Below are positions 1 through 64,000 of a stretch of 64,000 nucleotides of DNA, piece after piece. Origin of the DNA: Emergencia sp. (GTDB taxonomy: Bacteria; Bacillota; Clostridia; Peptostreptococcales; Anaerovoracaceae); NCBI GenBank assembly GCA_051883055.1, contig JBJESZ010000012.1:6844-70843 (forward strand), read 5' to 3'. How positions within the stretch are numbered: the stretch's first letter is position 1; every line of letters begins with the position of its first letter. Under the pieces are notes generated by a model, which did no database searches, was not told the DNA's origin, and saw only the letters and a program-made list of their open reading frames with translations. Both the position numbers and the translations under genes were made by a program.

Positions 1-283
1 ACTTTTTTCTAAGAATATCAACAGGCGCATATGTGTTGGTGTGATTCTGAAAATAGGCGATATATCCGGCCTTAGGCCACTTTTCAGAAAGCAGGCTGAT
101 CTGATCTTCGATGGTGGAGGCAAAATCACCGCCACCTCCTTCTGAGCAGAACAGGCAGCCGCCCGTGCCCTTGGAACCGTCTCTGTTCGGACACGTGAAA
201 CCACCATCGATAGCCAGTTTTACCGTCTTTTCGCCGAACTCTTTTTTTAAGTATGAACTAACTGAATTAATTAACTGATTCAT
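1..283 (-). CDS. TIGR01212 (YhcC/YtqA-type) radical SAM protein, 5' part only (runs off the window edge)
   Basis: Not in the ORF track. Manual translation from ATG at 283: MNQLINSVSSYLKKEFGEKTVKLAIDGGFTCPNRDGSKGTGGCLFCSEGGGGDFAS...YIAYFQNHTNTYAP. It carries the family motifs GFTCPNRDG...GGCxFC and YFQxxTNTYAP; SD AGAGG lies upstream. Confidence 0.9.
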   Translation of the reverse strand, partial: MNQLINSVSSYLKKEFGEKTVKLAIDGGFTCPNRDGSKGTGGCLFCSEGGGGDFASTIEDQISLLSEKWPKAGYIAYFQNHTNTYAPVDILRKK

Positions 284-371
284 TGTAAACCTCTTTTTTT
301 AAACTAAATAATATGGTATAATATTTTGTCATAAATGTGAAGAGAATTTTGCACGAGGGAGGGTACATTTT

Positions 372-920
372 GTGAAAAAAATGCTGCTGCACAGCTGCTG
401 CGGACCATGCAGCACATCAGTAATAGAAAGACTTGTACCGGACTATGATATAACGGTTTTTTACTATAATCCCTGTATTACCGACAGAGATGAATATGAG
501 AAACGAAAAGAAAATCAGATAAGATTTATAGAGGAATTCAACGAGGAAAGAAATCTGAGAATAAACTTTAAAGAAGGCAGATATGATTCAGAAGAATATT
601 TCAGGCGTGTAAAGGGTCTGGAAGATGAACCGGAGGGCGGGGCAAGATGCACTGTCTGCTTTCGCCAGAGACTGGAAGAGGCAGCGAGATATGCAGGCGA
701 AAAAGGCTTTGATATCTTTACCACAACCCTGACAGTCAGCCCGCACAAAAACTATCCTCTTATTGCCGGAATAGGCAGGGAGTATGGAGAAAAGTATGGT
801 GTAGAATTCCTCGACCTGGATTTCAAGAAGAAGGCCGGCTTCCAGAGAAGCATAGAGCTTTCTAAAGAACATGAATTGTACAGGCAGAACTATTGCGGCT
901 GCGTGTATTCAATATATTAA
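372..920 (+). CDS. queH: Epoxyqueuosine reductase QueH (DUF208)
   Basis: LLHSCCGPCS, YYNPCI, EPEGGARCTVCF, FTTTLTVSPHK, YRQNYCGC motifs; GTG start with SD GGAGG. Confidence 0.95.
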   Translation: MKKMLLHSCCGPCSTSVIERLVPDYDITVFYYNPCITDRDEYEKRKENQIRFIEEFNEERNLRINFKEGRYDSEEYFRRVKGLEDEPEGGARCTVCFRQRLEEAARYAGEKGFDIFTTTLTVSPHKNYPLIAGIGREYGEKYGVEFLDLDFKKKAGFQRSIELSKEHELYRQNYCGCVYSIY

Positions 921-944
921 ACCATTTATAAGGAGAAGTGAAAA

Positions 945-1955
945 ATGGCAGAATTAATCAAACCAAACAACTACAATTCCGCGATCAATCCAATGGAAAC
1001 GCAGAGAGCTATCAAGAAAATCAAGGACTATTTCCAGCAGGAGCTGGCATACGGTCTGAACCTGAGAAGAGTATCAGCACCTCTGTTTGTTGCGCCCGAA
1101 AGCGGACTTAATGACAATCTTAACGGTGTGGAAAGAAGGGTTTCTTTCACTCTGAAGGACATTGACGAAAAGACAGTTGAAATAGTACAGTCACTGGCAA
1201 AATGGAAGAGATATGCTCTTGGCAGATACGGTATCAAACCGGGTCACGGTATCTATACAGATATGAATGCCATAAGAAGAGACGAGGAACTGGATAATCT
1301 TCATTCTGCCTACGTGGATCAGTGGGACTGGGAAAAAGTTATAACTAAAGATCAGAGAACACAGGAATATCTGCATGAGACAGTAACCATAATCTATAAT
1401 GCAGTCAAGAATCTGGGTGACTACGTAAACAGACTTTACAGAGACATTCAGACAGAGCTTCCGAATGATATTTACTTTATCACTACTCAGGAGCTTGAGG
1501 ATTTATACCCTAACAAAACTCCTAAGGAGAGAGAGGATCTGATCTGCAAGCAGCATGGTGCAGTGTTTATCGAAAAAATCGGAGGTCAGCTGAAGTCCGG
1601 CGAGAAGCACGACGGCAGATCACCTGACTACGACGACTGGGAACTGAACGGTGACATCATTCTGTGGAATGAAGTGCTGGACAGAGCTTTCGAAATCTCC
1701 TCTATGGGTATCAGAGTTGATGCTGAGGCGATGGACAGACAGCTTACCCTGGCCGGAGCAGATGACAGAAGAGAACGGGATTTCCATAAGGCTATTCTGA
1801 ATGATGAGCTTCCATATTCCATAGGTGGCGGTATAGGACAGAGCCGTCTGTGTATGTTCTTCCTGCGCAAGGCGCACATTGGAGAAGTTCAGGTTTCAGT
1901 ATGGCCTGAGTCCATGATTGAAGAGTGCAGAAAGGCGAATATTTTCCTTCTGTAA
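945..1955 (+). CDS. asnA: Aspartate--ammonia ligase (asparagine synthetase A)
   Basis: [39 protein letters not shown]. Confidence 0.97.
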
Positions 1956-1976
1956 TAATATGAATATGAGGAACTG

Positions 1977-3986
1977 ATGAAATACGTTAATGTGGTTATA
2001 GACAATAAAAGCAAATATACGGATACATTCTATACATACAGCGCTGATGACAGCATCAGGGTTGGCGATGTTGTGTACGTTCCCTTTAACAGGGGCAACA
2101 GTCTGAAAACCGCATACGTATTTCAGACAGATGTTAACCCGGAATGCGAACTGTCGAAAATCAAGGCCGTTGACTCGGTGGATCCGGTAATATCACTGAC
2201 AGAGGAGATAATTGATACCTGCAGGTGGATGAAGTCAAGATATGGTATTAAATATCTTGACGCGGTCAAATGCTTTCTTCAGCCGGGCAAACCGGCTAAG
2301 GCAGGCAGAGAAAAGGAACCCTACAGGGATGAAAAGGGTGAGTCGCAGGACATCAGGGCTCTCACTGCGGAGCAGGAAGCGGCGGTTGCAAGGATAGGTG
2401 AAGCTGTCAAAACCCACAGACAGGAAAATTTCCTTCTTCACGGTGTAACGGGAAGCGGCAAGACAGAAGTCTATATGCAGTCCATAAGCAGGGCTATTGA
2501 AGAGGGCAAGACAGCTATCATGCTGGTGCCTGAAATAGCACTTACCAAACAGATTATTGACAGATTCATAGGAAGATTCGGAAAGGATTCCATTGCTGTG
2601 CTTCACAGCAAGCTGACCGGAAGAGAAAGATTCGATGAATGGCTTAGAATAAGGCAGGGCAAAGTAAAGATAGTAATAGGAGCAAGACTCGGGGTATTTG
2701 CGCCTCTTGAGAATATTGGGCTGATCATTCTGGATGAGGAGCATGAGGCTACCTACAAGTCTGACAAGACACCAAAGTATGAGACTGTGGATATTGCGGT
2801 CAAAAGACTTATGAAGTATAAGGGGGTTTTGATACTCGGGAGTGCAACGCCTTCAGTGGTGTCATACAGGAGAGCCGAAGAGGGAATCTACACCCTCATA
2901 GAACTAAAGGAAAGATATAATCAGGGGCCTTTGCCAAAGGTTGAACTGGTAGATATGAAGGATGAGCTGAAAGCGGGGAATCAGAGTGTTTTCAGCGGAC
3001 GGCTATATGATGAAATGAAGAGAACCCTTGATGAGGGTCAGCAGATAATCCTCTTTCTTAACAGAAGAGGGTATTCTACCTTTATTTCATGCAGAGAATG
3101 CGGCGAGGTGATGAAGTGCCCGGAATGCGGAATATCCCTTACGTATCACAAGAAGGAGAATGCGGCAGTTTGTCACTATTGCGGCAAGCATTTCCGTGCA
3201 GATAGTGACTGTCCTGCATGCGGCAGTCCGTTCATAAAGTTTTCAGGAGTGGGAACTGAAAAGGTTGAGGAATTCACCAGAGAGATGTTTCCCGACCATA
3301 CTGTTGAAAGGCTTGACCTTGATACAGCGAAAAACAACAGAGAGATAAACAGAATAGTAAACAGCTTTTCTCGCGGAAAGACAGATATTCTTGTTGGAAC
3401 CCAGCTTGTTGCAAAGGGTCTGGATTTCAAAAACGTAGGTCTTGTAGGGGTTATATCGGCAGATGTCAGCCTTAATATTCCTGATTACAGGTCTACGGAG
3501 AGAACCTTTCAGCTTGTGACTCAGGTCGCAGGAAGAGCGGGAAGGGGAGACCGGGAAGGCAGGGTAATAGTGCAGACCTTCACACCTGATAATTTTGCAC
3601 TGACCAGTGCGGCCCGGCATGATTACAGAGGCTTCTACAATAAGGAGATTCAGCTGAGAGAGTATATGAACTATCCTCCATTTACTGACCTTATAATGGT
3701 TGAGTTTACCGCCACAGATGAAGCACTTGCAGTTAATACTGCATCAGCATGCAGGGAATACCTGCAGAGATGCAGACTTGAAGATGGAAAAGAAACTATT
3801 TTCGACCCCAAGGAGTCATACAGCTTCAAGGGGAAGGACAGTTACAGATATTATATTCTTATAAAATGCCCTAAAGGTCTTAGAAACAGGTACGTGCACT
3901 GCATCAGCTCTTTTGGAGACAATCTCGTTAAAAACAAGATTGACTGCACCATGATTATTGATGTGAATCCATATGGCACGCTTTAG
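1977..3986 (+). CDS. priA: Primosomal protein N' (replication-restart helicase), short form
   Basis: GVTGSGKTEVY, DEEH, two CxxC..CxxC Zn motifs, QVAGRAGR. Confidence 0.96.
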   Translation: MKYVNVVIDNKSKYTDTFYTYSADDSIRVGDVVYVPFNRGNSLKTAYVFQTDVNPECELSKIKAVDSVDPVISLTEEIIDTCRWMKSRYGIKYLDAVKCFLQPGKPAKAGREKEPYRDEKGESQDIRALTAEQEAAVARIGEAVKTHRQENFLLHGVTGSGKTEVYMQSISRAIEEGKTAIMLVPEIALTKQIIDRFIGRFGKDSIAVLHSKLTGRERFDEWLRIRQGKVKIVIGARLGVFAPLENIGLIILDEEHEATYKSDKTPKYETVDIAVKRLMKYKGVLILGSATPSVVSYRRAEEGIYTLIELKERYNQGPLPKVELVDMKDELKAGNQSVFSGRLYDEMKRTLDEGQQIILFLNRRGYSTFISCRECGEVMKCPECGISLTYHKKENAAVCHYCGKHFRADSDCPACGSPFIKFSGVGTEKVEEFTREMFPDHTVERLDLDTAKNNREINRIVNSFSRGKTDILVGTQLVAKGLDFKNVGLVGVISADVSLNIPDYRSTERTFQLVTQVAGRAGRGDREGRVIVQTFTPDNFALTSAARHDYRGFYNKEIQLREYMNYPPFTDLIMVEFTATDEALAVNTASACREYLQRCRLEDGKETIFDPKESYSFKGKDSYRYYILIKCPKGLRNRYVHCISSFGDNLVKNKIDCTMIIDVNPYGTL

Positions 3987-4025
3987 AGAACATATTATTA
4001 ATAATTCAGAGGAGAGGTAGAAAGA

Positions 4026-4505
4026 ATGGCAATTAGAAATATTGTAACCGAAGGTGACGAAATCCTAAGAAAAAAATGCAGAGAAATCACGGAAGTTACA
4101 GACAGAATAAGGATGACGATGGAAGATATGCTTGAGACCATGCATTCGGAAAACGGAGTAGGAATTGCAGCACCTCAGGTAGGTGTAATGAGGAGAATGT
4201 TCATCGCCGAACCTGAGCCGGGCCGCATATATTATATGATTAATCCGGAAATCCTGGAAATGGAGGGTTCGCAGTACGGAGCTGAGGGATGCCTGAGCGT
4301 GCCGGGTCTGGTAGGAGATGTGGAACGTCCCGAGCGTATTAAAATCAAGGCTCTTGATCTTGACGGAAATGAACAGGTTTATGACTTTGAGGGTTTTGAC
4401 GCGGTGGTAATGTGCCATGAGAATGACCATCTGGACGGTATTCTGTACATCGACAAGGCTGTAAATGTGAGAGTGCCGGAAGAACCTGAGGAGGATGATG
4501 AATAG
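4026..4505 (+). CDS. def: Peptide deformylase
   Basis: GVGIAAPQVG, EGCLS, HENDHLDG. Confidence 0.97.
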   Translation: MAIRNIVTEGDEILRKKCREITEVTDRIRMTMEDMLETMHSENGVGIAAPQVGVMRRMFIAEPEPGRIYYMINPEILEMEGSQYGAEGCLSVPGLVGDVERPERIKIKALDLDGNEQVYDFEGFDAVVMCHENDHLDGILYIDKAVNVRVPEEPEEDDE

Positions 4506-5434
4506 TGAGAGCAGTTTTTATGGGAACACCTGACTTTGCAGTACCTGTTCTGGATGCAATGATTAAGGCCGGCCACGAGGTTGGATATGTGATTACTCAG
4601 CCGGACAAGGCGAGAAACAGGGGAAAGCAGATACAGTTCACACCGGTTAAGGAACTGGCTGCAGCCAATGGAATCCCGGTTCTTCAGCCGCAGAAAATCA
4701 AGGATAGCCCGGAGACTCTTGAACTTCTGAGAAAATATAATCCGGACATAATCGTAGTAGTTGCATATGGTCAGATTCTGCAGAAGGAAATACTGGAGCT
4801 TCCGAAGTACGGATGTGTAAATGTACATGCTTCGCTTCTTCCCAAACTCAGAGGGGCATCGCCTATTCAGCATGCTATCCTGGTTGGAGAAGAAAAAAGC
4901 GGCGTGACAATTATGCAGATGGGTGAAGGTCTGGATACAGGAGACATGCTGACAAAGGTTTCTACACCTGTTGGAAACAAAAATGGTGAAGAACTTCACG
5001 ATGAGCTGAGTCAGCTGGGAGCAAAGCTGCTGGTGGATACACTTGTGCTGATTGAAGAGGGTATCGTGACGCCTGAACCGCAGGATGACAGCCTTTCCAC
5101 CTACGCTGGTATGATTACAAAGGCAGATGGAAAGATTGATTTTGAAAAGAGTCCGGTTCAGATAGAAAGACAGATCAGGGCTTTTGATCCATGGCCGGGA
5201 GCCTACTGCAGCCTTGGAGATGCGACTATGAAGGTATGGAAGGCTGAGGTTACCGGAAAATCTGCAGATGCTGCAAACGGTGCTGTTGTAGATGTGAGCG
5301 GCGACGGAATAGATGTATGCTGCGGCGGAGAGGTGCTTCGAATTACTGAAATTCAGATGCCCGGAAAGAAGCGTGTGACTGTCGACGCATTTTTACGGGG
5401 CAATAAGATTGAAAAAGGAACCGTATTGGTTTAA
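4505..5434 (+). CDS. fmt: Methionyl-tRNA formyltransferase
   Basis: FMGTPDFA, NVHASLLPKLRGASPI; follows def. Confidence 0.97.
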   Translation: MRAVFMGTPDFAVPVLDAMIKAGHEVGYVITQPDKARNRGKQIQFTPVKELAAANGIPVLQPQKIKDSPETLELLRKYNPDIIVVVAYGQILQKEILELPKYGCVNVHASLLPKLRGASPIQHAILVGEEKSGVTIMQMGEGLDTGDMLTKVSTPVGNKNGEELHDELSQLGAKLLVDTLVLIEEGIVTPEPQDDSLSTYAGMITKADGKIDFEKSPVQIERQIRAFDPWPGAYCSLGDATMKVWKAEVTGKSADAANGAVVDVSGDGIDVCCGGEVLRITEIQMPGKKRVTVDAFLRGNKIEKGTVLV

Positions 5435-5468
5435 AATACGTAAAAAAGGGAGAAAGTGAGAAAGAGAT

Positions 5469-6173
5469 ATGTTTTATTATGATCCAACGTATATTATCCT
5501 GGTACCGGCAATATTGTTTACACTATATGCACAGGGTAAGGTGAAAAGCGCATTCAGCAGGTATTCCAGAGTGAGAAACAGAAGGAATATAACCGGTGTG
5601 GAGGCAGCACGCAGGGTGCTTGACTACAATGGCCTCCATGATGTTAAAATTGCACAGATAAGAGGAAGCATGACTGACAACTATAACCCTGTTACAAAGG
5701 TGTTATCCCTGTCAGAAACTGTATACGGTGTAAATTCCGTGGCGGCGGTAAGTGTTGCCTGCCATGAAGTGGGTCACGCTATCCAGCATGCAAAGGGGTA
5801 TGCACCGCTGAAGATGAGAAATGCGATACTTCCTGTTGTGAACTTTGCATCAGCATTGACATGGCCTCTTGTCATTATCGGTCTTCTGCTGCTTGTGGCA
5901 AATCCTGAAACATATTATATCGGAAACATGGTTTTCAATATCGGCGTTATTGCATTTATCGCAGTTATTGCATTTCATCTTGTTACTCTTCCTGTTGAGT
6001 TTAACGCAAGCAGGAGAGCTATTCAGCAGATGGAGGAACTGGGCCTGGTTGCTGATGATGATATAGGCGGAAGCAAGAGGGTTCTGAACGCTGCAGCCAT
6101 GACTTATGTTGCAGCTCTGGCAGTTGCAGTTGCAAATCTGCTGAGAATCCTTGCACTTAGAAACAGAGATTAA
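5469..6173 (+). CDS. Membrane zinc metallopeptidase, YugP family
   Basis: HEVGHAIQH (HExxH), TLPVEFNASRRA, hydrophobic segments; usual position between fmt and rsmB. Confidence 0.9.
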   Translation: MFYYDPTYIILVPAILFTLYAQGKVKSAFSRYSRVRNRRNITGVEAARRVLDYNGLHDVKIAQIRGSMTDNYNPVTKVLSLSETVYGVNSVAAVSVACHEVGHAIQHAKGYAPLKMRNAILPVVNFASALTWPLVIIGLLLLVANPETYYIGNMVFNIGVIAFIAVIAFHLVTLPVEFNASRRAIQQMEELGLVADDDIGGSKRVLNAAAMTYVAALAVAVANLLRILALRNRD

Positions 6174-6188
6174 GAGACAGGTGATTTA

Positions 6189-7469
6189 ATGGATATCAAT
6201 CGTAAAACAGCATATAATGTTCTGTTTGACGTTGAGAAGAACGGGGCTTATTCAAATATTGAACTTAACAGACAGATAAGCCTTTTGAATCCTGACTCAC
6301 CGGCTTTTGTCAGGGAGCTTGTGTACGGAGTAATCGAAAACCTGATTTATATTGACCATATATTGTCAAAGCTTATAGACAAGGGATTGAAGGGTGTGAA
6401 GAAACAGCCTCTTACACTGCTTCGCATGGGTATATATCAGATAAGGTTTATGGATTCTGTACCTGAGTATGCTGCGGTGAATGAAACCGTAAATATGGCA
6501 AGAAAGCTGGCCCGTGGCAGAGAAGGCTTTATAAACGGGGTGTTAAGAGGATATATAAAGAGAAAGGATGAGGACTTCCTTCCTGACAGAGCTGAAGATC
6601 CCGTCTCATATCTGTCAGTAAAGTATTCCTATGCACCATGGATTGTCAATCTTTGGATTGACCAGCACGGTGAGGAGAAAACCGAGGCAATGCTTGCCGC
6701 AGGAAATGAAACCCCATCTCTTTCTGTCAGAGTAAACACATTGAAGACGGATAGAGATGAACTTGCAGGAAGACTTGATGCTTTGGGTTTTGATACCAAG
6801 AAGGGTGCATTAAGCGAGCGTGTTCTTTTTGTAAACGGCGCAGGTCTGCTTGACACAGAGGAATTTTCAGAAGGTCTCTTTTCTGTTCAGGATGAATCAT
6901 CTGTCGTTGCAGTGGAAACCCTTATGCCTGAACCCGGGGATAAGGTTATTGACATGTGCGCTGCGCCCGGAGGTAAGACTCTGGCAATGGCAGAGTGCAT
7001 GAAAAACATCGGGACTATCAAAGCCTACGACGTCTATGAGCATAAGCTGGAGCTGATAAAAAATGAATCATCCCGGCTCGGTATCAGTATTATCGAAACC
7101 GGTGAGCAGGATGGCACCATTTATAACGAACAGCTTGAGCAGTGGGCTGACAGGGTTCTTGTGGATGGACCGTGTTCAGGTCTTGGGGTTGTAAGAAGAA
7201 AACCTGAAATAAAGTACAGAAATCTTGATGACAATGGGATGGGACTGGCTGAAAAACAGCTTGCCATTCTTGATAACGCGGGCAGATATGTCAGACCCGG
7301 AGGCTGCCTGCTGTACAGTACATGTACGATAAATAAACTGGAAAACGAAAATGTTGCAGAAAAATTCATCGGATCGCACCCGGAGTTTAAGCTGATTTCG
7401 AGCAGACAGCTTGTGCCGGGAACAGATGAGACAGATGGTTTTTTCATCTGCAGCTTTAAGAAAATGTAG
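6189..7469 (+). CDS. rsmB: 16S rRNA m5C967 methyltransferase RsmB/Sun
   Basis: N-terminal NusB-like domain, DMCAAPGGKT, DGPCSGLG, YSTCT. Confidence 0.95.
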   Translation: MDINRKTAYNVLFDVEKNGAYSNIELNRQISLLNPDSPAFVRELVYGVIENLIYIDHILSKLIDKGLKGVKKQPLTLLRMGIYQIRFMDSVPEYAAVNETVNMARKLARGREGFINGVLRGYIKRKDEDFLPDRAEDPVSYLSVKYSYAPWIVNLWIDQHGEEKTEAMLAAGNETPSLSVRVNTLKTDRDELAGRLDALGFDTKKGALSERVLFVNGAGLLDTEEFSEGLFSVQDESSVVAVETLMPEPGDKVIDMCAAPGGKTLAMAECMKNIGTIKAYDVYEHKLELIKNESSRLGISIIETGEQDGTIYNEQLEQWADRVLVDGPCSGLGVVRRKPEIKYRNLDDNGMGLAEKQLAILDNAGRYVRPGGCLLYSTCTINKLENENVAEKFIGSHPEFKLISSRQLVPGTDETDGFFICSFKKM

Positions 7470-7497
7470 ACAGAATACAGAAGTATAAGAGGAGTTT

Positions 7498-8247
7498 TTG
7501 ATGGAAGTTGGTTTTAAAACTGACAAAGGTGTAAGACGAAGCAATAATGAGGATGCCTGTTTCGTGATGAAACGCGACAAGCTGTTTGTTGTGGCAGACG
7601 GAGTTGGAGGAAACAATTCCGGAGAAATTGCCAGCAGAACAGCGGTGACTGAGATAACAGGCTACTTCCAGAGAAACCCACTTGAACGTGGTGCATCAGC
7701 AGACAGAATAAGAGAGTACTTTCACCTTTGTATAAATGCTGCAAATTCTGCTGTTGTAAATAAAGCCGGTAGAATTCCCCGGAACAGGGGAATGGCAACG
7801 ACCATAGTAGCAGCATACATAGACGGGAATACAGCATATATCTTAAACGTGGGTGACAGCAGGGCGTATCTGATGCGCAATGGTGCACTTGTTCAGATAA
7901 CGGAGGATCATACCTACGTTAACACACTGATAAAGGCAGGTCTGATTTCAGAAGAGGATGCTCTTACTCATGAAAACCGAAATATGATTACGCGTGCAGT
8001 AGGCGCTGATGCACAGGTTGAAGCGGACATGTTCACCGTACCTGTGATGAAGGGAGACATTCTTCTGCTGTGTACAGACGGATTATACGGAGAGGTATCC
8101 GAAGAAGAAATAATAAGAATTCTCCAGACTGAAACTTTCACAGGTGATATGTGCAATGAACTTGTAGACGCAGCCAATAGAAATGGTGGTAGTGATAACA
8201 TCACCATGGTAGTCTTGAAATTTACGGAGGAAGATATCAATGAGTAA
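7498..8247 (+). CDS. prpC: PP2C-family Ser/Thr phosphatase (PrpC/Stp1)
   Basis: NEDA, VADGVGG, NVGDSRAY, CTDGL, GGSDNIT; overlaps the kinase gene. Confidence 0.93.
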   Translation: MMEVGFKTDKGVRRSNNEDACFVMKRDKLFVVADGVGGNNSGEIASRTAVTEITGYFQRNPLERGASADRIREYFHLCINAANSAVVNKAGRIPRNRGMATTIVAAYIDGNTAYILNVGDSRAYLMRNGALVQITEDHTYVNTLIKAGLISEEDALTHENRNMITRAVGADAQVEADMFTVPVMKGDILLLCTDGLYGEVSEEEIIRILQTETFTGDMCNELVDAANRNGGSDNITMVVLKFTEEDINE

Positions 8248-10051
8248 ATTACTTGCGGGCAGATACGAATTAATCGACCGGATAGGCGAAGGCGGTATGG
8301 CAGTCGTTTACAAGGCAAAGGACAGACTGCTTAACCGTTATATCGCTGTAAAAATTCTAAGACCTGAGTTTACCAAGGACGTTCAGTTCGTAGAGAACTT
8401 CAGACAGGAATCTCAGGCTGCAGCCGGTCTGCAGCATCCCAACATTGTAAGCGTATATGATGTTGGAACAGAAGGTAATATTCATTATATTGTAATGGAG
8501 CTTATCGACGGCAGACCGTTAAGTGAGATTATAAGGGAAAAGGCTCCGATGAGTTATAAAGAGGTTGTAAGCATAGCCAAACAGGTTGCGGCAGCACTTA
8601 CAATAGCTCATAAGAATCACATTATCCACAGAGACGTTAAACCGCATAATATAATGATTACAACCGATGGAATTGCCAAGCTTGCAGACTTTGGTATCGC
8701 AAAGGCAGTAAGTGACAGCACACTGGTATCAGAAACCAGCAAGATTATCGGTTCGGTGCATTATTTCTCGCCTGAACAGGCAAGGGGTGCGTATGTAGAC
8801 GAAAGATCAGATATATATTCACTGGGAATCGTAATGTACGAAATGCTTACAGGGCAGGTGCCTTTTGACGGAGATAACCCGGTTCAGGTAGCTTTGATGC
8901 ATATCAACGATGAAATTACACCGCCGTCAAAACTGGTTCACGGCATTCCGCCGGCACTTGAGAAGCTTGTTATGAAGGCAACGGATAAGTTCCAGACTAA
9001 TCGTTATGCTTCTGCCGAGGAGCTTCTTGGCGAACTGGATAATATCGAATTTGTTTCCAAGATGATCGGTCAGAAGATTTTCGTCGGCAGTGATGAAGAA
9101 GAGTCTGTATCTTCACGAACTGCAGAAGAACAGCTTCAGGAGCTTAGACCGAAGAAGGAGAAGAAGCAGCAGGCAAAGAAAGAAAAAAGCCGTAAGTCAG
9201 AAGTACAGAAGCCGAAGAAAGGCGGAAGTGAAAAGGGCAGTGACAATAAAAAGAAAAAGATTATAATCGGTGTAGCTGCAGCTGTTGCGGGTGTGGCAAT
9301 ACTGATCGGTGTTCTTTTTGCAACCGGCGTCATAGGCGGAAAGGTTACTGTTCCTGACCTGAAAAACCTTACTGTTGAGCAGGCAGAGAAGGAACTGAAG
9401 GCGCTTAAGCTGGAGATTGAAGTCGGCGAGGACGTGCCAAGTGACGATGTGGAGAAGGGAAAAGTTGCTTCACAGACCCCTAAGAAGGGTAGCAAGATTA
9501 AAGCCGGAGAGACAGTAATGGTAATGATAAGCTCCGGAAAACCAACGGGACAGGTTCCGACTGTAGTTGGAAAGATGTACGATGAGGACTCGATCACTGC
9601 TTATCTTGTGGCAAACAACTATGAACTTGGTTCTGTTACCAGCGAGGAGAGTGAAGAACCGGAAGGCATGATTATCAGACAGAGTCCGGGTGCAGGTTCG
9701 GAGGCTGAAAATGGAACGCGAATCGATCTGGTCATCAGTAAAGGCTCCAGCAAAATTCCTGTTCCTCTTCTGGAGGGAAATAACATTGAGACTGCCAAGC
9801 AGACACTCAGGGATGCCGGTCTGAAGGTTGGAAAGGTTACCTATGAGGAAAGCTCAGTATATAAAGCAGATATTGTTATCAGCCAGAGCTATGTATCAGG
9901 ACAGAAGGTAGATAAGGGTACTGTGATTGATCTTGTAGTCAGCAAGGGTGAGCCTGATCCGACACCTGAGCCGGAACCGGAACCTGAACCTGAGCCGGAA
10001 CCTGATAATGGAGGAGACGGAAACGCAACAGATACCGATGAAGAAAATTAA
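8240..10051 (+). CDS. prkC: PASTA-domain Ser/Thr kinase (PrkC/PknB)
   Basis: IGEGGMAVVY, HRDVKPHN, DFGIAK, one TM helix, three PASTA-like repeats, acidic Pro/Glu tail. Confidence 0.95.
   Translation: MSKLLAGRYELIDRIGEGGMAVVYKAKDRLLNRYIAVKILRPEFTKDVQFVENFRQESQAAAGLQHPNIVSVYDVGTEGNIHYIVMELIDGRPLSEIIREKAPMSYKEVVSIAKQVAAALTIAHKNHIIHRDVKPHNIMITTDGIAKLADFGIAKAVSDSTLVSETSKIIGSVHYFSPEQARGAYVDERSDIYSLGIVMYEMLTGQVPFDGDNPVQVALMHINDEITPPSKLVHGIPPALEKLVMKATDKFQTNRYASAEELLGELDNIEFVSKMIGQKIFVGSDEEESVSSRTAEEQLQELRPKKEKKQQAKKEKSRKSEVQKPKKGGSEKGSDNKKKKIIIGVAAAVAGVAILIGVLFATGVIGGKVTVPDLKNLTVEQAEKELKALKLEIEVGEDVPSDDVEKGKVASQTPKKGSKIKAGETVMVMISSGKPTGQVPTVVGKMYDEDSITAYLVANNYELGSVTSEESEEPEGMIIRQSPGAGSEAENGTRIDLVISKGSSKIPVPLLEGNNIETAKQTLRDAGLKVGKVTYEESSVYKADIVISQSYVSGQKVDKGTVIDLVVSKGEPDPTPEPEPEPEPEPEPDNGGDGNATDTDEEN
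9950..10006 (+). repeat. Low-complexity (Pro-Glu)n coding repeat at the PrkC C-terminus
   Basis: gagccggaaccggaacctgaacctgagccggaacct encodes EPEPEPEPEP. Confidence 0.85.
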
Positions 10052-10062
10052 GGAACACGTTA

Positions 10063-10929
10063 ATGAACGGATTAATAATTAAAGGAATCGGAGGTTTTTA
10101 CTATGTAAAAACCTCCGAAGGAGTTTATCAGGCAAAAGGAAGAGGACTGTTTAAAAAGGAAGGAACGGTGCTTTCTGTTGGTGACTGCGTTTCAATTGAT
10201 GTTTTGCCTGATGGGGATGCTGTAATCAACAGTATTGAACCGAGAAAGAACCATTTTATCAGACCGCCTATTGCAAATGTTGACAGCATCATAGTGGTCT
10301 TTTCAGCGACAAAACCGAAGCCGAATTTTACTGTTATAGATAAGTTTCTGATAACGGCAGAACAGAAGGGGATAGAACCCATAATCTGCATAAACAAGTG
10401 CGACCTGCTGACGGAAGAGAAGGTGAATCAGCTTGCAGAGATTTACGAACCCTCCTATAAGGTTGTGCGGACAAGCATCAAATCAGGTGAAGGTATAAGT
10501 CAGCTGGAGGAGCTTATTAAAGGTCGGAAGGTGGCCTTTGCGGGTCCATCCGGTGTAGGAAAATCAACCCTTACCAACGCTATTATTCCTGAAGCTAATA
10601 TGGAGACGGGAAGAATAAGTGAGAAAACCAGCAGGGGAAAGCACACTACGAGACATGTGGAAATCTTTGAAACAAGGGGTGGAGGATATGTATTCGATAC
10701 ACCCGGCTTTACATCCTTCGATATTCTGGAGGCTGAAGAAGATAATTTAAAGGAATATTATCCTGAGATAGCCAGATTTACCGGTAAGTGCAGATTTGAC
10801 AACTGCCGCCATATTAAAGAGCCTGGATGTGCAGTTGTTGAAGCTGTCGAATCAGGTATGATAAATAAGCAGAGATATGAATCATATCTGCAGCATATGG
10901 AAGAAATCAGGAAAAGAAAAAAATATTAG
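10063..10929 (+). CDS. rsgA: Ribosome small subunit-dependent GTPase A
   Basis: NKCD, GPSGVGKS, GKHTTR, DTPGF, CRFDNCRHIKEPGC. Confidence 0.97.
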   Translation: MNGLIIKGIGGFYYVKTSEGVYQAKGRGLFKKEGTVLSVGDCVSIDVLPDGDAVINSIEPRKNHFIRPPIANVDSIIVVFSATKPKPNFTVIDKFLITAEQKGIEPIICINKCDLLTEEKVNQLAEIYEPSYKVVRTSIKSGEGISQLEELIKGRKVAFAGPSGVGKSTLTNAIIPEANMETGRISEKTSRGKHTTRHVEIFETRGGGYVFDTPGFTSFDILEAEEDNLKEYYPEIARFTGKCRFDNCRHIKEPGCAVVEAVESGMINKQRYESYLQHMEEIRKRKKY

Positions 10930-10952
10930 TGTATTAATGAGGAGAAAAAACA

Positions 10953-11609
10953 ATGGGTAAGATAGCACCGTCAATTCTTTCGGCAGACTTTTCCAGGCTG
11001 GGAGAACAGGTTGAAGCAATTAGCAGAGCAGGAGCAGATTATGTACATGTGGACGTAATGGACGGGCATTTCGTTCCAAATATCAGTTTTGGAAGTGCAG
11101 TGATGAAGTCACTAAACAAGCTTGAAACTGCACCGTATGATGTTCACCTGATGATAGAAAATCCGGATGCATACATAGGAGATTTTGTTACAGATAAGAC
11201 GGAGTTCATCGTCGTTCACCAGGAGGCATGCAGACATCTGCACAGAACTGTTCAGAATATCAAAGCCCACGGGGTGAAGGCGGGAGTTGCTTTGAATCCT
11301 GCTACACCTGTTTCCACACTGGAATGTATTCTTGAGGATCTGGATCTTGTTCTTGTAATGTCGGTAAACCCCGGCTTTGGTGGTCAGAAATTCATACCAA
11401 AGGCTTTGGAAAAAATTAAAGAGCTCGATGCAGTCAGAAAAGCAAAAGGGTATGACTTTGCAATCGAGATAGATGGCGGTATTACACTTGATAATATCAG
11501 TATGGTAAGTGATGCAGGCTGTGATATATTTGTTGCAGGTTCTGCAGTGTTTAAGGCGGAAGACCTCGAGAAGAGAATATGTGAATTTAAAAATGCTGTT
11601 CCGGAATAA
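10953..11609 (+). CDS. rpe: Ribulose-phosphate 3-epimerase
   Basis: APSILSADF, HVDVMDGHFVPN, MSVNPGFGGQKF, IDGG. Confidence 0.97.
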   Translation: MGKIAPSILSADFSRLGEQVEAISRAGADYVHVDVMDGHFVPNISFGSAVMKSLNKLETAPYDVHLMIENPDAYIGDFVTDKTEFIVVHQEACRHLHRTVQNIKAHGVKAGVALNPATPVSTLECILEDLDLVLVMSVNPGFGGQKFIPKALEKIKELDAVRKAKGYDFAIEIDGGITLDNISMVSDAGCDIFVAGSAVFKAEDLEKRICEFKNAVPE

Positions 11610-11631
11610 CCGGAAACAGCATTTTTAAATT
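11584..11631. terminator. Bidirectional intrinsic terminator between convergent rpe and the PBP gene
   Basis: aatttaaaaatgctgttccgg-aataa-ccggaaacagcatttttaaatt, a long near-perfect inverted repeat with A/T runs on both sides. Confidence 0.8.
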
Positions 11632-11655
11632 TATAGATTTATATTTTTCACAATA

Positions 11656-14637
11656 TTACTCAGCGTCTGTATTGGAATCCGAACCCGGGTCATCAGGTTC
11701 AACCGGTTCCGGATCAGGCTGATCCGGCTGATCAGGTTCATCTGGCTCAACAGGATCCTGAGGTTCTGCCGGTTCAGGTTCAGGAACAACTACCGTTTTA
11801 TCCGGATGAACAGGATATTTTTCAGGATTTGAATTGTGAAGATAACAGTAGTACTTTGGAATCTTTGTCATCTCATAAATATCCTTCTTTTCTACATTCT
11901 TGCAGTCCGGTGTAGCGATGAATCCTGAATCCTTACATATTGAAATCTTCTTGGTCAGATCCTTTAAACTTCCGGTTCCGCCCTGTGTTCCGCTTATATA
12001 GTATTCTCCTCCTGAACGGATTACGTTAGATGGCATGGATTTATATGAGCCTTCTTTAGCTCCGGGAATCTGATCCATTATTCTTCCCCACAGTCTGGCT
12101 GCATAATCACTCATTCCTGTCAGTTTGAAATTCTGATCGTTTCCTATCCAGAGCGAAGCAGAGTAGTTTGGAGTGAATCCGTCAAACCAGATATCCACTT
12201 CATTATCTGTAGTACCTGTTTTACCACCTGACTGAACACCTGAGATGGAAGCAGGTCTTCCAAGACCATTTGTTACTACGGATTTAAGAAGATCACACAT
12301 AATCCATGCAACACCTGAGTCAAGTACTTCAAATTTTTCATTTTTGGAATTGTTCAGCAGTACTTTACCGGAATTATCCTCTACCTTTATATAAGATGTT
12401 GTTTCGTAACGAACACCATTGTTAGGGAAGGTGGTGTATGCGCTGGCCATTTCAAGTGGTGTAACACCGTTTGTCATTCCACCGAGAGCAAGAGCTGCGG
12501 CATTCATATCGTTGGTATCGCCTTCCAGATCAAGTGTAGTAATACCATATTTCTGTACCAGCTCAGATGAGTATTCTGCTCCCACCTGCATGAAAATCTT
12601 TACCGCACATGTATTAAGTGACTGCTGAAGTGCCGTTCTCAATGTCTGAGGACCGGAATAACCGCCACCGGCGTTATGAGGCCACTGTTCACCGTTAATC
12701 GTTGTAACCTCGTCTATAACAATTGAGCCGGCTGTCAGATAATTACCCCAGTACTTTTTACCCTGTTTGTCAATCTTGAAATCAGTAAATGTATGCTTCT
12801 TTCCTTCTGCATACTCTTCAGCGCTCTGCTGGAGTGCTGCCGAATATACGCCGAGAGGCTTGATTGAGGAGCCCGGCTGTCTTGGACTTGTAGCCCTGTT
12901 GTGAAGCTGTCTGCCTGAGGTTTTTCTTCCTCCGACAAGTGCCTTGATATATCCGGATGAGTTTTCGACTATTGCCATTGCAGCCTGAGGCTGTACGACC
13001 TTCTGTTCAAGTGTGTACGCTCCTGCAGTGAGTGTAACTGTGCCGTCATCATTGAATCTGAAATAATCCTTGTAGTTTTCATCATTGAGAAACTCTGAAG
13101 AGATGACGATATTGTCTTTTGAATCTCTTGATTTATAGTTCTGCGGAACGTTTATGAATCCACCGCTGATTGAACAGAGCTCTCCGTCGTCGTATACATA
13201 CATCGGTTTGAACTCAAGACTGTAGTCAATTTCACCGTTTACTTCTGTGTCATAGAAGTTCAGGCGCTTGCCTGTTTTCAGTACCAGATTGCCGTCCTTG
13301 TCAAGCTTGGCTTCCGATTTCTTAAAGTTGAAATCTCCATCCTCGTCGAAGAAATTGTAGTAGTCATACAGTGCAATTCCTCCATACGTGTTAAGAATAT
13401 TTCCGCTGCTGTCCGTTGATGTGTAAAGGCTAGGGAAGTTGCTGTTATCCTCAAACTCCTTCTCAACAACAGCCTGTGCAGTTGAGTCTAAGGTTGAGTA
13501 AATCTTTAGTCCGCCGTTATATACTCTTTCAAATGCCTTATCATAATCCCAGTCCTTTTCTTCCATAAGATCATCGATTACCTCACTGATAACATAGTCT
13601 GCAAAGTAAGCTGACTTCGTTGAAGATACATTATAGTTCGGTTTCAGAATCTTGCGAAGAGGCTTGGCGGATGCCTTCTCATACTGTTCTTCTGTAATGT
13701 AACCCTGTTCCTGCATCAGCTTTAGACATGTTATTCTGCGGTCCTTGCTGGCCTCATTGGCAACCCAGTATCCGTCAAAGGTTTCCTTAAGTATGTTTTC
13801 ATCATTCTTCTTTATTTCGCCTTTGTTATAGAATTCAACAAGCTGATACGCAGAAGGTGCCTGCGGCAGTGCAGCAAGAGCCGCGCACTGAGCCAGCGTA
13901 AGCTTACTTACATCCTTAGAGAAATAAGCCTGTGATGCTGCCTGAACACCGCTGCTGTGATATCCGAAGCTGATAGTGTTAAGATATGCTAAAAGTATTT
14001 CCTCTTTAGTAAGATTACGCTCAATAATTACCGTATAATATGCTTCAATTATTTTTCGCCTGTAGTCGTAATCGAACTGGGAATCCTTTAGATACAGGTT
14101 TCTTGCGAGCTGCTGGGTGATAGTACTTGTTCCGCTTACTCTGCCTCCGTGAATAATCTTGTCCTTTATTGCTCCGGCTATTCTGATAAAGTTAAACCCG
14201 TGATGCTTCCAGAATGTCTTGTCCTCCAGTGCGACCACTGCATTGATAAGGTTTTCCGGAAGCTCGTCATATTCTACGTTTTCTCTGTTAGACTCAGAGT
14301 AGACCGTATCAATCTCCTTGCCGTCTCCATCATAAATAACGGTGCTTTCCGAGAGCAGTTCGTACAGGTTATCAGGATCGATATCAGGAGCACCTGCAAT
14401 AGTCTTTACGACAAACACTCCTAAAGCGGCACACATTATTATTCCGAGACACAAAATCACCAGAATAACTTTCTTGAAGGTTCCGCGTTTTTTATTTCCC
14501 TTCTTTTTCCTGCTCTTTGCCGGTGCATCAATAACTGCCTGCTCAGAGACAACGGCAGCGTCTGCTGCATTGTTTGCACCCTGGGCATGCTTTCCCTTAG
14601 GTTTAAATAATCCCTTTTTCTTATTATCGCTGCGCAT
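11656..14637 (-). CDS. Class A penicillin-binding protein (PBP1A family, transglycosylase/transpeptidase)
   Basis: N-terminal TM; transglycosylase motifs EDKTFWKHHG, GTSTITQQLARN, RKIIE; transpeptidase motifs SSIK, SLN, KTGT; acidic Pro-rich tail. Confidence 0.93.
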   Translation of the reverse strand: MRSDNKKKGLFKPKGKHAQGANNAADAAVVSEQAVIDAPAKSRKKKGNKKRGTFKKVILVILCLGIIMCAALGVFVVKTIAGAPDIDPDNLYELLSESTVIYDGDGKEIDTVYSESNRENVEYDELPENLINAVVALEDKTFWKHHGFNFIRIAGAIKDKIIHGGRVSGTSTITQQLARNLYLKDSQFDYDYRRKIIEAYYTVIIERNLTKEEILLAYLNTISFGYHSSGVQAASQAYFSKDVSKLTLAQCAALAALPQAPSAYQLVEFYNKGEIKKNDENILKETFDGYWVANEASKDRRITCLKLMQEQGYITEEQYEKASAKPLRKILKPNYNVSSTKSAYFADYVISEVIDDLMEEKDWDYDKAFERVYNGGLKIYSTLDSTAQAVVEKEFEDNSNFPSLYTSTDSSGNILNTYGGIALYDYYNFFDEDGDFNFKKSEAKLDKDGNLVLKTGKRLNFYDTEVNGEIDYSLEFKPMYVYDDGELCSISGGFINVPQNYKSRDSKDNIVISSEFLNDENYKDYFRFNDDGTVTLTAGAYTLEQKVVQPQAAMAIVENSSGYIKALVGGRKTSGRQLHNRATSPRQPGSSIKPLGVYSAALQQSAEEYAEGKKHTFTDFKIDKQGKKYWGNYLTAGSIVIDEVTTINGEQWPHNAGGGYSGPQTLRTALQQSLNTCAVKIFMQVGAEYSSELVQKYGITTLDLEGDTNDMNAAALALGGMTNGVTPLEMASAYTTFPNNGVRYETTSYIKVEDNSGKVLLNNSKNEKFEVLDSGVAWIMCDLLKSVVTNGLGRPASISGVQSGGKTGTTDNEVDIWFDGFTPNYSASLWIGNDQNFKLTGMSDYAARLWGRIMDQIPGAKEGSYKSMPSNVIRSGGEYYISGTQGGTGSLKDLTKKISICKDSGFIATPDCKNVEKKDIYEMTKIPKYYCYLHNSNPEKYPVHPDKTVVVPEPEPAEPQDPVEPDEPDQPDQPDPEPVEPDDPGSDSNTDAE
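11680..11785 (-). repeat. Pro/Glu/Asp-rich low-complexity coding tail of the PBP
   Basis: PEPEPAEPQDPVEPDEPDQPDQPDPEPVEPDDPG. Confidence 0.8.
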
Positions 14638-14741
14638 ATATTTTACCCTTTCATTAAAACAATAAAATCTATTCCATTATACCATATATGACTGTAAATA
14701 GTAACATTATTTACTATATTAATAAATTGTCGTTTGTGCTA

Positions 14742-14770
14742 TTTACAAATGAACACAAAAATGGTATATT
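14742..14770 (+). promoter_or_regulatory. Sigma-A-type promoter of comEC-holA
   Basis: TTTACA-17 bp-TATATT with extended TG; predicted +1 is near the ATG at 14777. Confidence 0.55.
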
Positions 14771-14776
14771 ATGGAA

Positions 14777-16882
14777 ATGAGAAGAATGCTTTTTGTTTAC
14801 GTACTCCTGTTTCTGACAGGAATTGCCGCGATGTACCTTTACCAGTTACGAGTCGATAACGGACCGATGGAATACTATGTTGGCAGTGAGACTGAATGCC
14901 TGGGCCGGGTCATGCAGATTGAAAAGAAAAATGAAAAATACAGTATAGTCGTGAAAACCGATTACGGGATAATTCTTTGTTCTTATTATGGTAAAATTGA
15001 TGATTATAAGCGTACATTTCGTCAGCATGTTCGTTTTTCCGGTATGATTGAGAGGCCTGAACCTGCTGGAAATCCGCGAGCCTTTGATTACTCCCTGTAC
15101 CTTAAATCCAGAGGAATTCACTATATCAGCACCCCGGGCTATATGGACTTTTATGATGGTTCTATAAGCTATTATGATAGATTCAGAAGATGGATATTCC
15201 TGACAAGAGAGGATTTTATTGAGAAACTTAATCTGGATGACGAAACAGATGGCATTATCAGAGGTGTGCTGTTTGGTGATACGAATGAGCTTGATGAGGA
15301 AGTGTATGAGGATTTCAGAAAGAACTCTACGGCACATGTGCTTGCGGTAAGCGGTCTCCATATAGGTGTGCTGTTCGGTTTGTTCAGTGCGGTCAGGAAA
15401 AAGAGAAACACTCTTTTTATTACAGTTATCTTTGTTGTGTTTACGCTTGTATACGGATGTGCCACGTTATGGTCTGTTTCTGTGACCAGAGCAATCGTTC
15501 TTATGTACATAATGATATTCGGCAACTATATAGACCGGCGGTATGATCTGATCACGGCCGCAGCTCTTGTTGCCGCTGTTTTTGCAGCAGTCAATCCGTA
15601 TGTTATTTTTGGAGCGGGGTTTCAGATGTCATTTCTCGCAGTAGTATCTATCGCTTTTCTGACGCCGGTTACGGAGAGGCTGCTGCCTCTGAACCTTGCT
15701 GGAGCAGTTTCGGTACAGCTGGGCATGATTCCATACATGATTTACAGCTTCAATGGTATTTCCCTGGCAGGTCTGGCGGTCAATATTCCTGTGGTTTTTC
15801 TGATTTCTGTACTGGTACCTGCAGGAGTATTAAGTTTCTTTATTTTTGCTGCCTCGGGAATCACAATTCCGGCTATTCCCGCAGTTCTCGGCCTCTTGTC
15901 AAAACTCACTGTATTTATAAACCATCTGTTCGCGGAAAAGGACTTTCTATACCTAAGTCTTCCGTCCATGAAGCCCGGGGTGCTGATACTAATCTATGGA
16001 TTAATGTTTTTCTGTGTTTCGGAGTATTTTCAGGTACATGTAAAACGAAGACAGTACAGGAAGGTGTTTATGCCTCTGGCACTTATTATTGCAGTTTTTG
16101 TCGGAGTGTGGCAGGCAGACAGAACACCCTTTGACAAAGCAGACGTCGTTTTTCTTGATGTTGGTCAGGGTGACTCTGTCCATATCAAAGCAGACAAAGA
16201 GAGAAATATTCTAATCGACGGCGGGGGAAATGTTAATTACAACGTTGGAAATAAGGTACTGAAGCCGTATCTGCTGAAAAACGGATATGGAAAGATTGAT
16301 CTTGCGCTTGCTACTCATCTTCATACAGATCATTATCTGGGGCTTCAGCAGCTCTCTGAAAGCTTTGACATAAAAGAAATTATAACGAAAGCACAAGCGG
16401 GCGATGTCATACGTTTGAACGAAAACAGCAGCATACATATATTATGGCCTGAAGGATGCAACTCTGAAAGCGATGATGAAAATCTGAACAGTCTGATATT
16501 CAAGGTGAACCTTGATAATGTGTCGGTTTTGATAACCGGTGATATTACTGAGGAGGGGGAAAAAATGCTGGTCAGTAAATATGCCGGAACGGACGTATTG
16601 AAAGCTGACGTGCTGAAGGTGGCTCATCATGGAAGCTCTTACAGCAGCTGTGACGCATTTATTGATGCTGTAAATCCGAAGGTGGCAGTAATTTCTGTGG
16701 GAAAAAACAATTACGGGCATCCCGGTCAGGATGTAATTGAAAAACTTGAGGAAAAAGGTATAATGGTATTCAGGACTGACCTTGACGGGGCAGTCGGCAT
16801 TATAAGGAAAGGTGACGGGTTTTCAGTATGTACAAAAATAAACCGGAAAAGCATGCGTTCAGAGTCTTCGCTGAGGACATGA
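14777..16882 (+). CDS. comEC: DNA uptake channel ComEC/Rec2
   Basis: OB domain (NPRAFDY), HVLAVSGLHIG competence domain, metallo-beta-lactamase domain (DVGQGDS, THLHTDH, KVAHHGS, NNYGHP); start could be 14771 or 14777. Confidence 0.93.
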   Translation: MRRMLFVYVLLFLTGIAAMYLYQLRVDNGPMEYYVGSETECLGRVMQIEKKNEKYSIVVKTDYGIILCSYYGKIDDYKRTFRQHVRFSGMIERPEPAGNPRAFDYSLYLKSRGIHYISTPGYMDFYDGSISYYDRFRRWIFLTREDFIEKLNLDDETDGIIRGVLFGDTNELDEEVYEDFRKNSTAHVLAVSGLHIGVLFGLFSAVRKKRNTLFITVIFVVFTLVYGCATLWSVSVTRAIVLMYIMIFGNYIDRRYDLITAAALVAAVFAAVNPYVIFGAGFQMSFLAVVSIAFLTPVTERLLPLNLAGAVSVQLGMIPYMIYSFNGISLAGLAVNIPVVFLISVLVPAGVLSFFIFAASGITIPAIPAVLGLLSKLTVFINHLFAEKDFLYLSLPSMKPGVLILIYGLMFFCVSEYFQVHVKRRQYRKVFMPLALIIAVFVGVWQADRTPFDKADVVFLDVGQGDSVHIKADKERNILIDGGGNVNYNVGNKVLKPYLLKNGYGKIDLALATHLHTDHYLGLQQLSESFDIKEIITKAQAGDVIRLNENSSIHILWPEGCNSESDDENLNSLIFKVNLDNVSVLITGDITEEGEKMLVSKYAGTDVLKADVLKVAHHGSSYSSCDAFIDAVNPKVAVISVGKNNYGHPGQDVIEKLEEKGIMVFRTDLDGAVGIIRKGDGFSVCTKINRKSMRSESSLRT

Positions 16883-17877
16883 AGCTGAATAATATAAAAA
16901 ATGTCAATCTGATGTATGGCGTAGAACAGTATCTGGTTAAATGGGCCGTGGAAGCTCTTGTGAAAAAATACGTCAATCCGGCATGCAGGTCTATGGATTA
17001 TCTTATTCTTGATGACGAGAACTCGTCTGTAGATCGTATAATTGAGGCATGTGAAACCTTTTCCATGTTTTCTGAGAAAAGGGTAGTGTGGGTGCGTGAC
17101 TTCAGACCGCTTACAAGTGACAGCACAAGAGGCTATGGCAAAGCCGATATCGAGCATCTTTGTGAATACATCGAGTCACCAAACGAGGGAACAGTGGTAA
17201 TTTTTTCTGCTGAGGAAATCAAGGACAGTGCTTCAATGACAAAGGTACTGAAGAAGAATGGAAGAACCTACGATTTTGCCCCTCTTGGGAAAAGTGAACT
17301 GATTTCTTTTGCAGGAAAGAGATTTAAAGTGGCAGGAGTTCATGCCAGTCCCAGAATGATAAATTTACTGATAGATGCGACAGGATACAGTAATCGAGAG
17401 AGCGACTACCGGCTCTTTAACTTTGAAAATGATATTGCAAAGGTTATCGCTGTCAGTGATGGATTCGAAATAAAAGAACATGACATTGAACAGGCGGTCA
17501 GCGGAGATATGGACACATTCGTGTTCGACATGCTGGATGGAATAAGCAATAATCAGAAGGATAGGGCATTTGCAGTCCTATATAACATGCTTCACTCAGG
17601 AACAGACAGTTTTTCTATAATAGGAGCAATAGTATCTCATTTTGAGCTTATGTTGTCAGTGAAACAGCTGAGAGATGATGGAATGGATCTGAAAGCAATT
17701 CACAGCAGACTTGGAGGTAGCGAATACAGGATTAAAAAAATGATTCCGTATACTAACCGTTATTCAGCAGAGAAGCTGAAAAAAACCCTCTCGGATATTT
17801 ATGAAGTGGACAGAAACATAAAGACGGGGATTCTTTCTGACCAGATGGCACTGGAAATGTTTATTGCCCGTATGTAA
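16828..17877 (+). CDS. holA: DNA polymerase III delta subunit
   Basis: LMYGVEQYL, ETFSMFSEKRVV, DRNIKTG; conserved position after comEC. Confidence 0.88.
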   Translation: MYKNKPEKHAFRVFAEDMKLNNIKNVNLMYGVEQYLVKWAVEALVKKYVNPACRSMDYLILDDENSSVDRIIEACETFSMFSEKRVVWVRDFRPLTSDSTRGYGKADIEHLCEYIESPNEGTVVIFSAEEIKDSASMTKVLKKNGRTYDFAPLGKSELISFAGKRFKVAGVHASPRMINLLIDATGYSNRESDYRLFNFENDIAKVIAVSDGFEIKEHDIEQAVSGDMDTFVFDMLDGISNNQKDRAFAVLYNMLHSGTDSFSIIGAIVSHFELMLSVKQLRDDGMDLKAIHSRLGGSEYRIKKMIPYTNRYSAEKLKKTLSDIYEVDRNIKTGILSDQMALEMFIARM

Positions 17878-17908
17878 TAAGAATGCATAAAAAAACTGGA
17901 CGTGCAGT

Positions 17909-17942
17909 AAGGGCGTGGATATTTATTCACACCCTTTTTTTA
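17909..17942 (+). terminator. Intrinsic terminator after holA
   Basis: aagggcgtggat-attt-attcacaccctt followed by a T run. Confidence 0.7.
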
Positions 17943-18161
17943 TGGAAAAAAATTACTTGGAAGTTTATAGAAATGATAAAAAAATATGTGGATAACTTAT
18001 CTATTGACAAATGAATTGACGCGTGCACCCTTTGATTTTAAAGGAATGTATGACTTATAGTTATCCACATGGTGCTGTGGAATAAATTGTATACAATCTG
18101 GAGGTTTTTGTGAAGAAGGTGTGCGAAGCTTTAAAAATAGAGGATTGAAGAGTGTGGAAAA
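17923..18161. promoter_or_regulatory. DnaA-box cluster
   Basis: Perfect TTATCCACA at 18061-18069 and its complement TGTGGATAA at 17987-17995; TTWTNCACA matches at 17923-17931 and 18153-18161 (complement); one-mismatch boxes at 17941, 18076 and 18109. Confidence 0.7.
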
Positions 18162-18280
18162 GTTGACGGGAAATAATAGGATAACTTTCTGAAAAAAAGA
18201 ATATATAAAAAATGTTTAAAAAATTTTTATAAAAAATTTGTTAACTGGCCACAAAAAAATAAAAAAATTCTGTATACATT

Positions 18281-18319
18281 CATAATTGTACTTTTTATTG
18301 TACAATTATGTGCTATAAT
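18281..18319 (+). promoter_or_regulatory. Hydrogenase-operon promoter with overlapping 11-bp inverted repeat (probable operator)
   Basis: CATAATTGTAC-N8-GTACAATTATG (18281-18310) directly abuts the extended -10 TGCTATAAT (18311-18319). Confidence 0.6.
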
Positions 18320-18350
18320 TAGCCTAGGAAAATTTTTGGAGGTTAAAAAC

Positions 18351-20204
18351 ATGGACAGACTATTTATGAAGTCTAAGGACCGGGCTGAATTTACAGTTGA
18401 AGGCTTGTATAAAGATCTTGAGAGACGAGTTGTATCCAGTCCTGCGGGACAGTGCCCTGTGGATATGGCTGCAGCCTTCTTGAGAATGTGTCACGCTCAG
18501 AGCTGCGGTAAATGTATACCGTGCCGTGTAGGATTAGGCCAGCTGCAGATTATGCTCGACAGAATCCTTGCAATTGACGGCAACGAGGATTTAAGTATTT
18601 TAGACAATTTGAAAAGGACAGCGGAAGCAATCAGAGTGTCCTCAGACTGTGCAATAGGTACAGAGGCTGCCGCTATGATTCTCCGCGGGCTGGAAGGCTT
18701 CAGAAGTGATTACGAATCGCATATTCTGAACCACAGCTGTGATGAAACAGTAATAAACAAGAGACAGGCCGTTCCGTGCAGAGGAGGCTGTCCTGCAGGA
18801 GTGGATGTTCCGGGATATGTCGCCCTGGTAAGAAGCGGAAGATACGACGATGCAGTTAAGCTTATCAGAAAGGATAACCCTTTCCCTACAGTATGTGCAT
18901 TGATCTGCGAACACCCGTGCGAAGAAAAGTGCAGAAGAAATATAATTGATACACCTGTAAATATCAGAGCGATTAAGAGATTTGCCGTGGACAACTGTTC
19001 AAAGGAGGTCGAAACTCCTGCAAGAATGGACAGCACAGGCAAGAAGGTGGCCGTAATTGGCGGAGGACCGTCCGGACTGTCAGCTGCATACTTCCTGTCA
19101 ATAATGGGACATGATGTAACAGTATTTGAGAAGAGAGCTCAGCTTGGCGGAATGCTGAGATACGGAATTCCGAAGTACAGACTTCCAAGAGAAAGACTGC
19201 AGTGGGACATCGACGCAATCGCAGCAGCCGGAGTTGAGTTCAAGACCGATTATGACATCAGCTCAGATGAGGCCATTAAGGAAATTAAGGATAACTATGA
19301 TGCGGTATATATTTCAATCGGTTCCCATAACCATAAGAATCTTGGAATACCGGGAGAATTTGCCAAAGGAGTTATTCCTGCGGTTGAAATGCTCAGAAGC
19401 ATAGGTGACGATGCCATGCCGGACTTTAAAGGTAAGTCAGTTGCCGTAATCGGCGGCGGAAATGTTGCCATGGACGTAGCCAGAACAGCCAAGAGACTTG
19501 GTGCAAGTCAGGTTTCCATCGTTTACAGAAGACGCAGAGACGATATGACAGCGCTTCCTGACGAAATTGGAGGAGCTATTGCAGAAGGCTGCGAGCTGTT
19601 CCAGCTAAAAGCACCGTCAGAAATCATCGTAGATAAGAGCGGCCACGTAAAAGGACTGTATGTTCAGCCTCAGATTGCATCAGAAGCTGACCGCTCAGGA
19701 AGACCTAAGCCGGTTGATGCCGATCAGCCGAGAGAGAAGATCCCTTGTGATATCGTAATATCTGCAATCGGACAGGCTACTGATATCGAGTTCTTCGAAA
19801 AATACGGAATTCCTGTATACAGAGGAACTATCAAGGCTGAGAAGAACAGTGTAGTAGACAAGGTACAGGGAATCTATGCAGGCGGAGACTGCGTAACAGG
19901 ACCGTCAACCGTTATCAATGCAATAGCTGCAGGAAAGGTTGCAGCTGCAAATATCGACAGCTATCTGGGATATAACCACGAAATATCAGTTGACATAGAG
20001 ATACCTGACCCTGTAGTTGAGGACAAGCCTTCACGCGGAAGAATCGATTTAAAGGAAAGATATGCCGCTGAAAGAGGAGGAGACTTTGAAGCAGTTGAAC
20101 TTCCGATGACAAGAGAAGAATCACTTGCGGAATGCTCAAGATGCCTGCGCTGTGATGAGTGCGGATTTGGATCATTTAGAGGAGGCAGAATAGAGAAATG
20201 GTAA
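18351..20204 (+). CDS. GltD/NfnB-like FAD/NAD(P)H oxidoreductase with N-terminal NuoF-type 4Fe-4S domain (hydrogenase partner)
   Basis: SCGKCIPCRVG...DCAIG (NADH_4Fe-4S), PCRGGCP/CALICEHPCEEKC (GltD-type FeS), GGGPSG and GGGNVAMD...YRRRR, C-terminal RCLRC; ATG at 18351 has SD GGAGG. Confidence 0.88.
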   Translation: MDRLFMKSKDRAEFTVEGLYKDLERRVVSSPAGQCPVDMAAAFLRMCHAQSCGKCIPCRVGLGQLQIMLDRILAIDGNEDLSILDNLKRTAEAIRVSSDCAIGTEAAAMILRGLEGFRSDYESHILNHSCDETVINKRQAVPCRGGCPAGVDVPGYVALVRSGRYDDAVKLIRKDNPFPTVCALICEHPCEEKCRRNIIDTPVNIRAIKRFAVDNCSKEVETPARMDSTGKKVAVIGGGPSGLSAAYFLSIMGHDVTVFEKRAQLGGMLRYGIPKYRLPRERLQWDIDAIAAAGVEFKTDYDISSDEAIKEIKDNYDAVYISIGSHNHKNLGIPGEFAKGVIPAVEMLRSIGDDAMPDFKGKSVAVIGGGNVAMDVARTAKRLGASQVSIVYRRRRDDMTALPDEIGGAIAEGCELFQLKAPSEIIVDKSGHVKGLYVQPQIASEADRSGRPKPVDADQPREKIPCDIVISAIGQATDIEFFEKYGIPVYRGTIKAEKNSVVDKVQGIYAGGDCVTGPSTVINAIAAGKVAAANIDSYLGYNHEISVDIEIPDPVVEDKPSRGRIDLKERYAAERGGDFEAVELPMTREESLAECSRCLRCDECGFGSFRGGRIEKW

Positions 20205-21940
20205 ACATAAAAATAGACGGACGAAAAATTTCAGTTCCTGCCGGCACTACGATAATGGAAGCCGCACTGAAGGCAGGAATAGATATTCCTCATCTTTGTT
20301 TTCTTAAAGATGTTAATGAAATCGGTGCATGCAGAGTATGCCTGGTTGAAATAGAGGGGATGGACAAGCTGGTAACTGCCTGCAATACAAAGGTAGAAGA
20401 AGGACAGGAAATCTTCACAAACAGTCCAAAGGTCAGAATGACAAGAAAAATAAATGTTGAGCTGATTCTGTCAGACCATGACTGCAAGTGTGTACAGTGT
20501 GTAAAGAGTGGAAACTGCACGCTGCAGAAGATTGCCAACGATCTGGGCATTATCAGTCTGCACTATGAGAATACAGCGGAAAAGAATCGCTGGGACTTCG
20601 AACTTCCTCTTATCAAAGAGGCGTCAAAATGCGTCAAGTGCATGAGATGTGTTCAGATCTGCGATAAGGTTCAGGGGTTAAATGTCTGGGACGTTAACGG
20701 CTCAGGCTACAGAACAAATGTGGGAGTTTCAAAGAACAAGTCTCTGACAGCTGCGGACTGTGTTCTATGCGGACAGTGTATAACTCATTGTCCGGTAGGA
20801 GCACTCAGAGCAAGAGACGACAGAGATATAATGAGCCGCGTGCTTGCAGATCCGGATAAAATCACTATGGTACAGATAGCACCGGCGGTAAGAACGGCAT
20901 GGGCGGACGAAATAGGGATGCCTAAGGCAGAGGCTACTACAGGAAAGCTGGTAAGTGCGCTGCGCAGAATCGGTTTTGATTACATATTCGATACAACCTA
21001 TTCTGCTGACCTTACAATTATGGAGGAAGGTTCAGAATTCATCGAAAGATTCACTCACAAAGAGGATTACAGCTGGCCGATGTTCACATCCTGCTGCCCG
21101 GGCTGGGTAAGATTCGTAAAAACCCAGTATCCTGATATGGTTAAAAATCTGTCCACGGCAAAATCACCGCAGCAGATGTTCGGTGCAATGTCAAAGACAT
21201 TCATTGCAAACAAACTGGGCGTTGATCCGGACAAAATATTCTCTGTTTCGATTATGCCTTGCATGTCCAAGAAATATGAACACAACGTAGAGGAAGTAAA
21301 TGATGCCGGTCACGGCAAGGATGTGGATCTTGTTCTGACAACGAGAGAACTTGCAAGGATGATTCGCGCCGACTACATCAAACCTTCTGATCTGAAGGAA
21401 GAGGCTTTTGACGACATCTTTGGAGAAGGTTCCGGTGCAGGCGTTATTTTCGGAGCGACCGGAGGAGTAATGGAGGCGGCGCTGAGAAGTGCGTACTTCC
21501 TTGTAACAGGGGAGAACCCTGAGCCTGACAGCTTCAAGAGTGTAAGAGGTCTGGACGGCTGGAAGGAGGCAACCTTCGATATCAAGGGTCTTCAGGTTAA
21601 GGTCGCCGTTGCAAGCGGTCTGGGTAATACAAGAAAGCTGATGGAGGCTATCAAAGCCGGCAAAGTTCACTATGACTTTGTAGAAATCATGGCATGTCCG
21701 GGAGGATGTGTCGGAGGAGGCGGACAGCCGACAAAGGACGGCAAGGAATTTGCAGGCGTAAGAGGGGAGGCTCTGTATGGTTTGGACAAATTCTCCAACC
21801 TGAGATTCTCACATGAAAACAGTGCAGTACAGCTGACGTATGAGGAATACCTTGGTGAGCCTAACTCACACAGAGCTCATGAGCTGCTTCACACAGACCT
21901 TGAACACTGGTCGATAGATATGAATAAAGAAAATATGTAA
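20198..21940 (+). CDS. hydA: [FeFe]-hydrogenase catalytic subunit, group A
   Basis: H-cluster motifs FTSCCPGW, MPCMSKKYE, EIMACPGGCVGGGGQP; N-terminal 2Fe-2S, His-ligated 4Fe-4S (HDCKCVQC) and 2x4Fe-4S. Confidence 0.95.
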   Translation: MVNIKIDGRKISVPAGTTIMEAALKAGIDIPHLCFLKDVNEIGACRVCLVEIEGMDKLVTACNTKVEEGQEIFTNSPKVRMTRKINVELILSDHDCKCVQCVKSGNCTLQKIANDLGIISLHYENTAEKNRWDFELPLIKEASKCVKCMRCVQICDKVQGLNVWDVNGSGYRTNVGVSKNKSLTAADCVLCGQCITHCPVGALRARDDRDIMSRVLADPDKITMVQIAPAVRTAWADEIGMPKAEATTGKLVSALRRIGFDYIFDTTYSADLTIMEEGSEFIERFTHKEDYSWPMFTSCCPGWVRFVKTQYPDMVKNLSTAKSPQQMFGAMSKTFIANKLGVDPDKIFSVSIMPCMSKKYEHNVEEVNDAGHGKDVDLVLTTRELARMIRADYIKPSDLKEEAFDDIFGEGSGAGVIFGATGGVMEAALRSAYFLVTGENPEPDSFKSVRGLDGWKEATFDIKGLQVKVAVASGLGNTRKLMEAIKAGKVHYDFVEIMACPGGCVGGGGQPTKDGKEFAGVRGEALYGLDKFSNLRFSHENSAVQLTYEEYLGEPNSHRAHELLHTDLEHWSIDMNKENM

Positions 21941-21958
21941 GATATTGAACAGGCAAGC

Positions 21959-21995
21959 CAAAAGGCTGAGACTGCACTGCAGCCTCAGCCTTTTG
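21959..21995. terminator. Bidirectional terminator between convergent hydA and recN
   Basis: caaaaggctgag-actgcactgcagc-ctcagccttttg. Confidence 0.7.
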
Positions 21996-23607
21996 CTGAA
22001 TTGATAAGCTCTAAAGCGTTCATTCTTGTAGTATCTGTTATATTTTCACCACCGAGCAGTCTTGCTATCTCGTCTATGGTCTGATTGTCCTTCAGCTTTT
22101 CGACACGGGTGAACGTCTTTTCATCTATTACTTCCTTATAAATTCTGTAATGAGATTCTCCACATGCAGCTATCTGAGGAAGATGTGTAATGCATATAAT
22201 CTGGTGATGCTGTGATATTTCCTTCAGCTTGCGTCCAACGATGCTGGCTGTTATTCCGCTTATTCCTGCATCAATTTCATCGAAAATCATAGTAGGAATA
22301 CTGTCATATGTGCCGGTTATGTTTTTGATTGCAAGCATGATTCTGGAAATTTCACCGCCGGATGCAATCTTCGCAAGAGGCTTCAACGGTTCACCTCTGT
22401 TAGTTGAAATGAGAATCTCTATCTGATCCTTTCCGTTTGAACCGATATCCGGTAATTCTCTGAATTCTATAGAAAGCTGTGCGGAATCGAAGTTTAGATC
22501 CTTAAGCTCTTTTTCAATTGACTTTTCCAGTTCAGAGGCACTTGATCTTCTGGCTTCAGTAAGCAGATCAGCCTGAATCTTGAGCTCCTGCAGTGCTTTG
22601 TCTGTATACTCTGTGAGCTGAGCCTTTAGCTCGTCAAAATTTTCAATACTGTAAAGCTCCTCAGACACTCTGTCCATATATAACAGGATTTCTTCAATGG
22701 TAGAACCGTATTTCTTCTTGAGTCCGTCTATTACATTCAGTCTGGTAATAGCCTCGTCCAGCTCATGAGGTGAGAAGGTAACCTTTTCTCTGATATCCCT
22801 AAGCGATGAGGATATATCTTCCAGTCTGTAAAACAGATCAGAATATTCGTCGGTAACCGAGGAAATTTCTCTTGAATAAGAGGCAATACCCTGAAGCGCA
22901 TTCATACCGGCACCTAAAGCTGATATGACTGCATTTTCACCGCCGTTAAGCATTTCGTAGGTTCCCTCGACAGCTGAATATATCTTTTCGCTGTTCTGAA
23001 GCATTGAAATACGTTCCTCAAGTTCATCATCCTCGCCTATGTGCAGCTGAGCCGAGCTGATTTCATCCACTTCAAACCGGTAGAAATCCCTCTTTCTCAA
23101 GTTTTCTGCCTCGGCGGAAAGCAGGGAGCTGAGCTTTTGTTTTACGGATGTGTACGCTTCGTAGCACTGGGAGAAATTCTTCTTGATTGCTTCTATGGAG
23201 CCACTGTGAAATCTGTCTACCAGATTGATATGATTATCACAGTTGAGCAGAGACTGGTTATCATACTGGCCATGTATGTCTGCAAGCCTGCGGCATATAA
23301 CAAGAAGTTCACTGAGTGTAACAATCTGACCATTGAGTCTGCACAGATTTTTACCGGTAGAGGACACCTCTCTGGTAATTACTATTTCTTCACCATCCAG
23401 ATCACCGGCCAGCTGAACAACCGCTTTATCTGCGCCAGATCGTACAAATGCAGAATCAGCCCTGCTCCCGAGAGCAAGGCTAACAGCTTCGATTACTATA
23501 GATTTTCCGCTACCGGTTTCACCGGTAATAATATTTAAACCATGGTCAAAATCAATTTCAGTGTTCTCAATAATTGCAAAATTACTGATACTAATATGGT
23601 TTATCAT
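21985..23607 (-). CDS. recN: DNA repair protein RecN
   Basis: ITGETGSGKS, IHGQYDNQ, ASGGEISRIML, FDEIDAG, ITHLPQIA. Confidence 0.97.
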   Translation of the reverse strand: MINHISISNFAIIENTEIDFDHGLNIITGETGSGKSIVIEAVSLALGSRADSAFVRSGADKAVVQLAGDLDGEEIVITREVSSTGKNLCRLNGQIVTLSELLVICRRLADIHGQYDNQSLLNCDNHINLVDRFHSGSIEAIKKNFSQCYEAYTSVKQKLSSLLSAEAENLRKRDFYRFEVDEISSAQLHIGEDDELEERISMLQNSEKIYSAVEGTYEMLNGGENAVISALGAGMNALQGIASYSREISSVTDEYSDLFYRLEDISSSLRDIREKVTFSPHELDEAITRLNVIDGLKKKYGSTIEEILLYMDRVSEELYSIENFDELKAQLTEYTDKALQELKIQADLLTEARRSSASELEKSIEKELKDLNFDSAQLSIEFRELPDIGSNGKDQIEILISTNRGEPLKPLAKIASGGEISRIMLAIKNITGTYDSIPTMIFDEIDAGISGITASIVGRKLKEISQHHQIICITHLPQIAACGESHYRIYKEVIDEKTFTRVEKLKDNQTIDEIARLLGGENITDTTRMNALELINSAKG

Positions 23608-24071
23608 ATATTTTTAGACCTCATAATAAGCATTTCGTTAAAAATGGAAAGGATACTTTCTACATTTTCTTCACGGTCAACAATGATAAGCAGGGTATTG
23701 TCTCCGGCAATTGATCCTACTACGTGAGGAAGACTGATACAGTCAATTGCTTCGCCTGCGGCAGGTCCGCATCCGGAAAGCGTTTTCACAACAATCAGGT
23801 TCTGTGCAGATGCGAAGGAAGTGATTGTCTCCCTGAAAATCTTAACGAATCTGTCTGAAATAGGCGTATCCTTGTTAGTGCTTACAGCATATTTGTATTT
23901 TCCTGAACTGGAAAGTGTCTTAATAAGCTGCAGCTCCTTAATATCTCTGGAAATTGTTGCCTGTGTAACATCAAAACCTTCAGACTTAAGCATCGAAACA
24001 AGCTTATCCTGAGTTTCGATATCGTTGTTTGCAATCAGCTCCAGTATCTTATTCTGTCTGGAATAACGCAT
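23604..24071 (-). CDS. argR: Arginine repressor ArgR
   Basis: IETQDKL, VTQATISRDIKEL, GSIAGDNT; start moved to ATG 24071 (SD AAGGAG); argR-recN synteny. Confidence 0.96.
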   Translation of the reverse strand: MRYSRQNKILELIANNDIETQDKLVSMLKSEGFDVTQATISRDIKELQLIKTLSSSGKYKYAVSTNKDTPISDRFVKIFRETITSFASAQNLIVVKTLSGCGPAAGEAIDCISLPHVVGSIAGDNTLLIIVDREENVESILSIFNEMLIMRSKNI

Positions 24072-24190
24072 TTTCTCTTCTCCTTTTATGAACCAATAAT
24101 CTATATCCATGAAAATTATATCATAATTTCAAGCGTTAAAGCAATAATTAATTCATAAAATACAATGGGGATTTATAAAAATTCAAACAA

Positions 24191-24219
24191 TGGACAAACA
24201 AATGTTCCTGTGTTATACT
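24191..24219 (+). promoter_or_regulatory. ruvCAB promoter containing a LexA (Cheo/SOS) box
   Basis: TGGACA-17 bp-TATACT with extended TG; AAAC-AAAT-GTTC at 24196-24207 is one mismatch from GAAC-N4-GTTC. Confidence 0.65.
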
Positions 24220-24252
24220 TATTCTGTATGTATTTCACGAGGAGTATGGTAT

Positions 24253-24744
24253 ATGAGAATTTTAGGAATCGACCCCGGTTATGCCATCCTTGGATGGGGT
24301 GTGCTGGATCTTAAGGGTAACCATTTTTCAGTAGTTGATTACGGTGCAATTACAACGGATGCCAAGATGGAAATGCCGCTGAGGCTGCAGCATCTTTATA
24401 CTCAGCTTTGTGCTGTTATTGAGAAATATAAGCCGGAGGTTGCATCAGTCGAGGAACTGTTTTTCAACAGTAATGCAAAAACCGCCATTATGGTTGGACA
24501 GGCCAGAGGGGTAGCTGTACTTGCCTGTGTAAATGGTGGTCTGGAAGTGAACGAATACACCCCTCTTCAGATAAAACAGGCACTGGTGGGATACGGCCGG
24601 GCTGACAAGAAGCAGGTGCAGGCAATGGTAAAGGCTATTCTTAATCTTTCAGAAGTACCTAAACCGGATGATACAGCTGACGCAGTGGCCGCTGCAATAT
24701 GCCACGGACATTCAGCAGGAAACAGAGCGAGGTTAATCAAATGA
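24253..24744 (+). CDS. ruvC: Holliday junction resolvase RuvC
   Basis: [29 protein letters not shown]; start moved to ATG 24253 (SD GAGGAG). Confidence 0.97.
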
Positions 24745-25334
24745 TAAGATGTATTAAAGGAAAATTTTATCCAAATATAGATGGAAGCATTATTGTGGAA
24801 ACTGATTCAGGCGTTGGATTTAGAGTTTTTGTTCCTGCTAATTCGGCAGTATACAGAAACACAGAGGGAAGCGAAGTGAAAATATACACTTCCATGATAG
24901 TAAGAGAGGATGCAATGAGCCTTTACGGGTTTAACGGCAAGGATGAGCTGGAACTCTTTGAACTTCTGATTACCGTAAACGGCGTTGGAGCAAAGGCAGG
25001 AATGTCAATAATGAGCACACTTCCGCCGTCTGAACTGAAACAGGCCATAGCGGCAGGTGATGTTAAGGCGATTTCGGCAGCCAACGGTATAGGTAAGAAA
25101 ACCGCTGAAAGAATAATTCTGGAGCTCAGAGACAAGGTTGAGGCCTTTGGTTTTGCGACGGATACAGAGGTTTCAGTTTCGACTGCATACAGCGACGAAA
25201 GAAGCGAGGCTGTGAACGCTTTGATTGCTCTTGGGTACACAAAGAACGAGGCGACGGCGGCAGTCGGTGCCGTTGCCGGAGAAGCCCTGACATGCGAGGA
25301 ATACATTAAGGGCGCACTTAAGAATTTATTTTAG
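24741..25334 (+). CDS. ruvA: Holliday junction branch-migration protein RuvA
   Basis: [42 protein letters not shown]; start moved to ATG 24741. Confidence 0.96.
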
Positions 25335-25343
25335 AGGTAGTAT

Positions 25344-26366
25344 ATGGTAGAAGAAAGAATTACTCAGTCAGGGGCACTGGCTGCAGAGGAAAAGCAGGAG
25401 ACTACTCTCAGACCTCAGTTTCTGGACGATTTTATGGGACAGAAGACTGTAAAGGATAATCTGAAAATATTTATAGAGGCTGCAAAGCTGAGAGGCGAAC
25501 CACTTGACCACGTTCTGTTCTATGGCCCTCCGGGCCTGGGCAAGACCACCCTGGCAGGAATCATAGCAAATGAACTGGGAGTGGATATCAAGATAACATC
25601 GGGACCGGCAATAGAGCGAGCCGGTGACCTGGCAGCAATCCTGACCAATCTTAATGAGAATGATGTGCTTTTTATCGACGAAATACACAGACTTAACAGG
25701 TCGGTAGAAGAGGTTCTGTATTCTGCAATGGAGGACTATGCCCTGGACATCATAATAGGAAAAGGTCCCTCCGCCAGATCCATCCGTCTGGATATTGCAA
25801 AGTTTACCCTGATCGGTGCGACTACGAGAGCAGGAAGCCTTTCTGCACCTTTACGAGACCGTTTCGGAGTAATAAGCAAGTTTGAATTATATGACGATGA
25901 GGAGCTTGCACATATTATCAGGCGATCTGCCGGACTGCTCGGGGTGGAGGTTGATGAAAGCTCACTTATGGAGATGGCCAGATGTTCAAGAGGTACCCCG
26001 CGCGTAGCAAACAGACTGCTGAAAAGAATAAGAGATTTCTCTCAGGTGAGAGGAAACGGAGTAATTACGGAAGAAATAACTGCTGAGGCACTTAAGGCTC
26101 TGGGCGTTGACAGTCTGGGACTTGAGCGCCTGGACAGAGAAATACTGTCAGCAATCATACATAGATTTAACGGAGGTCCTGTAGGAATAGATACCATTGC
26201 GGCTTCCATAGGAGAAGAGCGTGTTACAATAGAGGATGCCTATGAGCCGTATTTAATACAATCGGGCTTGCTATATCGCACACAAAAAGGTAGAATGGTA
26301 TCTCGATTAGGTTACAAGCACCTGGGACTGGAGTATCCGGGAGAAGGAGAAGACAGTGAAAATTAG
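25344..26366 (+). CDS. ruvB: Holliday junction helicase RuvB
   Basis: [40 protein letters not shown]. Confidence 0.98.
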
Positions 26367-27399
26367 CGATTTTGATTACGAGCTTCCTGCAGAGCTGATA
26401 GCGCAGAGACCTGCAGAAAAGAGGGATGTCTGCCGCCTCATGGTAATGAACAGAGCCAAGGGGAGCATAGAACATAAACATTTTTATGATATTCTTGATT
26501 ATCTGAACAAGGGTGACTGCCTTATACTGAACAATTCCAAGGTACTGCCTGCACGTCTGTTCGGAGAGAAGGAGGGTACCGGAGCCAGGGTAGAGTTTCT
26601 GCTTATCAAGAGAATTGAGGGCGACCGCTGGGAAACCATGGTCAGACCGGGTAAGCGACTGAAACCGGGAGATGCGGTAAGCTTCGGAAAAAGTTTCAGA
26701 GCCGAGATTGTGGATTACGGCCCTGACGGCACGAGAATAGTAGATTTTAAATACGAAGGAATTTTTATGGAAAGGCTTGACGAGCTGGGAAAGATGCCGC
26801 TGCCTCCGTATATTGAGAGAGAAAGCACACCGGAAGACAAGGATATGTATCAGACTGTGTACTGCAAGGAGGAGGGCTCTGTTGCTGCACCGACAGCAGG
26901 GCTGCATTTTACAGACGAGCTTCTGAAAAAGGCAGAAGAAAAGGGCGTCAAGCTTGCCTACGTCACACTTCACGTTGGAATCGGTACTTTCAGACCGGTA
27001 AAATGTGAAAACGTGGAAGATCACAGCATGCATTTTGAAGAGTACTTCATAGATGAGGAAAATGCTGCACTCATAAACGATACTATCAGAGAAGGCGGCA
27101 GAATAATATCCGTGGGAACAACATCTACAAGAACCGTGGAAAGTGCCGCATACTTTGATGAGGAGCTGGGCAGATATCAGGTTGCCGAGGGTTCAGGCAG
27201 CACTGATATATTCATTTACCCCGGATATAAATTTAAGATTATAGAAGCTTTGATAACAAATTTTCATCTTCCGAAGTCGACTCTGCTGATGCTGATATCG
27301 GCGCTGTATGACAGAGAGAAGATTCTTGAGGCATACGAAATTGCCGTTAGGGAGAAATACCGTTTCTTCAGCTACGGAGACGCGTGCCTGATTATATAG
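26356..27399 (+). CDS. queA: SAM:tRNA ribosyltransferase-isomerase QueA
   Basis: [49 protein letters not shown]. Confidence 0.98.
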
Positions 27400-27420
27400 G
27401 CTCAAATTAAAGAAGCTTAA

Positions 27421-29734
<2,314 letters not shown>

Positions 29735-29749
29735 ATAAGGAGGAATTTA

Positions 29750-31333
29750 GTGTTAACAGTAACAAATGTAAGTATGAACTTTAGCGGGCAGATTCTGTTC
29801 AAGGATGTTGATCTTAAATTTACACAGGGCAACTGCTACGGTATAATCGGAGCAAACGGAGCCGGAAAATCAACCTTTCTGAGAATTCTGTCCGGAGATC
29901 TTGAACCTACAACAGGCACAGTATCACTGAAGCCGCATACAAGAATGTCCGTCCTTAAGCAGGACCACTTCGCTTTCGATGAATTCACAGTTCTGGATAC
30001 GGTAATTCAGGGAAATCCAAGACTTTATCAGGTAATGCAGGAAAAGGATGCTATATATATGAAGGAGGACTTCTCAGAGGAAGACGGTATCAGAGCTGCC
30101 GAGCTTGAGGCGGAATTCGCTGAAATGGACGGCTGGGAGGCCGATTCCAATGTAAGCAGGCTGATTCAGGGTCTGGGACTGTCAGAGGATATTCTGTACA
30201 GCCCGATGTCAGGGCTGACGGCAAAAGAAAAGGTTAAGGTTCTGCTTGCACAGGCGCTGTTCGGCAATCCGGAAATCGTACTTCTTGACGAGCCTACCAA
30301 CCATCTTGACATCAAAGCTATCAACTGGCTGGAGGAATTTCTTATGGAATATCCGGGAACAGTGCTGGTAGTATCCCATGACAGACATTTCCTGAACACT
30401 GTCTGCACCAATATAGTTGACGTAGACTACGGCAAGATTAAAATGTATGTAGGAAACTACGAGTTCTGGTATGAATCATCACAGCTGATGCAGAAGCTCC
30501 TTACGAACCAGAAGAAGAGAACTGAGGAGAAAATAAAGGAACTGCAGACATTTATCCAGCGTTTCAGCTCCAACAAATCCAAGGCAAAACAGGCCACATC
30601 AAGAAGGAAGCTGCTGGACAAGCTGACTATAGAAGAACTGCCTGCATCATCACGCCGCTATCCTTTTGTAGGTTTCACAATGGACAGGGAGGCAGGCAAG
30701 GATATTCTGCAGGTAGACAATCTATCCAAGACTATTGACGGTGTGAAGGTTCTTGACAACATTACCTTCAGAGTGAACAAAGGTGACAAAATAGCCTTTG
30801 TAGGCGAGAATGAAATAGCAAACACAACGCTGTTTAAAATCCTTATGGGAGAGATGGAGCCGGATGAAGGAAGCTACAAGTGGGGAATCACCATTACAAG
30901 CTCATATCTTCCGATAGATAATTCAGAGTACTTTAACGGTTCTGAATACAACATGATTGAATGGCTGAGCCAGTATACAAAGGAAACTACAGAAACCTTC
31001 ATGAGAAGCTTCCTTGGGAGAATGCTGTTCTCCGGAGACGATGTATACAAAAACGTACAGGTACTTTCCGGCGGAGAGAAGGTAAGATGTATGCTTTCAC
31101 GTATGATGCTTTACGGATCAAACGTTCTGGTTCTTGACCAGCCGACAAACCACCTGGATCTTGAATCCATTACCGCAGTAAACGAAGGTCTTATAAATTT
31201 CAAGGGAAATGTAATATTTGCATCACACGATCACGAATTCATTCAGACCATTGCAAACCGCATCATGGAAATCAGACCGGATGGAACCCTTATCGACAAG
31301 CTTTGCACATACGACGAATATATCGAGATGTAA
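29750..31333 (+). CDS. ABC-F family ribosome-associated ATPase (YkpA/YbiT-like)
   Basis: Two ABC domains and no TM helices; [19 protein letters not shown], inter-domain linker, LSGGEK; second site degenerate. Confidence 0.9.
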
Positions 31334-31353
31334 TTTCAGGAGGAAGCAAAAGC

Positions 31354-31905
31354 ATGGACAGTGAAAAAATAAAAGACGGAGTCCGCCTTATTCTGGAGGG
31401 AATAGGCGAAGATGTGAACAGAGAAGGTCTCCTTGAAACGCCGGACCGAATTGCACGTATGTGTGAACAGATTTTCGGAGGTCTGGAGCAGGACGCTTCA
31501 GTTCACTTTGAAAAGAAGTTTCATGCAGTGAACAACAACATAGTAATAGAAAAGGACATTATCTTTCATTCCGTGTGTGAACATCATCTTCTGCCGTTTT
31601 TCGGCAAGGCACATGTGGCATATATTCCAAATGAGAAGGTTGCGGGTCTGAGCAAGCTGGCACGCACCGTAGAGGTCTTTGCGAGAAGACCGCAGATTCA
31701 GGAAAACATGACGGCTCAGATTGCCGAAGCCGTGGAAAAGTATCTGGAGCCGAAGGGTGTAATGGTAATGCTTGAGGCAGAGCATATGTGTATGTCGATG
31801 CGCGGCGTTCAGAAACCGGGAACCAAGACAGTCACAACGATCACTAAGGGTGCTTTCGCTGAGGATTACAGTCTGCAGCAGACCTTCATGCAGATGGTGA
31901 AGTAG
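31354..31905 (+). CDS. folE: GTP cyclohydrolase I
   Basis: [39 protein letters not shown]; start moved to ATG 31354. Confidence 0.97.
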
Positions 31906-32379
31906 ATGGAACGCGTCAACAGAATATGGAGTCATCCTCTCTTTCAGGAGCATTATCAAAACCTCCAGACCGAGGAATCAACTCGTATTTTCTGCCGTCA
32001 CGGTCTGGAACATCTTCTGGCCGTTGCAAGGCTCATGTATATCAGAAATCTTGAGGAAGGCGCAGAACTGCCAAAGCATGTGATTTACGGAGCTGCGATT
32101 ATTCACGATATAGGCAGGTTTATTCAGACTGATGAAGGAATACCACACAATGAGGCCGGGGCTGATCTTGCTGAAGCTATCCTGCCTGAGTGCGGTTTTT
32201 CTGAGGCGGAGTCAGCTTTGATAGCTGAGGCTGTTCGTGATCATCGCAGAGGAAGTGAAAGCCGACTGGGAAGATACCTTTATGATGCAGACAAGCAGTC
32301 CAGATGCTGCTTTTCCTGTGATGCCCGGAAAGAATGCAACTGGCCGGACGAAAAGAAAAACCTTAAGATTACAGAATAG
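31906..32379 (+). CDS. HD-domain phosphohydrolase within the folate operon
   Basis: RHGLEH...IIHDIGR...H...DHR...DADK HD signature plus a C-terminal CxxC..C motif; abuts the folE stop codon. Confidence 0.85.
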   Translation: MERVNRIWSHPLFQEHYQNLQTEESTRIFCRHGLEHLLAVARLMYIRNLEEGAELPKHVIYGAAIIHDIGRFIQTDEGIPHNEAGADLAEAILPECGFSEAESALIAEAVRDHRRGSESRLGRYLYDADKQSRCCFSCDARKECNWPDEKKNLKITE

Positions 32380-32397
32380 AAAGAAAAAGGTGAAAAA

Positions 32398-33204
32398 ATG
32401 ATTATTGGAAACAGAGATTTTGACACAGCAAACAACTGTTATATTATGGGGATACTGAATGTTACACCGGATTCATTTTCAGATGGTGGAAAGTTTAATT
32501 CTTTAGACAATGCACTTTTCCACGCAGAGGAAATGATTAAGGAGGGGGCTGACATTATTGATATCGGCGGCGAATCTACCAGACCGGGTCATCAGGTTAT
32601 CACCTCTGATGAGGAAATTGCAAGGGTTGTACCTGTAATTGAAGCGGTGAAGAGTCGTTTTGACATTCCTGTATCTATTGATACCTATAAGGGTGATGTC
32701 ACTGAAGCAGCTCTTCAGGCAGGTGCTGACCTTGTAAACGATATTTGGGGATTCAAGCATGATTTTCGCGTTGCTGAGCTTACTGCAGAATACGGAGCAG
32801 CCTGCTGTCTGATGCACAATCGCAATGAGGCTGTTTATGAAGATTTTCAGAGGGACTTCCTGGCTGATATGGAGGAGTGCGTTGCCATTGCCAGAAAAGC
32901 CGGAGTGGCTGACGACAGAATTATTCTTGACCCGGGTGTAGGTTTCGGTAAGACTTATGAAATGAATCTGGAAATAATCAACCATCTGGAAATTTTAAAT
33001 ACACTTGGCTTCCCTGTGCTTCTTGGAACATCAAGGAAATCTGTAATTGGTAACACACTTGATTTACCTACTGACCAGAGAGTTGAGGGAACTCTGGTGA
33101 CTACTGTGATGGGTGTGATGAAGGGATGCTCATTTGTTCGTGTGCATGATGTTAAGGAAAATCTTCGCACTGTTAAAATGACTAAGGCTATTCTAAGCAG
33201 ATAA
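32398..33204 (+). CDS. folP: Dihydropteroate synthase
   Basis: MGILNVTPDSFSDGG, DIGGESTRPG, LDPGVGFGK, SRKS, VRVHDV. Confidence 0.98.
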   Translation: MIIGNRDFDTANNCYIMGILNVTPDSFSDGGKFNSLDNALFHAEEMIKEGADIIDIGGESTRPGHQVITSDEEIARVVPVIEAVKSRFDIPVSIDTYKGDVTEAALQAGADLVNDIWGFKHDFRVAELTAEYGAACCLMHNRNEAVYEDFQRDFLADMEECVAIARKAGVADDRIILDPGVGFGKTYEMNLEIINHLEILNTLGFPVLLGTSRKSVIGNTLDLPTDQRVEGTLVTTVMGVMKGCSFVRVHDVKENLRTVKMTKAILSR

Positions 33205-33216
33205 AGTGAGATTACT

Positions 33217-34029
33217 ATGGATAAAATTACAATTAAGAATCTGGAAGTATTCGCTAATCACGGAGTATTTCCTGAAGAAAATGTACTTGGGCAAAAGTTT
33301 GTGATAACTGCTGTAATGCATACTGATACCCGCAAGGCCGGTATGACAGATAATCTGGAACAGTCCATTCATTACGGAGAGGTTAGTCACTTTATTAAAA
33401 AGCATGTTGAAAGCCATACCTTTATGCTGATTGAACGTGTGGCAGAAACTCTTGCAGAGGCACTTTTACTCGAATATCCGTTAATGGAAAAAGTAGAGAT
33501 TGAGATTGCCAAACCCTGGGCACCTGTAGGACTGCCCCTTGAGACTGTTTCTGTAAGTATATGTCGTGGATGGCATACTGCATATGTTGCACTTGGTTCA
33601 AATATAGGGGACACTAAAGGATACCTTGATGGTGCAGTTGAAAAGCTTAACAGCCTTGATACCTGTGAAGTCGTAAAAGTTGCTGACTATATTGAAACCG
33701 AACCTTATGGAGGAGTGGAGCAGGATAATTTCCTTAACAGCGCTCTTGAGCTCAGGACTTTGCTTACACCGGAAGAGCTTCTGGAACAGCTTCACGTAAT
33801 TGAACAGGAGGCGCACAGAGAACGGATTGTTCGCTGGGGACCGAGAACACTGGATCTGGATATCCTCCTGTACGATGATATAATTCTCGATACAGATGAG
33901 CTTCATATTCCTCATGTTGATATGCATAAGAGAAGCTTTGTTCTTGATTCAATGGTGCAGCTTGCACCTTACAAGAAACACCCTGTTCTGGGTGAGACCA
34001 TGCTGGGGCTGAGGGAAAAGCTGGACTAG
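33217..34029 (+). CDS. folK: Bifunctional dihydroneopterin aldolase / HPPK (FolB-FolK fusion)
   Basis: N-terminal ANHGVFPEE...GQKF (FolB); C-terminal ALGSNIG, QDNFLN, RWGPRTLDLDIL, IPH (FolK). Confidence 0.95.
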   Translation: MDKITIKNLEVFANHGVFPEENVLGQKFVITAVMHTDTRKAGMTDNLEQSIHYGEVSHFIKKHVESHTFMLIERVAETLAEALLLEYPLMEKVEIEIAKPWAPVGLPLETVSVSICRGWHTAYVALGSNIGDTKGYLDGAVEKLNSLDTCEVVKVADYIETEPYGGVEQDNFLNSALELRTLLTPEELLEQLHVIEQEAHRERIVRWGPRTLDLDILLYDDIILDTDELHIPHVDMHKRSFVLDSMVQLAPYKKHPVLGETMLGLREKLD

Positions 34030-34101
34030 CGGACTCTACGTTCCGTAGGTACACACATGTCTGACGTCATGTTAATATCTTTACGAAGGGAGATGAGAAA
34101 T

Positions 34102-34716
34102 ATGAATCAGTATGTAACAGGTGCTATAATTAAAAAGCTTCGTGAAGAAAAGAAAATGACTCAGCTTGAGCTTGCTGACAAGCTGTGCGTAAGTGAAAAG
34201 ACTGTTTCCAAATGGGAGAACGGAAAAGGGTATCCGGACATTGCCATTCTGGAGGATATAGCCGCTTCACTTGGAATCTCAGTCATTGAACTTATGGCAG
34301 GAAATGATATCAGAAACAGCAATCGTTCCTTTAATATGGCACGTTTAAAGTTTTACGTGTGTCCTATATGCGGAAACGTTATATGGGCTACAGGAGAAGC
34401 AGTAATCAGCTGCTGTGGTGTGGTTCTTCCGCCTCTTGAGGCAGAAACACCGGATGAAGAGCATTCTCTCGCCATTGAGAATGTGGAGGATGAGTATTAT
34501 ATTACCTGCAGGCATCCTATGACAAAGAGTCACTATATTTCATTCTTTGCCGCAGTAAAGGACAACTGTGTGGAAATTGTAAAACAGTATCCGGAAAGTG
34601 ATGCCGAATGCAGGTTTAAGAGAAGCCGTACAAAGGATATCTACTATTACTGCAATAAGCATGGACTGTACAGGATGACAGTAAAGAAAAACAAAATGGA
34701 AGAAAATAAAATCTGA
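34102..34716 (+). CDS. XRE-family HTH regulator fused to desulfoferrodoxin/superoxide-reductase-like domains
   Basis: HTH_3 (MTQLELADKLCVSEKTVSKWENGKGYPD), CPICGN...SCCG (desulforedoxin site), EEH...HPMTKSHYI...YCNKHGL (SOR centre II); start moved to ATG 34102. Confidence 0.85.
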   Translation: MNQYVTGAIIKKLREEKKMTQLELADKLCVSEKTVSKWENGKGYPDIAILEDIAASLGISVIELMAGNDIRNSNRSFNMARLKFYVCPICGNVIWATGEAVISCCGVVLPPLEAETPDEEHSLAIENVEDEYYITCRHPMTKSHYISFFAAVKDNCVEIVKQYPESDAECRFKRSRTKDIYYYCNKHGLYRMTVKKNKMEENKI

Positions 34717-34741
34717 ATCGGCAGATGATTCAGCATGATTC

Positions 34742-34793
34742 AAGACACTTCAGAGCAGCTGGTCTTTCACTACTGCAGTGAAGTGTCTTTTTC
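34742..34793 (+). terminator. Intrinsic terminator after the XRE fusion gene
   Basis: aagacacttca...tgaagtgtctt followed by a T run. Confidence 0.65.
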
Positions 34794-34880
34794 TATACAA
34801 ATTCCATGTTTTGTCCACAAATTTCTTGAAGAATAAATGGTAATATTGTAAAATTCTAGTGTATGTAAAGGAGAAGTTTT

Positions 34881-35351
34881 ATGAAAAAGCGAACATGGAT
34901 AGCTGCATCAGTACTGTTGTTTGCAATCTGGATATTCCTCTCAGGAAGATTCGAGGTTAAGTTTCTGATGTACGGCGCAGCGGCATCTGTCCTTGCGGGA
35001 TGGATCTTTGCAAAGATAAACGATGAAATGGGAATAAGTATCCCTGCATTTATCAGATACTTTTTCTGGCTTGTTAAGGAAATAATCAAGTCAGCATGGG
35101 ATATCACGAAGGTTGTATTAAGTCCGAAAATGAATATCAATCCACATCTTATTGAATTCGATCTGGATTATGGAAGTGATGCTGCGGCCACAATGCTGGC
35201 TAATTCAATAACTCTGACGCCCGGAACGGTAACCGTTGATATCAGGGACAGCAAACACTTTGTAGTGCACGCTCTGACAGATGCAGCAGCCGAAGGCCTG
35301 CTTGAGGGTACCATGCAGAGAAAAGTTGCGGAGGTCTTTAAGAAAAAATGA
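34881..35351 (+). CDS. mrpE: Mrp/Mnh antiporter subunit E
   Basis: LANSITLTPGTVTVD, VHAL. Confidence 0.92.
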   Translation: MKKRTWIAASVLLFAIWIFLSGRFEVKFLMYGAAASVLAGWIFAKINDEMGISIPAFIRYFFWLVKEIIKSAWDITKVVLSPKMNINPHLIEFDLDYGSDAAATMLANSITLTPGTVTVDIRDSKHFVVHALTDAAAEGLLEGTMQRKVAEVFKKK

Positions 35352-35623
35352 CTACTTTTTTTTATATACTGCTCATTGCAGTTATAATTACAATTGCCAT
35401 AATGGTAATATGCGTACTACGCGGTCCGTCCACATTTGACCGATTAAACGGTATCTTCGTTATCGGGACGGACATAATCGCCGGACTGCTTATAATCGGA
35501 CTGATAGACGGACGGCTTGATATGTATATAGATATAGCTATTTCCTACGCTGTTCTGGGATTTCTCGGAACCGTTTTTATTGCAAACTTCCTGAAAGGAG
35601 GTAACCGCAAAAATGGCAGATAA
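35348..35623 (+). CDS. mrpF: Mrp/Mnh antiporter subunit F
   Basis: RGPSTFDR, YIDIAISYAVLGFLGT. Confidence 0.9.
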   Translation: MTTFFYILLIAVIITIAIMVICVLRGPSTFDRLNGIFVIGTDIIAGLLIIGLIDGRLDMYIDIAISYAVLGFLGTVFIANFLKGGNRKNGR

Positions 35624-35951
35624 TATCAGAATGTTCTTTGCGGCAGCTTTCCTCATTGCAGGAGTTGTATTCCTGTTCATTTCTGCAGTGGGAGTGCTGC
35701 GGCTGCCTGAATTCGTTTCCAGACTTCACTCCTCGGGAATAGGTGAGACTCTTGGTATGATACTGCTTGGAACCGGAATTATTATTTATACAGGCTTGAC
35801 ACTGCTGTCTGTAAAAGTACTGTTTATTATACTGGCAATGTTTCTGGTAAATCCTGTAGGAACACACCTTATAGGAAAGGCGGCACTCTACAGTGACAGG
35901 AAAAGATTTGAAAATATCGGGAGGGATGAAGATGCAGATACTGCTGATTGA
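35613..35951 (+). CDS. mrpG: Mrp/Mnh antiporter subunit G
   Basis: GVLRLPEFVSRLH, NPVGTHLI. Confidence 0.9.
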   Translation: MADNIRMFFAAAFLIAGVVFLFISAVGVLRLPEFVSRLHSSGIGETLGMILLGTGIIIYTGLTLLSVKVLFIILAMFLVNPVGTHLIGKAALYSDRKRFENIGRDEDADTAD

Positions 35952-36177
35952 GGCGTTGATACTTCTGCTTTTGATAGCCATTACTATTGCAATTATTTTT
36001 GACCAGGATCTGCTGGCATGTGCAGTAATATACTGTGCATTCAGCTTCTGCACCATGTTTCTGTATATTATCATGGGAGCACCTGACGTTGCATTCACGG
36101 AGGCTGTTATCGGTGTTGTTTCAACTATTTACTTCGTGATAGCAATAAGAACTACTGACAGGCGGTGCAGACTATGA
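35932..36177 (+). CDS. DUF4040 subunit (MrpA C-terminal / MbhD-like)
   Basis: GAPDVAFTEAVIG; start moved to ATG 35932 (SD GGGAGG). Confidence 0.85.
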   Translation: MQILLIEALILLLLIAITIAIIFDQDLLACAVIYCAFSFCTMFLYIIMGAPDVAFTEAVIGVVSTIYFVIAIRTTDRRCRL

Positions 36178-36935
36178 AGAAAAAGAGTATGATTATCGGA
36201 CTTGTCTGTGTCATTGTTATGTGCATTCTGACCTGGAAAGTGACTGTTCTTCTTCCGAGCATCGGCGATCCCGCGTCGGCACCGAACACGCATGTATCCG
36301 ATGTATATGTTGAAGAAGGCCCTAAGGAGACCAACGCGCCTAATATGGTAACCGGAGTGCTTGCCGACTACAGAGGCTTCGATACTCTCTGGGAAACTAC
36401 TGTTATGTTTCTTGCCGGAATTGCTGTTATGCTTATTCTTTCAAACAAGCTGAAGAGACACTGGGATCCGAAGGATTTCAATGAGGTGGGGGATTTCGGC
36501 GGAATAAACGCCAGAATGGTAATGCCGCTGCTTATTCCATTTCTGATTCTATATGCAATATATATTCTGATGCACGGTGAAGTCAGTCTTGGAGGTGGAT
36601 TCCAGGCGGGTGCACTTATTGCGATAGCATTTATTCTGTATGCGTCAGTTGCCGGAATGCAGCTGAAAAAAGTTAAATTCACTCAGTATTTTACAGCCTG
36701 TATCGGAGCTTCGGGGGTGGCAATATACGCCTTAACCGGTTTGATTCCAATGCTTTGCGGCGGAAGATTCCTGGAGTACGAGAAGCTTCCTGTTCACATG
36801 GAGCATATTGCCGAGCTGCATTCAATAGGTATTCTTCTTATCGAAATAGGAGTTACCTTAACCGTTGCTGCAACGATAATAATTATTCTGGCTGCTGTTC
36901 TGGAAAGGAAAGGGTTAAATGACAGTATTAAATAA
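36174..36935 (+). CDS. mrpB: Mrp subunit B (MbhE-like plus MnhB domains)
   Basis: PNMVTGVLADYRGFDTLWET, HGEVSLGGGFQAG; ATGA overlap with the previous gene. Confidence 0.88.
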   Translation: MKKKSMIIGLVCVIVMCILTWKVTVLLPSIGDPASAPNTHVSDVYVEEGPKETNAPNMVTGVLADYRGFDTLWETTVMFLAGIAVMLILSNKLKRHWDPKDFNEVGDFGGINARMVMPLLIPFLILYAIYILMHGEVSLGGGFQAGALIAIAFILYASVAGMQLKKVKFTQYFTACIGASGVAIYALTGLIPMLCGGRFLEYEKLPVHMEHIAELHSIGILLIEIGVTLTVAATIIIILAAVLERKGLNDSIK

Positions 36936-37296
36936 TTTTCTCGCAGAAAAGGGAATATATATGCTCGTTGCCATCCTGTTTTTCCTTGGAATGTACGGTA
37001 TGGCAGTCTGCCGAAACTATATGAAAAAGCTGATCTGCATGAACATAATGCAGGTGGCGGTAATCTTCTTCTTTTTGTGCTTTGGTCAGAAAACAGGAGG
37101 AACTATCCCGGTAAGCTTTGGAGATTATGCTGCCAATGAGGATTATATCAATCCGCTTCCTCACGCACTCATGCTTACCGCAATAGTTGTCAGCCTGGGT
37201 ACTACCGGAGTGGGACTTGCACTTCTGATGAGAATGAAGGATAAATATGGTTCTATGGAAGAAGAGGACATAATGGAAAAGGAGGACGATAGATGA
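36919..37296 (+). CDS. mrpC: Mrp/Mnh antiporter subunit C
   Basis: NYMKKLI, NPLPHALMLTAIVV. Confidence 0.92.
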   Translation: MTVLNNFLAEKGIYMLVAILFFLGMYGMAVCRNYMKKLICMNIMQVAVIFFFLCFGQKTGGTIPVSFGDYAANEDYINPLPHALMLTAIVVSLGTTGVGLALLMRMKDKYGSMEEEDIMEKEDDR

Positions 37297-38771
37297 TAGC
37301 TGAAAATCTTCCTATTCTGATCGTTATTCTGCCTCTGTTTGCGGCTCTGCTGTGTCCCGTAATCGGACATTTTCAGCGTGTACTTGCAAAGTGGCTGGTT
37401 GTCGCAGCCATAAGCTGTTCCTTCGTGTTTGCGGTATGGCAGCTGAAGACAGTAATCGAAGCAGGAGTCATTCACTATAACTTCGGCCGGTGGGACACAC
37501 CATACGGCATAGAATTCGTTGTCGACCCCCTTAACGCGTGCATAATAGTTCTGGTGGGCTTCATGGGTATGCTGAGTGCATTCTTCGGCATGGCCTTCGT
37601 AAAGCATCAAAGCCGACTGAAGGGCAACGGCTTTTATACCGTTCTTGCACTCCTCGTAACCGGACTTCTCGGAATGAGCTCAACAGGAGATCTGTTCAAT
37701 CTATACGTATTTCTGGAGATTACATCTCTGTCAGGATATACCCTGATCGCGCTTGGAAGTGATAAAGGCGTTATTTCCGCATTCAGATATCTGCTTATCG
37801 GTACTATAGGCGCGTCCTTCTATCTGATAGGAGTAGCTTTCATATATGCTCGTACGGGATCCCTTAACATGGCCGATGTTTCATTGCTGTTAACAGGAAC
37901 CGAGTTCGCCGGAACAGTACTTGCGGCATCTGTCTGCTTTATTATAGCTTTCGGAATAAAAATGGCTTTATTCCCTCTTCATGGCTGGCAGCCTGCAGCA
38001 TATTCCAATTCACATCCTGCTGCGACAGCTCTGATATCCGGAGTGATGGGAAAAATTCCTGCTTATGCCATGGTCAGATTCTTTTACTTTGTTTTTATAG
38101 GGCAGAGAGAAGCTCTGGGGGTTTTGATGACAGCAGTCGGCGTAATGGGAGCTGCAGGAATGATATACGGTTCGCTGATTGCCATGAAACAGAATGACAT
38201 AAGAAAGATGCTTGCCTACTCGAGCGTGGCTCAGATGGGTTACATAGCCGTAGGAGTGGCAATAGGAAACTACTACGGGCTGATTGGAAGTGTGATGCAT
38301 ATTGTAGGTCATTCACTGATGAAGGGCGGTCTGTTTTTTGCAGTTGGCGGACTGATGTACAAATATGGAAGCTCCAGTATGAATGAAATCGGCCAGCTGT
38401 ATCGCAGAATGCCTAAGACAGTTATCACCATAGTAATAGGAGCTTTATCCATGGTGGGTATTCCTCCTACTGCCGGATTTTTCAGCAAGTGGTATCTGGC
38501 TCTTGGTGCATGTGAAAGCGGACAGTACTGGTATGTGGCAGTTCTTGTGATAAGCAGCCTGCTGAACGCAGTATATTTCTTCAGGCTTCTTGAAAAGATT
38601 TTTATGGATAGTGAAATGAGCTGCGAGAACAGAATGTGGGATCGCAGAGGAGAACTTCCATGGACGATGATGCTGCCTGTTATCTTATGCGGTCTTGGAA
38701 TAATTCTGGTAGGAATCTTTAACACGGAAATAGCCGGAATATTTGGATCCGCTTTACAGGGGGTGGTTTAA
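37293..38771 (+). CDS. mrpD: MrpD/NuoN-type proton-conducting membrane subunit (1 of 3)
   Basis: TGDLFNLYVFLEI, IKMALFPLHGW, KMLAYSS, GIPPTAGFFSKW. Confidence 0.9.
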   Translation: MIAENLPILIVILPLFAALLCPVIGHFQRVLAKWLVVAAISCSFVFAVWQLKTVIEAGVIHYNFGRWDTPYGIEFVVDPLNACIIVLVGFMGMLSAFFGMAFVKHQSRLKGNGFYTVLALLVTGLLGMSSTGDLFNLYVFLEITSLSGYTLIALGSDKGVISAFRYLLIGTIGASFYLIGVAFIYARTGSLNMADVSLLLTGTEFAGTVLAASVCFIIAFGIKMALFPLHGWQPAAYSNSHPAATALISGVMGKIPAYAMVRFFYFVFIGQREALGVLMTAVGVMGAAGMIYGSLIAMKQNDIRKMLAYSSVAQMGYIAVGVAIGNYYGLIGSVMHIVGHSLMKGGLFFAVGGLMYKYGSSSMNEIGQLYRRMPKTVITIVIGALSMVGIPPTAGFFSKWYLALGACESGQYWYVAVLVISSLLNAVYFFRLLEKIFMDSEMSCENRMWDRRGELPWTMMLPVILCGLGIILVGIFNTEIAGIFGSALQGVV

Positions 38772-38772
38772 T

Positions 38773-40302
38773 ATGACAAGTATTATGGAAACCATTATGA
38801 ACCTTAAACCTGTAATAGCAGTTGGTATTCCAATGTTTGCAGCCGCATTAATAATGGTTTGCGGTGATAAAGTAAGACCTAATACAAGGGAATCTGTGAC
38901 GATAGCGGCAAGCATTCTTATGGCTGTAACCGTATTCTCTATGGCGCTTCCTGTGCTGGCAGGAAAAACATGGGATATCACCGTTATGGAGATTGCTGAC
39001 GGAATAAATCTTCACTTTAAGACTGATGCCATGGGTATGGTGTTCGCGTGCGTGGCATCCGGGCTATGGATTGTTACAAGCATATATTCTATCGGGTATA
39101 TGAGAGGGCACGGAGAAAAGAATCAGACAGGATACTTCGCTGCTTTTGCGATGTGTCTCTGCGGAGCAATCGGAATATGCTTTGCTGCCAATCTTCTGAC
39201 ATTTTTCATTTTCTATGAAATTCTGACGGTGGCAACATATCCCCTCGTCGTTCACTACCGTGACAACAAGGGCAGGAAATCAGGCAGAAAGTACCTTGCC
39301 TATACTCTGGCCAGCGGTCAGCTTTTCTTCGCCGGAATCGTGTATGTATACGCGCTTACAGGTACTACGGAATTTGTTGCCGGAGGATTCCTTCAGGGAA
39401 AGATTGAAGGCGGAGCAGCGCTTGTACTGTTTATGCTGATGATCGCAGGCGGTGCTGTAAAAGCCGGCGTAATGCCTCTTCACAGCTGGCTGCCTTCTGC
39501 CATGGTAGCGCCTACACCTGTAAGTGCACTGCTTCACGCAGTTGCAGTTGTTAAGGCGGGGGCATTCTGCGTTATCAGAGTAATGGGATATACCTTTGGT
39601 CCTGAACTCTGCAGAAGCTGTGGAGCGAGCAATATAATGTGCTGGCTGGCTGTTTTTACAATTCTTGTATCATCGCTGATTGCAATACAGAAGGACAACC
39701 TGAAGGCAAGACTGGCGTTTTCAACTGTAGGACAGCTTTCATATATTGTCCTTGGTGTGGCTGTAATGACACCGGCAGCTATGACCGGTGCCGTTTACCA
39801 TATAGTTGCCCATGCATGCATGAAGATTACTCTGTTTATGTGTGCCGGTGCTGTTTTCGTTACAACTCATAAGTCTGAGGTCAGTGAGATGAGAGGCTTA
39901 GGGCGCAGAATGCCTGTGACAATGGCAGTATTTACGGCTGCTTCACTTGGAATTGCGGGTATGCCGTTCCTTGTCGGATTTGTCAGCAAGATGAACATTA
40001 TGGCAGGAGCCCTTGAAGCAGGCAAACCTCTTTTTGCAGCAGTTCTGGTCGCAAGTGCACTGCTGTCACTGACATATCTTGTTCCGGTTTCCTATATGGC
40101 TTTCTCGAGTAAAAATGTGAATCCGGACTTTAAGGAATATAACATGGATATGAAGGGGGAAGCAGACTGGAAAATGCTTGTGCCTCTCGTAATTACCGCA
40201 GTATTAAGTGTAATACTGGGAGTAATGCCTAACTTTGGAGTCCATCTGCTTGACCTGGCTCAGGCAGCGGCAGAGGCTGTTTTTGAAGGAGGTATGATGT
40301 AA
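38773..40302 (+). CDS. MrpD/MrpA-type proton-conducting membrane subunit (2 of 3)
   Basis: FFIFYEIL, KAGVMPLHSWLPSAMVAPTPVSALLHAVAVVKAG, ARLAFST; start moved to ATG 38773. Confidence 0.88.
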   Translation: MTSIMETIMNLKPVIAVGIPMFAAALIMVCGDKVRPNTRESVTIAASILMAVTVFSMALPVLAGKTWDITVMEIADGINLHFKTDAMGMVFACVASGLWIVTSIYSIGYMRGHGEKNQTGYFAAFAMCLCGAIGICFAANLLTFFIFYEILTVATYPLVVHYRDNKGRKSGRKYLAYTLASGQLFFAGIVYVYALTGTTEFVAGGFLQGKIEGGAALVLFMLMIAGGAVKAGVMPLHSWLPSAMVAPTPVSALLHAVAVVKAGAFCVIRVMGYTFGPELCRSCGASNIMCWLAVFTILVSSLIAIQKDNLKARLAFSTVGQLSYIVLGVAVMTPAAMTGAVYHIVAHACMKITLFMCAGAVFVTTHKSEVSEMRGLGRRMPVTMAVFTAASLGIAGMPFLVGFVSKMNIMAGALEAGKPLFAAVLVASALLSLTYLVPVSYMAFSSKNVNPDFKEYNMDMKGEADWKMLVPLVITAVLSVILGVMPNFGVHLLDLAQAAAEAVFEGGMM

Positions 40303-40466
40303 TGGTTTTTATTGAATATCTCGCAGTGGGAATAGCCGGCAGCCTGGCTCTTGTGATTGTAGCCAAGGTTATAATGGCAAAGCTTCTTCAGAGAGATACA
40401 GATTATTATAAAGAGAGTGATTATCCGCTGGGTAACACGGAGGATGGAGGTGCGTATCATGATTAA
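40302..40466 (+). CDS. Small single-TM protein (54 aa) inside the mrp operon
   Basis: Not in the ORF track. MVFIEYLAVGIAGSLALVIVAKVIMAKLLQRDTDYYKESDYPLGNTEDGGAYHD; SD AAGGAGGT, TAATG overlap upstream, 8-bp overlap with the next gene. Confidence 0.8.
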   Translation: MVFIEYLAVGIAGSLALVIVAKVIMAKLLQRDTDYYKESDYPLGNTEDGGAYHD

Positions 40467-42159
40467 CCTTCATCCCGGACTTGTACTGATTGCAGGTGGA
40501 CTTTTTATGCTGATTCTTCCATATAAGGGAAGAATTGCTGCAGGAATTGCGGCACCGGTTATTGCTCTGTGGAGCACTCTGCAGCTGGATGAACAGTCTG
40601 CACTTTCATATGTGTTCACTGACAGTATCACCTTGGAACTGATAAAAGCAGACAGACTTGGCTTCGTGTTTGCACTGATTTTTTCAATCATTTCCCTTAT
40701 CGCCGGAATCTATTCTCTGAATAAAGAGGCGAGAGGTGAGAAATGTGCAATGCTCGTATATGCAGGAAGCAGCATCTGCGTTGCACTTGCCGGGGATTAT
40801 ACGACCTTAATAGTATTCTGGGAAATTATGGCTCTGTCATCCTGGTTTGTTGTCTGGTCGGGTGGGCGAAGAAGCTCCAGGCTGGCGTCATACAGATATC
40901 TGGTTCTTCATTTCCTTGGAGGAAACATGCTGCTTGCAGGAGTAATTGCACTTTATTGCCAGGGAATAACCCAAGTAGGCGCAGTTACGACTGATATGGG
41001 AGCAGCATTCTGGCTGATCTTAATAGGTGTAGGAGTAAATGCGGCAATTGTTCCCCTGCATACATGGATTCCAGATGCATATCCTGAGGCGGGAATCGAG
41101 GGAACTGTATACCTTGGATCCTTTACTACCAAGGTTGGAATCTATTGTCTGATCAGAATGTTCGCAGGTACAGAGTTCCTTCTTGTATTCGGTGTCATAA
41201 TGGCGCTGTTTGGTGCAGCAATGGCTCTGATTGAAAATGATCTGCGAAGACTTCTTTCCTACCATATTATCAGCCAGCTGGGATACATGGTAGTTGCACT
41301 GGCAGCAGGAGGTGCACTTGGAATAGACGGTGCCTCAGCTCATGCTTTTAATAACATTCTGTATAAGGCAACCCTTCTGATGTGTGCCGGAGCGGTTATC
41401 AGGGCTACAGGAAAGCGTAAGATTACAGAGCTTGGCGGGCTTTACAGGAAGATGCCTGTTACTGCAATATGTTTCCTTATTGCATCCTTTGCAATTTCAG
41501 GTGTGCCGTTCTTTAACGGCTTTGCAAGCAAGGCACTTGTAATGGAGGCACTTACAGAAGGCGGGCATGTCGTCTGCTACTGGCTGATGACCATTGCAAG
41601 TATAGGAACCTGGATGTCAGTGGCACTGAAGATAAACTGGTTTGTTTTCTTTGGCTCCGGTGCAGCAGATGGAGCAGGAGAGAGGATACAGTGCGAAAAG
41701 ACACCTTGGTATATGAATCTTGCCATGATAATCGGAGCGGCATCCTGCATTGTTACCGGTGTTCTGCCGAAGATCCTTTACAGTATTCTGCCTTATGCTT
41801 CAGACGGACATCCTTTTACGATGCACCATATTATGGAGTACGTGGCGCTGTTTATCGGTTCAACCCTTGTATTCTATCTGTTCAGAAAGATAATGGCACC
41901 TCATGATATGATTTCTCTGGACTTCGACTGGATATACAGAAAGCCGCTGGCATGGGCGGTGTTTGGCATATCAGGAGTATTACACAGCCTGTTTTCCTTT
42001 GCAGATCTGCAAGTTATGAGATGCGTTGGAACTGTTAAATCAGTATGCGGACACAAAAGGGCTCCGCATCATCAGGAAGAATATGCTCCTGTCGGCGTGT
42101 TCATGCTTGGGCTTATAACGGTATGTGTGATATGCGCTGTAATGGCAGCAATGAGATAA
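40459..42159 (+). CDS. MrpD/MrpA-type proton-conducting membrane subunit (3 of 3)
   Basis: FWEIMA, PLHTWIPDAYPEA, RRLLSYHIISQLGYM, GVPFFNGFASK; start moved to ATG 40459 (SD GGAGGT). Confidence 0.88.
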   Translation: MINLHPGLVLIAGGLFMLILPYKGRIAAGIAAPVIALWSTLQLDEQSALSYVFTDSITLELIKADRLGFVFALIFSIISLIAGIYSLNKEARGEKCAMLVYAGSSICVALAGDYTTLIVFWEIMALSSWFVVWSGGRRSSRLASYRYLVLHFLGGNMLLAGVIALYCQGITQVGAVTTDMGAAFWLILIGVGVNAAIVPLHTWIPDAYPEAGIEGTVYLGSFTTKVGIYCLIRMFAGTEFLLVFGVIMALFGAAMALIENDLRRLLSYHIISQLGYMVVALAAGGALGIDGASAHAFNNILYKATLLMCAGAVIRATGKRKITELGGLYRKMPVTAICFLIASFAISGVPFFNGFASKALVMEALTEGGHVVCYWLMTIASIGTWMSVALKINWFVFFGSGAADGAGERIQCEKTPWYMNLAMIIGAASCIVTGVLPKILYSILPYASDGHPFTMHHIMEYVALFIGSTLVFYLFRKIMAPHDMISLDFDWIYRKPLAWAVFGISGVLHSLFSFADLQVMRCVGTVKSVCGHKRAPHHQEEYAPVGVFMLGLITVCVICAVMAAMR

Positions 42160-42170
42160 TATCATAGATA

Positions 42171-42213
42171 AACATAAGAGGACTTTGGCCAGCATCCGAA
42201 GTCCTCTTATGTT
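42171..42213. terminator. Bidirectional terminator between the mrp operon and the radical SAM gene
   Basis: aacataagaggactt...aagtcctcttatgtt, 15-bp perfect inverted repeat. Confidence 0.75.
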
Positions 42214-42241
42214 GAGTAAAAAATTAATTGTATTATTAAAG

Positions 42242-43249
42242 TTAATTTCTGATAATTGTATAACCGGCATTCTGAAATGTTTCGACAGCATCTGATGCAG
42301 TAAACTTTCTCCACTCGCCATCAACAGGCTTTCCATCACGGGGAACGGCACCGGTCTCAATAACTGTTACGTTTGCACCGCTGTTAAGTGCAAGTTCAGA
42401 TGCAGGATGAACGCAGATGTCAGGAATCAGATTTCCACACGCAAGTCTTATGACTGCAATAATCTGCGAAATTCTTTCATCTGAAAGAACAGGGTATGCA
42501 TCTCCCAGCGGAGTACCCGGAACCGGGATTCTGGCCATGGAACCACTGATTGCGGCACCATGTCCTGCGATGTTGTAAAGATTGTCTGCGATTTCCTCAT
42601 TGGTGTGTTCCACACCTACAGGTTCGACCAGAGAAATCAGCTTAAGAGGAGAGTTATGTACCGCCTCCATAGTTGCATTTCTAACGTCCGGATTAAAGCC
42701 TGTATCAATTCCTTCGCGAAGCCTTACCGCATGGTAGATTCCGTCTACACCGGCCTGACTCATTTTCAAAGCCTCTTCACTACCGAATTCACCGATGTTC
42801 AGAATAAGCTCATAATCTCCGCTGATGTGAGTTTTGATATACTCAACCTTGCGGCAAAGGTCATCGATGCTGTAAAACTCCGTAGTTCTCATGACAATGT
42901 AGTGAACCCCTGAATCAATGTAGGCCTGCATCTGGGAGAGGATCTCATCCATGGAGTAGATTCTGCTTTCCGTTATTATATTCCACTCCTCACCAAAGGA
43001 GCAGAACCGGCAGTTCATGGAACATGGAACAAAATCGATTCCCATGGCGCCCCACAGATAAGCTTTTCCTCCTGTCACCTTTAGAGCAGCCTCCTTAGCC
43101 TTTTCTCTAAGGTACGCCGCTTCGACGGATTCTGGGTTCAGACTCAGAAGGGTGATGATATCTTCTCTTGGCATCAGTTTGCCGCTGTCAGGATTTCTGA
43201 CTGACTCATCTATTATTTCTTTTACGTTTTTGCTTATTTTTTCTGTCAT
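42242..43249 (-). CDS. Radical SAM protein, BioB/HydE/PylB-like fold, function unknown
   Basis: CSMNCRFCSF (CxxxCxxC), IPVPGTP, GANV near the C-terminus. Confidence 0.85.
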   Translation of the reverse strand: MTEKISKNVKEIIDESVRNPDSGKLMPREDIITLLSLNPESVEAAYLREKAKEAALKVTGGKAYLWGAMGIDFVPCSMNCRFCSFGEEWNIITESRIYSMDEILSQMQAYIDSGVHYIVMRTTEFYSIDDLCRKVEYIKTHISGDYELILNIGEFGSEEALKMSQAGVDGIYHAVRLREGIDTGFNPDVRNATMEAVHNSPLKLISLVEPVGVEHTNEEIADNLYNIAGHGAAISGSMARIPVPGTPLGDAYPVLSDERISQIIAVIRLACGNLIPDICVHPASELALNSGANVTVIETGAVPRDGKPVDGEWRKFTASDAVETFQNAGYTIIRN

Positions 43250-43288
43250 TTCTTACATCTTCTTTTCGAATATATTTTTTTTTTACTG

Positions 43289-43732
43289 TTAGAGCAACTC
43301 GTCCATGATTTCGCAGGCACCTGCAACAAGCTTAGGGCAAAGAGTCATTAAAAGTCCTTCTTCCATAGCCTTGTTCATCTCTTCAGGAATGGAAAGGTCA
43401 TAACCGAGAAGTTCCTTGCACTTAAGAGTGCCGAACTTTTTGATAAAAGCTGCTTCGAACTCGCCTTTTTTTGCAAGAAGAGCATTCTTGCTTTCTGTAT
43501 CTCCCGGTTCACAGTTGCCGTATTTCAGACCCAGGCTCATCAAAGCTCCAACAACTGCACCACAGGTTTCTCCATGCCACATGCCGCCTCCGAAGGCAGC
43601 CATAGCCTTAACTGCTGTGGACTCATCAATTCCAACCTTATCTGCACAGTGTCCTGCAACAGCCATTGAACAGTCAATGCCGCATCCGAATCCTTCTCTT
43701 GCCATATCTTCTGTCATATTCTTATAATCCAT
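43289..43732 (-). CDS. C_GCAxxG_C_C family putative redox protein
   Basis: DCSMAV...AFGGGM..GETCGAVVGA...LKCKEL...LCPKLV. Confidence 0.88.
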   Translation of the reverse strand: MDYKNMTEDMAREGFGCGIDCSMAVAGHCADKVGIDESTAVKAMAAFGGGMWHGETCGAVVGALMSLGLKYGNCEPGDTESKNALLAKKGEFEAAFIKKFGTLKCKELLGYDLSIPEEMNKAMEEGLLMTLCPKLVAGACEIMDELL

Positions 43733-43833
43733 CTTTTTTCTCCTTTTATTGTATATCTATAGAGCGTATCTTCTATATGATTAAGTCTAATATATGTCCA
43801 TGTCATCTTTCTTGGAAAATTTATGGAATTTAT

Positions 43834-43875
43834 AAAAAAAAAATAGTCCTGAACCATTTTTATGTGATTCAGGAC
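43834..43875 (-). terminator. Terminator after the NCS2 permease
   Basis: gtcctgaa...ttcaggac stem followed on the minus strand by a long T run. Confidence 0.65.
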
Positions 43876-43895
43876 AGGTTTACAGATGTTAGATT

Positions 43896-45209
43896 TTAAT
43901 CCTCTTTTTCTTTAGGAAGAATCAGGTTTGCCACTACTGCAACGATGAAAACAACAGCTACGCAGTTTTCCGCAAACACCGTGTATATTACAGGAGGGAA
44001 AATGCTGAATATTTCAGGAACCTGAGTGAAACCGATTCCGATACCGAGTGACAGTGCTGCTATAGTTATATTTCTCTGCTGGAAGCCGCAGGCCGCAAGC
44101 ATCTTTATTCCGCTGACAACGATGCTTCCGAACATCATAATCGTACAGCCTCCCAGAACCGCATCGGGCAGGGTAGCGAGCACCGCACCGAAAACAGGGA
44201 AGATACCTGCGAAAATCATGATAACAGCACCTGTAGCAATAACCATACGATTGACAACTCTTGTCATGGCAATAAGACCTACGTTCTGGCTGAAGGATGT
44301 AATAGGAAGACATCCCAGCAGGCCGGATAACACGCTAACATAACCGTCACAAGCAATAGAGCCCTCAGTTTCAGCAACTGTAACCTGACGATTCAGACCG
44401 GAAACAGCCATTGCTGATGTGTCACCGATTGTTTCTGTTGCGGAAACAAGGAAAATAAGCGTCATGGAAACTATTGCACTGAGATGGAATTCCGGCTTAA
44501 ACGGCAGGATGCTTGGAAGACTGATTATTGATGTGTCCTGAATTGTTGAAAAATCAACAACTCCCATGCAAATTGCAGCTATGTATCCAACAATCAGTCC
44601 GAAAAGAACGGACAGCTGTTTCCAGTAGGATTTAGCAAATATATCAAATATCAGGCAGCTTGCCAGAGTAATAGTACCCAGTATCCAGTTCTGTGCAGAT
44701 CCGAAGGTTTCACTTCCGGTTCCGCCTCCAAAGGATGATGCCCCTACAGAAAGAAGAGAAAAGCCAATGGCGGTTACCACACTGGCAGAAACGACAGGAG
44801 TGATAATCCTTGTCCAGTATTTTGCAAAAAGGCCGATTGTACCTTCAATCAGACCGCCTACTATAACTGCACCGATAACCGCATTGTAACCATACTGGCT
44901 TCCGATGACACATGCAACGGAAACGAAGGTAAAGCTTATTCCCATTACGATGGGAAGGCCGGAGCCTATTTTCCAGATTGGGAAAAGCTGAATAAGTGTA
45001 CCTATGCCGGCAATAATCATAGTGGTCTGTATAAGTGAGGCGGTCTGTCCGCTGCCTAATCCGCACGCTCCGGCTACTATGATAAGAGGTGCGATGTTCG
45101 CAACGAACATTGCCAGAATGTGCTGAAGTCCGAAGGGAACCGCTCTGGCAATAGGAACTCTGCCGTTAAGATTGTAAATATTTGAGATGTCGCTGTTTGA
45201 GCTGTTCAT
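43896..45209 (-). CDS. NCS2 nucleobase:cation symporter (uracil/xanthine family)
   Basis: GLQHILAMF, ETIGD, SFSQNVGLI, VLGG; lies downstream of upp. Confidence 0.93.
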   Translation of the reverse strand: MNSSNSDISNIYNLNGRVPIARAVPFGLQHILAMFVANIAPLIIVAGACGLGSGQTASLIQTTMIIAGIGTLIQLFPIWKIGSGLPIVMGISFTFVSVACVIGSQYGYNAVIGAVIVGGLIEGTIGLFAKYWTRIITPVVSASVVTAIGFSLLSVGASSFGGGTGSETFGSAQNWILGTITLASCLIFDIFAKSYWKQLSVLFGLIVGYIAAICMGVVDFSTIQDTSIISLPSILPFKPEFHLSAIVSMTLIFLVSATETIGDTSAMAVSGLNRQVTVAETEGSIACDGYVSVLSGLLGCLPITSFSQNVGLIAMTRVVNRMVIATGAVIMIFAGIFPVFGAVLATLPDAVLGGCTIMMFGSIVVSGIKMLAACGFQQRNITIAALSLGIGIGFTQVPEIFSIFPPVIYTVFAENCVAVVFIVAVVANLILPKEKED

Positions 45210-45254
45210 AATATTATCCTTTCAAAATGATTAAAATTACTGAGACTTATATAA

Positions 45255-45899
45255 TTACTTTGTGCCGAATATTCGATCTCCCGCATCTCCCAGACCCGGG
45301 CAGATATATGCATCATCGTTAAGCTCGCGATCAAGATGACCCACATAAATCTGAATATCAGGATGAGCATTGTGAAGCCTTTCAAGCCCTTCAGGTGCCG
45401 CAATTATACACATGAACTTGATGCTTTTTCCACCATATTTCTTTATCTGGCTTACTGCGTCCACTGCAGAGCCTCCGGTTGCAAGCATAGGGTCAGTAAC
45501 CACTATCGTACGCTCCTCTGCAGGTGAAGGAAGCTTGCAGTAATATTCCACCGGTTCGTGGGTCTCTTCGTCACGATACATTCCGATATGTCCGACCTTT
45601 GCTGTCGGTACAAGATTTAATACGCCGTCAACCATGCCGAGTCCTGCACGCAGAATAGGCACAACAGCAAGCTTGCGGCCGGCAATCATAGGTGTTCTGC
45701 ATTTTTCTATCGGCGTCTCAACCTCGACGTCCTCGAGAGGCAGGTCGCTCAGTGCAGCAAAACCCTCAAGCATGGCAATTTCTTCAACAAGCTTTCTGAA
45801 TTCATAGGTTCCGGTGTTCTTGTCTCTCAGCAGAGAAATCTTGTGCTGAATAAGAGGGTGGTCAAAAATAGTAATATTCTGTTCATTAAAAAAATCCAT
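45255..45899 (-). CDS. upp: Uracil phosphoribosyltransferase
   Basis: [40 protein letters not shown]; start moved to ATG 45899. Confidence 0.98.
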
Positions 45900-46057
45900 G
45901 AGAAATCTCCTTTTTCGCAGTATATGTACCATTGTAAATGTTTTTATTGAATTTGTCACTTTGTTTATCATTTTTTGCACTCTTGAATTTAGTATTAGGC
46001 TGAAGTATCATATATAATACGGGTGTGTGTAATGATTTTCATTGTTACACTCCAAGC

Positions 46058-46108
46058 CAAGCAGTTCGGGTCCGATATCCTGCTTGTAAAACATTAAAAC
46101 CAAAGGAG
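46058..46108 (+). ncRNA. preQ1 riboswitch candidate (class I-like, translational)
   Basis: Stem CAAGCAG/CTGCTTG closes the loop TTCGGGTCCGATATC (starts UUCG, ends AUC, as in type I preQ1-I); an A-rich tail TAAAACATTAAAACC runs into SD AAAGGAG; directly upstream of a YhhQ/VUT transporter. Confidence 0.68.
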
Positions 46109-46116
46109 AAAGAAAA

Positions 46117-46845
46117 ATGAATTATCTGAAAAGAGAGTTAGAGGATTTAAAAATCCTGCTCAGGAATGTACCGAGCCTGGTGGTGTCGCTGTTTTTTATC
46201 AGTGTAATTGTAATGAACCTGCTGGCAAACAAGGAGCTGTTTTCGGCTAAGTATCTTGCACTGGATTGTGGCTTTACCGTAAGCTGGATCTCATTCCTGT
46301 GCATGGACATGATCTGCAAGCATTTTGGTCCTAAGGCAGCAGCGAAGATCTCAATTATGGCGCTTCTGATCAACCTTGGTGTCTGCCTGTTGTTTAAGCT
46401 TATGAGCCTGACACCGGGAATGTGGGGAGAATTCTACGCATTCGGTTCTGATGATGTCAACCAGGCACTCAATAATACAATAGGCGGAAGCTGGTATGTG
46501 GTTTTTGGCAGCAGTCTGGCAATGCTTGTGTCTGCAATATGCAATTCTGTGATAAATCACACAATTGCTAAGAGACTGAAAACTGATGATTACAAGGCAT
46601 TTGCCATCCGCTCATTCACGTCAACAGGAATAGCTCAGTTCGTTGACAATCTTGTATTTGCAACTGTTGTATCCCATGTATTCTTTGGGTGGACATGGGT
46701 TCAGGTTCTGACATGCTCACTGACAGGTGCAGCAATGGAGCTTTTGGGAGAGGTGATTCTGAGTCCTGTCGGATACAGAGCCAGCCACAACTGGAAAAGG
46801 GACGGTGTGGGCAAGGAGTACCTTAAATATATAGGAGAAAAATAA
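46117..46845 (+). CDS. VUT/YhhQ-family queuosine-precursor transporter
   Basis: NLLANK, DCGFTVSW.SFLCMDMICKHFG, R...STGIAQFVDNLVF, about 6 TM helices; preQ1-like leader. Confidence 0.82.
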   Translation: MNYLKRELEDLKILLRNVPSLVVSLFFISVIVMNLLANKELFSAKYLALDCGFTVSWISFLCMDMICKHFGPKAAAKISIMALLINLGVCLLFKLMSLTPGMWGEFYAFGSDDVNQALNNTIGGSWYVVFGSSLAMLVSAICNSVINHTIAKRLKTDDYKAFAIRSFTSTGIAQFVDNLVFATVVSHVFFGWTWVQVLTCSLTGAAMELLGEVILSPVGYRASHNWKRDGVGKEYLKYIGEK

Positions 46846-46846
46846 A

Positions 46847-47512
46847 ATGAATATATTGATTACAGGAACGTCCGCAGGAATCGGGAAAGCGATTGCTGAG
46901 AAGTTTCTGGATAAGAACCATAAAGTATGGGGCTTTGACAAAGATGAGAGCAGCATATGCAGGGAAGGATACACTCATTTTCAACTCGATGTAAGAGATG
47001 AAGCCGCGTATCCTCCTGATTTGAAACCGGAGATTATTATCAACAATGCCGGAGTGCAGGACAGCGGAGAAGATATTGACATCAATCTTAAGGGTGTCAT
47101 AAAAATAACCGAGCACTATGCGTTTCACAATGAAAACATTCGTTCCGTTGTGAATATCGGATCTGCCAGTGCTCACACAGGATCAGAATTTCCTGAATAT
47201 GCCGCCTCCAAGGGCGGGCTGATAGCTTACACGAAAAATGTAGCAAACCGTCTGGCGCCTCAGGCTATATGCAACAGTATAGATCCGGGAGGAGTTTTGA
47301 CAGAACTTAACCGCTGCGTTATGGATGACCCAAAGCTTTGGGAACAGATTATGGAGCTGACCCCTCTTAAAAGATGGGCTTCACCTGAGGAAATCGCAGA
47401 ATGGGTGTATTTTGTTGCAGTAGAAAACCGCTTTATGACGGGACAGAATCTGCTTATTGACGGGGGCGAAGCAGGAAATACTAAATTTATCTGGCCTGAT
47501 ATGCCGGAGTAG
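46847..47512 (+). CDS. Short-chain dehydrogenase/reductase (classical SDR, probably NAD-specific)
   Basis: TGTSAGIG, Asp after beta-2 (GFDKD), NNAG, catalytic Ser and YAASK, TGQNLLIDGG. Confidence 0.92.
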   Translation: MNILITGTSAGIGKAIAEKFLDKNHKVWGFDKDESSICREGYTHFQLDVRDEAAYPPDLKPEIIINNAGVQDSGEDIDINLKGVIKITEHYAFHNENIRSVVNIGSASAHTGSEFPEYAASKGGLIAYTKNVANRLAPQAICNSIDPGGVLTELNRCVMDDPKLWEQIMELTPLKRWASPEEIAEWVYFVAVENRFMTGQNLLIDGGEAGNTKFIWPDMPE

Positions 47513-47542
47513 CTGAAAATAGTTTTGACAAAAAGGAGATAA

Positions 47543-49042
<1,500 letters not shown>

Positions 49043-49066
49043 GGAAATGAACAGGAGAAATCAGAA

Positions 49067-49774
49067 ATGAGTGACAGCATTGTTTTTCAGATAAGAGAAA
49101 GACTCAATGAGCTGCAGGACCTGAAATATAAGGAGTTTCAGTCACGTCTTATACCAACCGTTGATCCGGATACTGTAATTGGTGTAAGAACACCTGAATT
49201 GAGAAAGCTTGCAAAAGAACTGTCGGACATCGAGGGAATAGAGGTATTTACAGGTGATGTTCCGCATAAGTATTACGAAGAAAATATTCTTCATGGGCTG
49301 ATAATTGAAAAGTGCAGAGACTTCGGCAGGCTGGTTCAGCTCCTTGATGAATTCCTTCCGTATGTTGACAACTGGGCAGTATGTGATATCCTGAGTCCCA
49401 AACTTTTCAAAAAGTATCCTGAAGAGGCAATGAATGAGATAAGAAGATGGATTGATGACGATGCACCTTATACTAAACGTTTTGGCATAGAAATGCTTAT
49501 GAGCTTCTATCTGGATGACAACTTTAAAGCTGAGTATCTTGAGCTTGTAAGTGCAATCCGCTCGGATGAGTACTACGTTAACATGATGATTGCCTGGTTT
49601 TTTGCCACAGCGCTGGCAAAGCAATGGGATTCTGCTGTTACATATATTGAAGAGGGCAGGATGGATGACTGGACACATAATAAGACAATACAAAAGGCGG
49701 TTGAAAGCTACAGGATAACTGATGAACAGAAGAGTTATCTGAGAACGTTTAAGAAAAGAGGGTTTCAGAAATGA
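49067..49774 (+). CDS. DNA alkylation repair glycosylase (AlkD family)
   Basis: GVRTPELRK, VDNWAVCD, YYVNMMIAW, HNKTIQKAVESYR. Confidence 0.85.
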   Translation: MSDSIVFQIRERLNELQDLKYKEFQSRLIPTVDPDTVIGVRTPELRKLAKELSDIEGIEVFTGDVPHKYYEENILHGLIIEKCRDFGRLVQLLDEFLPYVDNWAVCDILSPKLFKKYPEEAMNEIRRWIDDDAPYTKRFGIEMLMSFYLDDNFKAEYLELVSAIRSDEYYVNMMIAWFFATALAKQWDSAVTYIEEGRMDDWTHNKTIQKAVESYRITDEQKSYLRTFKKRGFQK

Positions 49775-50547
49775 GTTTATTTGAATCATACGACAGCGAA
49801 GTGAAGGCAGCATTAAATCCGGAAGATGTATACGACAAGGTAGATGGATTTCCTGAAACCGTCATTGTAACATTTAAGAAGGCAATAGTTGACCTTGTTC
49901 TTGAAAATTTTGAATGCGAGCCTGTAGGCACGCTGCTGAGCGGAACAGTACTGAAGATATACAGGTTCACAGTTGACGGTCAGGATATGGCAATCTATCA
50001 GACCACTATGGGTTCTCCCATGACGGCTGCACTTATGGAGGAGGTAATTGCCATGGGTGGAAAAAGGTTCGTATTCTTTGGATCATGTGGAACTCTCGAC
50101 AGAAATATTCCGGCCGGTCATCTTATTATTCCAACAGATGCATATCGTGATGAGGGTACAAGTTATCACTACAGGCCTGTCTCATATGGGGATTTCGTAC
50201 ATATTCCAACAGCTTCTCAGACAGCGGAAGTAATAAGAAGGATGGGACTGAAAGCTATTGAAACAAAGGTATGGACCACAGATGGCCTGTACAGAGAAAC
50301 CAGAAGAAACATGCAAAACAGACTGGAAGCCGGATGCAGGGTTGTAGATATGGAGTGTTCTGCAATTATGACTGTTGCAGAATACAGAGGGATACCTGCG
50401 TGGCAGTTCCTGTATGCAGAAGATAATCTTGACGATATTGTATGGGATCCGAGAACTATGGGGAAGGTTCCTAAGTCAGCAAATGAATTATATCTTAAGG
50501 TGGCATTAGAGATTGCAAAGGAGACTGCATCCAATGAGCAGAAATAA
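49771..50547 (+). CDS. Nucleoside phosphorylase (PNP/UDP family)
   Basis: FFGSCGTL, RDEGTSYHY, WTTDGLYRET, VDMECSA. Confidence 0.88.
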   Translation: MSLFESYDSEVKAALNPEDVYDKVDGFPETVIVTFKKAIVDLVLENFECEPVGTLLSGTVLKIYRFTVDGQDMAIYQTTMGSPMTAALMEEVIAMGGKRFVFFGSCGTLDRNIPAGHLIIPTDAYRDEGTSYHYRPVSYGDFVHIPTASQTAEVIRRMGLKAIETKVWTTDGLYRETRRNMQNRLEAGCRVVDMECSAIMTVAEYRGIPAWQFLYAEDNLDDIVWDPRTMGKVPKSANELYLKVALEIAKETASNEQK

Positions 50548-50944
50548 AAAAAAGTCAGTTGTAATTACCGGGCTTCTTGTGCTGAGCATGATAATCAGCG
50601 GGTGTGGACGTTATGAAAACCTGGAGGAGTATTACAATAAAGGTGAATCAGAGAAAGAACATGTCGATGCAATAGCAAATATTGAGGCAGAAAATATGAC
50701 CATGACCGTTTCGGGAAATGTAATACATTATGATGTGGTGTACGATTCAGCCTTTGAACCTGAGCTCAGGGAGTACGCCTCTCAGCAGATTGAAGCTGAA
50801 CTTGAATCCATGGAGCCTGTCTTTGCCGCAATTGCAAAAACAGTAGAGGACGAAATCAGCATCAAGGGTGTAAAAGTACAGCTTACATACCAGGATCAGT
50901 CAGGATACATCCTTTATGAGGATACGATTTCGTCCGATGAGTAG
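50534..50944 (+). CDS. Acidic lipoprotein of unknown function
   Basis: MSRNKKK, hydrophobic core, then lipobox ISGC. Confidence 0.75.
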   Translation: MSRNKKKSVVITGLLVLSMIISGCGRYENLEEYYNKGESEKEHVDAIANIEAENMTMTVSGNVIHYDVVYDSAFEPELREYASQQIEAELESMEPVFAAIAKTVEDEISIKGVKVQLTYQDQSGYILYEDTISSDE

Positions 50945-50964
50945 ATTATTTAATTGGTTTTTTA

Positions 50965-52089
50965 TTATAAGTTTTTCAATATTGCTTCAAAAAGCTTTAC
51001 TCCCTGGATAATAACGGAGTCATCCATATCATAGTTCACACTGTGAAGAGGGATTCCGCTCCCGGTTCCAAGGAAGAAGAATATGCCGGGCACCTTTTCC
51101 TGATAGAAGGAGAAGTCTTCGGCAATCATAACAGGCTTATCAAGCTCTTTATAACCCAGTTCGTCGAGGTATGGAATAATCCGTTCGTAGAGGGCTGGGT
51201 TGTTTATTACTGCAGGATGATATCTTACAATTTCCGGCCTTACTGTAACTTCCATTTCTTTGTAAATCTCATCAGAAATTCTGTCCATTTCTCTTATTAT
51301 GCCGTTCCAGGTATCTTCACTGAAGGTTCTTATGGTTCCCATAAGCTCTGACTTAGGCGAGATAGCATTTCTTACCGTTCCACTTGTCAGCTTGCCAAAC
51401 CGGATTATGCAGCTGTCATCTTCTCTATTGCAGAAGTCGTATATTTCCGATATGAATTTTACTGCAGCAAACATGGCATCACGGCCTTTCCACGGTTCTC
51501 CGCAGTGTGCACTTACGCCATCAAAACTGACATCCACGGATGTGGACTTTGCCATCATAGGACCGCTGATAGATGAAATCTGACCCTTCGGAAGGGTTGG
51601 CCAGTTGTGCAGACCGAAAACTGATGACACATTGTATTTTTCTAAAAAGTCGGTCTGGCATATTTTCAGTGCACCATCTATTGTCTCTTCCGCAGGCTGG
51701 AAAAGAAGCACTGCATTGTGTGAGGGAGAGAAACCTTGTGATTTCAGCTCTTCGATCAGCTCTGCAAAACCCAGCATTATGGCCATATGAGAGTCATGTC
51801 CGCATGCGTGCATTTTACCTTCATGTCTGGAGATAAATGGAAGCTCGTTAACCTCCTGAATGGGCAGAGCATCCATATCACATCTGAAACAAAGGGCATC
51901 GTCTCTGCCAAAATCAAAAAATGCAGCGACACCATAGCCTGCAATATCCTCCATACCACATGACAGCTTTGCAAGAACCTTCCTTATATATGTACCTGTT
52001 TCAGGTAAGTCAAAGCTTAATTCCGGAATCTGGTGAAGATCCCTTCTGTATTTTATTATTCTTTCTGATATTTCATTGTAGTCTTTCAT
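50965..52089 (-). CDS. M20D amidohydrolase
   Basis: RRDLHQIPEL, RCDMDALP, MHACGHD, FQPAEE, AEDFSFY, LH; start moved to ATG 52089. Confidence 0.92.
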   Translation of the reverse strand: MKDYNEISERIIKYRRDLHQIPELSFDLPETGTYIRKVLAKLSCGMEDIAGYGVAAFFDFGRDDALCFRCDMDALPIQEVNELPFISRHEGKMHACGHDSHMAIMLGFAELIEELKSQGFSPSHNAVLLFQPAEETIDGALKICQTDFLEKYNVSSVFGLHNWPTLPKGQISSISGPMMAKSTSVDVSFDGVSAHCGEPWKGRDAMFAAVKFISEIYDFCNREDDSCIIRFGKLTSGTVRNAISPKSELMGTIRTFSEDTWNGIIREMDRISDEIYKEMEVTVRPEIVRYHPAVINNPALYERIIPYLDELGYKELDKPVMIAEDFSFYQEKVPGIFFFLGTGSGIPLHSVNYDMDDSVIIQGVKLFEAILKNL

Positions 52090-52184
52090 GTAATTCACCT
52101 TCCTCTGTACATATTTTAAATCTAAGTAGCGATTCAGTCAAATTGTCTTTGAATAACAAAAAATTTGTGTTAAAATAGTGTGGT

Positions 52185-53045
52185 ATGAAGAATTTTGAGA
52201 AAATTAAGCGAAAATGGAAACGACAACTGAAAAAAAAGATGGACCAGACAAGGGCTTTTGTGAAAAAGGTGCTTATAGGAACGCTTGTTATCGCTGTTGC
52301 TATTGCTGTTATTTTTTGTATTCTGCATATAAAAAGCTCCACGTATGACGGACTGGATGAAGAATCGGAATATGAGGCATCACCATATAATATGGAATAC
52401 CTGTATTCAGGAATGAACGGGAAAATTTACGATGATGGGGTTTATTCGTCCAGTAAGGGCATAGATGTTTCGGTTTTCCAGGGCGACATAGACTGGAAAA
52501 AGGTGAAGCAGGCAGGTGTGGATTTTGCAATGATAAGACTTGGCTTCAGAAGCTCGTCTGACGGGATTATTCACATGGATGCCAATTTCAAAAAGAACCT
52601 CAGAGGTGCAAAGGCTGCCGGAGTAGATGTAGGAGTTTATTTCTTTTCCCAGGCAATAAATGTAGAGGAAGCCATGGAGGAAGCAAAATTTGTGCTTAAG
52701 CATATACGTTTTCATGGAATAAGGTATCCGGTTGCTTTCGATATGGAACCTGTGGATAGTGAAGGCAGAATTGCAGGTCTGAGCAGAGAAGAGAAAACTG
52801 AAATTGCAGACGCTTTTTGTCAGGTTATCCAGTCAAACCGGTTCAAGCCTGTTATTTATGGCAATCCTACATGGCTCAGAAAGAATATCAATCTTGATTA
52901 TCTGACTGAGTATGACCTTTGGCTGGCTCACTATACGGACGCTACTGATTTTTCCAATAAGTTCATCATATGGCAGTATACTGATTCCGGGAAGATCGAC
53001 GGGATCGACGGATACGTGGATTTAAACCTGTATTTTAAAAAATAA
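52185..53045 (+). CDS. Membrane-anchored GH25 muramidase (lysozyme)
   Basis: N-terminal TM; GIDVSVFQG, GVYFFSQA, FDME, WQYT, VDLN. Confidence 0.9.
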   Translation: MKNFEKIKRKWKRQLKKKMDQTRAFVKKVLIGTLVIAVAIAVIFCILHIKSSTYDGLDEESEYEASPYNMEYLYSGMNGKIYDDGVYSSSKGIDVSVFQGDIDWKKVKQAGVDFAMIRLGFRSSSDGIIHMDANFKKNLRGAKAAGVDVGVYFFSQAINVEEAMEEAKFVLKHIRFHGIRYPVAFDMEPVDSEGRIAGLSREEKTEIADAFCQVIQSNRFKPVIYGNPTWLRKNINLDYLTEYDLWLAHYTDATDFSNKFIIWQYTDSGKIDGIDGYVDLNLYFKK

Positions 53046-53062
53046 AGAAAGAGGATAGAGAT

Positions 53063-53926
53063 ATGAAAATAAAAGATATTTTTAACGGTGAAAAGACAGT
53101 ATTCTCCTTTGAAGTTTTCCCGCCCAAGAGAGATAATTCAATAGATACAATTTATAAGACGCTGGACGAGCTTCAGGATTTGAAGCCGGATTTTATCAGT
53201 GTTACATATGGTGCAAGCGGAAGCCTGATGGACAACTCAACCTGTGAAATTGCTTCTGCTATCAAAAACAAGTACGGATTGCTTTCTGCTGCGCATCTTA
53301 CATGTGTAAATTCAACGGAAAGCGAAGTGAGACAGGTGCTGCAGAGGCTTTCTGAAAGCGGTGTAGAGAACATACTGGCATTAAGAGGAGATTATATTCC
53401 GGATGTTGCCCCAAAGGAAGATTTCAAACACGCAAGTGATCTGATTGAGTTTATTAAAAAAGAGGGATACGACTTCGGTATTTCCGGAGCATGCTATCCG
53501 GAAGGACACCTTGACAGTGAGAATCCTGTTGACGATATCAAGAACCTGAAAAAGAAAGTTGATGCAGGTGCCGAGCACCTTATCTCACAGCTCTTCTTCG
53601 ACAACAGAATCTTTTATGATTTCGTTGAAAAAGCCAGAATTGCAGGAATTGATGTTCCAATTGAAGCAGGAATCATGCCTGTTGTAAACAAAAAGCAGAT
53701 TGAACGTATGGTATCACTTTGCGGAGCAAGCCTGCCATCCAAGTTTACAAGAATGATGTCGAAATACGAGAATAACCCTGAAGCCATGAGGGATGCGGGA
53801 ATCGCATATGCAGTTAACCAGATTGTAGATCTTGTTTCACATGGCGTTGATGGCATACATTTATACACTATGAACAATCCGTATATTGCACGCAGAATCA
53901 GTGAGAGTGTAAGAAGCCTGTTTTAA
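53063..53926 (+). CDS. metF: 5,10-methylenetetrahydrofolate reductase
   Basis: FSFEVFPPK, ISVTYGA, AHLTC, LALRGD, CYPEGH, SQLFFD. Confidence 0.96.
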   Translation: MKIKDIFNGEKTVFSFEVFPPKRDNSIDTIYKTLDELQDLKPDFISVTYGASGSLMDNSTCEIASAIKNKYGLLSAAHLTCVNSTESEVRQVLQRLSESGVENILALRGDYIPDVAPKEDFKHASDLIEFIKKEGYDFGISGACYPEGHLDSENPVDDIKNLKKKVDAGAEHLISQLFFDNRIFYDFVEKARIAGIDVPIEAGIMPVVNKKQIERMVSLCGASLPSKFTRMMSKYENNPEAMRDAGIAYAVNQIVDLVSHGVDGIHLYTMNNPYIARRISESVRSLF

Positions 53927-53956
53927 TGGGTTTTGATACGGGGAGAGGAGAAAATA

Positions 53957-56356
53957 ATGAACAAGCTGCTTAATCTTTTTCCTGAAGACAGAGAGTTCAT
54001 CTTCCTGGACGGAGGACTTGGAACCATGCTGCAAAAGGAAAACTTTGATATAGGAAGGATACCTGAGGTTCTGAACATAACTCATCCGGAGGTAGTGCAG
54101 AAAATACAGAAAATGTATGTGGATGCAGGCTCTGACATAATTAATACCTGCTCCTTCGGAGTAAACGATTACAAGATAGACGGCTGTGGATACTCTGTTG
54201 AGGAGCTTATTCAGGCTGCTGTCAGAAATGCAAGAGAAGCTGTGTCAGGAACTGATACCAAGGTATCCCTGGACATCGGACCTATCGGAAGGCTGCTGGA
54301 GCCCAACGGCAATCTGCCGTTTGAAGAAGCCTATGAGATATTCAAACGCCAGATTCTGGCAGGTAATGGTGCTGATTTAATAACTATAGAAACGATGACA
54401 GACCTTTATGAACTGAAGGCAGCACTTCTGGCTGCCAAGGAAAACTCTGACCTTCCGGTTATCTGCACAATGTCTTTTGAGGCAAATCACAGAACTTTTA
54501 CCGGTACAGAAATCAGTTCTATGGCTTTAACTGCTGAAGGGCTGGGTGCGGACGCAATAGGTGTAAACTGCTCGCTGGGTCCTGCCGAATTTCTTCCGCT
54601 TATTGCTGAGCTGAGCAAGTGGACCAGACTTCCAATTGTATCTAAAGCCAATGCAGGACTGCCTGACCCTGAAACAGGATGCTATATTACAACAGCTGAA
54701 GAGTTTGCAAGGGATACGGCTGCTCTTGTTCCGTATGGAGTTAAGCTTGTAGGTGGATGTTGCGGTACCACACCGGAGTTTATCCGTGCTGTCAGAGCTG
54801 AACTTGATGAAATGAAGTATTGTCCAAACAATCCTGTCATTCCTGCGGCAGTATGCACACCGGAGAAGACTGTTATAATTGACGAACCCAGAATAATAGG
54901 TGAAAGACTGAATCCTACAGGAAAGAAAAAGTTGAAGGAAGCACTTAAAGAAGGGGATATGGACTATATTCTAAACCAGGCAGCTGATCAGATCAGAGAC
55001 GGTGCTGAGATTCTTGACGTTAATACGGGCATGCCTGGAATTGACGAAAAATCAGTTATGGTTAATATTATCAAAGCCCTTCAGGGTATAACTGACACCC
55101 CTCTACAGATTGATTCAGGAAATCCGGAGGTAATTGAAGCGGCTCTCAGAGTGTACAGCGGAAAAGCCATAGTAAACTCTGTAAGCGGAGAAGAGGAATC
55201 GCTTTCAAAGATTCTGCCGTTAGTAAAGAAATATGGCGCAGCAGTGGTTGGACTTACTCTTGACGATGACGGAATCCCTAAGACAGTTGAGAAGAGGATT
55301 GAAATTGCAAATAAGATTCTTAACCGTGCACTTGAACTCGGGATTCCAAAAGAGGATGTATATATTGACTGCCTGACTCTTACGGTATCGGCTGAACAGG
55401 AGAATGCGGCAGGAACTCTGAAGGCAATAAGATATATAAAGGAAGAAATGGGACTGAAGACGGTCCTTGGAGTATCCAACATTTCTTTCGGTCTTCCAAA
55501 CAGACCCCTGATAAATCACAATTTCCTTCAGATGGCCCTGACGTGTGGGCTGGATCTCCCTATTTTGAATCCGGGAGCTCCCGATATGGTTAGAGCAGTA
55601 GATGTATACAAGCTGATACACAACATCGACAGGGGTGCTAAAAACTATATTGAAAAGTACAGCGAAGAGCTTTCAACGGCAGGCAGCGGTACGAAAAGTG
55701 CAGCTCCTGCCGGCAAAAAAGATATGACAGAAGAAAGTGAACTCGAATATGCGATAATGAACGGTCTGACCGGAAAATGCAGAGAGCTCACTGAGAAGGA
55801 GCTTGAGAACAACAGTCCGGATTATGTGATTAATCAGGTTTTGATACCGATACTCGACAAGGCCGGCAAGGAGTTTGAAATCGGAAGTATATTTATTCCT
55901 CAGCTGATGCTTTGTGCCCAGACGGCTCAGGCTGCCTTTGACGTAATTAAGAAAAATGTGGAAGGAAGCAGTCAGACTGAAAAATGTCTTGGCAAAATAG
56001 TAATTGCAACCGTAAAAGGTGATATTCACGACATTGGAAAGAATATTGTTAAAGTAATTCTTGAGAACTACGGATACCGGATATTTGACCTTGGAAAGGA
56101 CGTTGACCCTGAGGTAATCGTTAATGCTGTGGTGGAAGAAAAGGCTGAGCTTGTAGGTCTGTCAGCTTTGATGACAACCACTCTTGCAGGTATGGAAGAG
56201 ACAATAAAACTTCTCCATGAGAGGGCACCGAAGTGCAGAATTATGGTTGGAGGAGCAGTACTTACTGCAGATTATGCAGAGAAAATCGGTGCAGATTTCT
56301 ATGTAAGAGATGCCAAGGCATCTGCAGATGTGGCGAAGGCTGTCTTTAAAGGTTGA
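53957..56356 (+). CDS. metH: Cobalamin-dependent methionine synthase without a reactivation domain
   Basis: LDGGLGT, GVNCS, GGCCGTTPE (homocysteine domain), IIGERLNPTGK (folate domain), GDIHDIGKN (B12 domain); ends after the B12 domain. Confidence 0.92.
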   Translation: MNKLLNLFPEDREFIFLDGGLGTMLQKENFDIGRIPEVLNITHPEVVQKIQKMYVDAGSDIINTCSFGVNDYKIDGCGYSVEELIQAAVRNAREAVSGTDTKVSLDIGPIGRLLEPNGNLPFEEAYEIFKRQILAGNGADLITIETMTDLYELKAALLAAKENSDLPVICTMSFEANHRTFTGTEISSMALTAEGLGADAIGVNCSLGPAEFLPLIAELSKWTRLPIVSKANAGLPDPETGCYITTAEEFARDTAALVPYGVKLVGGCCGTTPEFIRAVRAELDEMKYCPNNPVIPAAVCTPEKTVIIDEPRIIGERLNPTGKKKLKEALKEGDMDYILNQAADQIRDGAEILDVNTGMPGIDEKSVMVNIIKALQGITDTPLQIDSGNPEVIEAALRVYSGKAIVNSVSGEEESLSKILPLVKKYGAAVVGLTLDDDGIPKTVEKRIEIANKILNRALELGIPKEDVYIDCLTLTVSAEQENAAGTLKAIRYIKEEMGLKTVLGVSNISFGLPNRPLINHNFLQMALTCGLDLPILNPGAPDMVRAVDVYKLIHNIDRGAKNYIEKYSEELSTAGSGTKSAAPAGKKDMTEESELEYAIMNGLTGKCRELTEKELENNSPDYVINQVLIPILDKAGKEFEIGSIFIPQLMLCAQTAQAAFDVIKKNVEGSSQTEKCLGKIVIATVKGDIHDIGKNIVKVILENYGYRIFDLGKDVDPEVIVNAVVEEKAELVGLSALMTTTLAGMEETIKLLHERAPKCRIMVGGAVLTADYAEKIGADFYVRDAKASADVAKAVFKG

Positions 56357-56381
56357 CTTTTGCAGATTGAATTGATACACT
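56353..56381 (+). promoter_or_regulatory. Sigma-A-type promoter of sstT
   Basis: TTGACT-17 bp-TACACT with extended TG. Confidence 0.55.
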
Positions 56382-56417
56382 AGAATGAGTTTGTACATAC
56401 TTAGGAGGTATCATTTA

Positions 56418-57629
56418 ATGAAAGACTTATTGAAGGCCTGGAATAAGCTTAGTCTGGTAGTTCAGATTGCTATCGGTCTGGTAATCGGTATTATTCTTGC
56501 ACTTACCTTACCGGACAAGGTATCCGGAATTACCATTTTCGGAAGCTTGTTTGTAGGCGCACTGAAGGGTGTTGCACCTGTTCTTGTATTCTTCCTTGTT
56601 ATGTCTGCTATTTCGCAGCATAAGTCGGGACAGAAGACTAACATGAAATCGATTATTGCTCTATATCTTGTTGGAACATTTGCTGCAGCATGTATTGCTG
56701 TTATAGCAAGCTTTGTTGTTCCACAGACACTGACTCTGACAGAAGGTGTCAGCGATATTGCTCCGCCTAGCGGAATTTCAGAAGTACTTCAGACATTAGT
56801 GTTCAATATGGTAAAGAATCCTGTTGACGCACTGCTGAATGCAAATTATATCGGTATTCTGGTATGGGCGATTCTGTTAGGTATCGCTCTGAGACATGCA
56901 GCTGAAGGCACTAAGACAGTTATTTCTAACGTGGCAGATGCAGTATCTCAGGTTGTAAGATGGGTTATCAGATTTGCGCCTCTTGGTGTAATGGGTCTGG
57001 TATTTGATGCTATTGCAACAAGCGGTATAGAAGCGTTAAAGAGATATGCGGGACTTATCGTTCTGCTGGTAGCTGTTATGCTTGTAGATGCGCTGATCGT
57101 AAATCCGATTATTGTATTCTTCATGACAAGAAAGAATCCTTATCCTCTTGTTTTCAAGTGTCTGAAGGACAGTGGAATTACAGCCTTCTTTACCAGATCA
57201 TCAGCTGCTAACATTCCTGTTAATATGAGACTCTGCGATGAGCTGGGGCTGGATAAGGATACTTATTCAATTTCAATTCCTTTAGGAGCTACAATTAACA
57301 TGGGTGGAGCCGCAATTACTATTTCTATCCTTGCACTTGCGGCAGCGAATACTCTGGGAATTTCCGTAGATATTCCAACTGCGATTATTCTCTGTGTATT
57401 ATCAGCTCTGAGCGCATGCGGTGCATCCGGAGTTGCAGGCGGTTCACTGCTTTTGATTCCTCTTGCATGCTCGCTGTTTGGTATTCCGAATGATCTGGCA
57501 ATGCAGGTTGTAGGTGTAGGCTTTATCATCGGTGTTATTCAGGACTCCTGTGAAACTGCACTTAACTCATCAACTGACGTTCTGTTTACTGCAGCTGCAG
57601 ATATGGCTAATAAGAGAAAGAATAAATAA
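56418..57629 (+). CDS. sstT: Serine/threonine:Na+ symporter SstT
   Basis: [61 protein letters not shown]; start moved to ATG 56418. Confidence 0.95.
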
Positions 57630-57657
57630 TAACACAATAACATGTTAAATTGAAAAG

Positions 57658-57700
57658 ACGCCTGAGGCAGTGATGAAGCCTGCCCCAGGCGTACTTTTTT
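57658..57700. terminator. Terminator after sstT
   Basis: acgcctgaggcag...ctgccccaggcgt followed by a T run. Confidence 0.75.
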
Positions 57701-57709
57701 CTACTGGTT

Positions 57710-59170
57710 TTATTTATGTTTCTGGTTTCTCAGGAAGGTAAGAATAGTTCCTGTATACCTTTCCAGCCTGTCAGAATTAAGGTTTACACAGATTATATCG
57801 GCTTTTTTATTGTACTTAACTATATAAGATGCCACAGATGGAGCGGCTGATTCGGTGAATTCCAGATCCTTGCCGGAGTACATTCTGAATGCTTCCTTAA
57901 TCTGTGATGGAAGAGTGGAGTCATCAGATATTTTCCAGCTTGCCTGTTCCCCCTTCTTCTTATACTTGATGTTTGACAGTCCGCAGATTGTCTTATATGC
58001 TGTATCAATTTCGGTAAGGGATGAGGCCTCCAGACTGTTTCCGGAAGCTAAAACAGTATAATGACCGTCATTTTCAGATACACTGCCTATATTTGTAGCC
58101 GATACAGTTTTATCATCATTATCCTTGTAATATACTCCGTCAAGAAGGGTATACAGAACGCTCACGAACTCATCAGCATCACTTTGCTTCATAACCCTCT
58201 TTGGAAGCTTTACTTCTTCATATCCTATTTCAACCGCAGGATACTTTTCTGTTCTTTTTTCTTTATACTTCTCAACATAACTGTCCAGTTTATTTGAGAA
58301 CTTCTGGAAATCATTTTCATTTATAACTATGGTTGTACTTGCCTCTGATGGGAGAGTGCTGCCGCTCTGACCCCCCTGGAAGTCTGCAAGTTCGTAAATA
58401 TATGCGTTTGTTTTGAATGAGGCCAGCAGATTTCCCAGCTCCTTTATAGGGTTAGGGTAGGAGGATACCAGCGTAGGAACCCCGCCTGGAAGACCTTTAA
58501 TATAGATCTTTATTGCCATGTTTCCTTTTGGTTTGGATGTGGAGTATTTTTTTGTAAACTCGTATGATGAGCTTCCACCTGTTTTGGTTGACCAGAAATT
58601 ATTACTGTTACCATTTACGCAGATGATATTGCAGCTTCCCTTAATGTAGTCCTTGTCCAGTGCCTGGATGCCTTCAAAGCTGTTTTCCGTATTATTTACA
58701 AAAATAATCCTCAGCTTACCTGTATCACCGTTATTTTTTGCCAGATACAGCGAAAGCGCCATCGGCGCGATGCATCCTTCAAAGTTATCTACATTGTAGC
58801 TGCAGACAAGAACTGTAGGCTTAGCCTTTTTGTAGTCTTTGCCTGCAGGAATATTCATTATAACATTTCCGGCATCGTCCGCTTTACAGGAAACCCCCTT
58901 GGCCTTTGCCCAGTTGGTAAGATACTGTGTAACTGCATCAGGAGAGGTCATGCTGTCTTTAGAATCCTCCAGATCCGTGGCATATGCCAGGGTTTTTGTT
59001 TCAATAGATGTTTTTTCTGACAGAGCCTTCTGCTTGCTGCTGTATTTAAAAGCACCGACAACTGCGGCAACCAAAACCATCAGAGCAAGGATAATCAGAA
59101 TGACTGTTCTGCGGCTTATTTTCTTGTTGGTTTTGATAAGCAGGCCCTTTCTGCCTATTACTAATTTCAT
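57710..59170 (-). CDS. Membrane-anchored degenerate PepD/M20C dipeptidase-like protein
   Basis: N-terminal signal anchor; DDAGNVIMNIPA...PTVLV, KGLPGG, NPIKELG..L and TNIG echo PepD, but the metal ligands are absent. Confidence 0.6.
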   Translation of the reverse strand: MKLVIGRKGLLIKTNKKISRRTVILIILALMVLVAAVVGAFKYSSKQKALSEKTSIETKTLAYATDLEDSKDSMTSPDAVTQYLTNWAKAKGVSCKADDAGNVIMNIPAGKDYKKAKPTVLVCSYNVDNFEGCIAPMALSLYLAKNNGDTGKLRIIFVNNTENSFEGIQALDKDYIKGSCNIICVNGNSNNFWSTKTGGSSSYEFTKKYSTSKPKGNMAIKIYIKGLPGGVPTLVSSYPNPIKELGNLLASFKTNAYIYELADFQGGQSGSTLPSEASTTIVINENDFQKFSNKLDSYVEKYKEKRTEKYPAVEIGYEEVKLPKRVMKQSDADEFVSVLYTLLDGVYYKDNDDKTVSATNIGSVSENDGHYTVLASGNSLEASSLTEIDTAYKTICGLSNIKYKKKGEQASWKISDDSTLPSQIKEAFRMYSGKDLEFTESAAPSVASYIVKYNKKADIICVNLNSDRLERYTGTILTFLRNQKHK

Positions 59171-59288
59171 AAAATTATGTTTACTCCTTAAAAAAAATCA
59201 TTTATAATATAACACAAAGGTTATGTCAATTGTAGGGTTTTCACGAAAACTTCACATAATTATTATTTTGCGTACAGGAGAAAAAATT

Positions 59289-59825
59289 ATGGAATCTAGG
59301 AATATTATTCTGAGAGAAACAGTTTTTGACGATTGCAGGTACTTTGCTGAATGGGAATGCAGACCTGAGGTCACAGAGTTTTTTACTATGGATGAGGGCA
59401 GAAACTACGAAGATATTGTTACAGAGTTTGTAAAATACAATATGGATCCTACCAGAAAACAGTTCACCATAACGTTAAAGCCGGGAGAGAAGCCTATTGG
59501 AAGAGTGTACCTTTCCAGAATAAACAGAGCAGAGGATTCTCTCGATATAACCAGAATATATATCGCTGATCCTGAGAACAGACATAAGGGCTATGGAGAG
59601 GAAGTACTGCGAATGATTCTACAGTACGCATTTATTGATCTTCATATGGAGAGAGTTACTATAGATCACTTTGAGAAAAATAAGGTTGCAGCGGCACTTT
59701 ATGAAAGCATCGGTTTTAAAAATGAGGGCCTGATGAGAAATGCCGGAAAAAAGGACGGAAAGTATGTAAATCTTCAGCTGAAATCTATGCTGAGGGCAGA
59801 ATACTATGACAAGATTCATAAATAG
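59289..59825 (+). CDS. GNAT acetyltransferase (RimJ/SpeG-like)
   Basis: RHKGYG, NKVAAALYESIGFKNEG; start moved to ATG 59289 (SD AGGAG). Confidence 0.88.
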   Translation: MESRNIILRETVFDDCRYFAEWECRPEVTEFFTMDEGRNYEDIVTEFVKYNMDPTRKQFTITLKPGEKPIGRVYLSRINRAEDSLDITRIYIADPENRHKGYGEEVLRMILQYAFIDLHMERVTIDHFEKNKVAAALYESIGFKNEGLMRNAGKKDGKYVNLQLKSMLRAEYYDKIHK

Positions 59826-59886
59826 GAAAAGTTTTCATATTTTCCAAAAAAACCTGTAGGCATTTGAATTGCTGAGTATAATGCGG

Positions 59887-59915
59887 ATACTGACCCGAAA
59901 GGGTCAGTATTTTTT
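59887..59915 (+). terminator. Intrinsic terminator after the GNAT gene
   Basis: atactgaccc-gaaa-gggtcagtat-ttttt. Confidence 0.85.
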
Positions 59916-59936
59916 ATATTTTTGATGATTTAAAGG

Positions 59937-60004
59937 TTGACCTGTGGGTATAGAAATTGTATAATTTGAAAGTACAAACGTAACAACAACACAATATATT
60001 GTAT
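59937..60004 (+). promoter_or_regulatory. nrdD promoter and NrdR box
   Basis: TTGACC-17 bp-TATAAT (59937-59965); ACACAATATATTGTAT (59989-60004) fits the NrdR consensus acaCwAtATaTwGtg. Confidence 0.8.
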
Positions 60005-60056
60005 GATTTATTTTTTATTGACTTTATGAGTGTGAAATGAAAAGAGGAGAAATGTA

Positions 60057-62405
60057 ATGGAGAGCATTAAGAAGATTATAAAGAGAGATGGCCGAACGGT
60101 TGACTTTAATATTGAAAAGATTACAGATGCAATTTATAAAGCAGCGCAGGTTCTTGGAGGAAGAGACCGTGATATGTCCAATTACCTGGCGAGACAGGTT
60201 GAACTTTATCTTCTGGAGGTGTGCCATAATTCAACTCCTACTGTAGAACAGGTGCAGGATGCTGTAGAAAAGATTCTGATTGAAAACGGACACGCCAGAA
60301 CGGCGAAAGAGTATATCCTGTACAGGGCAGAACGTACCAGAGTCAGAGACATGAATACTAAGCTGATGCGTATTTATGAGGATCTTACTTTCAAGGATGC
60401 CAAGGACAACGATGTAAAAAGAGAAAACGCAAATATTGACGGTAATACTGCCATGGGAACCATGCTGAAGTATGGTTCCGAGGGAGCAAAAGAGTTTTAC
60501 AAGATGTATGTAATAGATCCTAAGTATGCTAAAGCACATGAGAACGGGGATATTCACATTCATGACATGGATTTCTACACTCTGACTATGACATGCTGCC
60601 AGATAGATCTGGTTAAACTTCTGGAAAACGGATTTTCAACAGGACACGGTCATCTGAGAGAGCCTAACGATGTAGAAAGCTACGCAGCTCTTGCATGTAT
60701 CGCTATTCAGTCCAACCAGAACGATCAGCATGGAGGACAGTCAGTGCCGAACTTTGATTACGGAATAGCTCCGGGTGTAAGAAAATCATACAAAAAGCTT
60801 TATTCCAGAAATCTGGGCAAGGCTCTTGAGACTCTTTACGATATAGAAAACGGACTGGAGCTTTCCAAGAGTATCTGCAAGAAAATAGAGGAAGAACACG
60901 GTATATGTCCGTGTATGGCGTGGGATAATGATTATAAGGAAATTGAGGCTAAGGAACTGTACAAGCTTGACCTTACCCCTGAGCAGATTGAGAAGGTGCA
61001 GAAGATTGCTACAAAGTATGCTGACCAGGGTATTGAAAGAAAGACATATCAGGCAATGGAGGCTCTTGTGCATAATCTGAACACAATGCATTCAAGAGCA
61101 GGCGCACAGGTTCCGTTCAGTTCACTGAACTATGGTACTGATACATCTCCTGAAGGAAGACTTGTAATGAAGTCAATTATGCTTGCAACCGAGGCAGGAC
61201 TGGGTAACGGTGAAACTCCGATTTTCCCAATCCAGATTTTCAAGGTGAAAGAGGGCGTAAGCTATAATCCTGAGGATCCGAACTACGATCTGTTCAAGCT
61301 GGCGTGCAGAGTGTCTGCAAAGAGACTGTTCCCTAACTTCTCATTCCTGGATGCTCCGTTCAACAAGCAGTATTATAAAGAAGGCCATCCTGAAACAGAA
61401 TGTGCATATATGGGATGCAGAACAAGAGTTATCGGAAACGTTCACGATCCAAGCAGAGAAATCGTATATGGAAGAGGTAATCTTTCCTTTACATCGATCA
61501 ATCTTCCAAGACTTGCTATAAAGGCAAAGGGAGATCAGGAGATATTCTTTGACAGCCTGGATCATGTAATAGATATTGCCATTGGTCAGCTGAATGAAAG
61601 ATACAGAATTCAGTGTCAGAAGAAGGTTAAGAACTTCCCGTTCCTGATGGGACAGGGTGTATGGATCGATTCAGATAAGCTTTCACCGGATGATACAATT
61701 GAAGAAGTGCTGAAGCATGGTACGCTGACGGTCGGCTTTATCGGACTTGCTGAAGCTCTGAAGGCTTTGATCGGAGAACACCATGGAGAATCAGACAGAG
61801 CTCAGAAGCTGGGTATAGAGATTGTTGCATACATGAGAAAACGTATGGATGAAGAAGCACGTAAGACAGGACTGAACTGGTCACTGATTGCAACTCCTGC
61901 GGAAGGACTGTCAGGAAGGTTCGTAAGAATAGACAGAGAAAAGTTCGGAGTAATCCCTGGTGTAACAGACAGAGACTACTATACTAACGGATTCCACGTT
62001 CCTGTATATTACAACATAGGAGCTTTTGATAAGATTAAGAAGGAGGCACCTTATCACAGTCTGACAAACGGAGGTCATATCTCATACATTGAGCTGGATG
62101 GAGATCCTATCAAAAATCTGGACGCTTTTGAAAAAGTGGTAAGATGCATGAAAGAAAACGGAATCGGATACGGTTCTATCAACCATCCTGTAGACAGAGA
62201 TCCGGTATGTGGATATACAGGTTTAATCGACAATGAATGTCCTTGCTGCGGAAGAAAGGAATACGACGGTGAACCTAAGTTTGAAAGAATCAGGAGAATT
62301 ACCGGATATTTAGTTGGAACTATGGATAACTGGAACGATGCCAAGAGTGCAGAAGAAAAGGACAGAGTTAAGCACGGCATCGGAGAGGGATTTGAGACAT
62401 TATGA
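60057..62405 (+). CDS. nrdD: Anaerobic (class III) ribonucleoside-triphosphate reductase
   Basis: ATP cone (IIKRDGR), IHIHD, TCCQ, YMGCRT, ATPAEG, CPCCG, glycyl-radical motif RITGYL. Confidence 0.98.
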   Translation: MESIKKIIKRDGRTVDFNIEKITDAIYKAAQVLGGRDRDMSNYLARQVELYLLEVCHNSTPTVEQVQDAVEKILIENGHARTAKEYILYRAERTRVRDMNTKLMRIYEDLTFKDAKDNDVKRENANIDGNTAMGTMLKYGSEGAKEFYKMYVIDPKYAKAHENGDIHIHDMDFYTLTMTCCQIDLVKLLENGFSTGHGHLREPNDVESYAALACIAIQSNQNDQHGGQSVPNFDYGIAPGVRKSYKKLYSRNLGKALETLYDIENGLELSKSICKKIEEEHGICPCMAWDNDYKEIEAKELYKLDLTPEQIEKVQKIATKYADQGIERKTYQAMEALVHNLNTMHSRAGAQVPFSSLNYGTDTSPEGRLVMKSIMLATEAGLGNGETPIFPIQIFKVKEGVSYNPEDPNYDLFKLACRVSAKRLFPNFSFLDAPFNKQYYKEGHPETECAYMGCRTRVIGNVHDPSREIVYGRGNLSFTSINLPRLAIKAKGDQEIFFDSLDHVIDIAIGQLNERYRIQCQKKVKNFPFLMGQGVWIDSDKLSPDDTIEEVLKHGTLTVGFIGLAEALKALIGEHHGESDRAQKLGIEIVAYMRKRMDEEARKTGLNWSLIATPAEGLSGRFVRIDREKFGVIPGVTDRDYYTNGFHVPVYYNIGAFDKIKKEAPYHSLTNGGHISYIELDGDPIKNLDAFEKVVRCMKENGIGYGSINHPVDRDPVCGYTGLIDNECPCCGRKEYDGEPKFERIRRITGYLVGTMDNWNDAKSAEEKDRVKHGIGEGFETL

Positions 62406-62923
62406 TAAATAGCGGCGAGCATATTCGATTAGCCGGAATTGTGAGAGAATCAATTGTGGACGGCCCAGGAATAAGATTTGTTGTCTTCTGTCAGGGCTGT
62501 CCTCATCACTGTGAGGAATGTCACAATGAGCCTACTCATGACTTCTCAGGAGGTTTTGATTGTGAAATCTCTAAAATTCTGGAAGTAATAGATGAAAATC
62601 CTCTTCTTGACGGCGTCACATTCAGCGGAGGTGAACCTGCCTGCCAGCCTGAAGGCTTTCTGGCTTTAGCCAGAGAAGTTCACAACAGGGGACTCAACAT
62701 TATTATGTACTCGGGATATACCTATGAGGAGCTGCTGGATCTGGGAAAGAGCAACGGTGCTCTGGCGGAACTGATTGACACAGTGGACATCCTGATAGAT
62801 GGTCGATATGACCATACTCAGAGAGATCTGACGCTGCTGTTCAGAGGTAGCAGAAACCAGAGGGTAATCGATATGGAAAAGACAAGAGAAGAGGGCAGAG
62901 TTGTTCTTGCAGAAAATTTCTAG
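62402..62923 (+). CDS. nrdG: NrdD activating radical SAM enzyme
   Basis: SIVDGPGIR, QGCPHHCEECHN, FSGGEP, FRGSRNQR. Confidence 0.97.
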   Translation: MINSGEHIRLAGIVRESIVDGPGIRFVVFCQGCPHHCEECHNEPTHDFSGGFDCEISKILEVIDENPLLDGVTFSGGEPACQPEGFLALAREVHNRGLNIIMYSGYTYEELLDLGKSNGALAELIDTVDILIDGRYDHTQRDLTLLFRGSRNQRVIDMEKTREEGRVVLAENF

Positions 62924-62939
62924 TTTTTAAAAAAAATAC

Positions 62940-62969
62940 TTGTAATTGGCATCCGAGTTGTGCTATAAT
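62940..62969 (+). promoter_or_regulatory. Sigma-A-type promoter of rpmB
   Basis: TTGTAA-18 bp-TATAAT with extended TG. Confidence 0.6.
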
Positions 62970-63047
62970 GTCGATTGTTCGATATGAACATTATTATTTT
63001 ATTTGAAAAAATGCTATAAGCTTGAGATATTGAAGGAGGTGCGGTAG

Positions 63048-63239
63048 ATGTCAAGAAAATGTGAAATTTGCGGAAAAGGTCAGGTTTCAGGAAACACTGT
63101 TTCCCATTCCAACAGACACACAAGAAGAAAGTGGAATGCAAATATCCAGACTGTAAGAATTGACGACAATGGTACAGTAAGAAAAGCTAATGTATGCACA
63201 AGATGCATCAGATCAAATAAGATTAACCGTGCCATCTAA
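63048..63239 (+). CDS. rpmB: 50S ribosomal protein L28
   Basis: MSRKCEICGK...GNTVSHS...RKWNANIQ...VCTRCIRS. Confidence 0.97.
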   Translation: MSRKCEICGKGQVSGNTVSHSNRHTRRKWNANIQTVRIDDNGTVRKANVCTRCIRSNKINRAI

Positions 63240-63256
63240 TTGAATTTACGCAGGGG

Positions 63257-63280
63257 ACCCGCTTGATAAAGCGGGTTTTT
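63257..63280 (+). terminator. Terminator after rpmB
   Basis: acccgctt-gata-aagcgggt-tttt. Confidence 0.75.
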
Positions 63281-63290
63281 GATTTTTTTG

Positions 63291-63476
63291 TCAGCATCTG
63301 AGAAGAAAGATACCAAAGGTTACCAGTACCACACCGAGCAGCATAATCCACGCTTTTGGAGGCAGAATAAAGGCGCAGACAGTTACAATGCCTATGATAA
63401 TAAGAATAAAACCGATATCCGCAGCCTCTTTACATTTCCAGAAGGGCTTCCTTTTTTTGTTATTATAGTTTCCCAT
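63291..63476 (-). CDS. Small two-TM hypothetical membrane protein (61 aa)
   Basis: Basic N-terminus then two hydrophobic helices; SD-like AAGGGTGA upstream. Confidence 0.6.
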   Translation of the reverse strand: MGNYNNKKRKPFWKCKEAADIGFILIIIGIVTVCAFILPPKAWIMLLGVVLVTFGIFLLRC

Positions 63477-63559
63477 TTTATCACCCTTAATATACTATGC
63501 CATGTGGACATAATCGGTGAAATAATGTAAACTTGTTTTATGAAAAAGGAGAGAAAAAA

Positions 63560-63973
63560 ATGAGTTTGCACAGGAGCACGGATTTAGGCACGATAAAAAT
63601 ATCTGATGTATTGTTCGCTCAGATTATAGTGAACAGTCTCAAACAGAGAGAATGTCTGGGAAAGGCATGGCCTGCCACATCTAAGGGAAAGCAGATTGGA
63701 AATGACCAGAAGTTTAATGTAACTGATGTTGCGTCTCACATCGTGGTGAAGCACGACCGTGAAAGCACAGACGTCGAGCTGGAATTCAATATCATAGTAC
63801 AATTCGGAAACAGTATTTCGGCAATAACAGAAGCCGCTTTTCAGTATGTGGCAGATAACATAGAGCAGGTTCTGGGGAAAAAGCCCGTAAGGATAATAAT
63901 CAATGTGACAGGTATAAGGTCTAAGCAGATTGCAAGAAGAAACATAGAGGTTATCAAACAGTATGAATGTTAG
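63560..63973 (+). CDS. Asp23/Gls24 family protein
   Basis: LGTIKISD, FNIIVQFGNSI, INVTGI; start moved to ATG 63560 (SD AAGGAG). Confidence 0.82.
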   Translation: MSLHRSTDLGTIKISDVLFAQIIVNSLKQRECLGKAWPATSKGKQIGNDQKFNVTDVASHIVVKHDRESTDVELEFNIIVQFGNSISAITEAAFQYVADNIEQVLGKKPVRIIINVTGIRSKQIARRNIEVIKQYEC

Positions 63974-64000
63974 AGATAAAATCGGAACCCTTAGGGGAAT
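63963..64000 (+). CDS. Probable start of the RecG helicase gene (truncated by the window)
   Basis: MNVRDKIGTLRG(I) resembles the RecG N-terminal LxGIG segment; rpmB-asp23-recG is common synteny; only 12 codons are visible. Confidence 0.45.
   Translation, partial: MNVRDKIGTLRG

Follow-up and report, generated by a model that had tools for sequence, protein, structure and literature searches.

A transporter-SDR gene pair behind a preQ1-I-like leader in Emergencia sp.: a candidate queuosine-precursor salvage operon

What is the role of an SDR encoded directly behind a transporter of the Vut_1/QPTR superfamily and a leader RNA resembling the preQ1 riboswitches? Such a gene pair is found in a 64,000-nucleotide stretch of the gut bacterium Emergencia sp. 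(assembly GCA_051883055.1, contig JBJESZ010000012.1), hereafter called the window; all features described below are on its forward strand. Animals obtain queuine, a micronutrient, solely from the diet and the microbiota, and gut bacteria compete for queuosine (Q) precursors. QueL, an oxygen-sensitive radical-SAM enzyme, is required in the known route that turns queuine back into preQ1; it is missing in many bacteria able to free or import queuine. A non-orthologous replacement of QueL was described in a 2025 preprint as "yet to be discovered" (10.1101/2025.10.13.681863), and our literature searches turned up neither an SDR with a role in Q salvage nor a new class of preQ1 riboswitch. On balance we lean towards the reading that the SDR is such a replacement, which would make preQ1 from salvaged queuine, and that the locus is a two-gene Q-precursor salvage operon.

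The window encodes the transporter (P0001, 242 aa) at 46117..46845 and the SDR (P0002, 221 aa), a classical NAD-type candidate queuosine-salvage enzyme by its adh_short_C2 match and context, at 46847..47512. Both ORFs of the original prediction (a YhhQ-type transporter followed after 1 bp by an SDR) were borne out, the SDR starting 1 nt past the transporter stop codon. The next gene, glpK, starts 33 nt 3' of the SDR, with no terminator predicted between them. P0001 matched Pfam Vut_1 (PF02592) at 84.8 bits (cut-off 27.2), covering profile positions 2-151 of 152, but reached only 41.3 bits against the NCBIfam YhhQ/QPTR equivalog TIGR00697 (cut-off 50.95), and the predicted label 'YhhQ-family' holds at the level of Vut_1 but not at that of the equivalog. 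Canonical QPTR genes located beside QueL-like genes in the same bacterial family scored 114-157 bits against TIGR00697, and P0001 is 21% identical to the QPTR proteins of these pairs. Like QPTR/YhhQ (COG1738, TIGR00697), P0001 belongs to the Vut_1 fold family, is of similar size, is putatively riboswitch-controlled and occurs in Q-salvaging genomes; unlike them, it is followed by an SDR, to which its relatives are sometimes fused, and on sequence grounds it is a divergent Vut_1/QPTR subfamily with an SDR partner. Given the riboswitch-like leader and the genomic context, its substrate would be preQ0, preQ1 or queuine.

Upstream of the transporter lies a 54-nt element (46056..46109) that, by conservation and covariation, appears to be a variant preQ1-I-like H-type pseudoknot aptamer with its expression platform. 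P1 pairs 46059-46064 with 46080-46085 around a 15-nt aptamer loop (46065-46079), which begins with UUC and ends with a putative specificity C at 46079. P2 pairs loop positions 46071-46073 (UCC) with 46105-46107, the GGA that opens the transporter's Shine-Dalgarno sequence GGAGA (46105..46109, 8 nt 5' of the ATG). An A-rich tail follows P1 on its 3' side, and about 19 nt separate P1 from the P2 3' strand. The element was near-invariant in 43 loci with unrelated flanks. Among 22 distinct leaders, all 198 of 198 cells in the covariation analysis were paired (42-51% in slid controls), changes on both sides occurred at four of the six P1 pairs and two of the three P2 pairs, and the observed covariation score was attained by 0 of 500 shuffles. 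The columns U10, U11, C12, A22, U23 and C24 and the tail AAAACC were invariant in these leaders and, by analogy with preQ1-I, may contact a ligand; the ligand-contact features of preQ1-I are a U after the P1 5' strand, the specificity C and an A-rich L3 (PMC11625349). An alternative P2 between a loop GGG and a tail CC was rejected: the GGG positions vary freely (UAA, UAC, UCC, UGU, GGC) while the tail is constant, and it is the pairing of UCC with the Shine-Dalgarno GGA that covaries.

The Rfam PreQ1 model (RF00522) did not match the window leader at its gathering score (39 bits). With the threshold relaxed to E<=10 it still found nothing on 45950-46150, and nothing at the leader position when the whole genome was searched; a scan of the family-level Vut-SDR loci gave no match. 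A separate model, R1, was therefore built for the variant leader, and scored 81.4 bits at the window leader, the sole copy in the genome. Inclusion of a transcriptional variant (D) in the MAFFT alignment misaligned P1, and variant D was therefore excluded from R1. McCown et al. (2014) reportedly distinguished types I-III among the preQ1-I riboswitches. As in these types (RF00522), the window leader forms a small H-type pseudoknot with P2 reaching into the Shine-Dalgarno sequence and an A-rich 3' tail, carries U(U) after the P1 5' strand and a C right before the P1 3' strand (preceded by U, as in type I), and precedes a gene for a putative Q-precursor transporter. It differs from them in its loop (15 nt versus about 12, three variable nucleotides being inserted after UUC), in its P1-P2 tail (about 19 nt versus about 8, L3 being about 6-8 nt) and in escaping RF00522 even at the permissive threshold. 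With 3 nt more in the loop and a far longer tail, the specificity could have changed. A graded series nevertheless leads from the variant leader to near-canonical preQ1-I leaders with 12-nt loops in the same bacterial family, for which RF00522 was the best Rfam match; an intermediate leader (L106) scored 24.7 bits. The leader had originally been predicted as preQ1-like: the pseudoknot is real, conserved and covarying but goes unrecognised by Rfam, and the name preQ1 riboswitch is suggested by its architecture and the intermediate forms. Because the Rfam model fails on the window leader, we only infer its ligand. No recognisable riboswitch was present at the Vut-SDR loci L007, L012, L077, L079, L082-84, L086, L089 and L092.

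A need for such an operon would follow from the host's Q pathway. The window encodes QueA, which acts on preQ1-tRNA (26356..27399; NCBIfam QueA equivalog, 487.5 bits), a Tgt of the bacterial preQ1-inserting type (27442..28563; TIGR00430, 584 bits) and QueH, the epoxyqueuosine reductase of the last Q-formation step (381..911, equal to G000:C12:7224-7754; Pfam QueH, 224 bits). Aligned to Zymomonas mobilis TGT, the host enzyme keeps D156-E-C158 and G-G-L-S-V233-G-E. The originally predicted set of a preQ1-type Tgt, QueA and QueH was thus recovered, with Cys158 and Val233 kept in the former and profile matches for the latter two. QueA and QueH were found in the window's own genome and in four near-complete relatives, and Tgt in the own genome, which its search covered. 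No true QueC or QueF was found in the own genome or these four relatives, and QueL was not found in the own genome; weak 'QueF' matches in SDR genomes turned out to be FolE, and weak 'QueC' matches other PP-loop ATPases. Since the own genome is 78.65% complete, absences there are weak, and the near-complete relatives carry the gene-absence argument. With Tgt, QueA and QueH present and the genes for preQ0/preQ1 synthesis and QueL unfound, preQ1 from outside would therefore be needed.

The SDR itself matched Pfam adh_short_C2 (95 bits) and also adh_short; its Pfam and NCBIfam matches were generic only and fell short of every equivalog cut-off, and its family comprises at least 7,600 sequence clusters, every one of them named generically. 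As predicted, the catalytic residues are intact and an NAD-type Asp is present: among 76 SDR orthologues, TGxxxGxG (T6-G7-x3-G11-x-G13), N80, S106, Y118 and K122 were invariant, as was Asp31 at the end of beta-2. In the established SDR classification, an acidic residue at this position marks a preference for NAD(H) over NADP(H). The protein thus looks catalytically competent, and Asp31 indicates an NAD-type enzyme. Its AlphaFold model (pLDDT 90.9) had generic SDRs as fold neighbours at TM 0.8. Searches of solved structures by sequence and by fold returned only generic SDR relatives (aldohexose dehydrogenase, 4-hydroxyisoleucine dehydrogenase, FabG and EntA-type enzymes); as the nearest of these act on sugars, hydroxy-amino acids and acyl carriers, they are uninformative on the substrate.

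The SDR adjoins the transporter in 63 of 80 loci in Bacillota and Actinomycetota, with the transporter directly upstream, and the predicted pairing is accordingly a conserved one. The 63 paired loci come from Lachnospiraceae, Mogibacterium, Oscillospiraceae, Erysipelotrichaceae, Atopobiaceae, Collinsella and Slackia. In the window's bacterial family, the pair was kept in 10 of 11 SDR-bearing genomes with differing flanking genes, and the divergent Vut_1 subfamily almost always precedes an SDR. Three proteins (P0125-P0127) are single-polypeptide Vut_1::SDR fusions. Another fusion, SDR::AraD (P0129, P0130), was considered as support for an enediolate-elimination partner and set aside: its second domain proved to be genuine AraD (347 bits), no homologue was found near other loci, and the fusion is probably a read-through into the neighbouring gene.

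The remaining 17 loci, without a Vut gene, were assumed to have the order nucleoside hydrolase, ECF-S component and SDR on the pattern of one of them (L057), the only one annotated gene by gene. An Rfam PreQ1 aptamer (49-54.5 bits, gathering score 39) was present upstream in seven of the eight Vut-less loci searched, and in Lachnospiraceae the SDR is the third gene of operons with a canonical preQ1-I riboswitch, a QueK-like hydrolase and an ECF-S component. In five related operons with a preQ1-I riboswitch, a hydrolase (49-59% identical to that of L057) and an ECF-S gene, the third position is taken by a 229-aa radical-SAM protein, here called QueL-like on account of being RaSEA-like with weak Radical_SAM and RaSEA matches. 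On these comparisons, the Lachnospiraceae SDR operons are homologous to the riboswitch/QueK-like/ECF-S/QueL-like operons, and the SDR stands in QueL's slot. The window's bacterial family offers a parallel: in five of six loci, QueL-like genes lie beside a canonical QPTR gene behind preQ1-I-like leaders, so that Vut plus QueL-like pairs mirror the Vut plus SDR pairs. The SDR resembles QueL in its operon slot, in the riboswitch class upstream, in the kinds of importer that it accompanies (ECF-S with a QueK-like hydrolase, or Vut_1) and in its setting, an operon governed by a preQ1 riboswitch that also encodes an importer of Q precursors, and in some cases QueK, in genomes without queCDEF. There is no kinship in sequence or fold, the SDR having a Rossmann fold and using NAD without an Fe-S cluster, and from this context the equivalence would be one of functional analogy.

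The layout of the hydrolase/ECF-S/QueL-like operons is the same as that of queK-qrtT-queL in Clostridioides difficile (PMC11477304). Compared with that preQ1-I-controlled operon (Yuan et al. 2019, as summarised in PMC11477304 and PMC11130926), the window locus is likewise predicted to be a repressible Q-precursor salvage operon, couples an importer to an enzyme expected to yield preQ1, and is found in a host with a preQ1-type Tgt; the C. difficile host is without queCDEF, and here no QueC or QueF was found. In contrast to the C. difficile operon, the window has no QueK-like hydrolase and no ECF-S gene, its importer being a Vut_1 protein, and its aptamer is missed by the Rfam model. Its enzyme is an NAD-type SDR and not a radical-SAM Fe-S protein, and the chemistry must therefore differ from that of QueL.

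The genomic distributions of the two enzymes are compatible with a replacement. In a family-level sample, the SDR was found in 11 and a QueL-like protein in 12 of 201 genomes, and in a class-level sample in 28 and 29 of 399 genomes, respectively, with an overlap of zero in both; in the class sample, carriers of one and carriers of the other are found in the same families, and in one case in the same genus. The zero overlap is statistically weak (expected about 2 and 0.7 genomes in the class and family samples, respectively; combined P ~0.06), and related genomes are not independent. In the five genomes with a QueL operon, SDR paralogues were generic only (43-61 bits). An anti-correlation of the pair with queL and queF had originally been proposed as a check; across about 600 sampled genomes, the SDR and QueL-like proteins never occurred together, with the weak statistics just given. 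The five isolates with a hydrolase/ECF-S/SDR operon have QueA, and no QueC, QueF or QueL-like protein was found in them. Taken together, the pairing across phyla, the fusions, the QueL slot, the mirror pairs, the zero overlap and the hole in the pathway support the original prediction that the SDR is an undescribed Q-pathway enzyme and probably a stand-in for QueL.

In the mechanism that we propose, the preQ1-type pseudoknot riboswitch would turn the operon off at translation, with preQ1 as the most likely ligand. When preQ1 is plentiful, P2 would tie up the Shine-Dalgarno GGA by pairing it with the loop UCC and would block ribosome binding, as preQ1-I translational switches occlude the Shine-Dalgarno sequence on ligand binding (PMC11625349). 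When preQ1 is scarce, the divergent Vut_1/QPTR importer and the translationally coupled, NAD-dependent SDR would be made, and the SDR would release preQ1 from imported queuine (the Q base), a task performed elsewhere by radical-SAM QueL. A plausible chemistry would be the NAD+-dependent oxidation of a hydroxyl of the cyclopentenediol, after which the C-N bond could break by elimination, or by imine formation and hydrolysis. To our knowledge, SDR-catalysed C-N cleavage of queuine has no citable precedent.

The most serious competitor of this reading, itself rather unlikely, also places the SDR in queuosine/7-deazaguanine salvage but at another step, with queuosine nucleoside, epoxyqueuine or another Q-derived base as substrate, or in the reduction and detoxification of the reactive cyclopentenone fragment, with another activity releasing preQ1. 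SDRs commonly reduce reactive carbonyls; the context associates the enzyme with the preQ1 regulon and with importers of Q precursors without fixing its substrate, on which the nearest solved relatives (acting on sugars, hydroxy-amino acids and acyl carriers) are uninformative. The genomes with riboswitch/QueK-like/ECF-S/SDR operons, however, have no QueL-like protein, QueC or QueF and yet keep QueA, hydrolase-made queuine would be a dead end there unless the SDR released preQ1, and the enzyme occupies precisely the operon position of QueL. That the SDR is an unrelated passenger, with the transporter alone salvaging by import of preQ1, is far less probable. For a preQ1-type Tgt, QueA and QueH, a supply of preQ1 is enough, and the importer could take up preQ1 itself, leaving the SDR without an obvious need; with glpK following after 33 nt and no predicted terminator, unrelated genes can join the transcript, and the one SDR fusion to a bona fide AraD, probably a read-through, is of the same kind. 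This is difficult to reconcile with a pairing that still holds where transporter identity falls to 41-47%, that spans two phyla as well as phages and that persists amid changing flanks, with the Vut_1::SDR fusions, and with the recurrence of the SDR beside a different importer type behind canonical preQ1 riboswitches.

Two further readings concern the ligand and the substrate. It is improbable, though slightly less so than a passenger, that the ligand of the variant leader is not preQ1 and that the pair serves to salvage some other molecule presenting a guanine-like face, such as a pterin. Pterins are substrates of certain SDRs, among them sepiapterin and pteridine reductases, the Rfam PreQ1 model fails on the window leader, and the transporter belongs to a divergent Vut_1 subfamily under the QPTR equivalog cut-off. 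Riboswitch variants with altered specificity are also known in other classes (PMC11625349). On the other hand, the same SDR family stands behind canonical PreQ1 aptamers (49-54 bits) and in a phage operon with QueF, QueC, QueD and QueE, and the variant retains the U that follows P1, the specificity C preceding the P1 3' strand and the A-rich tail, and grades into 12-nt-loop leaders with RF00522 as best Rfam match. A QueF-independent conversion of imported preQ0 to preQ1, named as an alternative in the original prediction, is hardly credible, the least so of all. A four-electron nitrile reduction, as in the QueF mechanism, is not classical SDR chemistry, and Asp31 indicates NAD rather than NADPH. 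SDR-bearing genomes do lack QueF, and YhhQ-type transporters import preQ0 (PMC5372724); preQ0 reduction is nevertheless disfavoured because on phage contig L113 the SDR lies beside a bona fide QueF (105 bits), two genes away in the same operon, and the nucleoside hydrolase that precedes the SDR in Lachnospiraceae suggests a substrate derived from a nucleoside.

With QueL replacement as the preferred reading, a broader claim can be put forward more tentatively, as somewhat short of an even chance: that the SDR family catalyses an Fe-S-independent, NAD-dependent queuine cleavage regenerating preQ1, is widespread in gut and rumen Bacillota, Actinomycetota and phages, mostly under a fourth class I preQ1 riboswitch subtype (15-nt loop, long tail), and fills the missing-QueL gap. 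If true, this would bring a new kind of enzyme chemistry into 7-deazaguanine metabolism, close the gap for QueK-bearing bacteria without QueL, change predictions of the gut Q 'users' and give a specific name to thousands of proteins labelled 'SDR family oxidoreductase'. The leader, for its part, would broaden, past Rfam detection, the range of sequences in the smallest known riboswitch class.

The pair also extends to viruses. Eleven loci with the SDR were found on IMG/VR viral contigs, and tblastn against GenBank phages at E<=1e-30 gave no match. On contig L113, Vut-SDR is part of a QueF-QueC-QueD-QueE-FolE operon and is located directly upstream of these five genes, an arrangement resembling the dPreQ1 DNA-modification operons of the Streptococcus phage Dp-1 type. 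The window differs from these in being a bacterial chromosome with no DpdA and no biosynthetic genes, where the pathway would feed tRNA modification. If true, queuine cleavage by the SDR would explain why phages placing preQ1 in DNA carry the pair.

Two minor features lie 5' of the aptamer. A promoter-like site (TTGAAT - 17 nt - TATCAT; 45983..46011) matches the consensus and may serve the leader-transporter-SDR transcript; both hexamers recur in L003 and L004, relatives from the genus, amid sequence that has diverged. Between this site and the aptamer, ViennaRNA folds suggest a P0-like hairpin (46021..46052). When the 45 nt upstream of 40 aptamer copies were folded, a hairpin was found 0-4 nt before the aptamer in about three quarters of them (mean z of -1.6 versus shuffles, a modest signal); its position recurs in most related loci, while its sequence is unconserved.

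Two plus-strand open reading frames were recovered as the original prediction had described them, namely a 242-aa membrane protein (46117-46845; Pfam Vut_1, 84.8 bits, cut-off 27.2) and, one base after its stop codon, a classical SDR of 221 aa (46847-47512; adh_short_C2, 95 bits), showing an importer translationally coupled to an NAD-type dehydrogenase. The intact catalytic residues and NAD-type Asp claimed for the SDR proved to be invariant, together with the cofactor motif, in 76 aligned orthologues (Asp31, at the NAD-type position closing beta-2; N80, S106, Y118 and K122). The YhhQ-family label of the transporter was upheld by Pfam but not by TIGR00697, the NCBIfam queuosine-precursor transporter equivalog, for which it scored below the cut-off (41.3 versus 50.95 bits). 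None of the NCBIfam equivalog cut-offs was reached by the SDR; its AlphaFold model was confident (pLDDT 90.9), and searches of solved structures by sequence and fold returned generic SDRs only.

A stretch of 54 nt (46056-46109) hardly varied ahead of orthologous transporter genes whose flanks had nothing in common. In 22 distinct leaders every cell was paired in both P1, a 6-bp hairpin (46059-46064 with 46080-46085, plus strand), and P2, in which the loop bases UCC (46071-46073) pair with GGA (46105-46107, plus strand), the first bases of the Shine-Dalgarno sequence. Changes on both sides were found for four of the six P1 pairs and two of the three P2 pairs; the observed covariation was reached by 0 of 500 shuffles, and slid controls dropped to 42-51% paired. 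The 15-nt loop starts with UUC and ends with AUC, and the A-rich tail ends in AAAACC, followed by the Shine-Dalgarno sequence. The leader is, we conclude, a genuine structured regulatory RNA with preQ1-I architecture, a pseudoknot with P2 over the Shine-Dalgarno sequence, and an OFF switch acting by Shine-Dalgarno occlusion; its ligand we infer to be preQ1. A covariance model built from the 22 leaders (R1) matched 43 sites strongly (59-84 bits), each of them directly ahead of the transporter gene in a transporter-SDR locus; the window's own genome had exactly one match, and further matches fell in another bacterial locus and in three viral contigs. The Rfam PreQ1 model gave no match in the window at gathering score, none over the 201-nt leader region at E<=10, and none at the leader's place in a whole-genome search at E<=10. 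The predicted preQ1-like label is thus not confirmed by Rfam and is based on architecture and on the intermediate leaders described below.

Class I (type I) preQ1 aptamers are characterised by, among other features, a specificity C, an A-rich L3 and a P2 reaching the ribosome-binding site (PMC11625349). The window leader resembles them in the U/UU atop the 5' strand of P1, the UC just before the P1 3' strand (the C being the specificity base), the A-rich L3 with a conserved C, and the extension of P2 to the ribosome-binding site (PMC11625349), but differs in having three extra, variable nucleotides after UUC and a tail of about 19 nt, which probably account for the silence of Rfam. Intermediate leaders connect canonical preQ1-I with the window form in a graded series: the Atopobiaceae version has a 13-nt loop, and QueL-like/QPTR operons (radical-SAM queuine lyase-like protein with a canonical YhhQ-type transporter) of the window's family, Anaerovoracaceae, have 12-nt-loop leaders with terminators, for one of which RF00522 was the top Rfam match (24.7 bits, gathering score 39). 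Within the window's family, the transporter-SDR loci at greater distance have a terminator-bearing, transcriptional version. In transporter-SDR pairs of the more distant subgroup with transporters 41-47% identical (L007, L012, L077, L079, L082-L084, L086, L089 and L092), no recognisable riboswitch was found within 400 nt upstream by our own scan and R1, the Rfam scan covering L007 and L012 only. No paper was found on this preQ1-I-like aptamer variant.

The Atopobiaceae version, a second aptamer variant, was seen about 45 nt upstream of Vut in Olsenella and other Atopobiaceae (loci L028, L031, L033, L037, L038, L043, L047, L052, L054 and L059). It has the same P1 (AAGCAG/CUGCUU), a 13-nt loop UCCC...AAC and the tail end CCGGGAGA, so that P2 would be CCC with GGG, and it scored only 16-20 bits against R1.

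The predicted conservation of the transporter-SDR pair was confirmed at two scales. In a sample of the window's family an SDR orthologue was present in 11 of 201 genomes, with the transporter directly upstream in 10 of the 11 and differing surrounding genes outside the genus. When prokaryotes were scanned with a single genome for each species, at least 570 SDR relatives were found, and 63 of the best 80 loci (58-83% identity) had the transporter immediately upstream; these loci came from Lachnospiraceae, Mogibacterium/Anaerovoracaceae, Oscillospiraceae and Erysipelotrichaceae on the Bacillota side, and also from Olsenella and other Atopobiaceae, Collinsella and Slackia. A large protein collection held at least 7,644 SDR clusters at E<=1e-40, named, if at all, only 'SDR family oxidoreductase' or similar, and in three clusters (P0125-P0127) Vut_1 and SDR formed a single polypeptide.

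The remaining 17 of the best 80 loci were without the transporter (including Muricoprocola, Jingyaoa, Bariatricus and Dorea). In L057 (Blautia wexlerae), the only one annotated fully and whose layout was assumed for the others, genes for an IU-type nucleoside hydrolase and an ECF S-component come first and the SDR third; a canonical Rfam PreQ1 match (49-54.5 bits, gathering score 39) lay upstream in seven of eight such loci searched. This is the layout of the preQ1-riboswitch-controlled queK-qrtT-queL operon of C. difficile (PMC11477304), with the SDR at the position of QueL. A search for the hydrolase in 399 genomes of the class gave five loci with a PreQ1 aptamer, the hydrolase (49-59% identical), ECF-S and then a 229-aa radical-SAM protein, a distant RaSEA relative taken to be QueL-like, and two loci in which the SDR was adjacent and convergent to hydrolase and ECF-S. 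In the latter (L093 and L094, genomes G532 and G295) the SDR was 50% identical, two methyltransferase genes lay upstream, and the 1.5-kb flanks held no PreQ1 match. In five of six loci of the window's family, the neighbour of QueL-like was a canonical QPTR gene scoring 114-157 bits with TIGR00697; each of the two importer types, ECF-S and Vut_1, is thus found with QueL-like or with the SDR. The window operon works like the C. difficile system but is not a member of it, since importer family, enzyme family and aptamer variant all differ.

The predicted anti-correlation of the SDR with queL was found as a complete absence of shared genomes, both at family level (201 genomes, 11 with the SDR and 12 with QueL-like) and at class level (399 genomes, 28 and 29); in families f30 and f41 and in genus g144, some members have one gene and some the other. 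The overlaps expected by chance were small (about 0.7 and 2.0, respectively; combined P roughly 0.06, ignoring relatedness), so the exclusivity is statistically weak, although consistent with displacement. The five QueL-operon genomes contained only generic SDR paralogues (43-61 bits). As predicted, Tgt of the window's genome (the only one searched for it) is of the preQ1 type, keeping Cys158 and Val233, and QueA and QueH were present there (78.65% complete) as well as in four relatives (96-99% complete); searches of these five genomes gave neither a true QueC nor a true QueF. The host pathway needs external preQ1. The weak 'QueC' matches were other PP-loop ATPases, and the weak 'QueF' Pfam matches were FolE (GTP cyclohydrolase I; 31303-31905 in the window), which presumably serves folate synthesis. 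Five isolates with the hydrolase/ECF-S/SDR operon had QueA, and QueC, QueF and QueL-like were not found in them; in such organisms queuine freed from queuosine is not usable by known enzymes.

The SDR was also encoded on eleven IMG/VR contigs (51-62% identity), in five of which the transporter was upstream. The gene order in one phage locus, L113, was Vut_1, SDR, one gene of no known identity, QueF, QueC, QueD, QueE and FolE, providing a third, independent link between the SDR and preQ1. The alternative raised originally, that the SDR replaces QueF by reducing preQ0, is argued against by the true QueF in this same operon. PreQ1-operon context, QueL position, phage operon and gene distribution together support the SDR as a candidate Q-salvage enzyme replacing QueL, as originally proposed; no paper was found on an SDR in Q metabolism. 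In the mechanism envisaged, the importer would take in queuine or a close derivative, and the SDR would oxidise a ring hydroxyl of queuine's cyclopentenediol to a hydroxy-ketone, which would lose the amine by elimination or, after tautomerisation to an imine, by hydrolysis, releasing preQ1 for Tgt; preQ1 would in turn stabilise the pseudoknot and shut off the operon. The proposed NAD+-dependent SDR chemistry on a cyclic allylic diol is plausible, and the OFF logic fits a preQ1-producing rather than a preQ1-consuming enzyme.

Some SDR genes departed from these arrangements. In L011 (G016:C2:39851-48504), where alone among the family-level orthologues the transporter is missing, the SDR (52% identity, with a single in-frame TAG reported) adjoins a pbuX-like permease; this copy may be decaying or have been re-purposed. 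In L118:4218-6443 (GCA_024685195.1), a variant leader (48 bits) and Vut_1 precede a 480-aa SDR::AraD fusion, the partner being a bona fide AraD (L-ribulose-5-phosphate 4-epimerase, 347 bits); such fusions made up two clusters, of which one contained 29 sequences, and probably reflect read-through into a neighbouring gene, although the class II aldolase-fold partner may serve an enediolate step. P0123 (Blautia wexlerae), a 403-aa protein annotated as SDR, has the size of ECF S-component plus SDR of the L057-type operon, in which the ECF-S stop and SDR start codons overlap (TGATG), and may be a true fusion, a frameshift or an annotation artefact.

The genes flanking the pair in the window are mutually unrelated. 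Downstream, glpK (glycerol kinase, 846 bits; 47513-49042) has a Shine-Dalgarno sequence of its own and starts 33 nt past the SDR stop; no terminator was predicted in this gap, and the riboswitch-controlled transcript may extend into glpK. The order SDR-glpK is confined to the genus (L003, L004); elsewhere glpK lies on the opposite side of the pair (L009). Two to three genes downstream (49067-50547), a DNA_alkylation-repair-family gene and a PNP_UDP_1 nucleoside phosphorylase/nucleosidase-like gene are syntenic within the genus; the latter, beneath all NCBIfam cut-offs, could conceivably be a nucleosidase acting on queuosine near a Q-base importer. Upstream, the divergent genes for a xanthine permease (pbuX) and uracil phosphoribosyltransferase (upp) on the minus strand (43896-45980) place the salvage operon in a small nucleobase-salvage neighbourhood. 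The predicted start of the upp ORF (GTG, 241 aa) makes it about 34 residues longer than family models.
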